Source: Candidatus Binatia bacterium (GTDB lineage: Bacteria > Desulfobacterota > Binatia > Bin18). From it: 64,000 nt of DNA. The DNA is taken from NCBI GenBank assembly GCA_963664395.2, contig OY761159.2, positions 3,648,001 to 3,712,000 on the forward strand, read 5' to 3'. A program made the translations under genes and the position numbers. Under the pieces are notes generated by a model. It saw only the letters and a program-made list of their open reading frames with translations. It was not told the origin of the DNA and did no database searches. The stretch's first letter is position 1. Each line of letters starts with the position of its first letter. Below, piece by piece: positions 1 to 64,000 of this stretch.

Positions 1-2735
1 AGACCCGCGTTGAAGCAGCCTGCGCAGTTGCCCGCGTCGGGGATGAAACCGTGCGAGCAAAGCTAAAACCTCTGGCTATCACCGGAGGAGATAACGATCT
101 GCGGGATGAATTGAAAGGGTATGCTCTTAAGGCCCTATGGCCGGGTCTCATAACAGCAGAGGAATTGTTTTCTGTCCTTACTCCACCGAAAGCCAAGAAT
201 TTCGCCGGAGCGTATTCTAGTTTTCTTAGCAAGGATTTAGTCCCTTCTCTCCAAGAGGCTGATTTGTCTATCGCTCTACAATGGGCAGACAAGGAGGAAA
301 GTCTCTACCGGGATACTTATCTAAAGGGAGAGAGGCTGCATCGGGGTACTTACCTGCATGAAAGAATTATCGACGCGATCATGCTCAAGGCATGGAATAA
401 TCCCGATCAGCCAGGGATAAGCAGAGGGTTCGCTAAGATCGCCCTACTGAGACTAGAGCAACATAGAGACATAATAGGCAAGAGATATAACTCAGAGCAC
501 GCGGATATTCTTGCGAGCAACGAGGAGAGACGCAGAAAAGTTCTCCACGTTATCCCCTCCCTCATTGCAGACTCATCAGACCAGGCAGTGTTCAGAGTGG
601 CATCCTATATGATGCGTCAAAAAATGATCTTGAAGAAAGACGTTCCATGGATGATTGAGCGTCTCATGGAGACTATCTCCGAAAAAGAGCAAACTATCTG
701 GGCACGTTTTATAGGGAGGTTATTTGACAGAGAAGATGCCGAACAGGTGGATTCAATTCTGACGACTTGTCAGCATAACCAAGTGCTTTCAGAGGTATGT
801 AGCTGGCTTCTCAGAATATGGGACCTCTCTTCCGACGACACTCAAAAAGAGAGAGAAGGATACCGAGAGAGGCAGGGATGGGAGGAAGCGCATCACGATC
901 AGCCCTTGTTGGACCCCCCACCTGCGGAGCGGATAGAAATCCTCTTAAGAGAGTGTGAGGAAGGGAACCTTAACGCTTGGTGGCAACTGAATCTAGAAAT
1001 GACTCTTGAGCCTACCAGCACGCATTATGAAGATGATCTCGAATCAGACTTGACAGCTCTTCCCGGCTGGAGGGATGCGAATCGGACTCTAAAAGCACGC
1101 TTGGTGGCAGTGGCAAAGCGGTACATTCAGGAGAGGGAAGTAGAGCGAGAGAAACAGATTTGCACTAACAAAGCGGCATCTGGAAGCCCTGTCATTATCC
1201 ACCGCCCAGCGCTCGCAGGATATCGAGCTTTTCGACTCTTGTTACAGGAGGAAGAAGATTTTGCAGTTCGCCTCGACCCCTCCGTATGGAAAAGATGGGC
1301 GTCCGTTATCATTAGCTATCCTCTTTCAGGTGATGTAGGGGCAGAAGAATCTCACCGTACCCTGATAAGTCAGGCGTATGCCTCCGCACCCGAAGAAGTC
1401 ATTGAAAGCCTCATGATCTTAATTGATCGAGAGAACCGTGAACACCAGTCTGTTTGGATTATCGAGAACATAAAACATTGTTGGGACGAACGTCTGGCAA
1501 ATGCGTTGTTGTCTAAGGTTAAGGTTAAGGATACTCAATTAAAACCTGGAAGCATGCGAAAGCTGTTGGACGAATTGATTATTCATAGTGTCCAGGAAGC
1601 GAGAAATTTGGCAGAAGGATTGATCCAGGCACGATATAGCTCCGATCAAGAACGGCAAGCGAAAGCAGTCCAGGCCGCCGCGTCTCTTTTCCTACACTCT
1701 GAAGATGCTGGTTGGTCGACTATATGGCCGTTAATCGAAAAGGAGCCCAGCTTCGGGGAAAAGATATTCGGGGAGATTGTACAGGAGAGTAGGCATTCTC
1801 TAAATCGGCATTTGACAGAAGATCAATGGGCAGATGTATACATCTGGCTCTCCTGCCAATATCCACATGCCGAAGACCCACAGGAAGAAGGAGCACATCG
1901 GGTCACGCCTCGGGAGAGCATTGGGAATTGGCGAGACTTAATCTTAAGCTTTCTTAAGGAGTTGGGGACAGTTGACGCTTGCGGGGCGATCCAGAAAATT
2001 TCTGAAGCTCGGCCTGAATTAGACTTTATTAAATGGGTGCTGATTCAGGCCCGAGAGAAGACGCGAGCGAAAACATGGTTTTCCCCTCAGCCGGAAGTAA
2101 TTCTTCAACTCTCCAGGGATCGAAAATCCTGCTTGGTACAAAATGGAAGCCAGCTTCTTGCCGCCCTCATCGAATCTTTGAAGCGAGCAGAAGAGAAGCT
2201 CCAAGGCGAAACACCCGCCGCCGAGTTTCTATGGAATAAGATAGGCAAAGACGCTTATAGACCTAAGGATGAGAATTCGTTCTCTAATTGGCTGAAGCTT
2301 CACCTTGAGGATGACCTAAAGACGCGAGGAATTATCACAAATCGAGAAGTTGAAATCCGTCGAGGAGAAGGAACGGGACAAGGAGAACGAACGGACATCT
2401 ATGTAAACGCCATCATTCGAGAACATCCAGAGAATAATCTCTATGATCAGATCACCGCTATCATCGAAGTAAAAGGTTGCTGGCATAAAGAACTCAAGGA
2501 TGCCATGCAAACGCAGCTCGCCGAGCGTTATCTAAAGGATAACCAATGCGATCATGGCTTATACCTTGTCGGATGGTTTCCCTGCGATCAGTGGGACAAA
2601 AAGGATCGAAGAAAATCGCAAACTCCGAAGATGAGGCTCGAACAGGCACGTAAAAATTTCGCTTGCCAAGCCCGAGAGCTTTCACAAAACGGGAAAACGA
2701 TTGAGTCTTTTGTAATGAACACCGCCCTTCGATGA
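1..2735 (+). CDS. Large alpha-helical-repeat protein with C-terminal PD-(D/E)xK restriction-endonuclease-like domain (5'-partial; probable NACHT/STAND-type defence protein)
   Basis: Frame is open from base 3 (TRVEAACAVARVGDETV...), so the gene starts upstream of the window. C-terminus has E...RTDI...IEVKG nuclease-type motif; the rest is Trp/Leu-rich and helical. Confidence 0.6.
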   Translation, partial: TRVEAACAVARVGDETVRAKLKPLAITGGDNDLRDELKGYALKALWPGLITAEELFSVLTPPKAKNFAGAYSSFLSKDLVPSLQEADLSIALQWADKEESLYRDTYLKGERLHRGTYLHERIIDAIMLKAWNNPDQPGISRGFAKIALLRLEQHRDIIGKRYNSEHADILASNEERRRKVLHVIPSLIADSSDQAVFRVASYMMRQKMILKKDVPWMIERLMETISEKEQTIWARFIGRLFDREDAEQVDSILTTCQHNQVLSEVCSWLLRIWDLSSDDTQKEREGYRERQGWEEAHHDQPLLDPPPAERIEILLRECEEGNLNAWWQLNLEMTLEPTSTHYEDDLESDLTALPGWRDANRTLKARLVAVAKRYIQEREVEREKQICTNKAASGSPVIIHRPALAGYRAFRLLLQEEEDFAVRLDPSVWKRWASVIISYPLSGDVGAEESHRTLISQAYASAPEEVIESLMILIDRENREHQSVWIIENIKHCWDERLANALLSKVKVKDTQLKPGSMRKLLDELIIHSVQEARNLAEGLIQARYSSDQERQAKAVQAAASLFLHSEDAGWSTIWPLIEKEPSFGEKIFGEIVQESRHSLNRHLTEDQWADVYIWLSCQYPHAEDPQEEGAHRVTPRESIGNWRDLILSFLKELGTVDACGAIQKISEARPELDFIKWVLIQAREKTRAKTWFSPQPEVILQLSRDRKSCLVQNGSQLLAALIESLKRAEEKLQGETPAAEFLWNKIGKDAYRPKDENSFSNWLKLHLEDDLKTRGIITNREVEIRRGEGTGQGERTDIYVNAIIREHPENNLYDQITAIIEVKGCWHKELKDAMQTQLAERYLKDNQCDHGLYLVGWFPCDQWDKKDRRKSQTPKMRLEQARKNFACQARELSQNGKTIESFVMNTALR

Positions 2736-2769
2736 CTCTATTCTACCTGAAAAAACAAGAAGAGACGCC

Positions 2770-5700
2770 ATGCCTCGTATTTTCGACAATATCGAACAGC
2801 ATCTCCAGCCTGTATTAGCCGAGACCCTGAAGCTTGCCGACCGGGCCGACTTCTGTGTCGGATATTTCAACTTGCGCGGCTGGCGGTTGATCGATTCATA
2901 TGTGGAACAATGGGACGGGGGCGAGGGGCATTGCTGCCGTGTCCTTGTCGGAATGCAGCGCTTGCCACACGAGGAATTTAGGATAGCCAGAAGTCTGTCC
3001 GCCGGCCAATCGGCACTCGACAATCAGACGGCGCTTCGGCTCAAAAAAAGACTCGCCGAAGAATTTCGAGAACAACTGACACTCGGTGCGCCGAGTAATG
3101 AAGACGAGACGGGCCTGCGCAGGTTGGCGAAGCAGATCAAGGCAAAGAAGGTTGTCGTCAAGCTGTTCCTCAGACATCCGCTCCATGCCAAGCTCTACCT
3201 CCTGTTTCGGCCCGACCCGATCAACCCGATCACCGGCTATCTGGGAAGCAGCAACCTTACCCAAGCAGGGCTCTCTCATCAGGGTGAACTCAATATTGAC
3301 GTGCTCGACCATGACGCCAGTCAGAAGCTCGCCACATGGTTTGAAGATCGATGGAATGACCGCTGGTGCGTCGATATATCGAAAGAGCTTGTTGAGATTA
3401 TTGAAGAGAGTTGGGCACGTGAAGAACTGATTCCGCCCCACCACATCTACATCAAAATCGCCTACCATTTATCGCAGGAAGCACGGGCTGGGTTGACCGA
3501 ATTTCGCATCCCAAAGGACTTTGGGAATAAGCTGCTCGACTTCCAGACAGCGGCAGTAAAAATCGCGGCGCATCATCTGAACCGGCGGGGAGGCGTTATC
3601 ATCGGTGATGTTGTCGGACTGGGCAAAACGCTCATGGCGACCGCCCTGGCGCGCGTGTTCGAGGACGACCACGGACTCGAAACCTTAATCATTTGCCCCA
3701 AGAACCTTGTTCCAATGTGGGAGGATTATCGTGAGCAGTACCGAATGCGTGCTCGCGTCCTGTCGATCACCCGCGCGATCAGAGAGCTGCCCGACATGCG
3801 TCGTTACCGCTTGGTGCTGATCGACGAGAGTCATAACCTGAGGAACCGGGAAGGTAAGCGATACCGGGCCATTCAGGAATACATTCAGGAAAACGACAGC
3901 AAATGTATCCTGCTGTCGGCAACGCCCTATAACAAGACGTATTTGGATCTGTCCAGCCAACTCCGTCTGTTCGTGTCCGAGGATGAAGACTTGGGGATCC
4001 GCCCGGAACGCTTGCTGAGAGAGATGGGCGAGACGGGGTTCGTGCGCCAGCATCAAGCGCCGGTTCGGTCCCTGGCCGCGTTCGAGAAATCCGAGCATGC
4101 AGAGGACTGGCACGAACTCATGCGTCTTTATCTCGTCCGCCGGACCCGTGGCTTCATCCAGAACAACTATGCTACCACCGACCCGGCCACCGGGCGTCAA
4201 TACTTGACGTTTGAAGACGGCAGAAAATCCTATTTCCCGACACGGGTCCCAAAGACGGTACAGTTTAATATCGACGGCCAATATGGCCAGTTGTTCGCGG
4301 ACGATGTGGTTGAGGCCATAAATCGTTTGGAACTGCCACGCTATGGGCTCGGCAACTACAGCTCTGATGTTCCGCGTACACCGCCGACACAAGCCGAAGC
4401 CACAATCTTGAACGACCTGTCGCGCGCCGGTAAGCGTCTGATGGGTTTCTGCCGGACTAATCTGTTCAAACGTCTGGAGAGTAGCGGTCATGCCTTTCTG
4501 CTGTCAGTCGAACGCCACATTCTCAGAAACTTCATCTTTCTGCACGCGCTGGAGAATGATCTGTCGCTCCCAATCGGAACGACGGACGCTGGGCTGCTGG
4601 ACCCGCAGTCGTTTGACGAAGATGCCGAGCAGGCCGTTGGCGACATCTTCGATACGGAGGACGACGAAGACAACGGCGAACCCGGAGGAACGACTTCGCT
4701 GAGGACCGAAGAGGATTTTCGCAACCGCGCTGCCGCAGTCTACGCACTGTTTACCGATAAATACAGGAAGCGGTTTCGCTGGCTGGCCTCGCATCACTTT
4801 AAGGCAGACCTGGGCAAAGCCCTCAGGGCCGATGCTGAGATTCTCCGCAATCTCCTGGTCACGTTCGGCGAGTGGCGAGCCGTGGACGATACGAAGTTGG
4901 ACGCACTGCAAGAAGTGCTTGTGAATCGACACCAGGAATACAAAGTACTGGTCTTCACGCAATTCGCCGACACGGTGCGCTATCTTGAAAACGAGTTGAA
5001 GGCGCGTGGAGTGTCGGGCATGGCTGCGGTAACAGGAGACACGCCGAACCTGACGGAACTAGTCTGGCGGTTCAGCCCGAGGAGCAACGAGAAGGACACC
5101 CCCGCCGAAGAAGAACTGCGCGTGCTGATCGCGACCGATGTGCTGAGCGAGGGGCAGAATTTGCAAGACTGCGCCGTTGTGGTGAACTACGACCTGCCGT
5201 GGGCCATTATCCGTCTGATTCAACGTGCTGGCCGTGTGGACCGTATCGGCCAGCAGGCGGACGCCATCCTGTGTTACTCCTTTCTTCCGGCCGAAGGGAT
5301 TGAGCGTCTGATTCGGCTTCGCGCCCGCGTGCGGACACGCCTTCAAGAGAACGCCGAGGTGGTGGGAACGGACGAGGCATTCTTCGAGGACGAGGACAAA
5401 CAGACCGTGCTTGACCTGTATAACGAAAAGGCCGGTATTCTCGACAGTGACGACGAGATGGACATCGATCTGTCCTCGTATGCGTATCAAATCTGGCGGA
5501 ACGCGACGCAGGCTGACCCGTCGCTCAGAAAGAAAATCGAAGATATGCCTTCTGTTGTCCATTCATCGAAAGCCCATCAACCACAGCCGCAGCGACCGGC
5601 AGGAGCGCTTGTCTATACGCGCACCGCCCAGGGGTACGACGCATTGGCCTGGATAAACCGCGATGCTAAGAGCGTGACTGAGAGCCAATTCGAGATTCTA

Positions 5701-6123
5701 CGTGCTGCGGAATGCGCGCCCGATACGCCGGCTCTCCCCCGGCATGACACGCATCATGAGCTGGTCAGCAAAGCCGCAGAACATATCGCCCGTGAGGAAA
5801 AGCAGGTTGGCGGCCAACTCGGCCGGCCCTCGGGTGCCAGGTTTCGTGTATACGAACGGCTCAAAGGCTATGCTGAAAGCGTCAAGGGTACACTGTTCGA
5901 TACCGGACCACTCCGGCGTGCAATCGACGACATCTATCGCTATCCCTTGCGACAGGCTGCGGTGGATACGCTGAACCGTCAGTTGCGAAGTGGGGTATCC
6001 GACCAGACCCTTGCCGAGTTGGTCATTGCGCTCCGGGATGACGACCGGCTGTGCATTGTCCATGACGAGGACGAAGGTCAGGAACCACGCCTCATCTGCT
6101 CAATGGGGTTGATAGGGCACTGA
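2770..6123 (+). CDS. PLD-nuclease/SNF2-family helicase fusion (restriction-type subunit)
   Basis: N-terminal HKD-type motif LHAKLY...GSSNLT; helicase motifs DVVGLGKT, DESH, SATP, DVLSEGQNLQ, QRAGRVDRIG. Confidence 0.9.
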   Translation: MPRIFDNIEQHLQPVLAETLKLADRADFCVGYFNLRGWRLIDSYVEQWDGGEGHCCRVLVGMQRLPHEEFRIARSLSAGQSALDNQTALRLKKRLAEEFREQLTLGAPSNEDETGLRRLAKQIKAKKVVVKLFLRHPLHAKLYLLFRPDPINPITGYLGSSNLTQAGLSHQGELNIDVLDHDASQKLATWFEDRWNDRWCVDISKELVEIIEESWAREELIPPHHIYIKIAYHLSQEARAGLTEFRIPKDFGNKLLDFQTAAVKIAAHHLNRRGGVIIGDVVGLGKTLMATALARVFEDDHGLETLIICPKNLVPMWEDYREQYRMRARVLSITRAIRELPDMRRYRLVLIDESHNLRNREGKRYRAIQEYIQENDSKCILLSATPYNKTYLDLSSQLRLFVSEDEDLGIRPERLLREMGETGFVRQHQAPVRSLAAFEKSEHAEDWHELMRLYLVRRTRGFIQNNYATTDPATGRQYLTFEDGRKSYFPTRVPKTVQFNIDGQYGQLFADDVVEAINRLELPRYGLGNYSSDVPRTPPTQAEATILNDLSRAGKRLMGFCRTNLFKRLESSGHAFLLSVERHILRNFIFLHALENDLSLPIGTTDAGLLDPQSFDEDAEQAVGDIFDTEDDEDNGEPGGTTSLRTEEDFRNRAAAVYALFTDKYRKRFRWLASHHFKADLGKALRADAEILRNLLVTFGEWRAVDDTKLDALQEVLVNRHQEYKVLVFTQFADTVRYLENELKARGVSGMAAVTGDTPNLTELVWRFSPRSNEKDTPAEEELRVLIATDVLSEGQNLQDCAVVVNYDLPWAIIRLIQRAGRVDRIGQQADAILCYSFLPAEGIERLIRLRARVRTRLQENAEVVGTDEAFFEDEDKQTVLDLYNEKAGILDSDDEMDIDLSSYAYQIWRNATQADPSLRKKIEDMPSVVHSSKAHQPQPQRPAGALVYTRTAQGYDALAWINRDAKSVTESQFEILRAAECAPDTPALPRHDTHHELVSKAAEHIAREEKQVGGQLGRPSGARFRVYERLKGYAESVKGTLFDTGPLRRAIDDIYRYPLRQAAVDTLNRQLRSGVSDQTLAELVIALRDDDRLCIVHDEDEGQEPRLICSMGLIGH

Positions 6124-6150
6124 TACATTCCGCTATGCTTGATGCCGTTA

Positions 6151-6177
6151 CCTTACCTACATAGAGCCTCTGTAAGG
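6151..6177 (+). promoter_or_regulatory. Inverted repeat CCTTAC-N15-GTAAGG, probable autoregulatory operator of the AbrB-type antitoxin
   Basis: Inverted repeat immediately upstream of ATG 6186. Confidence 0.35.
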
Positions 6178-6185
6178 AAAAACGT

Positions 6186-6428
6186 ATGATTGTTAAAATC
6201 ACCTCAAAACGCCAAGTCACCCTCCCGACACAGGTGCTAGACGCGCTCGGCGTTGGTCCCGGCGATCAACTCGACCTGGAAGAAAGCCCCGAAGGATTCA
6301 TTCTGCGACCGCGGCGGATAGACTATTCCAAGCTAGGCTTTCTCAAAGACAAGATTGATCCCACAGTCGAGCCGTTCGATATCGAGAAGTTCAGGAGTGA
6401 GCCCTATGACCCGTCGTTACGGGATTGA
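6186..6428 (+). CDS. AbrB/MazE/SpoVT-family antitoxin
   Basis: KITSKRQVTLP...LGVGPGDQL swapped-hairpin signature, 80 aa. Confidence 0.9.
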   Translation: MIVKITSKRQVTLPTQVLDALGVGPGDQLDLEESPEGFILRPRRIDYSKLGFLKDKIDPTVEPFDIEKFRSEPYDPSLRD

Positions 6429-6513
6429 TACCTCCGACTATCCCTGCGTTGACCTGGAAGTCTTGACGCTGGACCGTCAGAGGGTCGCCTTATCCAATGT
6501 CCGGCGACTCTAA
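6406..6513 (+). pseudogene. Internally deleted PIN/VapC toxin remnant (35 aa)
   Basis: MTRRYGIDTS (PIN first-strand DTS motif) joined directly to DYPCVDLEVLTLDRQRVALSNVRRL (PIN C-terminal LTxD motif); overlaps the antitoxin 3' end. Confidence 0.7.
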
Positions 6514-6534
6514 AACCCACCGAGGACACTGCCA

Positions 6535-9500
6535 ATGCCGACACCTCTCGACAGAGATAAAATCAGAAAATATCTGGAAGACTTCAACCTCCGCGCCCTA
6601 TTTGTCGAGGAGCTTGGCTGGGACCACGGCGGCGAGAACATAGAAGTTACAGTCGCAAGCAAGCCGTTCGTTCTTGAAGCCATCGCCCACAAGCGCGGCA
6701 TGGTCGTCTACCAACACGTTGCTGATACAGACGAGGCCTTCCCTGACCATCCCACCCGCCAGAAGATCGAAAAAACCGTTGCCAAGACCGTCCGTGAACA
6801 CCTCATCGTGTACGCCCCGCCCGACCAGAGCGCGCAGTATTGGCAATGGGTAAAACGTGAACCCGGCCAGCCCGATCGGTCTCGCCAGCATATTTATCAC
6901 CGGGACCAGCCGGGCGAGGCGCTGATCCAGAAGCTGGAGCAGCTTGTCTTTACGCTGGACGAAGAAGATGATCTGACCATCGTTGACGTTTCGGGCCGGG
7001 TGCGTGCGGCGTTCGACGTGGAAAAGATCACCAAGAAGTTCTACGACCGTTTCAAGCAGGAACATCACGCCTTTCTGGAATTCATCGAAGGCATACAGAA
7101 CATCGCTGACCGGGAATGGTACGCCTCGCTCATGCTGAACCGGATGATGTTCATCTACTTCATCCAGAAGCGTGGTTTTCTCGACAACAACATGGACTAT
7201 CTGCGCGACCGTCTGGAAAGAGTGCGGCAGCAGGGAGGCGGCAACTTCCTCAGTTTCTACCGCCTGTTCCTGCTGCGGCTGTTTCACGAAGGATTGGGCC
7301 AACCCGAGGCCGACCGCGTCCCTGAATTGGTGGAGTTGCTCGGCCAAGTTCCGTATCTCAACGGCGGCCTGTTTGACGTACACGACTTGGAGCGTGACAA
7401 CCCGAAAATACACATTCCCGATGAAGCCTTTCAGAACATCTTCGCCTTTTTCGACGCCTATCAATGGCATCTCGATAACCGTCCGCTTCGGAACGACAAC
7501 GAGATCAATCCCGACGTGCTGGGCTATATCTTCGAGAAATACATCAACCAGAAGCAGATGGGGGCCTACTATACCAAGGAGGACATTACCGGCTACATCA
7601 GCCGCAACACCATTCTTCCCTTCCTGTTCGACCGGGCGAAAAAGGCGTGTCCGATTGCCTTCACGTCTGGCGGCGGAGTGTGGCGGCTGTTATCCGACGA
7701 CCCCGACCGCTATTTTTACGAGGCAGTCCGCCACGGCATCACCTTTGACATCCATAAAAAAGAGGACCTTGCGGAAAAGCGCGAGCTGCCGCCCGACATC
7801 GCCGCTGGCCTGAACGACGTGTCCAAACGCGGGGGATGGAACAAGGCGGCCCCAGCCGACTATGCTTTGCCAACCGAAACTTGGCGCGAGCATGTTGCCC
7901 GGCGTCAGCGCTACGAGGAAATCCGAGCCAAACTGGCCGCCGGCGAGGTTACGTCGATCAACGACCTCATCACCTACAATCTGGACATCGAGAAATTCGC
8001 CCTGGACGTGATAGCCGGGAGCGAAGGGCCGGAACTGGTCCGCGCCTTCTGGAAAGCGCTCAACGCGGTTTCCGTCCTTGACCCGACGTGCGGGTCTGGC
8101 GCGTTCCTGTTCGCGGCGCTCAACATTCTGGAGCCGCTGTACACGGCCTGTCTGGAGGTCATGCGCGGCTTTCTGGATGATCTGGAGCGCTCGCAACGCA
8201 AGCACCGTCCGGAGAAACTGCGCGACTTACGCACGGTGTTAGAACAGGTCGCCGCGCACGCCAGTGAAAGCTATTTCATTCACAAGTCCATTATTGTCAA
8301 TAACCTGTACGGTGTAGACATCATGGAAGAGGCCGTAGAAATCTGCAAACTGCGTCTGTTCCTGAAGCTCGTTGCGCAGTTGGAACGCTACGAGCAGATT
8401 GAGCCGTTGCCTGATGTTGATTTCAACGTCCGTGCCGGTAACACGCTCGTTGGTTTTGCTTCACTTGAGGAAGTGAAAAATGCGCTGAGCGCCGACCTGA
8501 TAAAACAGTTGTCCCTTCCTCAGATAGAAGAGCGCGCCGAAATCGCCGACCGCGCCTTTCGTAAGTTCCGTGAAATGCAGACCGAGCACGGCATGGACGC
8601 CAGCGAGTTCGCCGTCACCAAGGTGGAATTACGGAAACGACTTGACGACCTGCGCAACGAGTTAGACCTGTATTTGGCGGGTGATTACGGGGTCAAGGTG
8701 AAAAGTAAACGAGCGTATAAAAAATGGCGTGACAGCCATCAGCCGTTTCACTGGTTCGTTGAGTTTTACGGGATTATGCACGGCGGTGGGTTCGACGTGA
8801 TTATAGGTAATCCGCCGTATGTCGAGTACAGAAAAGTGAAGGAGTCCTATAGAGTACTAGGCTTTTACACTAAACGGACTGCCAACCTCTATTCTTTCAC
8901 AGCCGAACAATCCGAGAGATTACTTTGTGCAAAAGGACGTGTCGGCCTAATCATTCCCGTATCTTTTGCTTCCTCAGATTTATTTGAACCACTTCGACAA
9001 TTATTTTGGGAGACAAATCGGCCTTTGTGGCTTTCCCATTTCTCCAATAGGCCGGGGCAGCTCTTCTCTGGCGCACAGAATAGATTAACAATTCTCCTTG
9101 CGGGAGAAAAAGGATCACAAATAGCTTTTTCAACGAGATATCATCGTTGGGACGAAAAACGTGGGGAGCGTTCGTCCCTCTTTCAGACTCTTCAGTACAT
9201 TGGCCTCGGGGACCCAACCCGATTACTTCATGGACTTTTTTGTAAGAGTGGATCGAAAGAATCAGTCTCAGCTCTAGGAAAAATCGATGTTGATACGACG
9301 ATCCGTGAGCATTTATCAAAATCGGGATCAGCCTCTGTTCACTGGGTCCGTGTTCCTGGCTACTTTTGTCAGTTCTTTCTGAAGCCACCACTGGTACGAA
9401 CAGAGGACGGGGGCCAAGTAAGGGTCAGAGGAGAAGTCAAAACCATCTACACAGCAGATGAGGGACTGCGGCACGTAATCCACGCTCTTCTGAATAGCTC

Positions 9501-9846
9501 CACCTATTATCTTTATTTTAGCGCCTATTCCGACGGTCGGCATATAAATCCAGCTGATGTTTACGATTATCCATTCAAGTTCAGCTCATTCTGCGCAAAT
9601 ACGGCTGCACAACTGGAGAGATTATCAGAACGGCTCCAAGATGCGATGATGAAACATACAAGCCACTGGCGAAAAAGTGGTTTATTAATTGATTCAGTGG
9701 ATTCTAAACCCTGCAAGCCAATTATCGACGAAATCGATCACGTGCTTGCCGAACACTACGGTTTCACTGACGAAGAACTGGACTTCATCATCAACTACGA
9801 CATCAAGTATCGTATGGGACGGGAAGCAACGGAAGGAGAGGTGTGA
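6535..9846 (+). CDS. Eco57I-like gamma-class N6-adenine DNA methyltransferase with C-terminal target-recognition region
   Basis: PYLNGGLF, GAYYT, motif I DPTCGSGAF, motif IV FDVIIGNPPY; C-terminal HYGFTDEELDFIINYDIKYRMG. Confidence 0.92.
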   Translation: MPTPLDRDKIRKYLEDFNLRALFVEELGWDHGGENIEVTVASKPFVLEAIAHKRGMVVYQHVADTDEAFPDHPTRQKIEKTVAKTVREHLIVYAPPDQSAQYWQWVKREPGQPDRSRQHIYHRDQPGEALIQKLEQLVFTLDEEDDLTIVDVSGRVRAAFDVEKITKKFYDRFKQEHHAFLEFIEGIQNIADREWYASLMLNRMMFIYFIQKRGFLDNNMDYLRDRLERVRQQGGGNFLSFYRLFLLRLFHEGLGQPEADRVPELVELLGQVPYLNGGLFDVHDLERDNPKIHIPDEAFQNIFAFFDAYQWHLDNRPLRNDNEINPDVLGYIFEKYINQKQMGAYYTKEDITGYISRNTILPFLFDRAKKACPIAFTSGGGVWRLLSDDPDRYFYEAVRHGITFDIHKKEDLAEKRELPPDIAAGLNDVSKRGGWNKAAPADYALPTETWREHVARRQRYEEIRAKLAAGEVTSINDLITYNLDIEKFALDVIAGSEGPELVRAFWKALNAVSVLDPTCGSGAFLFAALNILEPLYTACLEVMRGFLDDLERSQRKHRPEKLRDLRTVLEQVAAHASESYFIHKSIIVNNLYGVDIMEEAVEICKLRLFLKLVAQLERYEQIEPLPDVDFNVRAGNTLVGFASLEEVKNALSADLIKQLSLPQIEERAEIADRAFRKFREMQTEHGMDASEFAVTKVELRKRLDDLRNELDLYLAGDYGVKVKSKRAYKKWRDSHQPFHWFVEFYGIMHGGGFDVIIGNPPYVEYRKVKESYRVLGFYTKRTANLYSFTAEQSERLLCAKGRVGLIIPVSFASSDLFEPLRQLFWETNRPLWLSHFSNRPGQLFSGAQNRLTILLAGEKGSQIAFSTRYHRWDEKRGERSSLFQTLQYIGLGDPTRLLHGLFCKSGSKESVSALGKIDVDTTIREHLSKSGSASVHWVRVPGYFCQFFLKPPLVRTEDGGQVRVRGEVKTIYTADEGLRHVIHALLNSSTYYLYFSAYSDGRHINPADVYDYPFKFSSFCANTAAQLERLSERLQDAMMKHTSHWRKSGLLIDSVDSKPCKPIIDEIDHVLAEHYGFTDEELDFIINYDIKYRMGREATEGEV

Positions 9847-9852
9847 GAGCTA

Positions 9853-10059
9853 ATGAAACTACACGTCGATGAGGAAGCCGACGCGCTCTACCTGCGCCTC
9901 GACGCCTCCGCTATCGTCGAGTCCGAAGAGGTCTCGCCGGGAGTGATGCTTGATTACAACGAATCGAACGAAGTGGTAGGCGTGGAAATGCTCCATCTCT
10001 CAAAACGTTCCGCCAGCCTGAATCTTTCTACCCTGGAATTAACCGTCCAGAAGATGTGA
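9853..10059 (+). CDS. DUF2283 domain protein
   Basis: DEEADALYLRL...ESEEVSPGVMLDYNESNEVVGVEML family signature. Confidence 0.85.
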   Translation: MKLHVDEEADALYLRLDASAIVESEEVSPGVMLDYNESNEVVGVEMLHLSKRSASLNLSTLELTVQKM

Positions 10060-10063
10060 ACGA

Positions 10064-10711
10064 TTGAAAACCAGACGCTATGAATCGGGGACGCCTGACA
10101 CGCCGGCAGCGTTGCGACGTTGTACTGACGCGGGGGGCGCATCTTCGGTCACATTAAAGGGCGACCTCGGCATACTCGATAAAAGGCTGATTGGATTCTT
10201 CTGCTCGGTGCGTTGTCCGGGCGACGTCATACTCAAGACCTACGATCTCGCGCGGGTGCTGCGCGAAACCGACGTGACGATGGTCGGCGGGTTCCAGTCT
10301 CCTATGGAGAAGGAGTTCCTGGACCTGCTGCTGCGGGGTTCGGTGTCCATCGTTGTCTGTCCGGCGCGTGGGCTTGGCAGCCTGCGGATTCCAAAGAGCT
10401 GGAAGAAACCGCTGGACGAAGGCCGCTTGCTGCTCCTGTCCTTTTTTGACGATAATATCTGTCGCCCCACCGCAAATATCGCCACCAAGCGTAACGCTTA
10501 TGTCGCCGCTCTTGCCGACCGTCTTCTCATCGCTCATGCCGAACAGAGCGGCAAAATCGAGACATTATGCAAGGAAGCGCTTACTGAGGGGAAGCGGGTG
10601 TTTGCCCTGGATTCGCCGGATAATGCGCACTTGGTTGAACTTGATATTACACCGGTCCTGGCTGAGGACTCCTCACCGTTGATATCGAAGGGAAGCGTCC
10701 CTTCTTGTTGA
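10064..10711 (+). CDS. DprA/Smf-like (SLOG fold) protein
   Basis: FCSVRCPG, GGFQSPMEKE, RNAYVAALAD motifs; start codon uncertain. Confidence 0.75.
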   Translation: MKTRRYESGTPDTPAALRRCTDAGGASSVTLKGDLGILDKRLIGFFCSVRCPGDVILKTYDLARVLRETDVTMVGGFQSPMEKEFLDLLLRGSVSIVVCPARGLGSLRIPKSWKKPLDEGRLLLLSFFDDNICRPTANIATKRNAYVAALADRLLIAHAEQSGKIETLCKEALTEGKRVFALDSPDNAHLVELDITPVLAEDSSPLISKGSVPSC

Positions 10712-10713
10712 TT

Positions 10714-10932
10714 CTACTCAAGGACATCGGACGTGCCCTCTACCCACTCCATCGCTTCGGTTTCTCGTTCGATATCTGCCGCCATCCGACGGTAGCCCTC
10801 CTGAATATCGCCATATATGACGTAGGGCCTGACTAATGACTCGATAAACCGGCTGATCTTACGTCTCCCTACGACTTGGTACAGACCTGCGTATACGTCT
10901 TCGTCTATGGTGATTGTCAGCTTCTTTTGCAT
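10714..10932 (-). CDS. Ribbon-helix-helix-type addiction-module antitoxin (orphan)
   Basis: MQKKLTITIDEDVY...ISRFIESLVRP...GYRRMAADIERETEAMEW, 72 aa from ATG 10932. Confidence 0.75.
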   Translation of the reverse strand: MQKKLTITIDEDVYAGLYQVVGRRKISRFIESLVRPYVIYGDIQEGYRRMAADIERETEAMEWVEGTSDVLE

Positions 10933-11105
10933 ACCCACTCCTGACACGTGTACTCCACGTACATTACCACAAGGAATTTCTGTCGTCTGTCGTCCACCCG
11001 GCATGAGGGCTCGGCACCCTGTAGATTCCAGAAGGCTGGAAGAACCCGTCCACCGACACGCTCTCACCTTGTTTCCACCTCCCCGGCTGTGTACATTCCT
11101 AGGCC

Positions 11106-11963
11106 ATGTATCCGTTTGACCATCCGGCTGTGGACCGGCTGATTCGTCTGGCGCTGGAAGAGGACATTGGTCGGGGCGATGCGACCACACGAGCGACTAT
11201 TCCCGCTGCCCAGGCTGCGCGTGGAAAAATTACGGCCAAGGCCGACGTTGTGCTGGCAGGACTGCCAATAATTGCACTGGTTTTAGCGCAGACGGATAAA
11301 ACGGCTGGAGTGCGCTTGCTCGGCCAAGAGGGGCGTCAGGTTCCGGTCGGGACGGTTGTTGCCGAGGTGTGGGGACAGGCCGCCGGCCTGCTCACGGTGG
11401 AACGAACCTTGCTCAATCTCTTGCAGCATCTCTCCGGGGTGGCAACCCTGACGCGAAAATTTGTTGAGGCCGTGGCCGGAACACAATGCACAATTATTGA
11501 TACCCGAAAAACTCTGCCCGGCCTGCGCTTGCTGGATAAATATGCGGTTGTCCAGGGTGGGGGAAGAAATCACCGGCTTGGGCTTGATGATGGGGTGTTG
11601 ATCAAAGACAATCACATTGCTGTCTGTGGTGGGGTGGGTGCTGCCGTACGGCAGGCGCGTAGTCAGGCGTCAATGTGGTTGCGCATCGAAGTTGAGTGTA
11701 CAACCGTGGCTGAGGTCGAAGAGGCCCTCGACGCCCAGGCCGACATCATCCTGCTGGATAATATGACAACCGGTCAGATGAACGAAGCCGTGCGGCTGAT
11801 ACATGGGCGGGCCCTGGTTGAAGCCTCGGGCAATATGTCTCTTGAGCGGGTTCGTGAAGTGGCTGAAACAGGGGTGGATTTTATCTCGGTTGGTGTCCTG
11901 ACGCATTCAACTCCTGCCGCAGACCTCAGTATGTCTGTGACGTGTGAGTCGGAGTCATACTGA
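11106..11963 (+). CDS. nadC: Nicotinate-nucleotide pyrophosphorylase (carboxylating)
   Basis: DTRKTLPG, NHRLGL, LIKDNH, IEVE, LLDN, EASG motifs. Confidence 0.97.
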   Translation: MYPFDHPAVDRLIRLALEEDIGRGDATTRATIPAAQAARGKITAKADVVLAGLPIIALVLAQTDKTAGVRLLGQEGRQVPVGTVVAEVWGQAAGLLTVERTLLNLLQHLSGVATLTRKFVEAVAGTQCTIIDTRKTLPGLRLLDKYAVVQGGGRNHRLGLDDGVLIKDNHIAVCGGVGAAVRQARSQASMWLRIEVECTTVAEVEEALDAQADIILLDNMTTGQMNEAVRLIHGRALVEASGNMSLERVREVAETGVDFISVGVLTHSTPAADLSMSVTCESESY

Positions 11964-11973
11964 GCGCTATCCT

Positions 11974-12852
11974 ATGGATGACCTTCCTGACCACGGCTTT
12001 GAGACTGCCTTGTTGTCTCAGTTATCCCAGCCGGCGACGCGTGTGCTTGGTCGCCGGCTTCATTTTTTTGACAGCATTGATTCCACCAATGTGTCTGCTG
12101 CCGGACTGGCACGAGAGGGTGTCGCCGAGGGAACGGTTGTGATCGCCGATGCGCAAACCGGTGGCAAAGGCCGATTAGGACGGAGTTGGGTTTCGCCTCC
12201 TGGGGTGAATCTCTATCTGTCAGTTATTCTCCGCCCCCGGAAATCTGTCTCATCCGCGCCGCAATTAAGCTTGCTGGCCGCTGTGGCAGTGGCTGAAGCC
12301 ATCGTCCACCAGACTCAGTTGGTTCCATCCATAAAATGGCCCAACGATGTCCTTGTCTCAGGAAAAAAGGTGTGCGGCATCCTGACCGAAATGCAGGCGA
12401 AAGGTCGGCAGCTCAGGTCCGTTGTTGTCGGTATCGGTGTCAATATCAATGCTCCGCTGACGTCATTTCCTGAGGAGTTGCAGGATAAGGCTTCTTCGCT
12501 CTTCCTAATGCGCGGAGAGCCGGTTGACCGGGCTGCGTTTACTGCGAATCTGTTGACCCATCTTGAGAAATTGTACGTTCTGTGGCTAGAAGAGGGGTTC
12601 CCGGTAGTGGGTGCAGCCTGGGAAGGCTATGCGCCTGAGCTGCTGGGGAAACCGATCTCGGTGACAGCGCCTGAGGGGACAATCGCAGGGACGGCCCTTG
12701 GCCTTGACCGGGATGGCGCGCTCCTGGTTCAAACACAAGGCCCGGAAGGCAACCTGGCAGGGCAAGGGGAGCAGCCCCACCGCGTCCGTCGTATTCTGGC
12801 CGGAGATGTGACCGTGGTTGATGGATATCGAAAGACTGACACAGTGAACTGA
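11974..12852 (+). CDS. birA: Biotin--[acetyl-CoA-carboxylase] ligase
   Basis: DSTN, QTGGKGRLGRSW, KWPNDV, KKVCGIL; no N-terminal HTH. Confidence 0.95.
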   Translation: MDDLPDHGFETALLSQLSQPATRVLGRRLHFFDSIDSTNVSAAGLAREGVAEGTVVIADAQTGGKGRLGRSWVSPPGVNLYLSVILRPRKSVSSAPQLSLLAAVAVAEAIVHQTQLVPSIKWPNDVLVSGKKVCGILTEMQAKGRQLRSVVVGIGVNINAPLTSFPEELQDKASSLFLMRGEPVDRAAFTANLLTHLEKLYVLWLEEGFPVVGAAWEGYAPELLGKPISVTAPEGTIAGTALGLDRDGALLVQTQGPEGNLAGQGEQPHRVRRILAGDVTVVDGYRKTDTVN

Positions 12853-12876
12853 TTGAGCTGATTGAAGTGACCCCCC

Positions 12877-13641
12877 ATGATACTCGCCGTTGATGTGGGC
12901 AATACGCATACGGTAGCTGGTCTCTATAACATGGAAGACCTCGCCTATCATTGGCGCTTTGTGACTGAGGCTGAGCGAACGGCAGACGAGTATGGGGTAT
13001 TGCTGCAAAGCTTCTTTACGGCCCGTGCACTCAGCCTTTCGTGTGTGGCTGGCATTATTGTGTCGAGTGTTGTGCCGGAAATGGTGAAAACGCTCGAAGA
13101 ACTTTCCCGAAAGTATTTTCAGCTCACCCCGCTCTTCGTCGGCCCTGGCATCAAGACCGGCATGCCGATTCTGTATGATAATCCCCGAGAGGTTGGGGCC
13201 GACCGTATCGTGAATGCGGTTGCGGCCTATGAACGCTACCGGGCCGCCACGATTATTGTCGATTTTGGGACAGCAACAACCTTCGACTACGTGACGCAAG
13301 CCGGAGAATACCTGGGCGGGGCTATTGTTCCGGGCGTGGGGATTTCCCTGGATGCCTTATTCCACAAAACGGCTAAACTCTACCGGGTGGAGCTGGTGAA
13401 GCCCCCTAAGGTCGTCGGCCGCAATACGGTCAACGCCATCCAATCAGGCATCTATTATGGCTATACATCTCTGGTTGATGGGATGGTGCAACGCATTCAA
13501 CTCGAAAATGGCGGGCAGGCCCGAGTGATCGCGACGGGTGGATTTGCCCAGCTGATCGCGGCAGAATCAAGAACCATTGAGGAGGTCGATGAGTTCGTGA
13601 CCCTGGAGGGGCTGCGAATTCTGTATGAACGAAATCATTAA
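12877..13641 (+). CDS. coaX: Type III pantothenate kinase
   Basis: DVGNT, GADR, DFGTATT, ATGG motifs. Confidence 0.96.
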
Positions 13642-13726
13642 GAGCGTATATGCAACACGAGAGCGATTGCGACGTAACGCAACGCAGTCACTCGGATTGC
13701 GCGACGCGTCCAAGAAGGAGGGACAT

Positions 13727-15814
13727 ATGGCCGCTGATGATATGCATCGCATCCGAACCGTTGGGCTGCTGGCTGAAGGGAGCGCCGGGAAGACGACCTT
13801 AGGGGAGGCGCTCTTGTACGCTGCGGGCGAGACAACCCGCCAGGGGCGTGTGGAGGATGAAAGCTCGGTACTCGACTTTGAGCCTGAGGAAATGCGCCGG
13901 AAAGCGACCCTGTCAACGGCTTTTCATACGCTGAGCTGGAAGAAGCACGACATTTGTTTAATCGACCCGCCTGGATATGGGAACTTTTTGCCGGACACCC
14001 GCTATGCCATGGAGGCGATGGGTGGAGCCATATTCATCGCAGGTCCGATTGGTCATCTCAAGGTCGAGAGTGAACGGATGTGGAATTGGGCCAGGGATAT
14101 GAATCTGCCTCGCATCGTCTGTCTGTCCCGGATGGACCGGGAGGAGGGAGAATTCGGCGCGGCTCTCGATGCCCTGAATAGTGCTCTTGAGACAACCCTG
14201 ACCCCGATTCAAATTCCGATTGGCTCTCAGGCCGACTTTCGGGGCGTGGTTGATCTGCTGTCCATGCAAGCCCTGATGTTTCAAGGTGATAAGGGCGAAG
14301 TCAGTACAGAGGCCATTCCCGGTGATCTTCAAGCCCAGGCGGATGAATATCGTGAAAAATTAATTGAGGCGGTTGCAGAAACAAACGATGACTTTCTGAC
14401 ACGTTACCTTGAGGGCGAGGAGTTGAGTGCGGACGACATTACGCACGCGTTAGCTGAAGGTGTGGCTGCCGCCCGGATTTTCCCTGTGCTGTGTATCTCG
14501 GGGAGCCGGACTTTGGGCATCCAGCCCGTGTTGAACGCAATGGTTGACCTGCTTCCGTCGCCAGCCTCACGTCCCAGCGTGACCTGTACCAATCCGAAAA
14601 ACCAGGAAGAAGTTGAGCGCAGCCCTGATCCGACCGCACCTTTTACCGCCCGTGTGTTCAAGACGGTTGACTCGCAGGCCGGCAAGCTGGCTCTCTTCTG
14701 TGTTCTGTCTGGAAAAGTGGAGAGCGACTCGGTCGTATATAATGCGACCCGTGATGCCAAAGAACGTATTGGCCAGTTGTTTCATCTCAAAGGAAAAAAG
14801 CAGGAACCTGTGGCCACGGCATTGCCGGGCGATATCATCGGGGTGGCCAAGCTCAAAGAGACGCATACCGGCGATACGCTGTGCGACGAAAAGGAGCCTG
14901 CTCTTCTGCCCCCCTTGGTAGAATTCAATCCAGCGATCTCGTTCGCCCTGGTGCTCAAGTCTCGCGGCGATGAAGAAAAAATCATGGCCTCATTGGACCG
15001 ACTCAATGAGGAAGACCCCGCCCTCAGAGTGGACCGGGACCAACAGTCCAACGAGATCCTTATTTCCGGGGCCGGCCAACTCCATATTGAAGTGGTCGTA
15101 GAAAAACTGAAGCGGAAATACGGAGTTGAAGTTGAGCTGAAAGCGCCCAAGGTTCCGTATCGCGAAACCGTTACCAGCAAAACCGAGGTCCAGGGACGCT
15201 TGAAGAAACAATCGGGCGGGCGAGGCCAGTTTGGCGACACCTGGCTGCGTGTTGGGCCTCTGGCGCGTGGTGCAGGCTTTGAATTCACCAACGCAATAAA
15301 AGGCGGCGCGATTCCTCGTCAGTATATTCCGTCAGTTGAGAAAGGTGTGGTCAACGCCTTAGGCAAAGGATTCTTGGCTGGTTATCCCATAGTGGATGTC
15401 CAGGTAGCGCTCTATGACGGCTCCTACCACGATGTGGACTCCTCTGACATGGCGTTTCAGATTGCCGGGTCTATTGGGATTCAAAATGCGCTGGAAAAGG
15501 CCAAGCCGGTGCTGCTGGAGCCTATTATGAACCTCGATATCACTGTTCCAGAGGAGTATATGGGTGACATCAGTGGAGACATCAATCGGCGACGTGGCAG
15601 GCTGATGAGTGTAGATGTCAAGGGGAATAACCAGATCATCAAGGCTTCCGTTCCAATGGCTGAGATATTGACCTATGCACCTGATTTACGTTCGATGACA
15701 AGTGGCCGAGGAACATTTGAGGCAGGCTTTTCGCACTACGAAGAAGTTCCTCATCATTTGACTGAAAAAATCGTTCAAGAGAGCAAGCAGGCCAAGGAAG
15801 AAGCCCATAATTAA
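13727..15814 (+). CDS. fusA: Elongation factor G paralog (EF-G2-like)
   Basis: Full EF-G domain set (EEDP, KQSGGRGQF, DGSYHDVDSS); divergent G motifs; GGAGG RBS before ATG 13727. Confidence 0.9.
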   Translation: MAADDMHRIRTVGLLAEGSAGKTTLGEALLYAAGETTRQGRVEDESSVLDFEPEEMRRKATLSTAFHTLSWKKHDICLIDPPGYGNFLPDTRYAMEAMGGAIFIAGPIGHLKVESERMWNWARDMNLPRIVCLSRMDREEGEFGAALDALNSALETTLTPIQIPIGSQADFRGVVDLLSMQALMFQGDKGEVSTEAIPGDLQAQADEYREKLIEAVAETNDDFLTRYLEGEELSADDITHALAEGVAAARIFPVLCISGSRTLGIQPVLNAMVDLLPSPASRPSVTCTNPKNQEEVERSPDPTAPFTARVFKTVDSQAGKLALFCVLSGKVESDSVVYNATRDAKERIGQLFHLKGKKQEPVATALPGDIIGVAKLKETHTGDTLCDEKEPALLPPLVEFNPAISFALVLKSRGDEEKIMASLDRLNEEDPALRVDRDQQSNEILISGAGQLHIEVVVEKLKRKYGVEVELKAPKVPYRETVTSKTEVQGRLKKQSGGRGQFGDTWLRVGPLARGAGFEFTNAIKGGAIPRQYIPSVEKGVVNALGKGFLAGYPIVDVQVALYDGSYHDVDSSDMAFQIAGSIGIQNALEKAKPVLLEPIMNLDITVPEEYMGDISGDINRRRGRLMSVDVKGNNQIIKASVPMAEILTYAPDLRSMTSGRGTFEAGFSHYEEVPHHLTEKIVQESKQAKEEAHN

Positions 15815-15871
15815 GCGTAGGCAAGCGCCTGGGGAGAGGCCCTGCCTCTCTTCACGGCATGGGATGAGACG

Positions 15872-15901
15872 TTGACAACCTCACTCGGGCTGTACTAGAG
15901 T
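15872..15901 (+). promoter_or_regulatory. sigma70-like promoter TTGACA-N18-TAGAGT
   Basis: Perfect -35 upstream of the DUF465-ilvNC operon. Confidence 0.45.
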
Positions 15902-15935
15902 TCTCTTTCTCTTTTATTTTGTAGGAGGGCTGCGT

Positions 15936-16166
15936 ATGGATGTCAAAGAAGAAGAGCTGATCCGTTCCCTACTCGATACCGACCCTGAACTGCGCCAACA
16001 CTACGAGGAGCACTCCCAGCTTAAACAGCGCCTCCAAGAACTCAGAGGAAAACCCTTCCTGACTGAAGAAGAAGAGGTTGAAGAGAAAACGATTCAAAAA
16101 CAAAAACTTGCGGGCAAAGATCGTATAATGGAAATCCTTGCACGCCACAAACAACAAGCGGCATAA
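15936..16166 (+). CDS. DUF465/YdcH-family coiled-coil protein
   Basis: H..L...L..L...KQKLAGKDRI pattern; AGGAGG RBS. Confidence 0.85.
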   Translation: MDVKEEELIRSLLDTDPELRQHYEEHSQLKQRLQELRGKPFLTEEEEVEEKTIQKQKLAGKDRIMEILARHKQQAA

Positions 16167-16285
16167 CTGAGAGCTGCTTCGTTCACTGTTCCGATCTCTC
16201 GGGCGAGCTTCAACCCCTCCATAGTGCCGGGTCGTCGCCCGGCCAAACGTCTCCTTACTCAGAAGCTCGTTGAACGACAAGACCT

Positions 16286-17853
<1,568 letters not shown>

Positions 17854-17907
17854 AGTACCTTTCGTGTGAGCAGGGGAGCCTCGTCTCCTCTGCTGCTCCT
17901 GGGAACT

Positions 17908-18543
17908 ATGCATTTTGCTCGTGAAGGATGGCCGTGGATTACCGGGCTGGGAGTGTTCTCTTTCGCGCTTGGACTCCTCGAACTTCAACCTCTGGGTTGG
18001 GTCGCGCTGGGGCTGACCCTGTTGGTAGCCTTCTTCTTTCGTGACCCGGACCGTGATGTCCCGAACGATGCGAGTGTGATTCTCTCTCCCGCTGATGGGC
18101 GTGTGGTAACGGTTGAGCCGCTTGCGCACGGAAAATACACCTCGGAGCAGCCCTCCTCTCGAATCGGTATTTTCTTGTCTCCGCTGAACGTGCATGTCAA
18201 TCGCGCGCCGGTCGCCGGTCAGGTCACCCAGGTACAGCATCAGCCTGGCAAATTTCGTGCGGCGTTTGCCGCTGATGCCGCAGAAGTCAATGAGCAGAAT
18301 GCGGTCAGTATTCAGGATGCACACGGGCGTCGGGTTGTCCTGGTACAGATTGCCGGCATGCTGGCCCGGCGTATTGTCTGTCGTCTCACACGCGGCGATC
18401 AGGTTCAACAAGGCGACCGGTATGGCATGATCATGTTGGGCTCCCGGGTTGATGTGTATTGTCCGGCAGAGGCACAGTTGAAAATAGCAGTTGGACAACG
18501 AGTCAAGGCCGGAGAGACAGTGATCGGCGAATACCGTTTCTGA
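17908..18543 (+). CDS. psd: Phosphatidylserine decarboxylase proenzyme
   Basis: FFRDP, SPADG, HVNRAP, LGSRVD self-cleavage site. Confidence 0.93.
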   Translation: MHFAREGWPWITGLGVFSFALGLLELQPLGWVALGLTLLVAFFFRDPDRDVPNDASVILSPADGRVVTVEPLAHGKYTSEQPSSRIGIFLSPLNVHVNRAPVAGQVTQVQHQPGKFRAAFAADAAEVNEQNAVSIQDAHGRRVVLVQIAGMLARRIVCRLTRGDQVQQGDRYGMIMLGSRVDVYCPAEAQLKIAVGQRVKAGETVIGEYRF

Positions 18544-18570
18544 GATGTAACTGGGAGTTTTCCTGTGACT

Positions 18571-19464
18571 ATGCAGACCCGCGAAAAAGTCCGACGGCTG
18601 CCAACCCGCAAAAAAATGCGTCCGCCCCTGCGCAAGGGCGTGTACCTGCTGCCTAATCTTTTTACGACGGGCGGACTGTTTTGCGGCTTTTACGCCAGCG
18701 TTGCAACCTTGCAGGGGGATTTCCGGGTTGCGGCAACCGCGATCCTGATCGCGCTGATCTTTGATACCCTTGATGGCCGTATTGCCCGTATGACAAAAAC
18801 CTCCAGCCACTTTGGCGCAGAATACGACTCTCTGTCCGACCTCGTGGCTTTTGGTGTTGCCCCTGGTTTGTTGGCCTACCGCTGGGCATTGGAGCCGTGG
18901 GGCGCGTGGGGTTGGTTGGCGGCGGCATTATATGTTGTATGTGGTGCCCTTCGTCTGGCTCGCTTTAATGTACAAATTGGAGTGGTGGATAAGGAGAGTT
19001 TTGTTGGTCTGCCGATCCCGGCCGCGGCGACCGTCATCGCTACGACTATTTGGATGTATTATTACCTTGGTGGTGCAGGCGCGACGAGTAAGCACGTGAC
19101 CCTCCTCCTGCTGGTGTATGTTCTGGCCGGCCTGATGATCAGTACGATTCGTTATGCGAGCTTTAAAGATCTGAATCTACGCGACCGTCAACCGTTTGGT
19201 CTCCTGGTTGTGGGTATCATTCTTTTACAACTCACCATCGCCGAGCCACAGATCATGTTGTTCGCTATTACAGGGGTCTATGCCTTGTCCGGCCCGGTCG
19301 GCATGGTGTTTCGTCTGCGGAAGAATCATCGCTCAGAGGAAACCGCACCTGACGTTGCCCGTATCCAACCGCAACAGATACATGAACACTCCAGTCCGCA
19401 GTCACCTTCACTTGACCCTTCACTTGACCCTTCACTTGACAAGGAGAAAAAGGGTTCGGTATAA
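18571..19464 (+). CDS. pssA: CDP-diacylglycerol--serine O-phosphatidyltransferase
   Basis: LPNLFT, DGRIAR...G..YDSLSD, RLARFN. Confidence 0.95.
   Translation: MQTREKVRRLPTRKKMRPPLRKGVYLLPNLFTTGGLFCGFYASVATLQGDFRVAATAILIALIFDTLDGRIARMTKTSSHFGAEYDSLSDLVAFGVAPGLLAYRWALEPWGAWGWLAAALYVVCGALRLARFNVQIGVVDKESFVGLPIPAAATVIATTIWMYYYLGGAGATSKHVTLLLLVYVLAGLMISTIRYASFKDLNLRDRQPFGLLVVGIILLQLTIAEPQIMLFAITGVYALSGPVGMVFRLRKNHRSEETAPDVARIQPQQIHEHSSPQSPSLDPSLDPSLDKEKKGSV
19406..19441 (+). repeat. 12-bp tandem repeat (CTTCACTTGACC) x3
   Basis: Seen directly; encodes PSLD repeats in the PssA tail. Confidence 0.9.
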
Positions 19465-19465
19465 C
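19436..19465 (+). promoter_or_regulatory. sigma70 promoter of the leu leader, TTGACA-N18-TATAAC
   Basis: Near-consensus -35/-10 just upstream of the leader peptide. Confidence 0.7.
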
Positions 19466-19474
19466 AAGAGACAC

Positions 19475-19564
19475 ATGACCAACCTAACGACGCTTGAGAC
19501 TTTAGGTCTCCTACTTGACCTCCTGCTTAGCATCCCGCCTGAGGGAGCCGAGGGAGGTGTGTAG
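19475..19564 (+). CDS. leu operon leader peptide (29 aa, 9 Leu)
   Basis: MTNLTTLETLGLLLDLLLSIPPEGAEGGV with CTA/TTA/CTT codons, upstream of terminator hairpins and leuA. Confidence 0.75.
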   Translation: MTNLTTLETLGLLLDLLLSIPPEGAEGGV

Positions 19565-19580
19565 GTCACACCAGACTCTT

Positions 19581-19658
19581 GGAGGCCACGGGCGGAATAT
19601 CTGATCCGTGGCTTCTTGTTATAGAGGGCTGCGGGTATACCCGCAGCCCTTTTTCTTT
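19581..19658 (+). terminator. Attenuator hairpins upstream of leuA
   Basis: GAGGCCACGG...CCGTGGCTTC hairpin, then perfect AGGGCTGCGGG-TATA-CCCGCAGCCCT hairpin plus T-tract. Confidence 0.8.
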
Positions 19659-19684
19659 ATCGGGACAGCACTGAGGAGGACGCT

Positions 19685-21238
19685 ATGGAACGCGAAGTTG
19701 TAAAGATTTTTGATACCACGTTGCGCGATGGCGAGCAGTCGCCTGGCGCGACTATGAACATTGAAGAAAAGGTCATGGTCGCCGGACAGCTCGAAAAGCT
19801 CAATGTGGATGTGATTGAGGCTGGCTTTGCCGCGTCGTCGGAGGGGGACTTTGAATCGGTCCGGCGCGTTGCCGCCCTCGTCTCAACTCCCATTGTCCTG
19901 AGTTTAGCGCGCACCAAGGAGGACGACATTCGGCGTGCCATTCAGGCAGTCGAGCCGGCCAAGAACCCTGGAGTGCATATTTTCATCGCGACCTCCGACA
20001 TCCATCTCAAACATAAACTCATGATGAGCCGGCAGGAGTGTATCGACGCCGCGGTCTGGGCGGTGGAATATGCGAAAAAACATCTCGACTATATCGAGTT
20101 TTCGGCTGAAGACGCCTCCCGCACGGATCGCGACTTTCTGGTCCAGATTTTCAGCGAAGTCATTCAGGCCGGCGCAGTGACCATTAATGTCCCAGATACC
20201 ACTGGCTATGCGATCCCCCGTCAGTTTGGTGCCCTGTTTCAGTATCTGCAGGAAAAGGTTCCCGGCGGAAGAGACGTCACGTGGAGTGCCCACTGTCATA
20301 ACGATTTAGGCCTGGCCGTCGCCAACTCCTTGGCCGCTATTGAAAACGGCGCCCGCCAGGTGGAGTGTACGATTAACGGCATAGGTGAACGCGCGGGTAA
20401 TACGTCCATGGAAGAAGTGGTCATGGCGCTCAGAACGCGAGAGGATGTGTTCGCCAATATCAAAACACATGTGGTGACTGAGCAGATTTACCCCTCCAGT
20501 CAACTCCTGTCCCAAATTACCGGCATTATTGTCCCCATCAATAAGCCGGTTGTCGGTGATAATGCCTTTGCCCACGAGGCGGGCATTCATCAGGACGGCG
20601 TGCTGAAATACAAGCTGACCTATGAGATCATGCAGCCTCAGACGATAGGCTTGGACAGCAACAGGCTTGTCTTAGGGAAACACTCGGGGCGTCACGCCTT
20701 TATTGAGCGGCTCAAATTCCTGGGCATTGATTATACGGGGACGGATATGAACAAGGCCTTCGTGCGCTTTAAGGCCTTGGCCGACAAGAAAAAGAACGTA
20801 TACGACGAAGACCTGATTGCGATTGTGATGGAAGAAACGGCCCGTATCCCTGAGAAGTACGAGCTCCTGTATATGAATGTGACTTCATCCAGCGTGGCGA
20901 TTCCGCATGCGACCGTCAAGATGAGAGTGAACGGAGAAGAGCTGATCGAAAACGCCTCTGGCGATGGTATGGTTGACGCCTGCTACAAGGCGATTGCCCA
21001 AATTGCCGAAATGGACGTGAAGTTGGAGCGCTACTCGGTAAAATCCATCACCGGTGGAACCGATGCCCAGGGCGAGGTCTCGTGTCTCCTGCGCAAAAAC
21101 GGAGCCTCCGTGAACGGCCAGGGCTCTCACACCGATATTATTATGGCCAGCGCCTTGGCCTTCACCAACGCGCTCAATAAATTTGCTCAGATAGACCGCT
21201 ATGGAGACCGGTCCGGCGCCCATCGCGAAGGGCCATAA
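19685..21238 (+). CDS. leuA: 2-isopropylmalate synthase
   Basis: DTTLRDGEQ, HCHNDLG, GERAGN, HEAGIHQDG, C-terminal regulatory domain. Confidence 0.98.
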   Translation: MEREVVKIFDTTLRDGEQSPGATMNIEEKVMVAGQLEKLNVDVIEAGFAASSEGDFESVRRVAALVSTPIVLSLARTKEDDIRRAIQAVEPAKNPGVHIFIATSDIHLKHKLMMSRQECIDAAVWAVEYAKKHLDYIEFSAEDASRTDRDFLVQIFSEVIQAGAVTINVPDTTGYAIPRQFGALFQYLQEKVPGGRDVTWSAHCHNDLGLAVANSLAAIENGARQVECTINGIGERAGNTSMEEVVMALRTREDVFANIKTHVVTEQIYPSSQLLSQITGIIVPINKPVVGDNAFAHEAGIHQDGVLKYKLTYEIMQPQTIGLDSNRLVLGKHSGRHAFIERLKFLGIDYTGTDMNKAFVRFKALADKKKNVYDEDLIAIVMEETARIPEKYELLYMNVTSSSVAIPHATVKMRVNGEELIENASGDGMVDACYKAIAQIAEMDVKLERYSVKSITGGTDAQGEVSCLLRKNGASVNGQGSHTDIIMASALAFTNALNKFAQIDRYGDRSGAHREGP

Positions 21239-21348
21239 GTCTCATCCGAGTGACGCCAGGCAGGTGAGCAAAGAGGGGTGGCCATACGGTCGTCCCGTGT
21301 GCTTGTGCTGCGGTTCGTGATGGACTTGACCGACGAAAAGGAGAAAGA

Positions 21349-22431
21349 ATGGCGCATAATATTGCAGTGTTTGGCGGTGACGGCATTGGTCCCGAAGTGA
21401 TGGCTGAGGCGACGGAAGTCCTCAAGATTGTCGGGCCGCGATTTGGCATTGACTTTTCTTTTGAGTCGGCTTTGGCTGGCGGCTGCTCTATTGATGAACA
21501 CGGCGTGGCCCTGACGGACTCGGCTCTGCGGGTAGCCAAAGAAAGCGAGGCGGTCCTGCTCGGTGCCGTCGGCGGGCCGAAATGGGACGACCCGCAAGCC
21601 ACGGTCCGACCCGAACAAGCCATTCTCGGGCTACGCAAAGAGCTTGGACTCTTCGCGAACTTACGGCCGGTCCAAGTCAACCGCCATCTGCTGCACGCCT
21701 CAACGTTGAAACCCGAGGTGTTGGAAGGTGTCGATCTCATGATCGTCCGAGAGCTTACCGGGGGCGTTTATTACGGCAAGCCGAGTGAGCGCCGCATGGG
21801 AGCCTCTGGCCGAGAAGCGGTGGACACTATTTTTTATACCGAAGGAGAAGTCGAACGCTTGATGCGAGCGTCGTTTGAACTCGCGCGCAAACGGCGCAAG
21901 AAGCTCACGTCGGTCGATAAGGCCAACATCATGGCGTCCTCACGCATGTGGCGCGAAGTTGCGCATGAGGTTGCGCAGGATTACCCCGATGTCGAGTACG
22001 AAGACGTGTTGGTCGATGCCATGTCGATGCATCTGATTCGACGCCCCGCTGACTTTGACGTCATTGCCGCAGAAAATATGTTTGGAGATATCTTAACGGA
22101 TGAAGCCTCAATGCTGGCCGGTTCTATGGGCCTGCTGCCGTCTGCGTCGCTTGGCGAGGGCAGCCGCGGTCTCTTTGAGCCCATTCATGGCACGGCACCG
22201 GATATCGCGGGTCAGGATAAGGCCAACCCGCTGGCCATGATTCTGTCCACTGCGCTCATGCTGCGCCTCTCTTTTGGCCAAGACGAGGCCGCCCTGGCGA
22301 TTGAAGATGCGGTTGATCAAGTGCTGGGCAGCGGCTACCGCACGCCGGATATTGCCCAGCCCGAATGCCGGGTGGTTGGCTGTCAGAAAATGGGCCGGCT
22401 TGTGCGAGAAAAGCTGGGCGGGGAAAGCTGA
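21349..22431 (+). CDS. leuB: 3-isopropylmalate dehydrogenase
   Basis: [27 protein letters not shown]. Confidence 0.97.
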
Positions 22432-22441
22432 AAGAGGACGG

Positions 22442-23029
22442 CTATCCAGTGCCACGCTTGAGCAGGTCGTACCAATAAAACGCCACGACGACCAAGGCGT
22501 GGGTAATACGTTCTTGGCGAACGAGTTCGGGAAGCTCGCTCGCGTGGACTAAGAGTACTTCGGTTTCCTCGGTGGTGTCGAAGCTGGTCTCAAAGCGTTT
22601 TTCGACGTTGCGGGCCAAAAAACTGTGACAGCGATTGCCCTGAATGGCCGGATTGGGATGAATCGCTCCCAGCGGAATAATATCCTCCGAGTCATAGCCG
22701 GTCTCTTCTTGCATCTCCCGCCGGGCGGCGTGCAGCGCTGAGGGGTCTTCCCGGTCTACCATGCCGCCCGGAATTTCGAGCGTAAAGTCTTCCGTCCCGT
22801 GTCGATATTGCCGGATCAGCACAACCTGGTCGTCTGCCGTCACGGGGATGATATTGACCCAGTCGCCGCTGTCGAGCACGAAGAAGTCATGCTCTTTGTT
22901 TGTCCGGGGCGAACGGGAGCGGTTCTTTTGCAGCGAAAAGATGCGACACGAATAGACGGTTTCAGAGTCGAGCCGCTGCCAGGGCTTAATCTTGCCAGAG
23001 TGTATTTTATTTGAGGGCGAGTCGGACAT
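22442..23029 (-). CDS. NUDIX hydrolase (ADP-ribose pyrophosphatase-like)
   Basis: Nudix box GG...AARREMQEETG. Confidence 0.92.
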   Translation of the reverse strand: MSDSPSNKIHSGKIKPWQRLDSETVYSCRIFSLQKNRSRSPRTNKEHDFFVLDSGDWVNIIPVTADDQVVLIRQYRHGTEDFTLEIPGGMVDREDPSALHAARREMQEETGYDSEDIIPLGAIHPNPAIQGNRCHSFLARNVEKRFETSFDTTEETEVLLVHASELPELVRQERITHALVVVAFYWYDLLKRGTG

Positions 23030-23038
23030 AACGCCACA

Positions 23039-23482
23039 CTAAAACAGCCGCCGGTATTCAATAGCCGGGCAGCGGTCCATGACCACGGTCAGCCCGGCCG
23101 CCTGCGCCCGCTGTGCCGCAACAGGGTCAATGACGCCTAATTGCAGCCACAGTATGGACGCGTCTAGGGCTATCGCCTCCTCAGCGATCAGGCCGACAAA
23201 CTGCGAGCGCCGGAACACGTCAACCATCTCTATGTGAGTCGGCACAGCGCGCAGGCTCGGAAAACATTGCTCGCCCAGCACCTCCCGGCAGTGAGGATTC
23301 ACCGGGATAATGGTATGGCCCCTGGCCTTGAGCAGGGCTGCGATTTGATGGCTGTCACGACTCGGGTCAGGCGAACAGCCGACAACGGCAATCGTCCGCG
23401 GGGTTGCCAGAATATCCCGGATCGTGGTGTCGTCCGGATTGGTAAAGCCGGCCCCTGATAACGGCTGCGACATGCTGGTCAC
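23039..23482 (-). CDS. CoA-binding protein (YccU family)
   Basis: IAVVGCSPDPSRDS, PVNP, WLQLG, VVMDRC. Confidence 0.92.
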   Translation of the reverse strand: MTSMSQPLSGAGFTNPDDTTIRDILATPRTIAVVGCSPDPSRDSHQIAALLKARGHTIIPVNPHCREVLGEQCFPSLRAVPTHIEMVDVFRRSQFVGLIAEEAIALDASILWLQLGVIDPVAAQRAQAAGLTVVMDRCPAIEYRRLF

Positions 23483-23970
23483 GCGGCCCGCTGCAAGAGG
23501 TCGTCAAACGAATGTTCAAGGCAACGTTTGATTTCGACCATGCGTGCTCGAAAGGCCTCTTCGCCCTGCATGGCCGGGTCGTCAATATCTCCCTGCTCGC
23601 CAGCGAACTCCTTGAGCGTAAAGGCCGCTTTTCCGTCTGCCTCGGGATAGGCGTCGAGCATGGATTTCTGCTCGTTCGTCATCGTCAGGATGAGGTCGGC
23701 GTTGGCAATCAGCTCCCGATGCCGTTTGAGGTCGGTTGAAACAAACTCGTCTCGTTTAATCTGAATCCCGTGCTCCTGCAAGATGAAATAGGCGTCCAGG
23801 GAGGCGATCATGCCGTCTCTGGCGTAAATGGCTATGCCACCGGAGCGCACCTCAATATGCCGGACAGCGCGGTCCACCAACATCTTTTCCAAGAGGACGT
23901 GGGCCATCACGCTGCGGCTGGTATTCGCGTGACACACAATCAGAATATTATAGGCAGATGGCTGGCTCAC
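23479..23970 (-). CDS. Low-molecular-weight protein-tyrosine/arginine phosphatase family protein
   Basis: P-loop CHANTSRS (CX5R), ADLILTM, DIDDP. Confidence 0.85.
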   Translation of the reverse strand: MSQPSAYNILIVCHANTSRSVMAHVLLEKMLVDRAVRHIEVRSGGIAIYARDGMIASLDAYFILQEHGIQIKRDEFVSTDLKRHRELIANADLILTMTNEQKSMLDAYPEADGKAAFTLKEFAGEQGDIDDPAMQGEEAFRARMVEIKRCLEHSFDDLLQRAA

Positions 23971-24072
23971 AAAAATGTCCGGGTTCTGAACGTCCTAGGG
24001 TACAAAGAGAGACGGACCAGAAGGGCAGGGACGGCCCTCCTCTTCTGGTACCGACTGTCTGAGGTCAGCGAC

Positions 24073-25011
24073 TCAGTCCTGTTTGAGGGACTTGAAAATT
24101 GATCCCAGGTCTTCTTTGGCGGTGTTGCCCTTGGCCAGTTCGACCTTGAGCTGCTCACCGAGCTCGGCTGCGTCCCACCTGCCTTTTTTCTTGACGGTTC
24201 CGACGGAATGCCAGCCCTGCATCAGCCACACACACCCGCCACCAACCCGAAACACCTCGCCGTGGACATCTGCCGCATCTTCACTCGCCAGCCAGGCGAC
24301 CAACGGCGCAATATGGCCGGGATCAAAATAGTCATGCGCGCCTTCTTCTTCCGGCCCGGCCATCAAGCCGGCGGTTTGGGGCGTCGCGTCCACGGTCATC
24401 CGCGTGCGCGCCAGCGGGGCGATGGCATTGCCGGTGACCCCATATTTCTGCATCTCGCGGTCAACGATGATGGCCATGGTGGCCAGCGCCGCTTTTGCCG
24501 GACCGTAGTTGGGTTGGCCAGGGCTCCCAAGCAGACCGGCGTCCGAAGAGGTGTTAATCACGCGGCCATTCAAAAGATTGCCCTGTTTATGCTGCTCGCG
24601 CCAGTACTCACAGGCGTGGCGGGCACAGTTGAAAGACCCTTTCAGGTGGACGTTCAGGACCGCGTCCCACTCGTCTTCAGACATATTGAAGATCATTCGG
24701 TCACGCAGGATACCGGCGTTGTTGACGAGAATGTTGAGCTTGCCAAAGGAATCGAGCGCACATTCGACAATACGTTTGGCACCCGCGAAGTCGGTGACGC
24801 TCTCAAAATTCGCCACCGCTTCCCCACCCGCGGCCTTGATTTCATCGACCACCAGTTGGGCGGGGCTGTCATCCGAGCCGGTACCATCGAAACTACCACC
24901 AAGGTCGTTGACCACAACTTTGGCTCCATTTTTTGCGAGGAGCAGGGCTTCTTCGCGTCCAATTCCACGTCCGGCTCCTGTGACAACAGCAACTCTTCCA
25001 TCAAGCAGCAT
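24073..25011 (-). CDS. Short-chain dehydrogenase/reductase
   Basis: TGAGRGIG, NNAG, YxxxK (YGPAK). Confidence 0.95.
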   Translation of the reverse strand: MLLDGRVAVVTGAGRGIGREEALLLAKNGAKVVVNDLGGSFDGTGSDDSPAQLVVDEIKAAGGEAVANFESVTDFAGAKRIVECALDSFGKLNILVNNAGILRDRMIFNMSEDEWDAVLNVHLKGSFNCARHACEYWREQHKQGNLLNGRVINTSSDAGLLGSPGQPNYGPAKAALATMAIIVDREMQKYGVTGNAIAPLARTRMTVDATPQTAGLMAGPEEEGAHDYFDPGHIAPLVAWLASEDAADVHGEVFRVGGGCVWLMQGWHSVGTVKKKGRWDAAELGEQLKVELAKGNTAKEDLGSIFKSLKQD

Positions 25012-25122
25012 AGGTTCTTCTCCTTAGTCTGGCGGGCTCAATTTTTTCAGTAAACCAGAGCGTTTACGCCACTCTTGTCTGCCTGAGACGCCTGGCTTTG
25101 TCAAGGAGTTGATGAGTCCGAC

Positions 25123-25162
25123 AAAAGAAAAAAGCCCCGGAAGACTCCCATCCTCCAGGGCT
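25123..25162 (-). terminator. Probable intrinsic terminator after glnA
   Basis: Imperfect GC stem followed by a T-run on the minus strand. Confidence 0.5.
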
Positions 25163-25188
25163 GTGTGGACAACGCTGAATCTGCTGAC

Positions 25189-26601
25189 TTATGCGTCGTA
25201 ATACAGCGCGAATTCGTAGGGATGGGGCCGCAGGCGGAGTTCGTCAATTTCCTGTGTCCGTTTGTATTCGATCCACGTCTCTATCACATCTGGGGTAAAG
25301 ACATCGCCCTTCAATAAGAAATCGAAGTCTTTTTCTAATGCGTCCAACGCCTCCGGCAGTGAGCCTGGCACAGAGGGGACATTGGTGAGCTCTTCGGGTG
25401 TGAGAGCATAGATGTCTTTATCAAGCGGATCACCTGGGTTCAGTTTACGCTCAACACCGTCGAGACCAGCCATGAGCATGGCCGAAAAGGCGAGATAGCC
25501 ATTACTGGTTGCATCTGGGAAGCGGACCTCAATGCGCTTCGCCTTCGGGCTCATGGAATACATTGGAATACGAACCGCTGCGGAACGGTTGCGGGAAGAG
25601 TAGGCCAGATTGACCGGTGCTTCAAATCCCGGCACCAGGCGGCGATAGGAATTTGCCGTGGGAGCGGCAAAAGCACAAATGGCCGGAGCGTGGACCAAGA
25701 TGCCGGCAATATAGTGCATGGCAAGTTCGCTCATGCCGCCATACCCATCACCGGCGAAGAGCGGGTTGCCGTCCTTCCAAATCGACTGGTGGGTATGCAT
25801 ACCCGAGCCATTGTCGCCAAAGATTGGCTTGGGCATAAAAGTCGCGGTTTTCCCATGCCTTTTGGCCACGTTCTTCACAATATATTTGTACCATTGCAGC
25901 GCATCTGCCATTTGGACCAGGGGGAGGAATCGCAGGTCGATCTCCGCCTGGCCAGCGGTGGCCACCTCGTGGTGGTGCTTTTCAACCCGAATCCCAACCT
26001 GCTCCATGATCTGAACCATCTCAGTTCGGATGTCCTGATACGAGTCGAGTGGTGGCACAGGGAAGTAGCCTTCTTTGTGACGGGGCTTATAGCCAAGGTT
26101 CGGACTTTCTTCCCGACCGGAGTTCCAGACGCCTTCAACGGAATTGATGTGATAATAGCCTTCATACGCATTCTGGTCGAAGCGGACTTCGTCAAGAATG
26201 AAAAATTCCGGCTCAGGACCGAAATACGCGACTTCGCCGAACCCGCCGGACTGGACGTAGGCTTCAGCCTTCTTGGCGATGCAGCGTGGGTCGCGCGAGT
26301 AAGGCTCACGAGTGATCGGGTCCACAATATCGCCCAGTAAGCTCAGAGTTGGCTTTTCACAAAACGGATCCATGACTGCCGTGCTGGGGTCGGGTATGAC
26401 CAGCATGTCCGAGGCGTTAATCGGCTGCCAGCCACGAATCGAGGATCCGTCGAAGCCAGACCCGTCCTCGAAAAGGTCTGTGTCATATTCACTGATCGGT
26501 ATGGTGAAATGTTGCCAGGTGCCGATCAAGTCCATGAACTTTAAGTCGACTAACTCAGCGCCCTTTTCCTTTGCCAGAGCGATAGCTTCTTGTGGTGTCA
26601 T
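25189..26601 (-). CDS. glnA: Glutamine synthetase type I
   Basis: FDGSSI, HHHEVA, MPKP, NGSGMH, RPHPYEF; ATG 26601 with GAGG RBS, 470 aa. Confidence 0.98.
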
Positions 26602-26662
26602 AGTGACCCTTTCCTCCTTAACGCTAGCAATTACGTGCTGTACACTCGTGTCGCGGTACGCC

Positions 26663-27163
<501 letters not shown>

Positions 27164-27186
27164 TCATGTGTGGCGTATGCGCATGC

Positions 27187-27203
27187 TGCCTAGTTCCCAG
27201 GCA
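27187..27203. promoter_or_regulatory. NtrC-like enhancer palindrome TGCCT-N7-AGGCA
   Basis: 17-bp palindrome about 65 bp upstream of the -24 element. Confidence 0.5.
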
Positions 27204-27214
27204 GAGCTCTTTTT

Positions 27215-27838
27215 TTAGGCAGAAGGGGACGATTTTCCTACCCGAAACTTTTGCTCCTCACCTTTCAGCAAACGTCCAATGTTCTCGTGATGACGGGCAA
27301 TGATCAGCCCGGCGATAAGGATGCCAGCAAGAGGAATAGGCTGCGGATAGGCGAAAAAGAAGATGAGGCAGGGTGTGAGCGCTGCTGCAACGATGGACGC
27401 AAGCGAGACGATGCGTATGACCGCAAACACCAGGGCAAAGCCGAGCAGTGCAGTCAGGATGGCTGTTGGCGCAAGACCGAGAAAAACGCCCAGCCCGGTG
27501 GCAACCCCCTTTCCACCCACAAAGCGGAGAAAGACAGGAAAAAGGTGGCCCAGGGTTGCCATCACGGCGGTACTAGCCTGCACAACCTCGCTCAAACCCA
27601 GCCAGCGGACAATGAGAACGGGTAAAAGACCCTTGACTACATCGCCTATGAGGGTCAATATGCCGGCCTTTTTCCCTGCCGTGCGGGCCACATTCGTTGC
27701 CCCCACGTTGCCGCTCCCCGCCTCCTGGATAGCGACCCCCTGTCGCTTGGCGATGAGCGCGCCGGTTGGAATGGAGCCACACAGATAGGCCGCAACGCTG
27801 GAGAGGATCAGAACGCCCAGGTCGAGATCTGACAGCAT
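27215..27838 (-). CDS. plsY: Glycerol-3-phosphate acyltransferase
   Basis: GSGNVGATN, GHLFP, GGKGVAT, RHHENI. Confidence 0.95.
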   Translation of the reverse strand: MLSDLDLGVLILSSVAAYLCGSIPTGALIAKRQGVAIQEAGSGNVGATNVARTAGKKAGILTLIGDVVKGLLPVLIVRWLGLSEVVQASTAVMATLGHLFPVFLRFVGGKGVATGLGVFLGLAPTAILTALLGFALVFAVIRIVSLASIVAAALTPCLIFFFAYPQPIPLAGILIAGLIIARHHENIGRLLKGEEQKFRVGKSSPSA

Positions 27839-27907
27839 GATGTCTGCGTCTTAACCCATCGGCATACCCGGCGGATGGGTACGGATTTCCGGAAAGTGAG
27901 AGAGTCA

Positions 27908-27984
27908 TGGTCGGGGTGACTGGATTTGAACCAGCGACCCCACGGTCCCGAACCGTGTGCTCTACCAGGCTGAGCCACACCCCG
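27908..27984 (-). tRNA. tRNA-Pro (CGG)
   Basis: CGGGGTGTGGCTCAGCCTGGTAGAGC...anticodon arm CACGG-TTCGGGA-CCGTG...GGTTCAAATCC...CCA; 77 nt. Confidence 0.97.
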
Positions 27985-28081
27985 ACACGTCGTACTACTC
28001 GCTTCCTACATAGCTTGGGCCGGGTTCCAGGGTCAAGTAGGGGAGTAGCGTCCGGCGTGGTGTTGGCCGCCGGCCCGGCTC

Positions 28082-28516
28082 CTATTCCAGGGGGCAGGAC
28101 CAGAACTCTCCGACCTGTTGAAAGCCGTTATCCCTCAAAAAGGCGGGGGTAAGCGGCGCTGTTGACTGGCCCGAACCCGGAAGCCAGACCAGGCTGGGAC
28201 AGGCCCGCTGCCGGGCGCGCTCCTTGGCAAAACCGAGTAAGGCTGGCCCGACCAGCGCCGGCGCAGCAGGTAAGAGCGCGATATCGACAACCGCCAGCCA
28301 ACCGTGGTGGCGCAGGCGACGGACGTAGCTGACGAGGACCATACCATGGAGCACGCCGTCATGCTGGGCCACATAGAAGTCGAGCGCTGGGTCCCGAGCG
28401 AGTCGCCGCCAGTGACGAACTTCTGCTTTACTCCACTCCTCGCCAGAAGCGTCGGGGAAGAGCAGCGCCTGGAACGCGGTGATGTCTGTTCGTCTTCCTC
28501 GACGGATGATGAGCAT
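28082..28516 (-). CDS. GNAT-family acetyltransferase-like protein
   Basis: IRRGRRTD start, FYVAQ..G, VG..LL..AKERAR, F...GF; acetyl-CoA loop degenerate. Confidence 0.65.
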   Translation of the reverse strand: MLIIRRGRRTDITAFQALLFPDASGEEWSKAEVRHWRRLARDPALDFYVAQHDGVLHGMVLVSYVRRLRHHGWLAVVDIALLPAAPALVGPALLGFAKERARQRACPSLVWLPGSGQSTAPLTPAFLRDNGFQQVGEFWSCPLE

Positions 28517-28639
28517 GGCTTGTCTCCTACCACACATTGACATAAGCCAGGAATACCGGGTGAGTCACTCGCCGCCCGCCAGGCGAGTGGTTGCCTGAAA
28601 AGAAAAGGCCCGGTTTGAAGGCTGAAGGTTGAGGGTTGT

Positions 28640-29935
28640 ATGTCTTCGGTACCAAGCTCGCTCAAAATTGAAAGGCTATCCTACGGCCCGGCCGGCATTG
28701 GCCGGCTTGACGGCAAGGTGGTTTTTGTCCCCGGCACGGTGCCCGGTGATACGGTTGAGGTCGTGATTGAGGAAGACAAAAAGGCCTACGCCGTTGCCCG
28801 TCTTGTCTCCGTAGAGCGGCCATCAGCGCAGCGGCGGCAAGCTCCGTGTCCGTATATTCCGCGCTGCGGTGGTTGCCCGTGGCAGCATGTGACCTACGCC
28901 GAACAACTCCGGGCCAAGGAAGCGCTGGTCCGCGAGCATATGCGGCGTATTGGAGGCGTGGCGGACCCGCCCGTACTCCCGATTATTCCCAGCCCGCACG
29001 AGTGGCGCTATCGCCATCGTATCCGCCTGCGGACCGAACCGCCGGCCCGCCTCGGCTTTTATCAGTCCCGGTCGCACGAGTTAGTAGAACTCGGGGATTG
29101 TCTCATTGCCGGGGAGGACTGTGCAACCCACTTGGCGCGCGCGCGTGATTGGCTGACCCGATTGCGGACTATCGTACGACGGGTCGAGCTGATCACGCCT
29201 GACCCTCCCCAGGCTTCGGCCGGGGGGGTGGTCCTGATGGGGAACGCAGAAGGTCCGTTTCAGACCGTGGATGCGGCGGGGTGTGCGGCTTTTGTCAGTG
29301 CGCACGACGATGTTGCCGGGCTGGTTCTCTTCGGGCGCGGTTGGCGTCGCACGTGGGGCGAGACCCGCATTGTGTTGGACCTGGGCGTTGACGGCCTGGT
29401 CCTGGAGGTGAAGCGGGGCGGGTTTACGCAAGTCAACCCCGCCGGCAACCGCGTTTTGATCGCAACCCTTCTCCGGCTAGGCGGTTTTGATAAGTCACAA
29501 AAAGTGATCGAATGTCATATGGGCGCCGGAAATCTGAGTTTGCCGATCGCCGGGCGGGTCAGGACACTCATCGGCGTAGAACAAGACCAGGGGGCGATTA
29601 CTGATGCCCGGGAGAATGTTGCCCGGACGGGGCTGGACAATGTGACCTTCGTGCACGCCTCGGCCCGGGTCGGACTCCGAACATTAGCGCAACGCAAGGT
29701 GCAGGCTGACGTCCTGGTATTGGATCCGCCCCGGGCGGGGGCCGCCGATAGCCTTGACGACATCCCTCGACTGAAGATTCACAAGGTTGTCTACGTCTCG
29801 TGTGACCCCACGACATTAGCCCGTGATATGCGTCGCCTGGGTCAATTCGGATACCGGGTTGAGTGTCTCCAACCCATTGACCTTTTCCCCCATACCTATC
29901 ACGTTGAAACAATCGCGGTTGCTGTATTGACTTGA
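28640..29935 (+). CDS. rlmD: 23S rRNA m5U methyltransferase (RlmD/TrmA family)
   Basis: TRAM domain, C-x5-CGGC, FTQVN, LDPPR, YVSCDP, DLFPHTYHVE. Confidence 0.92.
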   Translation: MSSVPSSLKIERLSYGPAGIGRLDGKVVFVPGTVPGDTVEVVIEEDKKAYAVARLVSVERPSAQRRQAPCPYIPRCGGCPWQHVTYAEQLRAKEALVREHMRRIGGVADPPVLPIIPSPHEWRYRHRIRLRTEPPARLGFYQSRSHELVELGDCLIAGEDCATHLARARDWLTRLRTIVRRVELITPDPPQASAGGVVLMGNAEGPFQTVDAAGCAAFVSAHDDVAGLVLFGRGWRRTWGETRIVLDLGVDGLVLEVKRGGFTQVNPAGNRVLIATLLRLGGFDKSQKVIECHMGAGNLSLPIAGRVRTLIGVEQDQGAITDARENVARTGLDNVTFVHASARVGLRTLAQRKVQADVLVLDPPRAGAADSLDDIPRLKIHKVVYVSCDPTTLARDMRRLGQFGYRVECLQPIDLFPHTYHVETIAVAVLT

Positions 29936-29955
29936 TGAAAACAGCCTCCTATGTT
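29927..29955 (+). promoter_or_regulatory. sigma70-like promoter TTGACT-N17-TATGTT
   Basis: Near-consensus, upstream of the 83-aa ORF. Confidence 0.5.
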
Positions 29956-30008
29956 TCCTACAATATCATCGTGCCGCACCTGGAAAGGCGCTTCGGTGGA
30001 GAGACAGC

Positions 30009-30260
30009 ATGTCATCAAATACGCAAGAAAAACCAAGCCCTTCAAAAGTCACGCTGATCCCTGCCAAAGGGGTCTCGCAAACCATCAACTACTTGCTGGA
30101 AGATCGCGATGAGCTTGAATGGCTCGTTGCGATCGGACGCAATAAGCGCGGTGAGATCTTCTTTTATGATACCGGAGGCGATATCATTGAAGATCTCGGC
30201 AGCCTTGACTATCTCAAACAACGCCTGCTGCGCGCGCACTTTGGCGACGAGTGGGAGTAG
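30009..30260 (+). CDS. Hypothetical protein (83 aa)
   Basis: GGAG RBS, own promoter, globular composition. Confidence 0.75.
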   Translation: MSSNTQEKPSPSKVTLIPAKGVSQTINYLLEDRDELEWLVAIGRNKRGEIFFYDTGGDIIEDLGSLDYLKQRLLRAHFGDEWE

Positions 30261-30319
30261 CGGCTTGGTTTGTAGCCTGACCGCGCGCCAGCGGCTGACG
30301 CCTCGACCTGAGCGACGAA

Positions 30320-30697
30320 TTAGTCGCCAGCCTCATCTTCAATCGGCTGACCGGCCAGAATCCGGCCGCCGTCTATGGTGAGAGGAACGCGGGCTAAGAA
30401 TTTTCCGCACGGCGGCCCAAAAACACACTCGCCCGTATCAGGCTCAAAAGCGGCCCCATGCGTTGAGCAGAGGATATACCGGCCCTCTTCAGTCAAGAAC
30501 TGGTTATCGATCCAGTCCATGGTCATGGGTACGTGAGAACAGCGGTTGATGTAGGCAAAGTAATGGCCGTCGTAGTTCAGCAGGAAACACTCGGTTTCTT
30601 GCCCCTCAACTGACAGCATAAACTTTTTGGTCTCTCCAGGCCCGATTTCGCCCATCTGGGCGACGGCGACTGAAGAAGAGGTCTCAGACTGTGACAC
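30320..30697 (-). CDS. Rieske (2Fe-2S) domain protein
   Basis: CSH...CSTHGA Rieske ligands; GTG start with GGAGG RBS. Confidence 0.92.
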   Translation of the reverse strand: MSQSETSSSVAVAQMGEIGPGETKKFMLSVEGQETECFLLNYDGHYFAYINRCSHVPMTMDWIDNQFLTEEGRYILCSTHGAAFEPDTGECVFGPPCGKFLARVPLTIDGGRILAGQPIEDEAGD

Positions 30698-30789
30698 TCG
30701 CGCCTCCTGTAGTATCCGGCTGCATTCCAACGTAGTGTAGCATTGAGACACGGGGAGGGAAATCGACGCATATACGTCTGCCCAGCGCT

Positions 30790-31419
30790 ATGAAAAACGG
30801 GAAACTCCGGGGGCATTTATTCTATTTTCTCGGTGCCGGCTGCGTGCTGACAGTCGGCCTCGGCTGGGCCGCTGACGGCGTTCCCGTGCCACCGCTTGAC
30901 GCTGGTCTTATTGTCCCGCTGCATCCCGTGTGTGTGCATTTTGCCCTTGCTCTGACTATCTTTGGCGTTCTTCTTGACTGCGGCGGGAGTGCTGGCCGGA
31001 ATCATGCCTGGCAACAAGCCGGACGACTGAGCTTTTTTGCCGGTGTTGGTGCGATGGGCGTGGCCGTCATCAGTGGCTGGATCGAACAACAGCTACCCCA
31101 GCCCAATAGTATTTTTGACCCTCAAGTCGAGGAGCTGCTCTGGTACCACGAATATGGGGGCTATATTCTGCTTGGATTTTTTATCATCCTGCTTGTGGCG
31201 CGGCTGTATATTCGCGGGCAGCTTCCACTCCTGTACATCATTCTGGCTGGGATCGGATTAATCGGCCTGACAATCCAGGGATATTGGGGCGGGGACATGG
31301 TCTATCGCTATGGGGCTGGCGTTCGGGCGGTGCAGGTGCTTAGTGAAACAGCGGTGGAATCGTCGGGCAAGCCGATTCAGCCGATTCAGCCGATTCAGCC
31401 GACGACCCACACAAAATAA
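30790..31419 (+). CDS. DUF2231-family membrane protein
   Basis: LHP..VHF, H...G, GG.MVY..G pattern; tail has (CCGATTCAG)x3. Confidence 0.8.
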   Translation: MKNGKLRGHLFYFLGAGCVLTVGLGWAADGVPVPPLDAGLIVPLHPVCVHFALALTIFGVLLDCGGSAGRNHAWQQAGRLSFFAGVGAMGVAVISGWIEQQLPQPNSIFDPQVEELLWYHEYGGYILLGFFIILLVARLYIRGQLPLLYIILAGIGLIGLTIQGYWGGDMVYRYGAGVRAVQVLSETAVESSGKPIQPIQPIQPTTHTK

Positions 31420-31450
31420 AAACCCCCAGGAGACCCTGCCCTGGGAGTTC
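31419..31450. terminator. Probable terminator between convergent genes
   Basis: AAAAC-CCCCAGG...CCTGGGAGTT hairpin. Confidence 0.45.
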
Positions 31451-31472
31451 TCCACATGCCTGTGAGAAAAGC

Positions 31473-31676
31473 CTATTCGGCTGTTTCTTCGGCCTTAAAG
31501 CCGGCTGCTGTGTGGGTGCCATCGCAGAACGGCTTGTTTGCCGACTGACCGCAGCGGCACAGATAAACGGCATCGTCCTCAAGCGTGTACGGGTTGCGCT
31601 TCTGGTCCGTGACCGTGACTGTACCTTTGACCTCGTACGGCCCGTTTTTGAGCACTCGAATTTTGACCTCTTCCAT
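31473..31676 (-). CDS. CDGSH iron-sulfur domain protein
   Basis: LCRCGQSANKPFCDGTH. Confidence 0.95.
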   Translation of the reverse strand: MEEVKIRVLKNGPYEVKGTVTVTDQKRNPYTLEDDAVYLCRCGQSANKPFCDGTHTAAGFKAEETAE

Positions 31677-31807
31677 AAAGTTCCTCCCTCCGAAATAAGG
31701 CTTTCTCTCTCACCTGAACGGAGCGAATTATCGCACACCTCCAGGGGCGTGGCAATGTGACAGACGTTTGCCGAGGATGGTTTTAGTGGAGCTACCCTTA
31801 TCGGGTT

Positions 31808-32953
31808 TCAGTCTGCCTCATCGGGCGATTCGTCTGGACTTGGTGGCGGAAGCGGTTCCCTGGGCAGAGTGAAGGGTGTCAGGTCCATTGAGGGTTGGCC
31901 GGTGGTGATCAGTTCGTAAATCAACTTGCCTGTAATGGGGGCCAGGACAATGCCGTTGCGATGGTGACCGGTAGCCAGAACAACATTGTCGAGGCCGGGG
32001 GCCCGGCACAGGATGGGACGACGCGTTGGTGAATAGGGCCGTAACCCGGCCCAAAACCGGCTGAGTGGGGCCTTGCTGATCCCTGGAACAAGCGCCTCTG
32101 AACGATCAATAAAGTCTTGAAGCGTCTCTCCGGTCACCTCTTTTGTATGCCCGACATACTCCACAGTCGAGCCAATAATGACTTCGCCGTTTTTGCGCGG
32201 GACCAGATAGTGTTCGTTGCACGAGATCACATGGCTGAGCCGGGTAGTGCGAACGGCCAGCATCTGACCTTTGGCCGGCTCGACCGGAATCGCGATACCA
32301 AACAGGTCTCCGACCTGACGCGACCAAGAGCCCGTGGCAATCACCACCGTCCCGGCCTCAACCCAGTCATCGCCGAGGCGGATAGATTGGACGTGTCCCT
32401 GTGTCAGGCGGACGTCGGTCGCCGTTGTGCCCGCTCTCAGTTGCGCACCGCATTTTTCAGCCGCCAGCGCCCAGGCCTCGGCCAGCTTGCCATTATGCAG
32501 ATGATGGTCGCTCGAAAAATGGACTGCCCCGCGTAGGTTTGGGGCCAAGGCCGGTTCGGCTTGCCGGAGTGCTTCCGCTGACAGCCAGGTGACGGGATGA
32601 CCTTGTTCTTGTCTCAGCTCATACAGTTTGCGGTATTTTTTTTCGTCCGCATCGTTGCGGATGAGACAGAGGACCCCGACTGTTTGATACTCAATGTCAA
32701 TGTCCGTTGCCTGCTGAATATCTTGGATCAGCGCGGGATAGAGCTCTTGGCTGGCCTTTTTGAGCTGGTACATCGGGCCGCGTTTCGAGCGCCCACTGGC
32801 AACGGCCAAAATCCCAGCCGCGGCGGCTGACGCTTCCTGGCCCGGCTGTTGTTTATCGACCAGGATGGTCTTGTATTTGTGTTGGGCGAAGATGTGGGCA
32901 ATGGAACTGCCGATCACTCCAGCGCCAAGAACGACGACGTCTGCTGTTGTCAT
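31808..32953 (-). CDS. thiO: Glycine oxidase
   Basis: GAGVIG, ASAAAAGIL, PAKGQ, YLVPR, WAGLRP, GHHRNGI. Confidence 0.85.
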   Translation of the reverse strand: MTTADVVVLGAGVIGSSIAHIFAQHKYKTILVDKQQPGQEASAAAAGILAVASGRSKRGPMYQLKKASQELYPALIQDIQQATDIDIEYQTVGVLCLIRNDADEKKYRKLYELRQEQGHPVTWLSAEALRQAEPALAPNLRGAVHFSSDHHLHNGKLAEAWALAAEKCGAQLRAGTTATDVRLTQGHVQSIRLGDDWVEAGTVVIATGSWSRQVGDLFGIAIPVEPAKGQMLAVRTTRLSHVISCNEHYLVPRKNGEVIIGSTVEYVGHTKEVTGETLQDFIDRSEALVPGISKAPLSRFWAGLRPYSPTRRPILCRAPGLDNVVLATGHHRNGIVLAPITGKLIYELITTGQPSMDLTPFTLPREPLPPPSPDESPDEAD

Positions 32954-33019
32954 GGCCCGCTATTGTAATGATCAAAAGCGGAAAAGAAAGAGCAAGCGGA
33001 GGGCGGGCGCATCTTGCTC

Positions 33020-33871
33020 TTAGTCGTGCCGAAAGGCCGGGGCGCGTCCGTTCAGCAGACTGCCCAGCTCCGTGGCCGGAAAACGCAGCCCAAGATAGAA
33101 CGTACCAAAAAGCCCATACACGGCACTGGCCTCGTCAAAGCGCATCTCATAGACGAGTTTTTTGAACACCAGTGGATCATCGGCAAAAAGGTCAACGCCC
33201 CATTCCCAGTCGTCGAAGCCAATCGAGCCCGAAATAATCTGCGTGACTTGGCCGGCATAGCGACGGCCTATCATGCCGTGCGCGCGCATCATCTGCTGCC
33301 GGGCGGTGATGGGAAGCTGATACCAGTTTTTATCTTCGCCGCGCTTTTTGTCCATCGGGTAAAAGCTGAGATAGCGGCGGGCCGGAATGGACGGCCAGAC
33401 CCGCTTGGCCATCGCTTCACGTTTTTGAGCCAGCTCTTTCTCCACGGCTTCGCGCCATGCGGCCGTGTCCGGCTGGAGGCCCTGTTCAGCCAAACTGCGG
33501 TACAGGTGGATCGAGGCTTCATACAGCCCGAGCTCGACCACGGAGACATACGACGTCGTGGGCTCAAGAAAATCGCTCAGCTTGAGCCGGGCGATTTGCA
33601 GCTCTGCATCATTCACGGCATCAAATGTAGGCCGAAAGTGGACAAGCATGAGATCGCCTTTATGACCTACGAGCGAAAAGAGCCCGGTTTGTTCGGAACC
33701 GTCCGGTTCCATTGGCGTGAAGGTTTGCACTGCGTCTTCCAGAATGTCGCTTTGGGCACTGGCGGATACGGCCTTCCAGTCCGCCCAGCGCACGCGAAAC
33801 ATCTGGTGGAGTATGGCCGAGCCCTCAAGGGCGAGCGGTACAGGCGGGATGGCTGTGGGATGCTCTTCCAT
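33020..33871 (-). CDS. hemQ: Coproheme decarboxylase (chlorite dismutase family)
   Basis: FYPMDKKR, NWY, HGMIGRRY, GFDDWEWGV. Confidence 0.9.
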   Translation of the reverse strand: MEEHPTAIPPVPLALEGSAILHQMFRVRWADWKAVSASAQSDILEDAVQTFTPMEPDGSEQTGLFSLVGHKGDLMLVHFRPTFDAVNDAELQIARLKLSDFLEPTTSYVSVVELGLYEASIHLYRSLAEQGLQPDTAAWREAVEKELAQKREAMAKRVWPSIPARRYLSFYPMDKKRGEDKNWYQLPITARQQMMRAHGMIGRRYAGQVTQIISGSIGFDDWEWGVDLFADDPLVFKKLVYEMRFDEASAVYGLFGTFYLGLRFPATELGSLLNGRAPAFRHD

Positions 33872-33894
33872 TTTTCTATAACTCCCTGAGAAAA

Positions 33895-34785
33895 TTACCG
33901 CCGGATAAACGGTGCTGCGGCCTGGGTTGTTGTGTTGGCGATAAAAGGGCCGCGCCGAATCGAGTGACCCAGAGGTCTGCGGCTGATGGACGGCCCGGAC
34001 GGACGAATCGAGTGGCCGGGAGTCCGGCGGCTGATAGACGGTTTGGACGGACGAATCGAGGGATTGCGGCGTTGAATCGTGTGCGGCGGGCGGTAAACCT
34101 CTCGCTCTCTGCGCCCCTGACGGGGGAAGCGACGGAGCCGCTGGTACGGACGATAAGGCCGCAGGGCGTGCACAACCACCGGAGTTTCAACGTAATAGGG
34201 TTCGTGGATGATTTCGATAATGTGGGGTGGTTGTTCGACAATGATAACGGCCGGCTCTTCTTGGACTACGGGTTCCGGTGGGGGCGGAATAAAGTCAAGC
34301 GCCGCCTGGCGGATAATCGCTTCGGCCCCATCGGCAGACAGCGCAAGACGCTGGGTTGTCGCGGCCCGCCGGACCGCCGCCGCCAGTTGGTCTACGCTGT
34401 CCGGGTCAAGGGCGCGGCGTACTTTCCAGCCTCCTGCGGGTTGGATGCCGACTCCGCTCAGAGGACCCAAGGCGTCCAGGCTCCCGTCTGTGATCAGGCC
34501 AAAATCCAGGCCGATTTTTTGGGCAAAGGCTCCCTGGCTGCGCGCGGAATACGTGCCGCTCGGGGCAATGAATGCTGGTGATGATTCAGCGTGTGAAGAG
34601 AAAGAGCGATAGATTTTTACCCGGCCCTGGTAGATTTCAGGAATATCGACACTTTCATCCACAATGTGAATAACACCTCGGGCGTCGGTCCAACGATAGA
34701 GGTCGGCCCGTGCCGGGCACCCAAGACTTATAAGATATACGAAACCGGCGAAACAGGTCGGCCAAAGAAATGTCCGCGACCACAT
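33895..34785 (-). CDS. Secreted DUF4124-domain protein with low-complexity tail
   Basis: Signal peptide, [14 protein letters not shown] motif. Confidence 0.7.
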
Positions 34786-34906
34786 GGCCTGCCATTATAG
34801 TCCAGCGAAACGAGAAACCAAGACGCTATTGACCAAGGACGGACGGCGTTGCAGATTGAGGTGGCCGGAGCGGGATTGCGTCGCGCAGGCCGCGTGTGGA
34901 CCGCAT

Positions 34907-35788
34907 ATGGACGAACTCATTCAAAAAGCTGATATTCTGCTGGAAGCCTTGCCGTTTATTCGTCGTTTTTCCGGGAAGACCATCGTCATCAAATATGGCG
35001 GGCACGCCATGCAGGACGAGGACCTCAAGCAACACTTTGCCGAGGATATAGTCCTCCTCAAATACGTGGGTATGAAGCCCGTCGTCGTGCATGGCGGTGG
35101 CCCACAGATTGGGCAGCTGCTCAAGCGGTTGGATATTCCCTCTCACTTCGTACGCGGCATGCGCGTCACCGATGCCCCGACCATGGAAGTGGTTGAGATG
35201 GTGCTCAACCGGGTCAATAAAGAGATTGTGGCCCGCATTAATCAGCAAGGGAATCCCGCGGTCGGGATTACGGGCAAAGATGGCGAGCTCGTCGTCGCGC
35301 GTAAAATGCTGGTAGCCGCGGAAGAAAATGGGCGGACTGTTCGGCATGATATTGGTTATGTCGGAGAGATTATAGGGGTGAACCCGCGTGTGATTCATGC
35401 CTTGACCGCACAGGACTTTATTCCGGTGATCGCCCCGATCGGCATTGGCTTGGCCGGTGAGACGTATAATATCAACGCTGATCTGGTTGCCGGAAAAATA
35501 GCCGAAGCCCTCCAGGCCGAAAAGCTTATTTTACTGACCGATGTCGCCGGGATTAAGGATAAGGACGACAACCTCCTGCCGACGCTTACCGCGGTTGAGG
35601 CTGGGGTGCTCATCGAAGATGGCATCATTAATTCCGGGATGATCCCCAAGGTCGAGTGCTGTATTGCCGCCCTGCACGGTGGCGCGCAAAAGGCGCATAT
35701 TCTTGATGGCCGTATTCGCCACGCCATCCTCTTAGAGATTCTGACCAAAGAAGGCATCGGGACTGAGGTGGTCCGGCGCGCGGCCTAG
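34907..35788 (+). CDS. argB: Acetylglutamate kinase
   Basis: KYGG, VHGGG, NINAD, GMIPK. Confidence 0.97.
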
Positions 35789-35882
35789 CTGTGTATGACA
35801 CAGACACCAGTCTGTGCCTCTCTTTTGGACCCGTTGCTCAAGTCAAGCTCTTGGCAAAAATAGGGCGCGGGTGTATACGGGT

Positions 35883-35930
35883 GGACTTCCGAGCTTGCGA
35901 ACTTGTGAACTTCCGAACTTCCGAACTTGC
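35883..35930 (+). repeat. Degenerate 8-bp tandem repeat (GAACTTSC-like) x6
   Basis: ggacttcc gagcttgc gaacttgt gaacttcc gaacttcc gaacttgc. Confidence 0.85.
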
Positions 35931-35993
35931 GCCAAGCGCGCGGCGACTGTGCAAGCGTGGTTTTTCTGACAAAGGAGCCAGGGGGAAAAGACT

Positions 35994-37196
35994 ATGTCCA
36001 ACACATCTATGACCAGCCAGGAAATCATCGACCTGAATAATCAATATCTGTGCTCTACCTATGCACGCTTTCCGGTTGCCTTTGTCCGGGGTGAAGGCTG
36101 CCGGCTGTGGGATGCGGAAGGGAAGTCCTATTTGGATTTCTTTGCCAGCCTGGCGGTGATGAACTTGGGGCAGTGTCATCCTGCGGTAGTCAAAGCCGTG
36201 CAAGAGCAGGTTGCCACGCTCACCCATATTTCCAATCTGCACTATATTATTCCTCAGGCGCGTTTGGCGGAACTGCTGTGTACCCATTCGTTTGCGGATA
36301 AGGTGTTCTTTTGCAACAGCGGGGCTGAAGCGAATGAAGCCTCGATTAAACTGGCTCGCAAACATGGGGTGGATAAGCGTGGGGGGCGCTACGAGATTCT
36401 CTCCACGCTCGGTTCGTTTCACGGGCGGACTATGGCGACGATTGCCGCCACAGGTCAAGAAAAAGTGCGCCAGGGGTTTGGGCCGGTGCTGGACGGTTTT
36501 CGCTATGTTCCGTTTGGCGACCTCGCGGCAATGGAAGCCGCCATATCAGATAAAACCGTAGCGATTCTGGTCGAACCGATTCAAGGCGAAGGTGGTGTGG
36601 TCGTGCCTCCGGACGGTTACCTCAAAGGACTGCGTGCATTGTGTGACCGCAATAGGCTGCTGCTCATTTTGGACGAAGTGCAAGTCGGCATGGGCCGAAC
36701 CGGGAAACTCTTCGCCTATGAACACGAGGGGGTGACGCCGGATATTATGCCGCTCGCCAAAGCGCTGGGCGGGGGGGTGCCTATTGGTGCCATGCTGGCG
36801 AAAGCCGAAGTGGCGGAAAGCCTCAGCCTTGGCTCACACGGCTCAACGTTTGGTGGCAATGCGATTGCCTGCGCGTCCGGTATTGCGGTGGTTGAAACCC
36901 TGCTCTACGACGGCGTGCTCGACAATTGTGCTGAGATGGGGGCCTATTTCCTGAGTAAACTCCACGCGCTGAAAGAAAAGTTTTCCTTTATTACTGAGGT
37001 GCGCGGAAGAGGGCTGATTCTGGGGGCTGAACTGGACCGTGAAGGCGGAAAAATTTCGGATGCCTGTCTGACCGAAGGGGTGATGATCAATTGTGCGGCG
37101 GGGAAAGTCCTGCGTTTTCTCCCGCCGCTGATTATCACCAAAGATGAGATCGACGAGGGCCTGGATATCCTGGAAAAAGTATTGGCCCAACAATGA
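35994..37196 (+). CDS. argD: Acetylornithine aminotransferase
   Basis: NSGAEANE, FHGRT, DEVQ, LAKALGGG. Confidence 0.95.
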   Translation: MSNTSMTSQEIIDLNNQYLCSTYARFPVAFVRGEGCRLWDAEGKSYLDFFASLAVMNLGQCHPAVVKAVQEQVATLTHISNLHYIIPQARLAELLCTHSFADKVFFCNSGAEANEASIKLARKHGVDKRGGRYEILSTLGSFHGRTMATIAATGQEKVRQGFGPVLDGFRYVPFGDLAAMEAAISDKTVAILVEPIQGEGGVVVPPDGYLKGLRALCDRNRLLLILDEVQVGMGRTGKLFAYEHEGVTPDIMPLAKALGGGVPIGAMLAKAEVAESLSLGSHGSTFGGNAIACASGIAVVETLLYDGVLDNCAEMGAYFLSKLHALKEKFSFITEVRGRGLILGAELDREGGKISDACLTEGVMINCAAGKVLRFLPPLIITKDEIDEGLDILEKVLAQQ

Positions 37197-38110
37197 AACG
37201 CGATCTGATTAGTATTGGCGATTTGATCCGGGACGAGCTCGAAGAGATTTTTTCTCTGGCTCAGCGGCTCAAAGCCGACCGCCACAAAGGCTGGTCGCAT
37301 CCGATCTTGGCCGGCAAAACGCTGGCGATGATTTTTGAGAAACCCAGCTTGCGCACCCGGGTGACGTTCGAGGCCGGGATGGTCCAACTGGGCGGGTATG
37401 CGATTTATCTCTCACCTCAGGATATCGGTCTTGGGACGCGGGAAACGGTCCCCGATGTCGCGCGTAATCTCTCTCGTTGGGTTGACATCATCATGGCCCG
37501 GACCTTCTCACACCAGGTGATAACTGAACTCGCCCAGGCCGCAACGATTCCGGTCATTAACGGTTTGTCCGATTTGCTCCACCCGTGCCAAGTCCTGGCC
37601 GATTGTTTGACGTTGATTGAGCATCGGGGCGCTCTTGAGGGCCTGAAAGTTGCCTTTGTCGGTGACGGCAATAACATGGTTCATTCCTGGTTGAATGCCG
37701 CCGTGAAACTGCCGTTTCGTTTTGTGTTGGCCTGCCCGCCCGGCTATGAACCGGACCGCACTGTCCTGGAGCAGGTGGGTCAGAGTGGCGCTCAGGTTTC
37801 TGTCACGCAGAGCGTGGCTGAGGCGGTGCGGGAGGCGGACGCTGTCTATACCGATGTATGGACGAGCATGGGCCAAGAGGAGGAACGGGCGGTTCGCCGC
37901 GAGGCGTTCAATGCCTATCAGGTCAATGCCGAGGTGATGCGGCTGGCAAAATCGGACGCGCTGGTCATGCACTGTTTACCCGCTCATCGTGGAGAGGAGA
38001 TCTCGGCGGACGTTTTGGACGGACCCCGGTCCGTCGTTTTTGATCAATCCGAGAACCGACTCCATATCCAAAAGGCCATCATGGTATGGCTGCTCCAATC
38101 GGGCAAGTAG
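37193..38110 (+). CDS. argF: Ornithine carbamoyltransferase
   Basis: SLRT, HPCQ, WTSMG, HCLP. Confidence 0.97.
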   Translation: MKRDLISIGDLIRDELEEIFSLAQRLKADRHKGWSHPILAGKTLAMIFEKPSLRTRVTFEAGMVQLGGYAIYLSPQDIGLGTRETVPDVARNLSRWVDIIMARTFSHQVITELAQAATIPVINGLSDLLHPCQVLADCLTLIEHRGALEGLKVAFVGDGNNMVHSWLNAAVKLPFRFVLACPPGYEPDRTVLEQVGQSGAQVSVTQSVAEAVREADAVYTDVWTSMGQEEERAVRREAFNAYQVNAEVMRLAKSDALVMHCLPAHRGEEISADVLDGPRSVVFDQSENRLHIQKAIMVWLLQSGK

Positions 38111-38162
38111 GACGTATGCCGGGAGTCCGTGCTGAGCCGTCTGGAGTGAAAGGAACTCTCTT

Positions 38163-39362
38163 GTGGCGGATGTGAAAAAAGTTGTTCTCGCCTATAGCGG
38201 CGGACTCGATACCTCAGTCATTTTGCGTTGGCTGATTGATACCTATGGCTGCGAGGTAGTTGCCTTTTGTGCAGACCTTGGCCAAGGTGAAGAGCTCGAG
38301 CCCGTCGAAGGGAAGGCCAAGGCAGTTGGGGCCAGCACGATTTATATCGAAGACCTGCGCGAGGAGTTCGTGCGCGAGTATGTCTTTCCCATGCTGCGCG
38401 CCAATACTTCTTACGAAGACGGCTACCTGCTGGGGACGTCCATCGCCCGACCGCTGATTGCGAAACGTCAAATTGAAATCGCCCGCCGAGAAGGCGCAGA
38501 TGCGGTTTCGCATGGCGCGACTGGAAAGGGCAATGATCAAGTCCGTTTTGAGCTGACCTATTATGCCCTGGAGCCCCGTATCACAGTCATCGCACCGTGG
38601 CGGGAGTGGGATATGCAGGGCCGCGCTGATCTCATTGCGTATGCCGAAGCGCGCAAGATCCCTATTCCGGTCAGCCGAGAGAAGCCGTACAGCACGGACC
38701 GCAACTTGCTGCATCTGAGTTTTGAAGGCGGCGTCCTGGAAGATCCGTGGCAGGAACCGTATGAAGACATGTTCGTGCTGTCGGTGTCACCCGAGAACGC
38801 TCCCGACCTGCCGGAATACGTGGAAATCGATTTTTTTGCCGGCAATCCAACCGCGATTAATGGCGCAGCACTTTCGCCCGCCGGCCTGCTGGCCAAAGCC
38901 AACGAGCTTGGTGGGAAACACGGTATAGGTCGGTGCGACCTGGTTGAGAATCGCTACGTGGGCATGAAGGCGCGTGGGGTGTATGAAACGCCGGGCGGAA
39001 CGATTTTGCACGTGGCGCACCGAGCGCTGGAGACGCTGACCCTGGACCGCGAAGTCATGCATCTGCGTGACTCGCTGATCCCGCGTTACGCTGAGATGAT
39101 CTATTATGGCTATTGGTTTGCGCCCGAACGCGAGATGTTGCAAGCTGCCCTTGACGAGTCGCAGAAAAATGTCGCCGGAACAGTCCGGCTCAAGCTGTAT
39201 AAAGGCAATGTGATTGTTGTTGGTCGCAAATCCGATCGAACCTTATACAATCCCGAGGTCGCTTCCTTTGATGAAAGCGGCGATTATCAACAGGCCGATG
39301 CGGAAGGATTTATTCGCCTCAATTCGTTGCGTTTACGTATTCGTGCGCTGGCACAAAAGTAG
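38163..39362 (+). CDS. argG: Argininosuccinate synthase
   Basis: [25 protein letters not shown]. Confidence 0.98.
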
Positions 39363-39373
39363 GGGCGCAGCCT

Positions 39374-40750
39374 TTGAAATCAAAAAGTACAAAAGCCTGG
39401 GCCGGACGATTTGCTGCTGCGGCCGACCCGCGCATGGAAGCCTTCACGTCCTCGCTGGCCTTTGATCGACGCTTGGCTCAGTACGATATCCAAGGCAGTG
39501 TGGCCCACTGCCGGATGTTGGCCAAACAGAAGATACTGAGTCGAGCCGAGGGAGAGAAAATCCTGAAGGGGCTCAAAAACATCGCGCGTGAGCTTGCACA
39601 GGACCGCTTTCCTTTTCTGCCGACGGACGAAGATATTCATATGGCCATCGAGCGGCGGCTCACGGAAAAAATCGGCGCGTTGGGTGGTAAACTGCATACG
39701 GCCCGGAGCCGCAATGACCAGGTTCTGTTGGATGTGCGCCTCTTTGTGCGAGACGAGATTGGGACGATCCACACACTGCTCACCCGCTTGCAGAAACGGC
39801 TTGCCAGAGTGGCCAAGCGCCACCGGGCCATTGTCCTGCCTGGCTATACCCATCTCCAGCGTGCCCAGCCGGTGCTGCTCGCCCACCATCTGCTCGCCTA
39901 CTACGAGATGTTCAGCCGCGATGCCGAGCGCTTACAGCAGTGCGGCGAGCGCGTGAATGTGCTGCCACTTGGGGCGGGAGCGCTGGCTGGCACCACGCTG
40001 CCGATTGATCGCGCCTATGTTGCGCGTTTGCTTGGTTTTGCCCGGGTGAGTGAAAACAGCCTGGATACGGTGGCCGACCGGGACTTTGTGGTTGAGTTTC
40101 TGTCCAGTGGGGCGATACTGGGGATGCATCTCAGCCGTTTGTCTGAAGAACTCGTCCTGTGGTCAAGTAGTGAATTTGGCTTTATTGATTTGCCGGATGC
40201 CTTTTCGACCGGCAGCTCCATGATGCCTCAAAAGAAGAATCCTGATGTGCCGGAAATCATTCGAGGCAAGACCGGGCGACTCTATGGCAACCTGTTCGCC
40301 CTGCTCACCGTGCTCAAGGGGTTGCCGCTGAGCTATAATCGTGACCTGCAAGAAGACAAAGAGCCGCTGTTTGATACGGTAGACACGCTCAAAGGCATTC
40401 TCACGGTCCTTGAGCCCATGCTTGGGCAGTTGCGCTTCCGCACCGAGCGACTGACGGAGGCTGCTCTGGGCGGGTTCATGCTCGCCACCGACGTGGCGGA
40501 CTATTTAGTTGAGAAGAATATGCCGTTTCGTCGGGCGCATGGCGTCGTCGGCGCAGTGGTGCAGTGGTGCGTGGCCGAGGGAAAAGAACTGCATCAGCTT
40601 ACTCTTCAGGAATGGCAACAGTTTTCTCCCTTGTTCGAGGCCGACCTGCTGCCGCGCCTAACCCTGGAATCCGCGGTTGGCCGGCGTCAGTCCTATGGCG
40701 GGACGGCACCCAAGAATGTTGAGCGTCAGCTTCGCTCAGCAGGAGTATGA
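39374..40750 (+). CDS. argH: Argininosuccinate lyase
   Basis: RSRNDQ, GSSMMPQKKNPD, YNRDLQEDK. Confidence 0.98.
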   Translation: MKSKSTKAWAGRFAAAADPRMEAFTSSLAFDRRLAQYDIQGSVAHCRMLAKQKILSRAEGEKILKGLKNIARELAQDRFPFLPTDEDIHMAIERRLTEKIGALGGKLHTARSRNDQVLLDVRLFVRDEIGTIHTLLTRLQKRLARVAKRHRAIVLPGYTHLQRAQPVLLAHHLLAYYEMFSRDAERLQQCGERVNVLPLGAGALAGTTLPIDRAYVARLLGFARVSENSLDTVADRDFVVEFLSSGAILGMHLSRLSEELVLWSSSEFGFIDLPDAFSTGSSMMPQKKNPDVPEIIRGKTGRLYGNLFALLTVLKGLPLSYNRDLQEDKEPLFDTVDTLKGILTVLEPMLGQLRFRTERLTEAALGGFMLATDVADYLVEKNMPFRRAHGVVGAVVQWCVAEGKELHQLTLQEWQQFSPLFEADLLPRLTLESAVGRRQSYGGTAPKNVERQLRSAGV

Positions 40751-41196
40751 ACGTGCTGAGCGAGCGCTCTCTCTCCTGCCTGCTTGGAGCGGGTGTAGTC
40801 CTCCTGCTTCTATCCGCCTGCGGGCATAAAACAGATATTCGTCCCCCTGCACTTGTTGCCCCCGAGGCTATTGGTGATTTGGCCCTGACCCTGGAAGACC
40901 AGGGTGTCACGCTGAAATGGAGTCGTCCCCAACGGTACGCCGGTGGTGGCGAGATGGACGACTTGGGCGGATTTGTGGTACTACGGGCACAGCGAAATGG
41001 GGCACAGGTGCAACCTTTTACTCGGCGTGCGCTGATTCCGGTAGAAGACCGTGATCGCTTTCGACAAGAGAAAAAATTCAGCTATACGGACGAGCTGCTT
41101 ACGGCTGGAACCCTGTATCGCTATCGCGTCCTGGCCGTCACCTTGGACGGCTATTTAGGGAGTGTTTCAAATACGGTTGAGCTGGTGTGGCAATAG
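40747..41196 (+). CDS. Lipoprotein with fibronectin type III-like domain
   Basis: Lipobox LSAC, W..P, Y.Y.V.A FN3 pattern. Confidence 0.8.
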   Translation: MNVLSERSLSCLLGAGVVLLLLSACGHKTDIRPPALVAPEAIGDLALTLEDQGVTLKWSRPQRYAGGGEMDDLGGFVVLRAQRNGAQVQPFTRRALIPVEDRDRFRQEKKFSYTDELLTAGTLYRYRVLAVTLDGYLGSVSNTVELVWQ

Positions 41197-41217
41197 AAGA
41201 CCGGTCAGGCGTTACGT

Positions 41218-42057
41218 ATGAAACTTCCGTTCACCAAGATGCACGGCATCAGCAACGACTATATTTATGTCAATGCGTTCGACACGCCGCTTCCCGACCC
41301 GGCTGCGGTCGCCCGGCAAGTGAGTCAGCGCCGCACGGGCATCGGTGGGGATGGGCTTATTCTGATTTGCCCGTCTGATACGGCCCATGCCCGCATGGAG
41401 ATGTATAATGCGGATGGCAGTCGGGGAGAGATGTGCGGCAATGGGATTCGCTGCGTCGGGAAATATATGTACGACCATGGGATTGCCACCGACAATCCGC
41501 TCAGAGTGGATACGGACGCTGGGCTGAAAGTGCTCTTTCTTGAAATTGAAGACGGCAGAGTGTCCCGCGTGACGGTTGATATGGGTGAGCCGATTCTTGA
41601 TGGGCGGCACATCCCCGTTGCCGCAAAAGGACGGGTTGTGAATCAGCCGCTTCAGGTTGACGGGCACTCGTATGCTGTCACGTGCGTCTCAATGGGTAAT
41701 CCGCACTGCGTCACCTTTGTCGATGATGTTGAGGCCATAGAGCTGGAAAAAATCGGCCCGCAGTTTGAGCGGCACGCCTTCTTCCCGAATCGGGTCAATA
41801 CCGAATTTATTCAGGTGGCCAGTCCGTTCGAACTGAATATGCGGGTGTGGGAGCGCGGCTCCGGAGAAACCTGGGCGTGTGGCACTGGGGCCTGTGGTGC
41901 GGCTGTGGCGGCGGTCCTCAACGAGAAATCCGAGCGCCGGGTCACCGTCCACCTGCGCGGTGGTGATCTGGAAATAGAATGGCGCGCCGCAGATAACCAT
42001 GTCTATATGACCGGAGCCGCAGCAGAAGTCTTTGAAGGAACCGTTGAAGTCGAGTAG
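41218..42057 (+). CDS. dapF: Diaminopimelate epimerase
   Basis: FTKMHG..ND, EMCGNG, GNPH, ERGSGET.ACGTG. Confidence 0.97.
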   Translation: MKLPFTKMHGISNDYIYVNAFDTPLPDPAAVARQVSQRRTGIGGDGLILICPSDTAHARMEMYNADGSRGEMCGNGIRCVGKYMYDHGIATDNPLRVDTDAGLKVLFLEIEDGRVSRVTVDMGEPILDGRHIPVAAKGRVVNQPLQVDGHSYAVTCVSMGNPHCVTFVDDVEAIELEKIGPQFERHAFFPNRVNTEFIQVASPFELNMRVWERGSGETWACGTGACGAAVAAVLNEKSERRVTVHLRGGDLEIEWRAADNHVYMTGAAAEVFEGTVEVE

Positions 42058-42100
42058 TCTGTTTGTCCCTCTTTATCGAGACAGAGCACAGGAGGACATC

Positions 42101-42976
42101 ATGTTTTCAGGATCACTGGTCGCGTTGATTACGCCGTTCAAGAACAATGCAGTCGATGCGCAACGCCTGGCAGACCTGGTTGAATGGCACATTAAAAGCG
42201 GGACGCATGGGATAGTCCCCTGCGGGACAACGGGCGAGTCTGCCACGCTCTCTCACCAGGAACATACTCAGGTGGTCAAACTGGTTGTTGAGGCCGCAGA
42301 CAAGCGCGTGCCCGTGCTGGCCGGAACGGGGTCGAATTCAACCGCGGAAGCCATCCGCATGACGTGCGAAGCCCAGGAGGTGGGGGCGGATGGCGCGCTC
42401 ATGATCTCGCCGTATTACAATCGACCGCCCCAAGAAGGCATTTATCAGCACTACAGAGCTGTGGCCGAAGCGGCCTCGGGCTTCCCCATCGTTTTTTACA
42501 ATATCCCGAGTCGAACGGGCTCGAATATTCTACCCGAGACTATGGCTCGTCTGGCACAGATCGAGAACATTGTTGGCGTCAAAGAAGCCTCCGGCTCAGT
42601 CGATCAGGTCATCGACATCCGGCTCGCCTGCGGCGACAACCTGGCCATTTTGTCCGGCGAAGATACGCTCACGTTTTCCATGATGGCGCTGGGTGGTGCG
42701 GGCGTGATCAGTACAGCCGCCAATGTTGCGCCCAAGGCCATGGCCGAGCTGGCAACCGCCGGGCTGAACAAGGAGTGGGACACCGCGTCTGCGCTGCAAC
42801 TCAGCCTCGTCCCGCTCATCCGGGCGTTGTTTATCGAGACCAACCCCATTCCGGCCAAGACCGCGCTGGCGCTGATGGGCATGTGTGAAGCCGAGGTGCG
42901 TCAGCCGCTGGCCCCCATGGCCGCCGCCAATAAGGAAAGGCTGAAAGCCACGCTCAAGAAATATGAGCTTATTTAG
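42101..42976 (+). CDS. dapA: 4-hydroxy-tetrahydrodipicolinate synthase
   Basis: GTTGE, YNIPSRTG, GVKEASG, NPIP; GGAGG RBS. Confidence 0.96.
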   Translation: MFSGSLVALITPFKNNAVDAQRLADLVEWHIKSGTHGIVPCGTTGESATLSHQEHTQVVKLVVEAADKRVPVLAGTGSNSTAEAIRMTCEAQEVGADGALMISPYYNRPPQEGIYQHYRAVAEAASGFPIVFYNIPSRTGSNILPETMARLAQIENIVGVKEASGSVDQVIDIRLACGDNLAILSGEDTLTFSMMALGGAGVISTAANVAPKAMAELATAGLNKEWDTASALQLSLVPLIRALFIETNPIPAKTALALMGMCEAEVRQPLAPMAAANKERLKATLKKYELI

Positions 42977-42999
42977 GACCACTGAACATTGTGTCTTTG

Positions 43000-43035
43000 C
43001 CCCCTCACTCTCGCCAGGGTGAGGGGGTTTTCTTT
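43000..43035 (+). terminator. GC hairpin plus T-tract between dapA and dapB
   Basis: CCCCCTCACTCT-CGCC-AGGGTGAGGGGG-TTTTCTTT. Confidence 0.6.
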
Positions 43036-43060
43036 ATACGGGGCACAGAGGGGAAGAGAC

Positions 43061-43864
43061 ATGGGAACAAATATTGTCATCTGCGGCGCAGCCGGGCGCA
43101 TGGGGAAAATGTTGGTGCGTCTCATTCACGAACATCCTGACGCCCAGCTCGTTGGCGCGGTCGAAGCGGTTGGTCATCCTGCACTGGGCAAAGATGCCGG
43201 CGAGGAGGCCGGCGTTGGGTCACTCAGTGTGCCTGTTACGAGTGACTATGCTGCGCTTGCAGGCCCGGACAACGTTGCCTTGGACTTTACCCTGGCCGAT
43301 GCCGCAATGGACCATCTGCGTACTGCTGTCGCAAGCGGAGCCGGAATCGCCATCGGCACGACCGGTTTGTCTGCCGAACAACGGGCCGAGGCGGACCGCA
43401 TCGCACCCCAGAGCCGGGTCATTATTGCACCCAATATGAGCGTTGGGGTGAATGTCTTAATGAAGGTCGTAGAGGATGTCGCCAGGATTGTGGGCAAAGA
43501 CTTTGATCCTGAAGTGGTAGAAATGCACCATCGCTTCAAAATTGACGCACCCAGCGGAACGGCACTCGCTCTGGGCCGGATTATTGCCGAGGCGCAAGGC
43601 AAGGATTTCGACCACAGCGCGAAGTACGGCCGTCAAGGGATCACCGGTCAGCGGACAGACGAAGAAATCGGCATGATGGCCTTACGCGGCGGCGATACGG
43701 TGGGCGAGCATACTGTGCACTTTGCCGGCTTTGGCGAACGGTTGGAACTCACTCATCGTGCGTTGAATCGTGAATGCCTGGCCCGTGGCGCGGTTCGGGC
43801 CGCCCTGTGGTTGGCGAATCAGCCCAACGGACTGTATTCGATGAAGGACGTATTGGGGCTGTAA
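43061..43864 (+). CDS. dapB: 4-hydroxy-tetrahydrodipicolinate reductase
   Basis: GAAGRMG, GTTG, EMHHRFKIDAPSGTA. Confidence 0.97.
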   Translation: MGTNIVICGAAGRMGKMLVRLIHEHPDAQLVGAVEAVGHPALGKDAGEEAGVGSLSVPVTSDYAALAGPDNVALDFTLADAAMDHLRTAVASGAGIAIGTTGLSAEQRAEADRIAPQSRVIIAPNMSVGVNVLMKVVEDVARIVGKDFDPEVVEMHHRFKIDAPSGTALALGRIIAEAQGKDFDHSAKYGRQGITGQRTDEEIGMMALRGGDTVGEHTVHFAGFGERLELTHRALNRECLARGAVRAALWLANQPNGLYSMKDVLGL

Positions 43865-43877
43865 GTCCAAGGCGGAA

Positions 43878-43922
43878 GGGGAACCCACCCCGGCCCTTCG
43901 GGCCACCCCTCCGAGGAGGGGA
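43878..43922. repeat. REP-like double-hairpin repeat (family B)
   Basis: Similar to the reverse complement of 53034-53079. Confidence 0.7.
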
Positions 43923-43938
43923 TTTGTCGTTCAAAACG

Positions 43939-44613
43939 CTACCACTTCCCACGCCGGGTGGGGAAGTGCTGCGCCTGGACAAGGCGCTGAAGAAAAGTGG
44001 CGCGGGAGATTTCGTACGCCCCGAGCCGTTGCAGATGCGGATTGGTCATCTGACAGTCGATCAATTGAAACTGCCATTTGTGGAGCTGCTGAGTTAAAAG
44101 ACAGAAGGCTACTTTTGAAGCATTTGCTACCCGTTTGAACATCGACTCCCCAAAAAATGCCCGGCCTAAACTCACCCCATAAATCCCACCAACAAGCTCA
44201 CCGGCGTCCCAGACCTCAGCCGAATGGGCAAAGCCGGCCTCGTGCAGGGCGCAGTAGGCTCTCAGCATGTCGGGTGTAATCCAGGTGCCTTCACCGCTCC
44301 GCAGCCGTGTTTCCGCGCAGGCGTATACCACCTCTTCAAAGGCACGGTCAAACGTGACGGCAAAGCGTTCCTGACGGAGCAGCCGACGCAGGCTGCGCGA
44401 CACATGAAAACCGTCCGGGTCGATGACACAGCGTTGCGGCGGACTCCACCACAGAATCGGAGAATCGTCGCTATACCACGGGAAAATGCCGAGTTGATAC
44501 GCGAGTAACAAACGTTTGAGGCCCAGGTCTCCTCCAACCGCCAATAGCCCTTCCGGGTTGGACCACTCCGGATTGGGAAAGACAAGTTCATCAGTCAGTT
44601 GGTAGACGGGCAT
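43939..44613 (-). CDS. aat: Leucyl/phenylalanyl-tRNA--protein transferase
   Basis: GLLAVGGDL, GIFPW, WWSP, FFGESMF, NASK. Confidence 0.96.
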   Translation of the reverse strand: MPVYQLTDELVFPNPEWSNPEGLLAVGGDLGLKRLLLAYQLGIFPWYSDDSPILWWSPPQRCVIDPDGFHVSRSLRRLLRQERFAVTFDRAFEEVVYACAETRLRSGEGTWITPDMLRAYCALHEAGFAHSAEVWDAGELVGGIYGVSLGRAFFGESMFKRVANASKVAFCLLTQQLHKWQFQLIDCQMTNPHLQRLGAYEISRATFLQRLVQAQHFPTRRGKW

Positions 44614-44756
44614 GTTGGTTTCTTATGGTTCAGAAAACAAAACTGCCTGTCAATAAGACTCGTTGCAGACTCGTTGTAGTAACAGACCAGCGCTTGCTTT
44701 TTTCCGGTAAATAGCAGAATAGGGAAAGATAGAGTAGCGAGAGAAGGAGGCGTACT

Positions 44757-45347
44757 ATGGATCGGGTAAGCAAGGTTCCATTTGACCAGGTTGATACTGA
44801 ACTCCAGGCAATCATGCGCGAATACGACCAGGAACTCGGTGGGTCGGAGTTCGTGCAGGTGTTTGCCCACGCACCTGAGGTGTTCAAGTCGTTTATTAAT
44901 TTCTATTTTCCGTTGGTGTCAGGCGAACGGGGCAATGTTGATGTCAAACTGACCGAATTGGCTCGCCTCAAGGTGGCTGAGCGGAACGACTGCAATTTAT
45001 GAATGCACGCCCGGTTTGCCTTGGCAAGGCAACAAGGTGTGACGGAAGAACTGATTGCAGCGCTGCCCCAGTACCAGGCCAGTGAACTTTTTACTCCACG
45101 AGAGAAAGCAGCGATTCGCTTTGCTGATATTCTTGCTGGAGATCATCGCCAGGCTTCACCAGAGCTGTTTGATGCCTTACGCGAGCATTTTACCGAGCCG
45201 GAAATTCTGGAACTGGGCTGGCGGATTGTGACGTTTGTCGGCTATGGCCGTTTTATTCATGTCCTCGGTCTGGAGATTGGGCAGACCTGTTCGCTGCATC
45301 CCGCAGAGACGAATCCGGGCCAGGACGTGCAAGCATCCGCTCAATAA
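44757..45347 (+). CDS. AhpD/carboxymuconolactone-decarboxylase-family selenoprotein (CxxU; UGA at 45000-45002 read as Sec), 196 aa
   Basis: Two in-frame ORFs separated only by TGA reading NDCNL-U-MHAR at the AhpD CxxC site; SECIS-like hairpin follows. Confidence 0.8.
45006..45041 (+). promoter_or_regulatory. Candidate bacterial SECIS element
   Basis: CACGCC..TTGCCTT-GGC-AAGGCAA..GGTGTG stem-loop; G-starting apical loop 20 nt after the UGA. Confidence 0.65.
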
Positions 45348-45356
45348 GGTTGTGTA

Positions 45357-45391
45357 CTCCCTCGCCCTCTGGACGAGGGCTGGGGCGAGGG
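45357..45391. repeat. REP-like palindromic repeat (family A)
   Basis: CTCCCTCGCCC...GAGGGCTGGGGCGAGGG, similar to 48786-48824 and 53154-53192. Confidence 0.75.
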
Positions 45392-45434
45392 TGTCCTATG
45401 CTTCTCACCATAGCCGCCAGAACGTCAGTACTGA

Positions 45435-45647
45435 TTACGCCCGGTCCAGAGAGGCGTTGAGCCGATTGAGTAATTTTTCTGCCGACACTGGCGGTGCCGG
45501 CGGCGGAGGGACACGGAGCTGCTGAGGCGGGGATGGAGGCGGCGGAGGTGTGTAACGCGCCGGTGTACACTGGCTCAAAACAAGACCGAGGGCCAGCAGA
45601 CAACTGAACCGTGTGAATGGTGCCAGAAATGTCAATGCGTTGCTCAT
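45435..45647 (-). CDS. Small Pro-rich putative lipoprotein (possibly truncated)
   Basis: Signal-like N-terminus ending LSQC, poly-Pro linker, 70 aa. Confidence 0.45.
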   Translation of the reverse strand: MSNALTFLAPFTRFSCLLALGLVLSQCTPARYTPPPPPSPPQQLRVPPPPAPPVSAEKLLNRLNASLDRA

Positions 45648-45689
45648 ATTCTCTACCTAATCCCCAACCCCTAATCTCTAACCCCTGCA

Positions 45690-46769
45690 TCAAAGCTGCC
45701 TGGGCTGAGCCAGCGCATGCGCTGTTTCAGCCAGGAGGACGGCGCGGCGATCAAAATCGCTGAGCCGCTCATCCTTGAGCTGGCCGTTCTTGTACAACAC
45801 AAAGAGCTGCATGCCCACGACGGCTGTTTTCCACAGCGCGAAGGTTTCATAAAATCTGATATTGCTGACGTCGCGGCCACTCCGCTGAGCATAGTGCTGA
45901 ACGACTTCGTCCCGGGACAAGAAACCCGCTAAAACGGGCATTTGGGCAATCTCTCGCCGGCCCGGCGGATCATCATGCTGGGTCCAATAATTGAGCAACA
46001 GGCCCAGGTCAATGATTGGATCACCGAGCGTGCATTGGTCCCAGTCAAAGAGGGCAATAATCCGGGTGATGTCTGTCGGACCGACCATAAGATTGTCGAG
46101 TTTATAGTCATTATGCAGCAGGGTCGGTGGGGGCGAAGTTGGCACGTGGCCGGCCAACCACTGTCCGAGTTCATCCATAAGAGGGAGTTCTTCTACCTTG
46201 GCCTGCTCCCAGCGCTTGCGCCAGTTGCGGACCTGACGTTCGACAAAGCCTTGGGGCCTGCCTAAGGTTTCGAGTTCGACCGCTTGGTAGTCTACCGCGT
46301 GGAGGTCAACCAAGGTGTCCACAACGGCTTCACTGAGGCGTGTATACACGCCTGGCTGATTGAGATGCTCAGCCGGCAGGTCTCTATGTATGACCAGGCC
46401 GCTTCGGCGTTCCATGACAAAGAACGGCGCGCCCAGGACGCTGGCGTCGTCACAAAAAAAATACGGACGCGAAGCCGGTGGGAAAACGGGCCACAGCGCA
46501 GACAGCACCCGGAATTCCCGGGCCATATCGTACGCGCCCACGGCGAGCGGACCGCTGGGCGGACGGCGGAGGACGTATTCGTGAGAACCAAAGCTCACCA
46601 AATAGGTCAAGTTGGCATGCCCGCCGGCAAATTGAACAATCTCCAGCGGGCCGTCGGCGTCGGGCAGACGTGCCCGCACATAGGTATCAACAACGTTCAG
46701 ATCAAGGGTCGCTTCCGGGCGAACTGCGACTGTTTCAGGTTCGGTCCAGCCTGGAGGAGTGTGTTCCAT
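45690..46769 (-). CDS. APH/choline-kinase-like phosphotransferase (acyl-CoA dehydrogenase-associated type)
   Basis: GGHANLTY, LRRPP, FFVME, HNDYKLDN, DWD. Confidence 0.9.
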   Translation of the reverse strand: MEHTPPGWTEPETVAVRPEATLDLNVVDTYVRARLPDADGPLEIVQFAGGHANLTYLVSFGSHEYVLRRPPSGPLAVGAYDMAREFRVLSALWPVFPPASRPYFFCDDASVLGAPFFVMERRSGLVIHRDLPAEHLNQPGVYTRLSEAVVDTLVDLHAVDYQAVELETLGRPQGFVERQVRNWRKRWEQAKVEELPLMDELGQWLAGHVPTSPPPTLLHNDYKLDNLMVGPTDITRIIALFDWDQCTLGDPIIDLGLLLNYWTQHDDPPGRREIAQMPVLAGFLSRDEVVQHYAQRSGRDVSNIRFYETFALWKTAVVGMQLFVLYKNGQLKDERLSDFDRRAVLLAETAHALAQPRQL

Positions 46770-46790
46770 CGGTGTTCCTTAAATAATAGC

Positions 46791-46843
46791 GGGCAAAAAT
46801 AATAGCGGGCAAAAATAACAGAGGGCAAGATGCCCGCGCTCCC
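46791..46843. repeat. 16-bp tandem repeat (AAATAATAGCGGGCAA) x2-3 running into a family C palindrome
   Basis: Seen directly; the GGGCAAGATGCCCGCGCTCCC part resembles the reverse complement of 53087-53110. Confidence 0.75.
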
Positions 46844-46883
46844 ATTCAGGTAATGGAAGCCAAGTATATTTACAACAAATCGT

Positions 46884-47255
46884 TTACAACAATCTGCCCA
46901 GCCAGAGACCACACCCAACGGCAAGCAGACCAAGTATAACGCTGCCTACAACATTGAACAGGCCGAGGAGAACGGTGCCGTTCTGAAACAACTGCATCGA
47001 CTCATACGTGAACGTAGAGAAGGTGGTATAGGCACCGAGAAACCCGGCTACGAAAAAGTGTCGCTGTGGAGATACCAAGAGCGCTCGGTCATGCAGGATG
47101 GCGATGGTGACGCCAAGGAGCAAACTCCCGCTCATATTGGCGATAAATGTCCCGTACGGAAAGCTGGCTCCCAGAATCCGCGCCGCCCAGCTTGAAACAA
47201 TAAAGCGCGCGTTTGCACCTAAAAAGCCTCCAAGTCCAATCAAGAGATATTGCAC
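46884..47255 (-). CDS. crcB: Fluoride efflux channel
   Basis: GGFLGANARF, PYGTF, GFLGAYTTFSTF; GTG start with AGGAGG RBS. Confidence 0.93.
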   Translation of the reverse strand: MQYLLIGLGGFLGANARFIVSSWAARILGASFPYGTFIANMSGSLLLGVTIAILHDRALLVSPQRHFFVAGFLGAYTTFSTFTYESMQLFQNGTVLLGLFNVVGSVILGLLAVGCGLWLGRLL

Positions 47256-47377
47256 GTGATTCTCCTCCTTACGACAAAAGCAGTCTAGCACCCCGCCAAA
47301 TTCCTGCCATGTCATTGACTCCTGGCACGCGACAGTCTTTAGTGACAGCATGGGCAGAGACACACGGAGGAGAGATT

Positions 47378-48001
47378 ATGGACGATATTTTACAAGCACT
47401 ATTCCGGTGGGTCCACTTATTGGCTGGCATCACCTGGATTGGACTTCTGTACTATTTCAATTTGATCAATGCCCACTTTCAGGGCGCTCTCGAAGCAGAT
47501 GTCCGTAAACAAGTTGTCCCGCAAATCATGCCGCGCACCTTGTGGTGGTTCCGCTGGGGAGCCATGTTCACCTTTCTGTCCGGTCTGTTGATGATCCTAT
47601 GGAAATACTTTCTGCTTGGGAGCGGTTTCACTGGTGATGCCGGCTTGTTCGGGTCGAGTGCCGGGCTGTGGATCAGCATGGGCGCGCTGTTCGGCACGAT
47701 CATGTGGTTCAACGTCTGGTTCATTATTTGGCCGGCCCAGCAGCAGATTATCACTGCGACGGTTAAGGGCGAAGCGCCGGACCCGGCTTTACCCAAGAAG
47801 GCCTTGCTCGCCTCTCGCACAAACACATTTCTGTCTGTCCCCATGCTGTTCGGCATGATCGCCGGCGCCGGGCATTATCCGTCAATTACCTTTGGGCCGC
47901 TGTGGCTTATTATTGTCCTGGGGCTCGGCTTTGGTCTGGCCTATCACCTGATTTTCCAGGTGAGTAGCAAGGTCGCCAAGGAATGGCCGGTGGATGAGTG
48001 A
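47378..48001 (+). CDS. Membrane protein, urate oxidase N-terminal (PuuD-like) family
   Basis: RWVHLLAGITWIGLLYYFN, WFRWGA, NVWFIIWPAQ, SRTN. Confidence 0.8.
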   Translation: MDDILQALFRWVHLLAGITWIGLLYYFNLINAHFQGALEADVRKQVVPQIMPRTLWWFRWGAMFTFLSGLLMILWKYFLLGSGFTGDAGLFGSSAGLWISMGALFGTIMWFNVWFIIWPAQQQIITATVKGEAPDPALPKKALLASRTNTFLSVPMLFGMIAGAGHYPSITFGPLWLIIVLGLGFGLAYHLIFQVSSKVAKEWPVDE

Positions 48002-48017
48002 CGGACCGCTCCTGGTT

Positions 48018-48776
48018 CTACCCTGATTGAAACGTCATTTCGACGACGGCCTCTCCTTTTTCAGGCAGAGAGATCCGCTGTGAGCGCACGCCAAACCGTT
48101 CATGCCAGGCTTCAATGGTATACTCGCCCGGCGGAACGTTCCGGAGCAAGAATGATCCATCTGTGCCGCTCAAGGCAAAATAAGGATGGTCGAACACGCC
48201 AAGATAACTCCGCATCCAGCCGTGGATGTCACACTTGACTTCAATGCCGACCTCCTCGGCAGCAACCGTCACGTTCCGCGACGTGCCTTTGAGTCCCAGA
48301 CTGAAGTTCCAGTGCGAAGAATTGTGCGGCAGTCCATGGACATTATGGGCCATGGGGTCGCTGTTACGATAGCGAAGCTGTTGATCGACCTGAAGCGCCA
48401 TAATACGCGGCAGAAAGACACAGCCTTTTTGGTCATTCGCAACCGGTTTTTCAGGAACGGCAAAAATACGCTCGCCCAGACCGTCTTTGATATACACCAG
48501 GGCATTTTGTAGTCTGCCGTTTGTCACCAACACATCGCCGGCGTAGACCGTCCCTTCGTGTTGGGCGGCGCATTCCGACCAGCCGCCAAGCTGAAGCACG
48601 CTTTGCTCCGGCATTGAACCGGCGAAATGGATGCTCCCGGAAATAGTGCCCACTGTGGACAGGTCGAGCGGGGTGGGTTGGCGGGGCGGCTTTGGTGGGG
48701 TGGAGCTGTTACAGGCTATGAGAAGAGAGAGAAGGAATCCAATTGAAATCAGTTGGACAGATTGGGAGAAATGCAT
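48018..48776 (-). CDS. Lipoprotein with cupredoxin-like and carboxypeptidase-regulatory-like domains
   Basis: Lipobox LIAC; DQKGC.F.P, NSD...HNVH, CDIHGWM. Confidence 0.8.
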   Translation of the reverse strand: MHFSQSVQLISIGFLLSLLIACNSSTPPKPPRQPTPLDLSTVGTISGSIHFAGSMPEQSVLQLGGWSECAAQHEGTVYAGDVLVTNGRLQNALVYIKDGLGERIFAVPEKPVANDQKGCVFLPRIMALQVDQQLRYRNSDPMAHNVHGLPHNSSHWNFSLGLKGTSRNVTVAAEEVGIEVKCDIHGWMRSYLGVFDHPYFALSGTDGSFLLRNVPPGEYTIEAWHERFGVRSQRISLPEKGEAVVEMTFQSG

Positions 48777-48785
48777 ATCATTTTG

Positions 48786-48824
48786 CTCCCTCGCCCCTGG
48801 CGGGAGAGGGCTGGGGTGAGGGGG
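48786..48824. repeat. REP-like palindromic repeat (family A)
   Basis: CTCCCTCGCCCC-TGGC-GGGAGAGGGCTGGGGTGAGGGGG. Confidence 0.75.
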
Positions 48825-48845
48825 TTCTTCTGACCTTCGCTCCTG

Positions 48846-49820
48846 CTATTTGGCTTGGACTGCTGCCAGATTGACACAGTTGATGGGCGGCTCGCCGGCG
48901 CGCAGGCGGTTGACATTGGCGGCCAGGCCGCGCGCGATGTCGTTATACGATAAATCGGTGACGCCGGCGATATGGGGCGTGGCAATCACAGTGTGCACAT
49001 TATTTTGGAACAGCGGATCAGTCGGGTCAGTCGGCTCGTCCCAAAAAACGTCCAGCCCTGCACCCGCAATCTCCTCGCGCTCCAGGGCCGCAACCAGGGC
49101 GTCATGATCGATGACAGGCCCGCGCCCGACGTTAATGAGATATGCCTTGTTCTTCATACTGGAGAGCGCCTGTGCATCAATCAGCCCCCGCGTGTGTGGC
49201 GTGACAGGCAGGGCCAGGACAACGAAGTCGGCCTCTGCCAAGACGTAACCCAGGTCTTGCGGCCCACCAAGAAAATCAAATCCAAACTCTTCTTTTATGT
49301 GCTCGGCTGGGTGCTGCTTCAGGCCGATCAGACGCACGCCAAAGTGGCGTAAGCGGCTGGCCAGCTCAGTGCCGATACTCCCGACTCCGATAATGGCGAC
49401 CGTCTTATCCAGCAGCCCTTTGCCCATAGGAGCCCCAAAGATATTTTTTTGTACGTTCTCGGCTGCCTGGGGAAATTTTCGGGCCAGGGCCAGCATGAGA
49501 AAAATGGCGTGCTCTGAGACTGAGGCCGCGTTTCCTGCCCCTTCGTGTCCCGGAACATTGGCAACATAGATGCCCTGTTCGGTCGCAACCGGAATATCCA
49601 CGCCTTCGAGCCCGACGCCGAACTGATGGATCATGCTTGCGGAAGTGGCTCGAATAATGTCCGCATCCACGCGGTGCATGGTTGGAACAACTACATCTGC
49701 GTCGCGTGTCGCGTCCAGCACCTCTTCTGCCGGGCAGGCGATAATGGTGTCATCCGGCAGATGCTTCCGAAGCATCTCGGAACAGTGGGGGAAATGGGTG
49801 GAACACAGAACAATTTTCAT
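48846..49820 (-). CDS. D-isomer-specific 2-hydroxyacid dehydrogenase
   Basis: GVGSIG, INVGRG, GAGLDVF..EP, TPHIAG. Confidence 0.92.
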   Translation of the reverse strand: MKIVLCSTHFPHCSEMLRKHLPDDTIIACPAEEVLDATRDADVVVPTMHRVDADIIRATSASMIHQFGVGLEGVDIPVATEQGIYVANVPGHEGAGNAASVSEHAIFLMLALARKFPQAAENVQKNIFGAPMGKGLLDKTVAIIGVGSIGTELASRLRHFGVRLIGLKQHPAEHIKEEFGFDFLGGPQDLGYVLAEADFVVLALPVTPHTRGLIDAQALSSMKNKAYLINVGRGPVIDHDALVAALEREEIAGAGLDVFWDEPTDPTDPLFQNNVHTVIATPHIAGVTDLSYNDIARGLAANVNRLRAGEPPINCVNLAAVQAK

Positions 49821-49836
49821 ACAGTGCGTGGTCGGC

Positions 49837-50814
49837 TCAAGAGGTGTACTGCCGGGCGGCGTCCATGACCTTTTCAACATCCAGCACACGCGGGCCGTCC
49901 CAGGAGAGTGCAATTTCCCACTGGTCGTCCGCATTCACAACCAGCTCGCGCTCGCCGTCAAGCGCGATAATCGAGGGCTTATAGCTGACGGGTATCCGAG
50001 TGCCATGCTGTATCAGGGCATGCTGTTGGATCGGGACGGGCACAACCATCCCAGGCGCAATAGGCGCGTTGATAAAGCGTGTATTGCCACCGAACCGGAT
50101 ATACAGCCCTCCGTCGTCAACCGGGCGAATGGGGTGGAGCATGCCGCCGATTGAGGCCAAGCCGATATTTGTCGGCTGGCCCTGGGTGAGAAAGAGTTCT
50201 TTGAGGCGCTCGGCCTCCCACACGGCCCTGGCTCCAATAAACTGGTAGTCACACACCGCAGCATCAACCAGGGCGATGTCTTCGAGCGCCCCGTCGCGGT
50301 ACAGGTTGAGCCGCTTGGTTGGACGGGTATACGTTTCCGGGGAGAATTGTCGTCGCGCGTAATAGCCCGCGGCCAGACCGGCCAGGGTTGACTCCAAAAA
50401 CTGTGGAAAGGCATTATTCGTTCCGGTCGAAAGCGGAATGAGCGGCATGCTGCCGCTGCCTTTGGTGACCACCCGGTTTGTCCCGTCTCCGCCAATGACG
50501 ATGACGCAGGCCACCCCCTGTTCGTTCATGAGCTGCGCCGCCCGGGTCGAGTCGCTGGCATCATCGAAGATCGACATTTCAAGAAAACGTGGGGTAATAC
50601 GCAGCTCGTTCTCAATCCCGGACAGGGCTTTGGTAAAGATGTTGGCCGGGTCAGGGAAGAGGACCACTTCGTCCACCCCGGCACCCTGAATCCCGAGAAT
50701 AGCCCGCCGAACGATATAGACTTTTTCCTGGGTATCGAGAATAGACCCATGCGCCACAAGGCGACGGATGTCCTTGCCGGCGCGTGGGTTTGCAATAATA
50801 CCGACTGGTGCCAT
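49837..50814 (-). CDS. acoX: Acetoin catabolism protein X (NAD-kinase-like)
   Basis: GIIANP.AGKDIRRLVA, GGDGTNR, STGTNN, ALDGERE; downstream of acoAB. Confidence 0.85.
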   Translation of the reverse strand: MAPVGIIANPRAGKDIRRLVAHGSILDTQEKVYIVRRAILGIQGAGVDEVVLFPDPANIFTKALSGIENELRITPRFLEMSIFDDASDSTRAAQLMNEQGVACVIVIGGDGTNRVVTKGSGSMPLIPLSTGTNNAFPQFLESTLAGLAAGYYARRQFSPETYTRPTKRLNLYRDGALEDIALVDAAVCDYQFIGARAVWEAERLKELFLTQGQPTNIGLASIGGMLHPIRPVDDGGLYIRFGGNTRFINAPIAPGMVVPVPIQQHALIQHGTRIPVSYKPSIIALDGERELVVNADDQWEIALSWDGPRVLDVEKVMDAARQYTS

Positions 50815-50884
50815 GAGAAGTTGGGGTTAGGGGTTAGGGGCTGGACTTCCCCAACTCCCAAAACCCAATCCCCAGAACCTATCC

Positions 50885-51898
50885 CTAAAACAATCCTAGT
50901 ACTGCCGCGCTAATTTTTTGCGGGTTGGGCAAATAGTGGTCTTCCAACGGTGGGCTGAATGGCACCGGGGTGTGTGGAGCACACACTATTTTTATGGGCG
51001 CGTTCAGGTAATCAAACCCCTTGTCCGCGACCATAGCCGCAATATCGGTTGCCACGTTACAGCGCGGGTGCGATTCATCGACGATCACCAGTCGGCCCGT
51101 CTTCTCAACCGATGTCAGCACCGCCTCCTCGTCAAAGGGCGAGAGAGTCCGAGGATCAATAACCTCAACGCTTTTGCCCTGCTTTTCCAGCTCCGCGGCC
51201 GCGGCCAGGGAGTGATGCACCATCTTGCCCATAGCCACGATAGTGACATCATCGCCGGCGCGCTTAATGTCTGCTTTGCCGAACGGAATGGTGTAGTCTT
51301 CTTCTGGAACGACTCCCTTCATTGCGCCAAACGTGATGTCCTCAAAGAAAATAACCAGATCGTCATCCCGGATCGCCGAAATCAAGAGTCCTTTGGCGTC
51401 ATACGGCGTCGAGGGGACGACCGTCTTGAGCCCTGGGATATGGGTAAAGAGTGAGTGCAACACCTGAGAGTGTTGGGCCGCGGCGCGGTAGCCGCCTCCG
51501 CAGATGGTCCGAATAACCAGCGGGACTTTCGCTTTGCCGCCAAACATATAGCGGAGTTTTGCGCCCTGGTTCAGGAGTTGGTCAAAACACACGCCCATAA
51601 AACCGACGAACATCATCTCGGCAATAGGCCGCAGGCCAGTGACCGCGGCGCCCACCGCCGCGCCAATAAAACCGGACTCGCTGATGGGTGTATCGATAAT
51701 GCGCTCCCGACCAAATTCCTGGACCAAGCCTTTTGTCACGCCCAGGACTCCGCCCCAGGCTTCACCACCTTCGAGGTGATCGACATCGGCCCCGCCCGCA
51801 ACGTCCTCTCCCATTAAGATCACTTTCGGGTCGCGTCGCATTTCCTGACGCATGGCTTCATTCAGCGCTTCACCAAAATTCAACTCTCGCTCTGCCAT
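50885..51898 (-). CDS. acoB: Acetoin dehydrogenase E1 beta subunit
   Basis: DTPISE, AAAQHSQ, PFSP.LE. Confidence 0.88.
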   Translation of the reverse strand: MAERELNFGEALNEAMRQEMRRDPKVILMGEDVAGGADVDHLEGGEAWGGVLGVTKGLVQEFGRERIIDTPISESGFIGAAVGAAVTGLRPIAEMMFVGFMGVCFDQLLNQGAKLRYMFGGKAKVPLVIRTICGGGYRAAAQHSQVLHSLFTHIPGLKTVVPSTPYDAKGLLISAIRDDDLVIFFEDITFGAMKGVVPEEDYTIPFGKADIKRAGDDVTIVAMGKMVHHSLAAAAELEKQGKSVEVIDPRTLSPFDEEAVLTSVEKTGRLVIVDESHPRCNVATDIAAMVADKGFDYLNAPIKIVCAPHTPVPFSPPLEDHYLPNPQKISAAVLGLF

Positions 51899-51969
51899 AA
51901 TTTTTCTCCGCAAGGGGATTAGGGGTGGGTTTCTATCTGCCCCAATCCCTAATGCCCAGTTCCCAGCCC

Positions 51970-52938
51970 CTAGTAATTCACATACACGTCAGTGAAGGTT
52001 TCCTGGACTTCGGGAAAGGGGCTGTCTTCCGCGAATGTGACCGCTCCATCAATTGCTGCATTGACCCGTTCATCGATGCCCCCAAGCTCGTCTTCGGACA
52101 CCAGGCCACGAGCCAGGACGGCCTTTTTGAAGAGCTTGATCGGATCGAGTTCGGTGCGGTATTTGTCGTTTTCCGCGGCAATTTTATAGGTCTGCGCATC
52201 GCCTTCAAAGTGGCCGAAGTGACGATAGGTCTTACACTCCACCAGGCTCGGCCCTTGTCCGGCCCGGGCGCGCGCAATCGCCTCATGCGCCGATTCATAC
52301 ACGGCAGCCAGGTCGTTCCCGTCTATGGTCACGCCCGGCATATTATACGCTGCGGCGCGGTCGGCGATATTCTCGACGCTGCAATGATAATGCGACGGCG
52401 TGGCCTCGGCATAGCCGTTATTCTCGGCCACAAAAATGACCGGCAGCTTCCAGATTGCGGCCAGGTTGAGGCTCTCGTGCAAGGTGCCCTGTTCCGACGC
52501 CCCGTCACCAAAGAAGCAGATGGTCACCTGGTCAGTCCCGTTGGTTTTTGCCGTCAGGCCGGACCCACAGGCCAGCGGCGGGCCGCCTCCGACGATACCG
52601 TTGGCCCCCAACATGCCTTTGTCCATATCGGCAATATGCATGGAGCCACCTTTGCCCTTGCAAATCCCCGTGGCCTTGCCGAACAGCTCAGCCATCATGC
52701 CCCGCACGTCCACCCCTTTTGCAATACAGTGGCCATGTCCGCGATGGGTCGAGGTCATATAGTCAGCGTCCGTGAGATGGGCACAAATCCCGACAGCTAT
52801 GGCTTCTTCCCCGGCATAGAGATGCACAAAGCCCGGGATTTTCCCCTTCCCGAACTCAGTACTGACCCTGGTTTCAAACACACGGATGAGCTGCATACGC
52901 TCATAGACCCACAGGAGCTTGTCTTTGGGAATATCCAT
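51970..52938 (-). CDS. acoA: Acetoin dehydrogenase E1 alpha subunit (TPP-dependent)
   Basis: IPGFVHLYAGEEA, STHRGHGH, GDGA...N, GHFEGD; ATG 52938 with GGAGG RBS. Confidence 0.9.
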   Translation of the reverse strand: MDIPKDKLLWVYERMQLIRVFETRVSTEFGKGKIPGFVHLYAGEEAIAVGICAHLTDADYMTSTHRGHGHCIAKGVDVRGMMAELFGKATGICKGKGGSMHIADMDKGMLGANGIVGGGPPLACGSGLTAKTNGTDQVTICFFGDGASEQGTLHESLNLAAIWKLPVIFVAENNGYAEATPSHYHCSVENIADRAAAYNMPGVTIDGNDLAAVYESAHEAIARARAGQGPSLVECKTYRHFGHFEGDAQTYKIAAENDKYRTELDPIKLFKKAVLARGLVSEDELGGIDERVNAAIDGAVTFAEDSPFPEVQETFTDVYVNY

Positions 52939-53033
52939 ACCGCCCTCCTTTTCCAGTAATTCTGTACCGGCTTCATAACACGAAACGCGGACAGGGGAAA
53001 CAGAATGGGCGGATGAGGGGCGAGAAGTGTCCA

Positions 53034-53192
53034 TCCCCTCTTGGGAGGGGTGGCGCGTAGCGCCGGGGCGGGTTGTCCCATCCTTAGGGAGTGCGGGCAT
53101 CCTGCCCGCATTTATACCTGTCGGATTGCGTGGGGATGGACGTAAGCCGGGGACCCCCTCACCCTGGCCCTCTCCCCCACAGAGGCGAGGGG
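53034..53192. repeat. Cluster of three different REP-like palindromes (families B, C, A)
   Basis: 53034-53079, 53087-53110 and 53154-53192 each have relatives elsewhere in the window. Confidence 0.75.
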
Positions 53193-53275
53193 ATAAGATG
53201 GGGGCGAGGCGAGGCTGGGAGAAGCGTTGTTCTAGCGCGAGGTGGTGAGATGTGATGAATGGGAGAGGGTCTACC

Positions 53276-53434
53276 ATGGGAAAGATACGCCTCAGCGAAA
53301 GCGACGTTTGCGCCAAGTTCATCACGCCGGCCCTGCACCAAGCCGGGTGGGACGAGGCCACGCAAATTCGCCGCGAGGTCAGCTTCTTGAGGGTGAGGGT
53401 CGGTGTTGACAACACCTATCTGAGCCACCTATAG
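53276..53434 (+). pseudogene. hsdR: 5' fragment of a type I restriction subunit (EcoAI/EcoEI-like HsdR)
   Basis: LSESDVCAKFITPALHQAGWD...QIRREVSF matches the HsdR N-terminus; similarity ends after about 37 codons. Confidence 0.75.
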
Positions 53435-53435
53435 C
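53406..53435 (+). promoter_or_regulatory. sigma70-like promoter TTGACA-N18-TATAGC
   Basis: Just upstream of the three-gene operon. Confidence 0.45.
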
Positions 53436-53444
53436 CTGAGATGT

Positions 53445-54230
53445 ATGATTAAAGGGATACAAATAGGCGAGACGGCTTATGTCATGACGGCATTGTCCAT
53501 ACATTTCAGGACGACAAGTGCGTTCTTCCGAGAAAAAGATGCTGTCCTCGCTGACCATTCACCGAAACCATTTCCTCACTTCTCCCGGGGTGATCGTGAC
53601 TTTAATCTTATCGACATGGAAAAGCGTACGGTCGTAAGGTTCGAACCAAATCGTGCTGTAGCCAGATCGGAAGGCCAAGACAGTCTTGACCGGTTTCAAA
53701 CAGTAGTAGATGTACTGCGCGAGATTGTGAATCGATTCCAGATACAGGACATCTTTCAAATTCTTCTACACGATATACGGTGTGTTCCTACTAAGAATAT
53801 TAGGAAGGCCCGCGATTTCTTCTGTGAGCAGTTCTGCACGGAAAAGGGAATGTCGATTCTTGACGACGACATGACCCGTGACTACTCAACAACCGTTGAG
53901 CGAAAATGGCTTTTGAACAATAAGATGCAGGAGCAGAAGGTAAAAAGGGAATGTGAAGTTGAAGCGAGTGGAGTAGTTCTGGTTGGTCCGGCCACAAGGG
54001 ATGAGATCGCTGACAAGAGATGGATTGAATTCCACGATGCCGCGGATAACAATCTCTACAAGGCTCCAAATCTCTCGCCATCGGCAGGGGTGCTTGCCAA
54101 TATGGAGATGTACGCTCAGCCATACGAGGGAGGTTCGCAGAAATTTATGATGGTTGAAACATTGGATGCGTTCTATAGATGGGCTGTGGGACAGACAGAC
54201 TCTGTCTGGAAACGAATTGTTACTTCGTAA
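53445..54230 (+). CDS. Hypothetical protein (261 aa; alpha/beta, loosely TIGR04255-like)
   Basis: Long ORF in an AT-richer segment; family resemblance is only a pattern impression. Confidence 0.7.
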   Translation: MIKGIQIGETAYVMTALSIHFRTTSAFFREKDAVLADHSPKPFPHFSRGDRDFNLIDMEKRTVVRFEPNRAVARSEGQDSLDRFQTVVDVLREIVNRFQIQDIFQILLHDIRCVPTKNIRKARDFFCEQFCTEKGMSILDDDMTRDYSTTVERKWLLNNKMQEQKVKRECEVEASGVVLVGPATRDEIADKRWIEFHDAADNNLYKAPNLSPSAGVLANMEMYAQPYEGGSQKFMMVETLDAFYRWAVGQTDSVWKRIVTS

Positions 54231-54241
54231 GGAAGGCGAAC

Positions 54242-54760
54242 ATGGCTGCAGGAATGAATACAGACAAGGCTGCGGGAATGACCACCACTAACGGATGGAC
54301 CTCCTCCTCCTCTAGTGGATCGATACCGGTTGCTCTCGAAAATTTGGACAGTAAAACGTTAGACGACCCAACCGTTTCCTCAGGCTTCCAGGGCAACGGC
54401 TCTCATGAATATATGAAGGAGCAACTTGATGCCCTCAGCATGATATCGATATCACGAAAGGGAAGCCAGGAAACGGACGATATTATTTCTATTGGCGCAG
54501 TGGATGAGCCTCTGAGTCCGATGGATTTGCTATGGAGAGTCCGCGAAGATCGTATTGCAGAGATACTACTGCGGGCTGAGACGATTGAGGTGTTGGAAGC
54601 GGTTGGACAGAGGGATTTGGCTGTCATCCATTCGTCATATCAGCATCTTCATGCTTTTGCAGATCTCGTTTCAGAAGATCTGATTAGTGTTGAAGATGGC
54701 CACCCCGTTCTTACCCCTCTCGTAGAGGAACATATCCGCCTCCTGAGCGACAAGATTTAG
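54242..54760 (+). CDS. Hypothetical protein (172 aa; disordered Ser/Thr/acidic N-terminus, winged-helix-like C-terminus)
   Basis: AAGGAAGG RBS; L...DLI...G...LT.L wing pattern. Confidence 0.7.
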   Translation: MAAGMNTDKAAGMTTTNGWTSSSSSGSIPVALENLDSKTLDDPTVSSGFQGNGSHEYMKEQLDALSMISISRKGSQETDDIISIGAVDEPLSPMDLLWRVREDRIAEILLRAETIEVLEAVGQRDLAVIHSSYQHLHAFADLVSEDLISVEDGHPVLTPLVEEHIRLLSDKI

Positions 54761-54763
54761 CAG

Positions 54764-55297
54764 GTGGCTTTGAATTCCAGCCTGAAAACTGCACTTGTGC
54801 AGGCCCAAAAACGCTTCCGAGAGGTTCAATTCTACGTCCTTATCTGGGGGCCGGGGAGTACATCCGACACACCACAGCGTGAAAAGCGTGATCGTATAAG
54901 GAAAGACCTAGAACAACTGCTTGGACCAGAAAATGTCTGGTACAGCGAAGATATTTCCGAAGATAACGATCCTGAGTTGGACAGACTCCGAGAGTTGGGA
55001 GATTTGGGCTCAGAGTATGTACAGGTTCAGGCTGCTGATGCGGTAGTCCTGATACCAGAATCTCCTGGTTCTATTGCTGAGGCCGCTCTTTATCAAGACG
55101 AGTTGCGTGGCAAGACCATTGTATTTACTACGAAGCGGCAGGGCACTTCGTTTGCCAGTAACACTTACTTCATGCACAAGGTTGAGACGGTAACGGAGCG
55201 AGAATGGAGCAGCTGCCAGCGCGTTCGTCGCCTGGCAAAAAGGTTCATTAATGATCTCCGTTTTCTGAAGGCGAAGCGGCTTAGCCTGATGAACTGA
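54764..55297 (+). CDS. Nucleoside-deoxyribosyltransferase-fold protein resembling retron NDT effectors
   Basis: VLIWGPG, YSED, E......ADAVVLIPESPGSIAE motif. Confidence 0.7.
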   Translation: MALNSSLKTALVQAQKRFREVQFYVLIWGPGSTSDTPQREKRDRIRKDLEQLLGPENVWYSEDISEDNDPELDRLRELGDLGSEYVQVQAADAVVLIPESPGSIAEAALYQDELRGKTIVFTTKRQGTSFASNTYFMHKVETVTEREWSSCQRVRRLAKRFINDLRFLKAKRLSLMN

Positions 55298-55319
55298 CCA
55301 ACATGGGCTAGACATTCTC

Positions 55320-55724
55320 TCAGACCATTAGCGCTATGCCTTCCGCCTGTGCCGCTACGCTGAGTTTGCGGTCAAGGGTGGCAAGCGGCCGTTGTTGCCG
55401 GACCGCTAATTCCAGGTACAGCGCATCATACGCGCTCAAGCCGTGGGTCCTGGCCAGCCGGAGGAGGGAGGCATTGTCCGGTGCGTGGTCCAAGTGGATG
55501 CCCAGCGCGTCAATAGCCTGCACTGCGGCCGCAGTTTCCTCTTGTGTTAAGCGTCCCCTGCACTCTGCAATGACCAGGACGTTACGGACTTCCACCCACC
55601 ACAGCGCCGGAGCGATGCCGCCAATTTCCGCCACCTGCTCCAGGGCAGCACCGGCTTGGGCCGATTGCTCGTCCCTGAGCACCCAGGCCATGGTGACGGA
55701 ACTATCCAGGACGGGGGCCTTCAA
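55320..55724 (-). CDS. vapC: VapC/PIN-domain toxin
   Basis: VLDSSVTMAW, EVRN, SAYDALYLELA, LATLD; TTG start overlapping the antitoxin stop (TTGA). Confidence 0.92.
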   Translation of the reverse strand: MKAPVLDSSVTMAWVLRDEQSAQAGAALEQVAEIGGIAPALWWVEVRNVLVIAECRGRLTQEETAAAVQAIDALGIHLDHAPDNASLLRLARTHGLSAYDALYLELAVRQQRPLATLDRKLSVAAQAEGIALMV

Positions 55725-55963
55725 CGCCGACCTTCGTTGCGCATTTGAAGAATGTCCTCGGTTGTCGCCCACCCAATGCGCTTGCGCAGAGCGCGGAGGG
55801 TCGTGGCCGCGGCAACAGCGACTTCACGGTCGGGCGCTTCCGGTGGTATCAACCGGGCCACCGCGCGCCCACGTTTGGTGATGATGATGGTCTCTCCGCG
55901 CGCGACCTCGTCAAGCAATGCGGAAAGGTGGGTTTTCGCCTCGAACGTGCCGACTTCTCTCAT
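55721..55963 (-). CDS. Phd/YefM-family antitoxin
   Basis: VGTFEAKTHLSALLDEVARGETIIITKRGRAVARL. Confidence 0.93.
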   Translation of the reverse strand: MREVGTFEAKTHLSALLDEVARGETIIITKRGRAVARLIPPEAPDREVAVAAATTLRALRKRIGWATTEDILQMRNEGRR

Positions 55964-56143
55964 AATCCCTCTTGGAATAATAAGCTAGTCTATTATCTGG
56001 TTAGATAAAGGCCCATGTCAAGCCGTAGTTCGCAGGAAAAGCACCGAAACACCTGCAAAAAAGTATCGCTACTCCTGTAAGTTCGGATCTACCGAGTTGC
56101 AAAACTTCTGATTATTTATAGTCTGGGCGTGGAATGGAACTAG

Positions 56144-57869
56144 ATGATGCCTTCTCTCCTCTACGAACCTGATGAGCGCCCGCCGTATGCCTTTGCCTTT
56201 GGACTGAGCTTTCAGCGGGCCATGTTAATGGGCCCCAGCCTGGCGCTCATACCGACTATTATCATGCGGGCCGCGAATCAGGACGAGACTTATCTGTCTT
56301 GGACAATCTTCGCCCTGCTCATGGTTACTGGCGCGATCACGATAGTGCAGACGCTTCGTATCGGGCGCTTCGGCTCGGGGTATGTGCTCGTGATGGGGTC
56401 CGCTAGTGCTTTCGTCGGCGTGTGTATCCCCGCGCTCGTTGAGGGCGGCCCGTCTTTGCTGGCCAGCTTGATTATCGTTGCCGCCGTGTTTCAGTTTGTG
56501 CTGGCTGCCCGTCTCTCCTTGTTGCGGCGCTTCATCACGCCGATGGTGGCTGGAACGATCCTCACCCTGATTCCCGTTTCTGTCATGCCGGCGATCTTTC
56601 GGATGCTGACCAATGTGCCGGAGGGGACGCCGGAGGCCGCGGCCCCGACGAGTGCGGCGGTTACCTTTGCCACGGCTGTGGCGCCTCGCGCTACGCGCCT
56701 CAGAGACGTGGCGACCATGGGCGCCGCTCATCGGGGTTGTGGCCGGCTGCATGGTGGGCGTGTGGTTCGGCCTGTATGACGTAGACCGGATCCTTGCCGC
56801 CCCCTGGATCGGCTTACCGACCAACGCCTGGCCGGGAGTAGACCTGACGTTTGGCCCCGCTTTCTGATCTCTCCTGCCCGGATTCCTATTCGTGATTCTG
56901 GTCGGGACGACGGGAACCCTTAGCCATGCCGTTGCCGTGCAGCGGGTCTCGTGGCGCAAGCGACGGGCGACCGATCTCCGCTCGGTCCAGGGCGCGGTGG
57001 CCGCAGTTGGCTTGGGCAATCTGCTGTGCGGCCTCGCTGGGACGATCCCGTGCGGCACCCGCCCGTCAAGCGCGCCGCTTGTGGAGCTGACCGGCGTGGC
57101 GGCGCGTCGTGTCGGGGTGTGCATCGGCATCATCTTCCTTGCCTTGGCTTTTTTACCCAAGCTGATGGCCGTGTTGATGGCCATTCCGAGCCCGGTGGCG
57201 GCTGCCTATCTCACGGTCCTGGTCAGCCTCATCTTTGTCCAGGGCATGCAGCTCGTCCTCCAGGGTGGAAACGACTACCGCAAAACCCTGGTGGTCGGCG
57301 TGTCGTTTTGGGTCGGGGTGGGCTTCCAGTATCAGGCCATTTTCCCCGACTACCTGAGCGGGATGTGGGCGATCCTGCTCAGCAACGGTATCACCGCAGG
57401 CGGCCTTATGGTCGTCGGCTTGACCTTGTTCCTGGAGCTGACCGGCCCCCGCCGCCGCCGTCTGGACATGGAGCTGGCGGTTGCGGGCCTGCCGAAGCTG
57501 GAGGAGTTCTTATGTGCCCTTGCCGCCCGCCTGGGGTGGAGCGCGGAGGCGACCCAGCGCCTGTGCTTGATCGGCGAGGAAGCGCTGACGAGTCTGGGGC
57601 AACAGATGGACGCCAAGGCGACGGATCGTGCGAAGCCGCGTTTGCGTGTACTGGCCCGTCAGGACGGCGCTGCCGTGGAGTTGGAGTTTATAGCGGCGAT
57701 TGGTGAGGCTAACCTTGAAGACCACATCGCGCTGCTCGGGGACCAAGTGGAGACGCCCAACGAGCGCGAACTCTCGCTGCGTTTGCTGCGGCACTTCGCC
57801 TCGTCCGTGCGCCACCAACAGTACCACAACATTGATATTGTAAGCGTGCGCGTTGACGGCTCGGTGTAA
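56144..57869 (+). pseudogene. Xanthine/uracil (NCS2) permease fused to a C-terminal HATPase/anti-sigma-like domain; disrupted
   Basis: YEPDERP start, RRFITPMVAGT, ELTGVAARRVG; one extra C at about 56684 and an in-frame TGA at 56865-56867. Confidence 0.8.
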
Positions 57870-57955
57870 ACCCCGAGAGAGGGGTCAGCCGTCAGGCAGC
57901 GGTTCTCGCCGTATGGCGGGGAGAGGAAAGCGATGTTGAGGGAGGGGGTTGTTGC

Positions 57956-59341
57956 TTATTCGTCCTCGTCCGGCAGCCGGTAGGCCGTGCCGTCAATGAG
58001 GCGTTTAGTGTCGTAGTTCCAGCGGGTCATCCAGTGTTCGACCACGTGATAGGCCGGACACTGGCCCTTATCAATTTCCTCCCGCAGTCGCTCAAGATAG
58101 ATGGTCTCATTTTCTCCGGCCTCATTGCAGTCGTTCTGTCGCTCTAACCCTTCCCAGGCGATCGTAACCAGCTCTTTGGCCAGATCGAGCAGGCGTATGC
58201 CCTGCACTCGTGCGCCCAGGGCTTGGCGATGGGCTTGATGATAGGCTTCGATGCGCTCCTCCCAGCTCCACTTTTTCACCAGGTCCCAGGCGGCCAACAG
58301 TGGGTCGTTATCAAAAAAGATGCCTTTGGTGAGGGCCGGCACGGCCAGCATGTATTCAAACGGCTGGTTATCAAAGCAACGGATCTCTAGGTATTTTTTA
58401 ATCCGCACTTCCGGAAAGAGGGTCGTCAGGTGGATGCCCCAGTCTTCCATGCTGGCGCGTTCCCCTTCGTACCCCTCCTCCAGGAATTGGCGAAAGGACA
58501 TATGGGTCATATTAATCCACTGGCCTTTGCGCACAATAAAATACATGGGAACATTCAGCGCGTATTCCGCATAGTCTTCAAACCCAGGAGAGTCGGCAAA
58601 AGCGAATGGCAGCAAACCACACCGCCGTTTGTCCGTATCGGTCCAGACGTGGCCCCGCATGGTCATAAAACCGTTCAGCCTCCCATCTGAGATCGGAGAG
58701 TTGGCAAACATGGCGGACAGTATGGGTACGAGTCCCATACTCGTCTTCAGCTTCATCATGGCGTCAGTTTCGTCGCTAAAGTCGAAATTGACCTGAATGG
58801 AAGCGGTTTGCTTCATCATGCGCTGCCCCAGCGTCCCGACCTTTTCCATATACGGGCCCATGATCGAATAGCGCGTTTTAGGAATCCACTGGATGTCATC
58901 CAGTGAGCTGACCGGCTGTACTCCCAAGTTGACGAAATCAATGTCCAATTCGTCCGCAATGGGCAGCAGGTGCTTGAGATGGCGCCGGAGTTCTTTGTCC
59001 GCACAATGGATGGTCTCACACTGTTCGCCGGAGAGTTCGAGCTGAGCGCCAGGTTCAAGCGCGATATTGGCTCGCTCGCCTTGGAGGGCGATGATGCGAC
59101 CGGCTTCTTCTTGGGGCTCCCATTCCAGGGAGTCGGCCAGGCGGCTCAGGATATGCTCAATGCCGCGCCGTCCGGAGTAGCGCGCTGCCCGGCCACTCCG
59201 GCGTGATACGCCTAGCAGTTCGTACTCTGTGCCAATGCGCCAATCCTCTCGGGGCTTTGCGGCTTGAAAGAAGTATTCGATGAGTTGGGCATGGTCTTCA
59301 ATAACAAGATCCGTGTCTGGTCCTTCGATATACTGCGACAT
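57956..59341 (-). CDS. gshA: Glutamate--cysteine ligase (plant/alphaproteobacterial GCS2 type)
   Basis: IGTEYE, LEPGAQLELSG, MMKQTASIQVNFDF, HLTTLFPEVR. Confidence 0.92.
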   Translation of the reverse strand: MSQYIEGPDTDLVIEDHAQLIEYFFQAAKPREDWRIGTEYELLGVSRRSGRAARYSGRRGIEHILSRLADSLEWEPQEEAGRIIALQGERANIALEPGAQLELSGEQCETIHCADKELRRHLKHLLPIADELDIDFVNLGVQPVSSLDDIQWIPKTRYSIMGPYMEKVGTLGQRMMKQTASIQVNFDFSDETDAMMKLKTSMGLVPILSAMFANSPISDGRLNGFMTMRGHVWTDTDKRRCGLLPFAFADSPGFEDYAEYALNVPMYFIVRKGQWINMTHMSFRQFLEEGYEGERASMEDWGIHLTTLFPEVRIKKYLEIRCFDNQPFEYMLAVPALTKGIFFDNDPLLAAWDLVKKWSWEERIEAYHQAHRQALGARVQGIRLLDLAKELVTIAWEGLERQNDCNEAGENETIYLERLREEIDKGQCPAYHVVEHWMTRWNYDTKRLIDGTAYRLPDEDE

Positions 59342-59440
59342 CCGGTGACATCCTCCCCCCTCTTGAGGGCCTTACAAAAGGCGGCCCCAACGTAACCAGA
59401 CGCAGAGGCTAAGGCAAGGGGATTTCGGAACGGGAGTGGA

Positions 59441-59557
59441 GGGAGCGAAGAAGCTCTTGGAAATGTGAGACCCCAACTCGTGAGAAAGCAGGAGATACTG
59501 GGTATCCATGTCTTCACGAATATGAATGGCCTCGTCCTTGGCCTTTCGTTTGCTCCC
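59441..59557. ncRNA. Candidate structured RNA (long irregular hairpin)
   Basis: Nested complementarity GGGAGCGAA/TTTGCTCCC, GAGACC/GGCCTC, TCGTGA/TCACGA, GATAC/GTATC. Confidence 0.3.
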
Positions 59558-59561
59558 TGCA

Positions 59562-61358
59562 TTATAGCTCAGGATTCTTCACTCGGAGTGCCTCCTGAGC
59601 GCTGACATAGATGGCAAAAGGACACTGCGTACCGCAGCTATGCTCTCCTGCAAGTGTGAGGGCGCGGCGGAGAGCAGCCTCCATGGCAGTAAACCAGCCT
59701 GATTGAGTGGGGAAGATATTCGCCGGCCCGATACGTGTGGCGAGGCCGGTTTTTTCAAATAATTGAATAGCATCGGGCCGCAGGCCGAGGATGAGGAGGG
59801 TTTTGCCGGCTCTCTCCAATTGACGTTGGCTGGATTCAAGCAGGCTGGCGATGGTGATGTCCAAGCCTTGTGTCTGGCGAACACGGAGAATAATGACGCG
59901 GACGTGAGGCTCGGTGCTCATCCGTTCAAGCAGGGCTTGTAGCTCTCCGGATGCAGCAAAAAATAACGGGCCCGTCAGGTTGAAGAGGCGAATGGCGGAA
60001 CAGTGTTGTCCCCGCTCTTCCTGTTCAACTTCCTGATTAACCTCAACCTCTTGGTCAACCTCCCGAAAACGGCCTTTCTCACTGATTGTCATCTCTCGGG
60101 CAGTGAGCAGGCGTACCCGACGTAAAAAGAGGAGAATACTGATACCCACGCCAATATAAATTGCTTGATCGAGGGGAACGAGCCACGTCCCGACGAGCGT
60201 AGTGAGAAAGGCCGTTCGATCTCCCAGGGTGCTGTGCAGAATCGTACGAATACGGCCCGTATCGATGAGATCCGAGGCCAGGACGAACAACAGACCGGCC
60301 AGGCTTGCAATCGGCGTCTGGTTGACGACCGGTCCGAAAAAGAGCAGCACCGCCAGCATCAACAGTCCGCAGAACAGGGCCGACAGACGACTCTGGGCCC
60401 CGGCTTGCTGATTTAAGGCTGAACGAGACAAACTGCCGCTGACCGGATAGCCGCCCGAGAAAGCCGCGGCGATGTTCGCCAGCCCTTGTCCTGAAAATTC
60501 GGCTGCCATATCAAGCCGCTGTCCGGACCGGGCCGCCAGCGTCCGTGCGACCGAACTGGACTCAACCAGGGAAAGGACGGCACAGGCAATTGCCGTAGGG
60601 AGCAGGCCTGCCCACCGGTCAAAGTGGGGTATGGTGAGCGGCGGCAGGCCGGCTGGCAGGGGCGCGAGGTCGGCAACGAGTTGGAGCCCGGCGTCAGATA
60701 ACTGGAAGGCGCGGGCAAGCAGGATGCTGAGCCCCAGAGCGATAATCGAGGCTGGCAGACGGGGATAAAAGCGACGCACACACAAGACGAAAACAATTGT
60801 GCCTATAGTGAAAAACACGGCGAGCAGCTGGGCTTCCGAGAGTGAAGACAACCATCCTCCGAGCATCTGGGCTGGATTGCCTGAAACTCGGGCTGTGCCT
60901 GTTGCATTGGGCAGTTGGCCTACCATAATCAGGACCGCGGCCCCTGAGATATAACCACGTACAACGGGTTGCGAAATATAATCGGCTACAGCGTCGAGTC
61001 GCAGCAGCCCGGCGAGAAATTGGACCACCCCGACCATAAAGGCAAGGGTGACGCCTACCGTCATTGGACTCGCACCGCCGTGCGCGACCTCGGCGGCAAC
61101 AGCAGTGCCAACCAGCAGGCTCACGGCATTCGTGGGACCGGTGACAACATGGCGGGAGCTACGGAACAGAGCGCCAACTATGGCAGGTATGGCTGCTGCA
61201 TACAGGCCCATGGCCGGGGGGAGGCCGGCGATCATGGCATAGGCCACGCCTTGGGGAATATCGAGAAAGGTGACGCTGGGACAGGCAAGCAGGTCCCGAG
61301 GGAGATGACGAAGCGGATAGTCTCGGAGGTCAAGAAACGGGAGAAAACGCTTCATCAA
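59562..61358 (-). CDS. SulP-family inorganic anion transporter with STAS domain
   Basis: PQGVAYA..AGLP, GPT, GSLSRS, GPLFFA. Confidence 0.93.
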   Translation of the reverse strand: MMKRFLPFLDLRDYPLRHLPRDLLACPSVTFLDIPQGVAYAMIAGLPPAMGLYAAAIPAIVGALFRSSRHVVTGPTNAVSLLVGTAVAAEVAHGGASPMTVGVTLAFMVGVVQFLAGLLRLDAVADYISQPVVRGYISGAAVLIMVGQLPNATGTARVSGNPAQMLGGWLSSLSEAQLLAVFFTIGTIVFVLCVRRFYPRLPASIIALGLSILLARAFQLSDAGLQLVADLAPLPAGLPPLTIPHFDRWAGLLPTAIACAVLSLVESSSVARTLAARSGQRLDMAAEFSGQGLANIAAAFSGGYPVSGSLSRSALNQQAGAQSRLSALFCGLLMLAVLLFFGPVVNQTPIASLAGLLFVLASDLIDTGRIRTILHSTLGDRTAFLTTLVGTWLVPLDQAIYIGVGISILLFLRRVRLLTAREMTISEKGRFREVDQEVEVNQEVEQEERGQHCSAIRLFNLTGPLFFAASGELQALLERMSTEPHVRVIILRVRQTQGLDITIASLLESSQRQLERAGKTLLILGLRPDAIQLFEKTGLATRIGPANIFPTQSGWFTAMEAALRRALTLAGEHSCGTQCPFAIYVSAQEALRVKNPEL

Positions 61359-64000
61359 TCTTTGTGCGCCTTATGAGCACTCTCTGTCTCGGGCAGTTGA
61401 TACACATCTCGACCCGGCTTGAGCGGGCGTAACATCCAGTAGGGGCGGCGCGTGCCGTCGGGCGAGACTTGACTGGCAGGCCGGGTCAGCTCCAGCCACT
61501 TCTTATACGCGGCATGAGACTTTTCCGTATCAACGTGGATATCGCCATACTGATCGCTCTTCCTGGCAGGGCTGACTCGGACGGCTTGGTGCCAACAGTG
61601 CATGCCGGAGATGGGGTCCGGGTGGACGGGAAAGGTAAGATTTTGATGCACGCCGGCATCTGTCCACCAGATGCGTGAGCTATCGGCATCCTCACTCTCG
61701 TAGCCTTGCACTCCCTGCTTACGATGCAGGTCCCACTGATTTCCGTTATGGTCGAGTCCGACCGTGGCCATCATCTGACGCTGGCCTGTATGGTCGAGTT
61801 TCCAGCGGCCCATGTGATGACTACAGCCGGCGATACCCGGCCGGATGCCTTCGGTTACCCAGGCTTTGACAACGAAATAGCCGATCTCAGTTTCTACTCG
61901 GGTGAGGTCGCCGGTGCGGACGCCTATACGCTGTGCATCACGCGGGTGGAGCCAGAGTGGGTTGGTGTGGGCGATTTCATCCAGCCATTTGGCATTGGCA
62001 CTGCGGGTGTGAATCTGGACAGGTAAGCGAAAGGTTGAGATCAAGACCATTTGGTCCTCTGTAAGCCGGTCGGGATGGATATGACTCTTGATATAGGTGG
62101 GGAGGGCGTATTCCGGCCAGCCCCAGTCTTTGAGCGTCTTTGAATAAAACTCGAGCCGCCCGCTTGGAGTTGGAAAGCCTCTATACACGGTACCGTTTTG
62201 GCTGTTGTGGTTCTCTATTCGGACCCCAACAGGGCGACGGCCGTCTGCATCACCATCAGGCGAGGGCAGGGGGACGATATTCGGACCGGTGAGCTTGGGG
62301 CTTGCGGTGAAGACGCGGCCCAGACTATCAACCCGGATATTGTCCAACTCCGCAGATGGTACTGTTTGTTCGTGGACAGCTCCGATGTTTTTTTGTACCT
62401 CAAACGCCCCGTAGCGACGCATGTAGGCGAGCGGCGAGAGCCCTTGGGCAGCGGCGTGTTCCGGGAGACCTGGGACTGAATTCTCAAAAATAAATCCATA
62501 GTATTCGTCCAGGGTGAGTTTCTGGCCTGGGTGCGCTTTGGACTCAAAATACTGACGAATTCCTAATGATCCATCCGGGTCGACTCGCCAGGATAACTCG
62601 ATCCAGAATTCATTTTCCTCCCATACTTCGCCTGGGTTTGCCGCTCGGGTATCTGTAACCGGCTCGCCCAAGCGTTCTCTGGCCGTTCTCAGTACGGGCT
62701 GGCGAAATCCGATCCACTGGGCGTCGTGGGTTTCATATGAGTGTGTATCGTGTCGTTCGCTGCCGACGCCCATCGGCAGAATATAATCGGCGAAATAGGC
62801 GCTTTCGTTCCACGTCGGAGTCAGTGCGATATGCAAGCCGATTTTCTTCTCATCACTGAGTGTTTCGATCCAGGAAAAGCCGTCGGGGTTGGTCCAGACC
62901 GGATTGTAGACCCGCGTGAAATACACATCGAGTTTGCCTCGCTCTTCTTTCAGTAGATGCGGCAAAAGAAAAGAGAGTTCGTTAATGGCCAGCGGATATT
63001 CGGCTGGCCATGAGACTGTATTCCACATGGGTGGATGGGGGGGGGTATGGATGGGGCGCGGAACAAATTTATTCCAGACGTTAGGATAGGTCCCGCCCTC
63101 TGTCGCCACAGCGCCGAGCAGAGCGTTGAGGAGAAACAGGGTGCGTGCGACCTGCCAGCCGCCCAGATTTCCGGCTGCGGCACTGCGCCAGGTATGGGTG
63201 GCGAGTCGGGTTCCGGCGGAGGCGACCACCTCGGCAATGGTTCTCATTGTGGCTGTACTGATACCGGACTCTGTGGCCGCGAACTCGAACGTATATTCCG
63301 TGTAGAGATCGTGCAGAATCGCTTCAAAGTTTTCAAACGTAGGTTCCAGGTTTGGCCGCTCTTGTTGGAGATATTCCTGCCAATTCCACCAATCACGAAT
63401 AAATGCACGATTATATTTTCTGTTCTGAATAATATAGTTCGCAATAGCCAGTAAAATGGCGGCCTCACTCCCTGGGTACGGTGCAACCCAATGATCGGCA
63501 TGGGTTGCGCTGTTGGACAGACGAACGTCAAAGACTATGAGCTTGGCCCCTCGACTCTTGGCATCCATAATACGCTGGGCGTGCGGATTAAAATAATGGC
63601 CCGCCTCTAAGTGGGCGCTGATGAGCAACATCACGTCGGCATGCTCATGGTCCGGGCTGGGGCGGTCCGCACCCATCCAAAATTGATAACCGGCGCGGGC
63701 TCCGGACGAGCAGATATTGGTATGCGAGTTGTGGCCATCAACGCCCCAGGCGGCGAGGACGCGCTCGGTGTAACCGTCCTCGCCAGGCCGGCCAACGTGG
63801 TACATGATTTCGTTGTGACGGTCCTCCTGGAGCGCACGCCGAAGACGGCCGGCAATATCATCTAATGCCTCGTCCCAGGAGACCTGTTGCCATTTCCCTG
63901 CTCCGCGTGTACCCGCCCGTTTCAGTGGATGGAGGATGCGATCCGGATCGGTGACTTGGTTGAGGGTTGCCGGGCCCTTGGCGCAGTTACGGCCACGTGA
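61355..64000 (-). CDS. Molybdopterin-dependent oxidoreductase catalytic subunit (5'-partial)
   Basis: Frame open to the window end (SRGRNCAKG...DPDRILHPLKR...VSWDEAL); SHTNICS, TPSGRLEF, HTRS, LHPRDA. Confidence 0.92.
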   Translation of the reverse strand, partial: SRGRNCAKGPATLNQVTDPDRILHPLKRAGTRGAGKWQQVSWDEALDDIAGRLRRALQEDRHNEIMYHVGRPGEDGYTERVLAAWGVDGHNSHTNICSSGARAGYQFWMGADRPSPDHEHADVMLLISAHLEAGHYFNPHAQRIMDAKSRGAKLIVFDVRLSNSATHADHWVAPYPGSEAAILLAIANYIIQNRKYNRAFIRDWWNWQEYLQQERPNLEPTFENFEAILHDLYTEYTFEFAATESGISTATMRTIAEVVASAGTRLATHTWRSAAAGNLGGWQVARTLFLLNALLGAVATEGGTYPNVWNKFVPRPIHTPPHPPMWNTVSWPAEYPLAINELSFLLPHLLKEERGKLDVYFTRVYNPVWTNPDGFSWIETLSDEKKIGLHIALTPTWNESAYFADYILPMGVGSERHDTHSYETHDAQWIGFRQPVLRTARERLGEPVTDTRAANPGEVWEENEFWIELSWRVDPDGSLGIRQYFESKAHPGQKLTLDEYYGFIFENSVPGLPEHAAAQGLSPLAYMRRYGAFEVQKNIGAVHEQTVPSAELDNIRVDSLGRVFTASPKLTGPNIVPLPSPDGDADGRRPVGVRIENHNSQNGTVYRGFPTPSGRLEFYSKTLKDWGWPEYALPTYIKSHIHPDRLTEDQMVLISTFRLPVQIHTRSANAKWLDEIAHTNPLWLHPRDAQRIGVRTGDLTRVETEIGYFVVKAWVTEGIRPGIAGCSHHMGRWKLDHTGQRQMMATVGLDHNGNQWDLHRKQGVQGYESEDADSSRIWWTDAGVHQNLTFPVHPDPISGMHCWHQAVRVSPARKSDQYGDIHVDTEKSHAAYKKWLELTRPASQVSPDGTRRPYWMLRPLKPGRDVYQLPETESAHKAHKD

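Follow-up and report, generated by a model that had tools for sequence, protein, structure and literature searches.

RESULTS

A three-gene cassette between an hsdR remnant and a VapBC pair

We analyzed a 64,000-nucleotide stretch of a Candidatus Binatia bacterium genome (contig OY761159.2; hereafter, the window), in which three co-oriented genes occupy a low-GC segment. The features of the locus are as follows.

53252-53434, forward strand: HsdR N-terminal remnant, a 60-aa ORF (Pfam HSDR_N, E 0.022, profile positions 2-33 of 198)
53387-55316: inserted or variable low-GC segment of 1.93 kb, carrying genes 1-3
53406-53435, forward strand: promoter-like site, TTGACA (53406-53411), 18 nt, TATAGC, read from the letters
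53445-54230, forward strand: gene 1, 261 aa, ATG start (ORF list)
53484, forward strand: ATG, possible alternative start of gene 1 giving 248 aa, the start used by the homologue P0014
54242-54760, forward strand: gene 2, 172 aa, starting at ATG 54242 within the longer ORF 54179-54760
54764-55297, forward strand: gene 3, 177 aa, GTG start (ORF list)
55320-55772, reverse strand: VapC (PIN; Pfam PIN, E 3.4e-8)
55721-55963, reverse strand: Phd/YefM antitoxin (Pfam PhdYeFM_antitox, E 2e-12)

The sizes and spacing of the three ORFs given in the original prediction are borne out by the coordinates, with 11 bp between genes 1 and 2 and 3 bp between genes 2 and 3. The ATG of gene 2 is preceded by a AAGGAAGG box, as read from the letters. 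The cassette had also been called more AT-rich than its surroundings, which agrees with its GC content of 0.485 versus 0.58 in the left flank and 0.597 in the right. The predicted TTGACA promoter stands as far as the letters go; however, the consensus promoter scan, which listed one site in the region and on the opposite strand, did not list the TTGACA/TATAGC site, and we therefore regard it as only a weak, partial consensus match to a promoter.

The broken hsdR expected on one side can be recognized both from the HSDR_N match and from the DNA itself, since 53232-53386 is 78-89% identical to several other loci in genus genomes, which are presumed to be hsdR 5′ ends. The HsdR-like sequence stops near 53386. 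On the other side, the expected Phd-VapC module is present, and it is a type II toxin-antitoxin pair separate from the three-gene cassette. The cassette boundaries carry no terminal direct or inverted repeats beyond short chance-like matches, and the ORF list shows no integrase or transposase within 53387-55316.

Contigs from the metatranscriptome libraries of two studies match parts of all three genes with 0 mismatches. One lies over gene 1 (54008-54189), and two (54499-54821 and 54704-54908) span the junction of genes 2 and 3; contaminating DNA is a possible source of these contigs, and they do not demonstrate a single transcript. The lack of such contigs over 53104-53935 is no evidence of silence. 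Because RNA-library contigs fall on all three genes and each gene has homologues elsewhere, genes 1-3 are not chance ORFs.

The cassette is horizontally acquired and very rare

In a DNA search of 28 genus genomes, segment 53387-55316 was found only in its own genome, and both flanks were widely matched. Two genomes show an empty site: in G002, the hsdR remnant (a decayed copy at the same site) is followed by 148 bp and then VapBC, and in G023, an acetoin-dehydrogenase gene is followed by 318 bp and then VapBC. The VapC-Phd pair stands without the cassette in both of these genomes and in G021. Among 401 phylum genomes, G000 alone carries the core gene-3 family (E 3.6e-79), and only three have any gene-3 match at E ≤ 1e-5, the two besides G000 being weak paralogues. 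No gene-3 relatives were found in the genome-contig pattern scan or in the viral contig, plasmid and phage collections. The cassette is a horizontally acquired, low-GC and very rare element, and because the core family of gene 3 is so rare, independent observations of it are few.

The locus lacks a reverse transcriptase

The absence of a reverse transcriptase (RT) from the locus, as originally claimed, was confirmed. The genome encodes three RTs, at 0.48, 1.5 and 2.1 Mb from the cassette; these belong to an RT-Toprim type I-C retron, a type VIII/VII-like retron whose RT has its own DUF3800 neighbor, and DRT4, and they are self-contained systems of other types. Rfam gave no family at E ≤ 1 in 51000-58000, so no known retron RNA lies in this interval. 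A search of PADLOC-DB v2.0.0 for an already named system returned NDT_II-A for gene 3 and nothing else: 0 families matched genes 1 and 2 or their counterparts in the related loci L004, L005, L007 and L012. In the literature searched, which for two discovery papers meant the main text, we found no published description of an NDT triad without an RT.

Gene 3 resembles the NDT-like domain of retron effectors

Gene 3 contains the motifs WGPG (residues 28-31), SED (61-63) and ADAVVLIPESPGSIAE (91-106). Residues 17-125 matched positions 18-120 of the 272 in the PADLOC NDT_II-A profile (E 1.4e-7), and positions 12-111 of 277 were matched in NCBIfam NF038232, "retron St85 family effector" (E 9.2e-8; 32.1 bits, far below the curated cut-off of 100). 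The sole PDB sequence match of the gene-3 family profile was the retron Ec86 effector (7v9x_C, E 4.3e-4), in which "PESPGSFTE" aligned with "PESPGSiaE" of gene 3. The ESPGSxxE glutamate to which the original prediction drew attention thus has its counterpart in the Ec86 effector, and a deposited variant of that effector (8qbl_G) has Ala in its place. Across PADLOC, NCBIfam and the PDB, sequence relatives of gene 3 were confined to effectors of type II-A retrons (RcaT/Ec86). The predicted kinship with retron type II effectors was therefore upheld: judged by sequence, gene 3 and the NDT-like domain of type II-A effectors are related, every match being weak.

E84, E99, S100 and E106 are invariant in all 13 gene-3 family sequences, and E84, E99 and E106 are also invariant in a set of six (6/6) that includes two paralogues and a bona fide NDT_II-A protein. 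By alignment, E84 and E106 are the counterparts of E85 and E107 in Sen2, and E106 also corresponds to E106 of Ec86. One preprint identifies E106 as catalytic in the Ec86 effector and describes E65, S100, E106 and S133 as conserved (bioRxiv 10.1101/2023.08.16.553469); for RcaT-Sen2, a second preprint describes an F28/E85/E107 triad and an E107Q substitution by which toxicity and auto-ADP-ribosylation are lost (bioRxiv 10.64898/2026.10.13.758329). No gene 3 residue was assigned to F28 of this triad. Beyond the catalytic region, gene 3 has a C-terminal helical tail of ~50 aa, in which F130, Y135, E147, W148, C151 and R153 are invariant in 13/13 sequences.

The predicted model of gene 3 (pLDDT 73.9, pTM 0.74) was compared with known structures. 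The best fold matches had Z scores of 8.7-10.6 over 118-148 aligned residues: TIR (5uzb_A, Z 10.6) and LOG (5wq3, Z 10.2) in VIA-align were tied with DNPH1 (8rps_B, Z 10.0, rmsd 3.0, 123 aligned residues) and the CMP N-glycosidase MilB (Z 9.9), PpnN likewise reached Z 9.9, and nucleoside 2-deoxyribosyltransferases scored Z 8.7-8.8. The Ec86 effector chain was not among the best 50 structures listed in either VIA-align comparison. Foldseek found nothing in the PDB at E ≤ 1e-3, and no Pfam NDT family was matched, the only Pfam match being LDcluster4 of the SLOG group (E 0.068; 13.2 bits, under the gathering score of 26.3). The NDT fold originally assigned to gene 3 is thus supported at the level of the NDT/TIR/SLOG class, and on its predicted model, gene 3 is a stand-alone domain of this fold class. 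The class also includes non-toxic enzymes, such as LOG and DNPH1, and pure signaling domains; therefore, the fold alone gives gene 3 no function.

These comparisons bear on the view that the genes form a nucleotide-metabolism or signaling operon, in which gene 3, rather than being a toxin, would serve housekeeping or regulation as a nucleotide N-glycosidase of the LOG/DNPH1/PpnN type. LOG, DNPH1, PpnN and MilB do match the model as well as TIR does, a weak SLOG match exists in Pfam, and the triad at one related locus (L007) has metabolic genes as neighbors. However, occurrence in 1/28 genus genomes, with the core family confined to G000 among the 401 of the phylum, is not housekeeping-like; GC content is foreign in two unrelated hosts; the sequence relatives of gene 3 are retron effectors rather than LOG or DNPH1; and the partner genes are without metabolic domains. 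We therefore consider a metabolic operon very improbable.

Gene 2 is a candidate partner of gene 3

The original prediction described a Ser/Thr/acidic N-terminus in gene 2, and this stands as a matter of composition, the N-terminal ~95 aa being rich in Ser, Thr, Asp and Gly and little conserved. A folded and conserved domain makes up the C-terminal ~80 aa (pLDDT 82-83 in complex predictions), and L109, R111, S132, L136, L142, V143 and G153 are invariant in the family alignment A4. A gene 2 profile search matched four proteins and no more. Gene 2 matched no Pfam, PADLOC, NCBIfam or PHROG family; Pfam found nothing in any of the six gene-2 family members, the profile matched only designed repeat proteins in the PDB, and residues 90-172 matched nothing named in the ESM Atlas. 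The "winged-helix-like end" proposed for gene 2 thus received no support from Pfam, the PDB or the Atlas. There was one weak profile match of this C-terminus, to a ~100-aa N-terminal extension of helicase/HsdR proteins, over 33 columns (hhalign probability 30.7%, E 5e-4). The helicase/HsdR proteins that carry this extension adjoin NDT paralogues.

The predicted complex of gene 2 with gene 3 scored 0.41 ("weak support"; best control 0.01). By the calibration of the method, a pass in this range is wrong more often than it is right, except where the pairing was likely to begin with: the pass mark was met by 58/80 solved complexes and 2/110 mismatched pairs, and those passing at ≤ 0.60 comprised only seven of the 80 solved complexes and both of the passing mismatches. 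At least 90% of the contacts agreed between runs, and the partner pLDDT was at least 82. We regard gene 2 as a candidate regulator or antitoxin of gene 3.

The triad recurs with two kinds of first gene

Ten metagenome loci from about six lineages were compared (L006-L008 are mutually near-identical, as are L009, L012 and L013). A gene-2-type ORF lies immediately 5′ of the gene-3 homologue in nine of them: in six, the C-terminal part of gene 2 was detected directly upstream by tblastn (E 8e-8 to 2.3e-6), one was found at E 0.099, and two were assigned from their position and alignment A4. All seven loci whose contig extends far enough (L004, L007, L008, L009, L010, L012 and L013) have a first gene, which either overlaps gene 2 or is closely spaced to it. 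The three-gene arrangement, whose conservation in other genomes had been posed as a check, therefore does recur. At L007/L008, the triad is flanked by a cyclase gene on one side and a Dus gene on the other; at L007, its GC content is 0.584 versus 0.69 and 0.73 in the flanks. A defense-island setting had also been raised; at L007/L008, the triad is instead surrounded by housekeeping genes, with no defense island.

Gene 1 itself has only three homologues, to which tblastn adds a match to its C-terminus in L004 (E 8.8e-9). It matched nothing in Pfam (chaperone families included), PADLOC, NCBIfam or PHROG, and only unnamed clusters in the ESM Atlas; its AlphaFold model, built on a four-row alignment, is unusable (pLDDT 35.5). 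The first position of the triad is held by two families between which hhalign gave a probability of 0.06 under both default and permissive settings, which means that similarity is undetected but leaves unrelatedness unproven. The first gene of L007 and L012 encodes 227-237 aa. Because two unrelated-looking families fill this position, a swappable accessory or sensor fits better than a dedicated chaperone, and the chaperone role suggested for gene 1 by the original prediction found no backing in the Pfam, NCBIfam and PADLOC searches. We consider gene 1 an accessory or sensor candidate.

A plainer account would be an addiction toxin-antitoxin pair, that is, selfish DNA in which gene 2 is the antitoxin, gene 3 the toxin and gene 1 an unrelated passenger. 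The 3-bp coupling of genes 2 and 3, the position in a small low-GC islet adjoining another toxin-antitoxin pair, the sporadic distribution, and a first gene that is not one conserved family all speak for this account. Nevertheless, the first gene is present at every locus that reaches its position and is tightly spaced or overlapping with gene 2, which argues for a three-part unit, and the nearest characterized relatives of gene 3 are defense effectors. We hold a simple addiction pair to be unlikely, though it is the strongest of the competing accounts.

Relatives of gene 3 lie beside restriction and helicase genes

At E ≤ 1e-3, the wider gene-3 family includes at least 307 representative clusters, defined at 50% identity, and nearly all of the best 150 of these 307 representatives are 160-210 aa long. 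In relatives of the host, one paralogue has a type IIG restriction-methylase (E 2e-124) on one side and an HmaA/BrxH/DrmD-kind SNF2 helicase (E 1e-43) on the other, and another lies directly before HsdR (HSDR_N E 1.9e-40). A Rosetta-stone fusion of genes 2 and 3 was sought among the N-terminally extended members of the wide family and was rejected, as the extensions are not gene-2-like. As read from the sequences, the extended members include three with CxxC pairs (P0084, P0088 and P0092) and two with hydrophobic N-termini (P0052 and P0118).

The cassette could accordingly be pictured as an accessory module of a restriction- or helicase-type defense system that was orphaned when its partner hsdR was destroyed in the window. 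In genomes from the host's family, NDT-like paralogues (193-198 aa) are found directly upstream of an SNF2 helicase or HsdR, the helicase and HsdR proteins concerned carry the extra N-terminal domain that weakly matches the gene 2 C-terminus, and the cassette is closely preceded, on its own strand, by an HsdR N-terminal remnant. However, G002 has this remnant at the corresponding site but no cassette, so the two are independent of each other. Additionally, neither restriction nor helicase genes occur over the 2.7 kb upstream or the 6 kb downstream of the complete triad of L007/L008, and the paralogues are only weak matches to the gene-3 profile (E 1e-9 to 1e-8) and only 20-25% identical to the core gene-3 proteins. 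We judge such an orphaned module to be distinctly improbable.

Still less credible is a decayed type II retron that has lost its RT, its ncRNA and the DNA-binding half of its effector. In its favor, gene 3 matches only the N-terminal ~120 of the ~272-279 positions of the effector models, and a true NDT_II-A protein in truncated form (211 aa, E 1.8e-52) does occur in a genus relative. Against decay, the 177-aa form and its conserved tail are kept in 13/13 members, with a similar length in nearly all of the best 150 representatives noted above; both partner genes are conserved together with gene 3; and the flanks of L007/L008 contain no RT. This explanation deserves hardly any credence.

DISCUSSION

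We propose that the cassette is a rare, RT-independent toxin or defense module composed of an effector (gene 3), its protein regulator (gene 2) and an interchangeable sensor or accessory component (gene 1), and we give this reading an even chance of being right. We infer an activity and a substrate for gene 3, its toxicity, its neutralization by gene 2, a role for gene 1 and an anti-phage effect, and the putative mechanism would run as follows. The cassette would be a horizontally acquired, self-contained conflict module, either toxin-antitoxin-like or an abortive-infection system against phages, that operates without an RT. Gene 3, as the effector, would correspond to the NDT-like catalytic domain of RcaT, the effector of type II retrons, in free-standing form; it would most likely dimerize, as expected for enzymes of the NDT type, and cleave an N-glycosidic bond with the Glu84/Glu106 pair, whether by hydrolyzing NAD+ with ADP-ribosyl transfer or by attacking a nucleotide. 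Gene 2 would be translationally coupled to gene 3, and its C-terminal domain would keep gene 3 inactive, which is the role of the RT-msDNA in retrons; its disordered N-terminus may confer lability or respond to a trigger. Gene 1 would serve as an exchangeable sensor or specificity factor, for which other lineages appear to use an unrelated protein.

A broader proposal, which we put forward tentatively and with more doubt than confidence, is that a larger and so far undescribed family of RcaT-like NDT enzymes, free-standing and controlled by proteins rather than by RT-msDNA, includes the retron type II effectors as one of its branches. Gene 2 and an exchangeable sensor would then replace the RT and its DNA as antitoxin and trigger detector, and related forms would plug into restriction-helicase systems, zinc-ribbon proteins and membrane anchors. 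The occurrence of some family members next to type IIG restriction-methylases, SNF2 helicases and HsdR suggests an unrecognized accessory layer in restriction-type defense. RcaT has so far been understood only as a toxin that is restrained by an RT together with the DNA this RT makes. A naturally occurring RcaT-like domain that lacks the DNA-binding half and is accompanied by two proteins would show that the effector is a portable module. An all-protein system would also provide a simpler route to RcaT-type targets and switching, and both the targets and the activation of RcaT are listed as open questions in the Sen2 preprint (bioRxiv 10.64898/2026.10.13.758329).

Several known systems share parts of this design. 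The NDT, DNPH1/RCL, MilB/BcmB, SLOG/LOG and TIR proteins have the three-layer alpha/beta fold that is predicted for gene 3, and the NDT branch uses glutamate-based N-glycosidase chemistry. Unlike the NDT/SLOG/TIR enzymes, gene 3 has no significant Pfam match and resides in a mobile islet with partner genes. TAC systems include a dedicated SecB-like chaperone as their third gene, whereas gene 1 has no chaperone-family match. Like type II toxin-antitoxin systems, the cassette is small and tightly coupled, with a partly disordered small protein encoded 5′ of a putative enzyme toxin; genes 2 and 3 are adjacent (3 bp) and keep the same order in 9/10 related loci.

The closest comparison is with the retrons. 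According to Mestre et al. 2020 (PMC7736814), the NDT is separate from the DNA-binding domain in retron II-A2, and types III-A1/A2 combine a PRTase with a separate winged-helix protein. To that extent, they are precedents for splitting an enzyme from its DNA-binding or winged-helix part; however, they keep the retron RT and ncRNA, whereas in the cassette, there is no RT and a small partner precedes the enzyme. [quoted passage not shown] Gene 3 nonetheless has in common with these effectors the NDT-like domain, the PESPGSxxE motif and two catalytic glutamates, and just as their co-encoded partners hold the enzyme inactive, the same logic probably operates here.

Organization and insertion of the cassette

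The cassette consists of three co-oriented genes, and it lies among the following features of the window.

53445–54230, + strand: gene 1, an ORF of 261 aa
54242–54760, + strand: gene 2, an ORF of 172 aa from the ATG at 54242
54764–55297, + strand: gene 3, an ORF of 177 aa with a GTG start
Upstream of the cassette, + strand: remnant of the N terminus of HsdR, the R subunit of a type I restriction system, a 60-aa ORF (Pfam HSDR_N, E 0.022)
Downstream of the cassette, − strand: Phd-VapC pair (Pfam, E 2e-12 for Phd and 3.4e-8 for VapC)

Our ORF reading agreed with the original prediction on the lengths of the three genes and on the gaps of 11 bp (genes 1 and 2) and 3 bp (genes 2 and 3). The ATG of gene 2 is preceded by a good AAGGAAGG box, and an alternative, longer frame from 54179 overlaps gene 1. 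The GTG of gene 3 lies at the position where the starts of its homologues fall in the family alignment, and the protein carries the GPG and SED motifs claimed for it (WGPG at residues 28–31, SED at 61–63), together with ADAVVLIPESPGSIAE at 91–106. The predicted AT richness was also found (GC 48.5% vs 58% and 59.7% in the flanks), as was the placement between a broken hsdR and a Phd-VapC module, the hsdR remnant showing 78–89% DNA identity to several further loci within the genus. The TTGACA hexamer of the proposed promoter is present at 53406, followed after 18 nt by TATAGC; however, a consensus promoter scan did not call this site.

Positions 53033–53074 contain a short repeat element rich in GC, with a GEGQGEG/SPLP-like translation, and a similar stretch occurs near 48749–48985. 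The element is a dispersed repeat, as contigs from DNA and RNA libraries stack on it in large numbers, their ends loose on either side (depth 444 in X5). On the − strand, an acetoin/pyruvate dehydrogenase E1-alpha-like ORF of 481 aa (51970–53415) has a long low-complexity N-terminal extension crossing this element, and translation probably begins a good deal further downstream, close to the MDIPKDKLLW segment.

The cassette is an insertion. When positions 51000–58000 were searched as DNA against 28 genomes of the genus, both flanks matched many genomes, and the stretch 53387–55316 matched solely the window's own genome. Two relatives have the site without the cassette: in G002 the hsdR remnant is followed by 148 bp and VapBC, and in G023 an acetoin-dehydrogenase gene is followed by 318 bp and VapBC. 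Searches found no terminal repeats at the cassette ends and no Rfam family around it. Near-identical cassettes occur in sequencing runs from nine studies. Metatranscriptome-library contigs from two studies matched portions of all three genes with 0 mismatches, and two such contigs span the gene 2/gene 3 junction; these are compatible with expression of the cassette, but contigs of this kind can also derive from DNA, and they show no single transcript.

Gene 3 is a relative of the RcaT catalytic half

The prediction that gene 3 is related to retron effectors held. Its family matches in PADLOC, NCBIfam and Pfam were limited to NDT_II-A (E 1.4e-7, residues 17–125 on profile positions 18–120 of 272), the retron St85 family effector (E 9.2e-8, 32.1 bits with a cut-off of 100) and, below threshold, SLOG cluster 4 (E 0.068). 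A profile of the 13-member gene 3 family matched one protein in the PDB, the retron Ec86 effector (E 4.3e-4), and the Glu of ESPGSIAE in gene 3 aligns with that of ESPGSFTE in the effector, which is Ala in a deposited variant. In the available text of the sources, E106 of the Ec86 effector is catalytic (bioRxiv 10.1101/2023.08.16.553469), and RcaT-Sen2 has the triad F28/E85/E107, of which E107 is catalytic, corresponds to Ec86 E106 and, when changed to Gln, leads to loss of both toxicity and auto-ADP-ribosylation (bioRxiv 10.64898/2026.10.13.758329). Residues E84, E99, S100 and E106 are invariant across the gene 3 family alignment, and the three Glu residues remained so after two paralogues and a relative's bona fide NDT_II-A protein were added.

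The AlphaFold model of gene 3 (pLDDT 73.9, pTM 0.74) has a three-layer alpha/beta fold, for which Foldseek returned no PDB match at E ≤ 1e-3. VIA-align gave Z scores of 10.6 for TIR, 10.2 for LOG, 10.0 for DNPH1, 9.9 for PpnN, 9.9 for MilB and 8.7–8.8 for nucleoside deoxyribosyltransferases. These scores place the modelled fold in the TIR/SLOG/NDT class and choose none of the three. In place of the DNA-binding half of RcaT, gene 3 has a conserved C-terminal tail of ~50 aa with invariant F130, Y135, E147, W148, C151 and R153. Gene 3 is thus a free-standing relative of the RcaT catalytic half.

Conservation of the triad

A word-indexed search found 12 relatives of gene 3, and an exhaustive search found 19 representative clusters at E ≤ 1e-30; gene 1 had 3 relatives, and the gene 2 profile matched 4 proteins. 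The expected three-gene synteny recurred in a metagenome scan that yielded 10 loci. A gene-2-type ORF lies immediately upstream of the gene 3 homologue in 9 of them, recognized six times by tblastn with the C-terminal part of gene 2 (E 8e-8 to 2e-6), once at E 0.099 and twice by position and an alignment of the gene 2 family. All seven loci with a long enough contig also have a first gene, which is of two kinds: gene-1-like in L004 (E 8.8e-9) and, in L007–L010, L012 and L013, a gene of 227–237 aa for which hhalign detected no similarity to gene 1 (prob 0.06). Since L006–L008 are near-identical, as are L009, L012 and L013, the loci amount to about six lineages in addition to the window. In the tenth locus, L011, the gene 3 homologue is truncated (113 aa, 3242–3583), has no gene-2-type ORF and lies downstream of proteins of 453 and 308 aa, neither with a Pfam match; this is either a decayed copy or another arrangement.

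In L007/L008 the triad (GC 58% vs 69–73% in the flanks) looks foreign in a second host. It sits there between genes for a cyclase and Dus, in metabolic surroundings; that the cassette itself is a metabolic nucleotide enzyme operon is, in our judgement, very unlikely. The core gene 3 family (E 3.6e-79) was found solely in the window's own genome among 401 sampled genomes of the phylum. Matches of any kind at E ≤ 1e-5 occurred in 3 of the 401, and in the two genomes besides the window's own they are weak paralogues; 5 of 55 family-level genomes have a match at E ≤ 1e-3, four with weak paralogues only.

Paralogues beside restriction and helicase genes

With a cut-off of E ≤ 1e-3, an exhaustive profile search extended the gene 3 family to 307 representative clusters. 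Of these, 150 were listed, almost all with lengths of 160–210 aa, and most of the 83 that were scanned among the listed ones match NDT_II-A weakly and in its N-terminal part only. Longer members have N-terminal parts other than gene 2; read by eye, those of P0084, P0088, P0092, P0052 and P0118 have paired CxxC (zinc-ribbon-like) or hydrophobic (membrane-anchor-like) segments.

In G002 (L017, G002:C1:4446569-4449901) and G004 (L015), a 198-aa NDT-like paralogue has a type IIG restriction-methylase (PADLOC E 2e-124) on one side. On its other side is an HmaA/BrxH/DrmD-type SNF2 helicase (E 1e-43) with an extra N-terminal domain of ~100 aa, and the paralogue may be a hitherto undescribed accessory in a defence locus of the restriction/helicase kind. 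In G028 (L016, G028:C294:1-2697), a 193-aa paralogue directly precedes and overlaps HsdR (HSDR_N E 1.9e-40), which has the same kind of extension; a PIN-like ORF lies upstream. These neighbourhoods show that short RcaT-like NDT proteins also have a place in defence-type loci that are not retrons. That the cassette is itself an accessory that has lost its restriction or helicase system we consider improbable.

In G010, a 211-aa protein (L018, 1465–2100 of G010:C10) matches NDT_II-A strongly (E 1.8e-52), is short for that family and is possibly a truncated retron effector; its neighbours, read by eye, are carboxymuconolactone-decarboxylase-like and GST-like genes.

Genes 1 and 2 and a putative mechanism

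Neither gene 1 nor gene 2 matched a family in Pfam, NCBIfam, PADLOC or PHROG, and the gene 1 model (pLDDT 35.5) is unusable. Gene 2 has a Ser/Thr/Asp/Gly-rich N-terminal region of ~95 aa with little conservation and a conserved C-terminal region of ~80 aa (pLDDT 82–83 in complex predictions). No search bore out the winged-helix-like end attributed to it; the one hint was a profile alignment of low probability (30.7%, 33 columns) between gene 2 and the extra N-terminal domain of the SNF2 helicase and HsdR that follow the NDT-like paralogues in related genomes. For gene 3 paired with residues 85–172 of gene 2, complex prediction gave a score of 0.41 ("weak support"; best control 0.01). In calibration, 58 of 80 solved complexes and 2 of 110 mismatched pairs attained this mark, but with scores no higher than 0.60 only 7 of the 80 did so, as did both of the mismatches that passed. 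The runs shared at least 90% of contacts, with a partner pLDDT of at least 82.

We put at about even the chance that the cassette is a mobile, RT-independent toxin/defence module. Gene 3 would be an N-glycosidase or ADP-ribosyl-type effector acting via E84/E106, gene 2 would be a protein inhibitor or regulator co-translated with it, and the first gene might be an exchangeable sensor or accessory. A plain addiction module, in which a defence role would be absent, seems to us unlikely.

Comparison with retron systems

As predicted, the cassette locus lacks an RT. The host genome has three RT genes, 0.48, 1.5 and 2.1 Mb away.

G000:C1:2171722-2172336, 3219567-3220112 and 1605405-1605821: RT loci L001–L003 of the host genome

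One is a type I-C retron of the RT-Toprim kind (E 1.9e-227) and another a DRT4; the remaining one, a retron RT, comes nearest to types VIII/VII and has a DUF3800 gene of its own beside it. The host thus has ample RT-based defence elsewhere in its genome. By best match none of the three is a type II-A RT, and each has its own effector; that the cassette is a decayed retron appears extremely improbable.

A literature search of main texts found no description of an RT-less NDT triad. The effector is recognizable, the architecture is not, and the functional roles are predicted. The cassette would work like the retron type II-A systems, yet it is not a member of them: gene 3 shares their catalytic domain and catalytic residues, whereas the cassette has neither their DNA-binding domain nor an RT or a known ncRNA and gene 3 falls short of the family score threshold (32.1 vs 100 bits). 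In retron types II-A2 and III, according to the available portion of PMC7736814, the enzyme is split from a small protein and an RT is always present.
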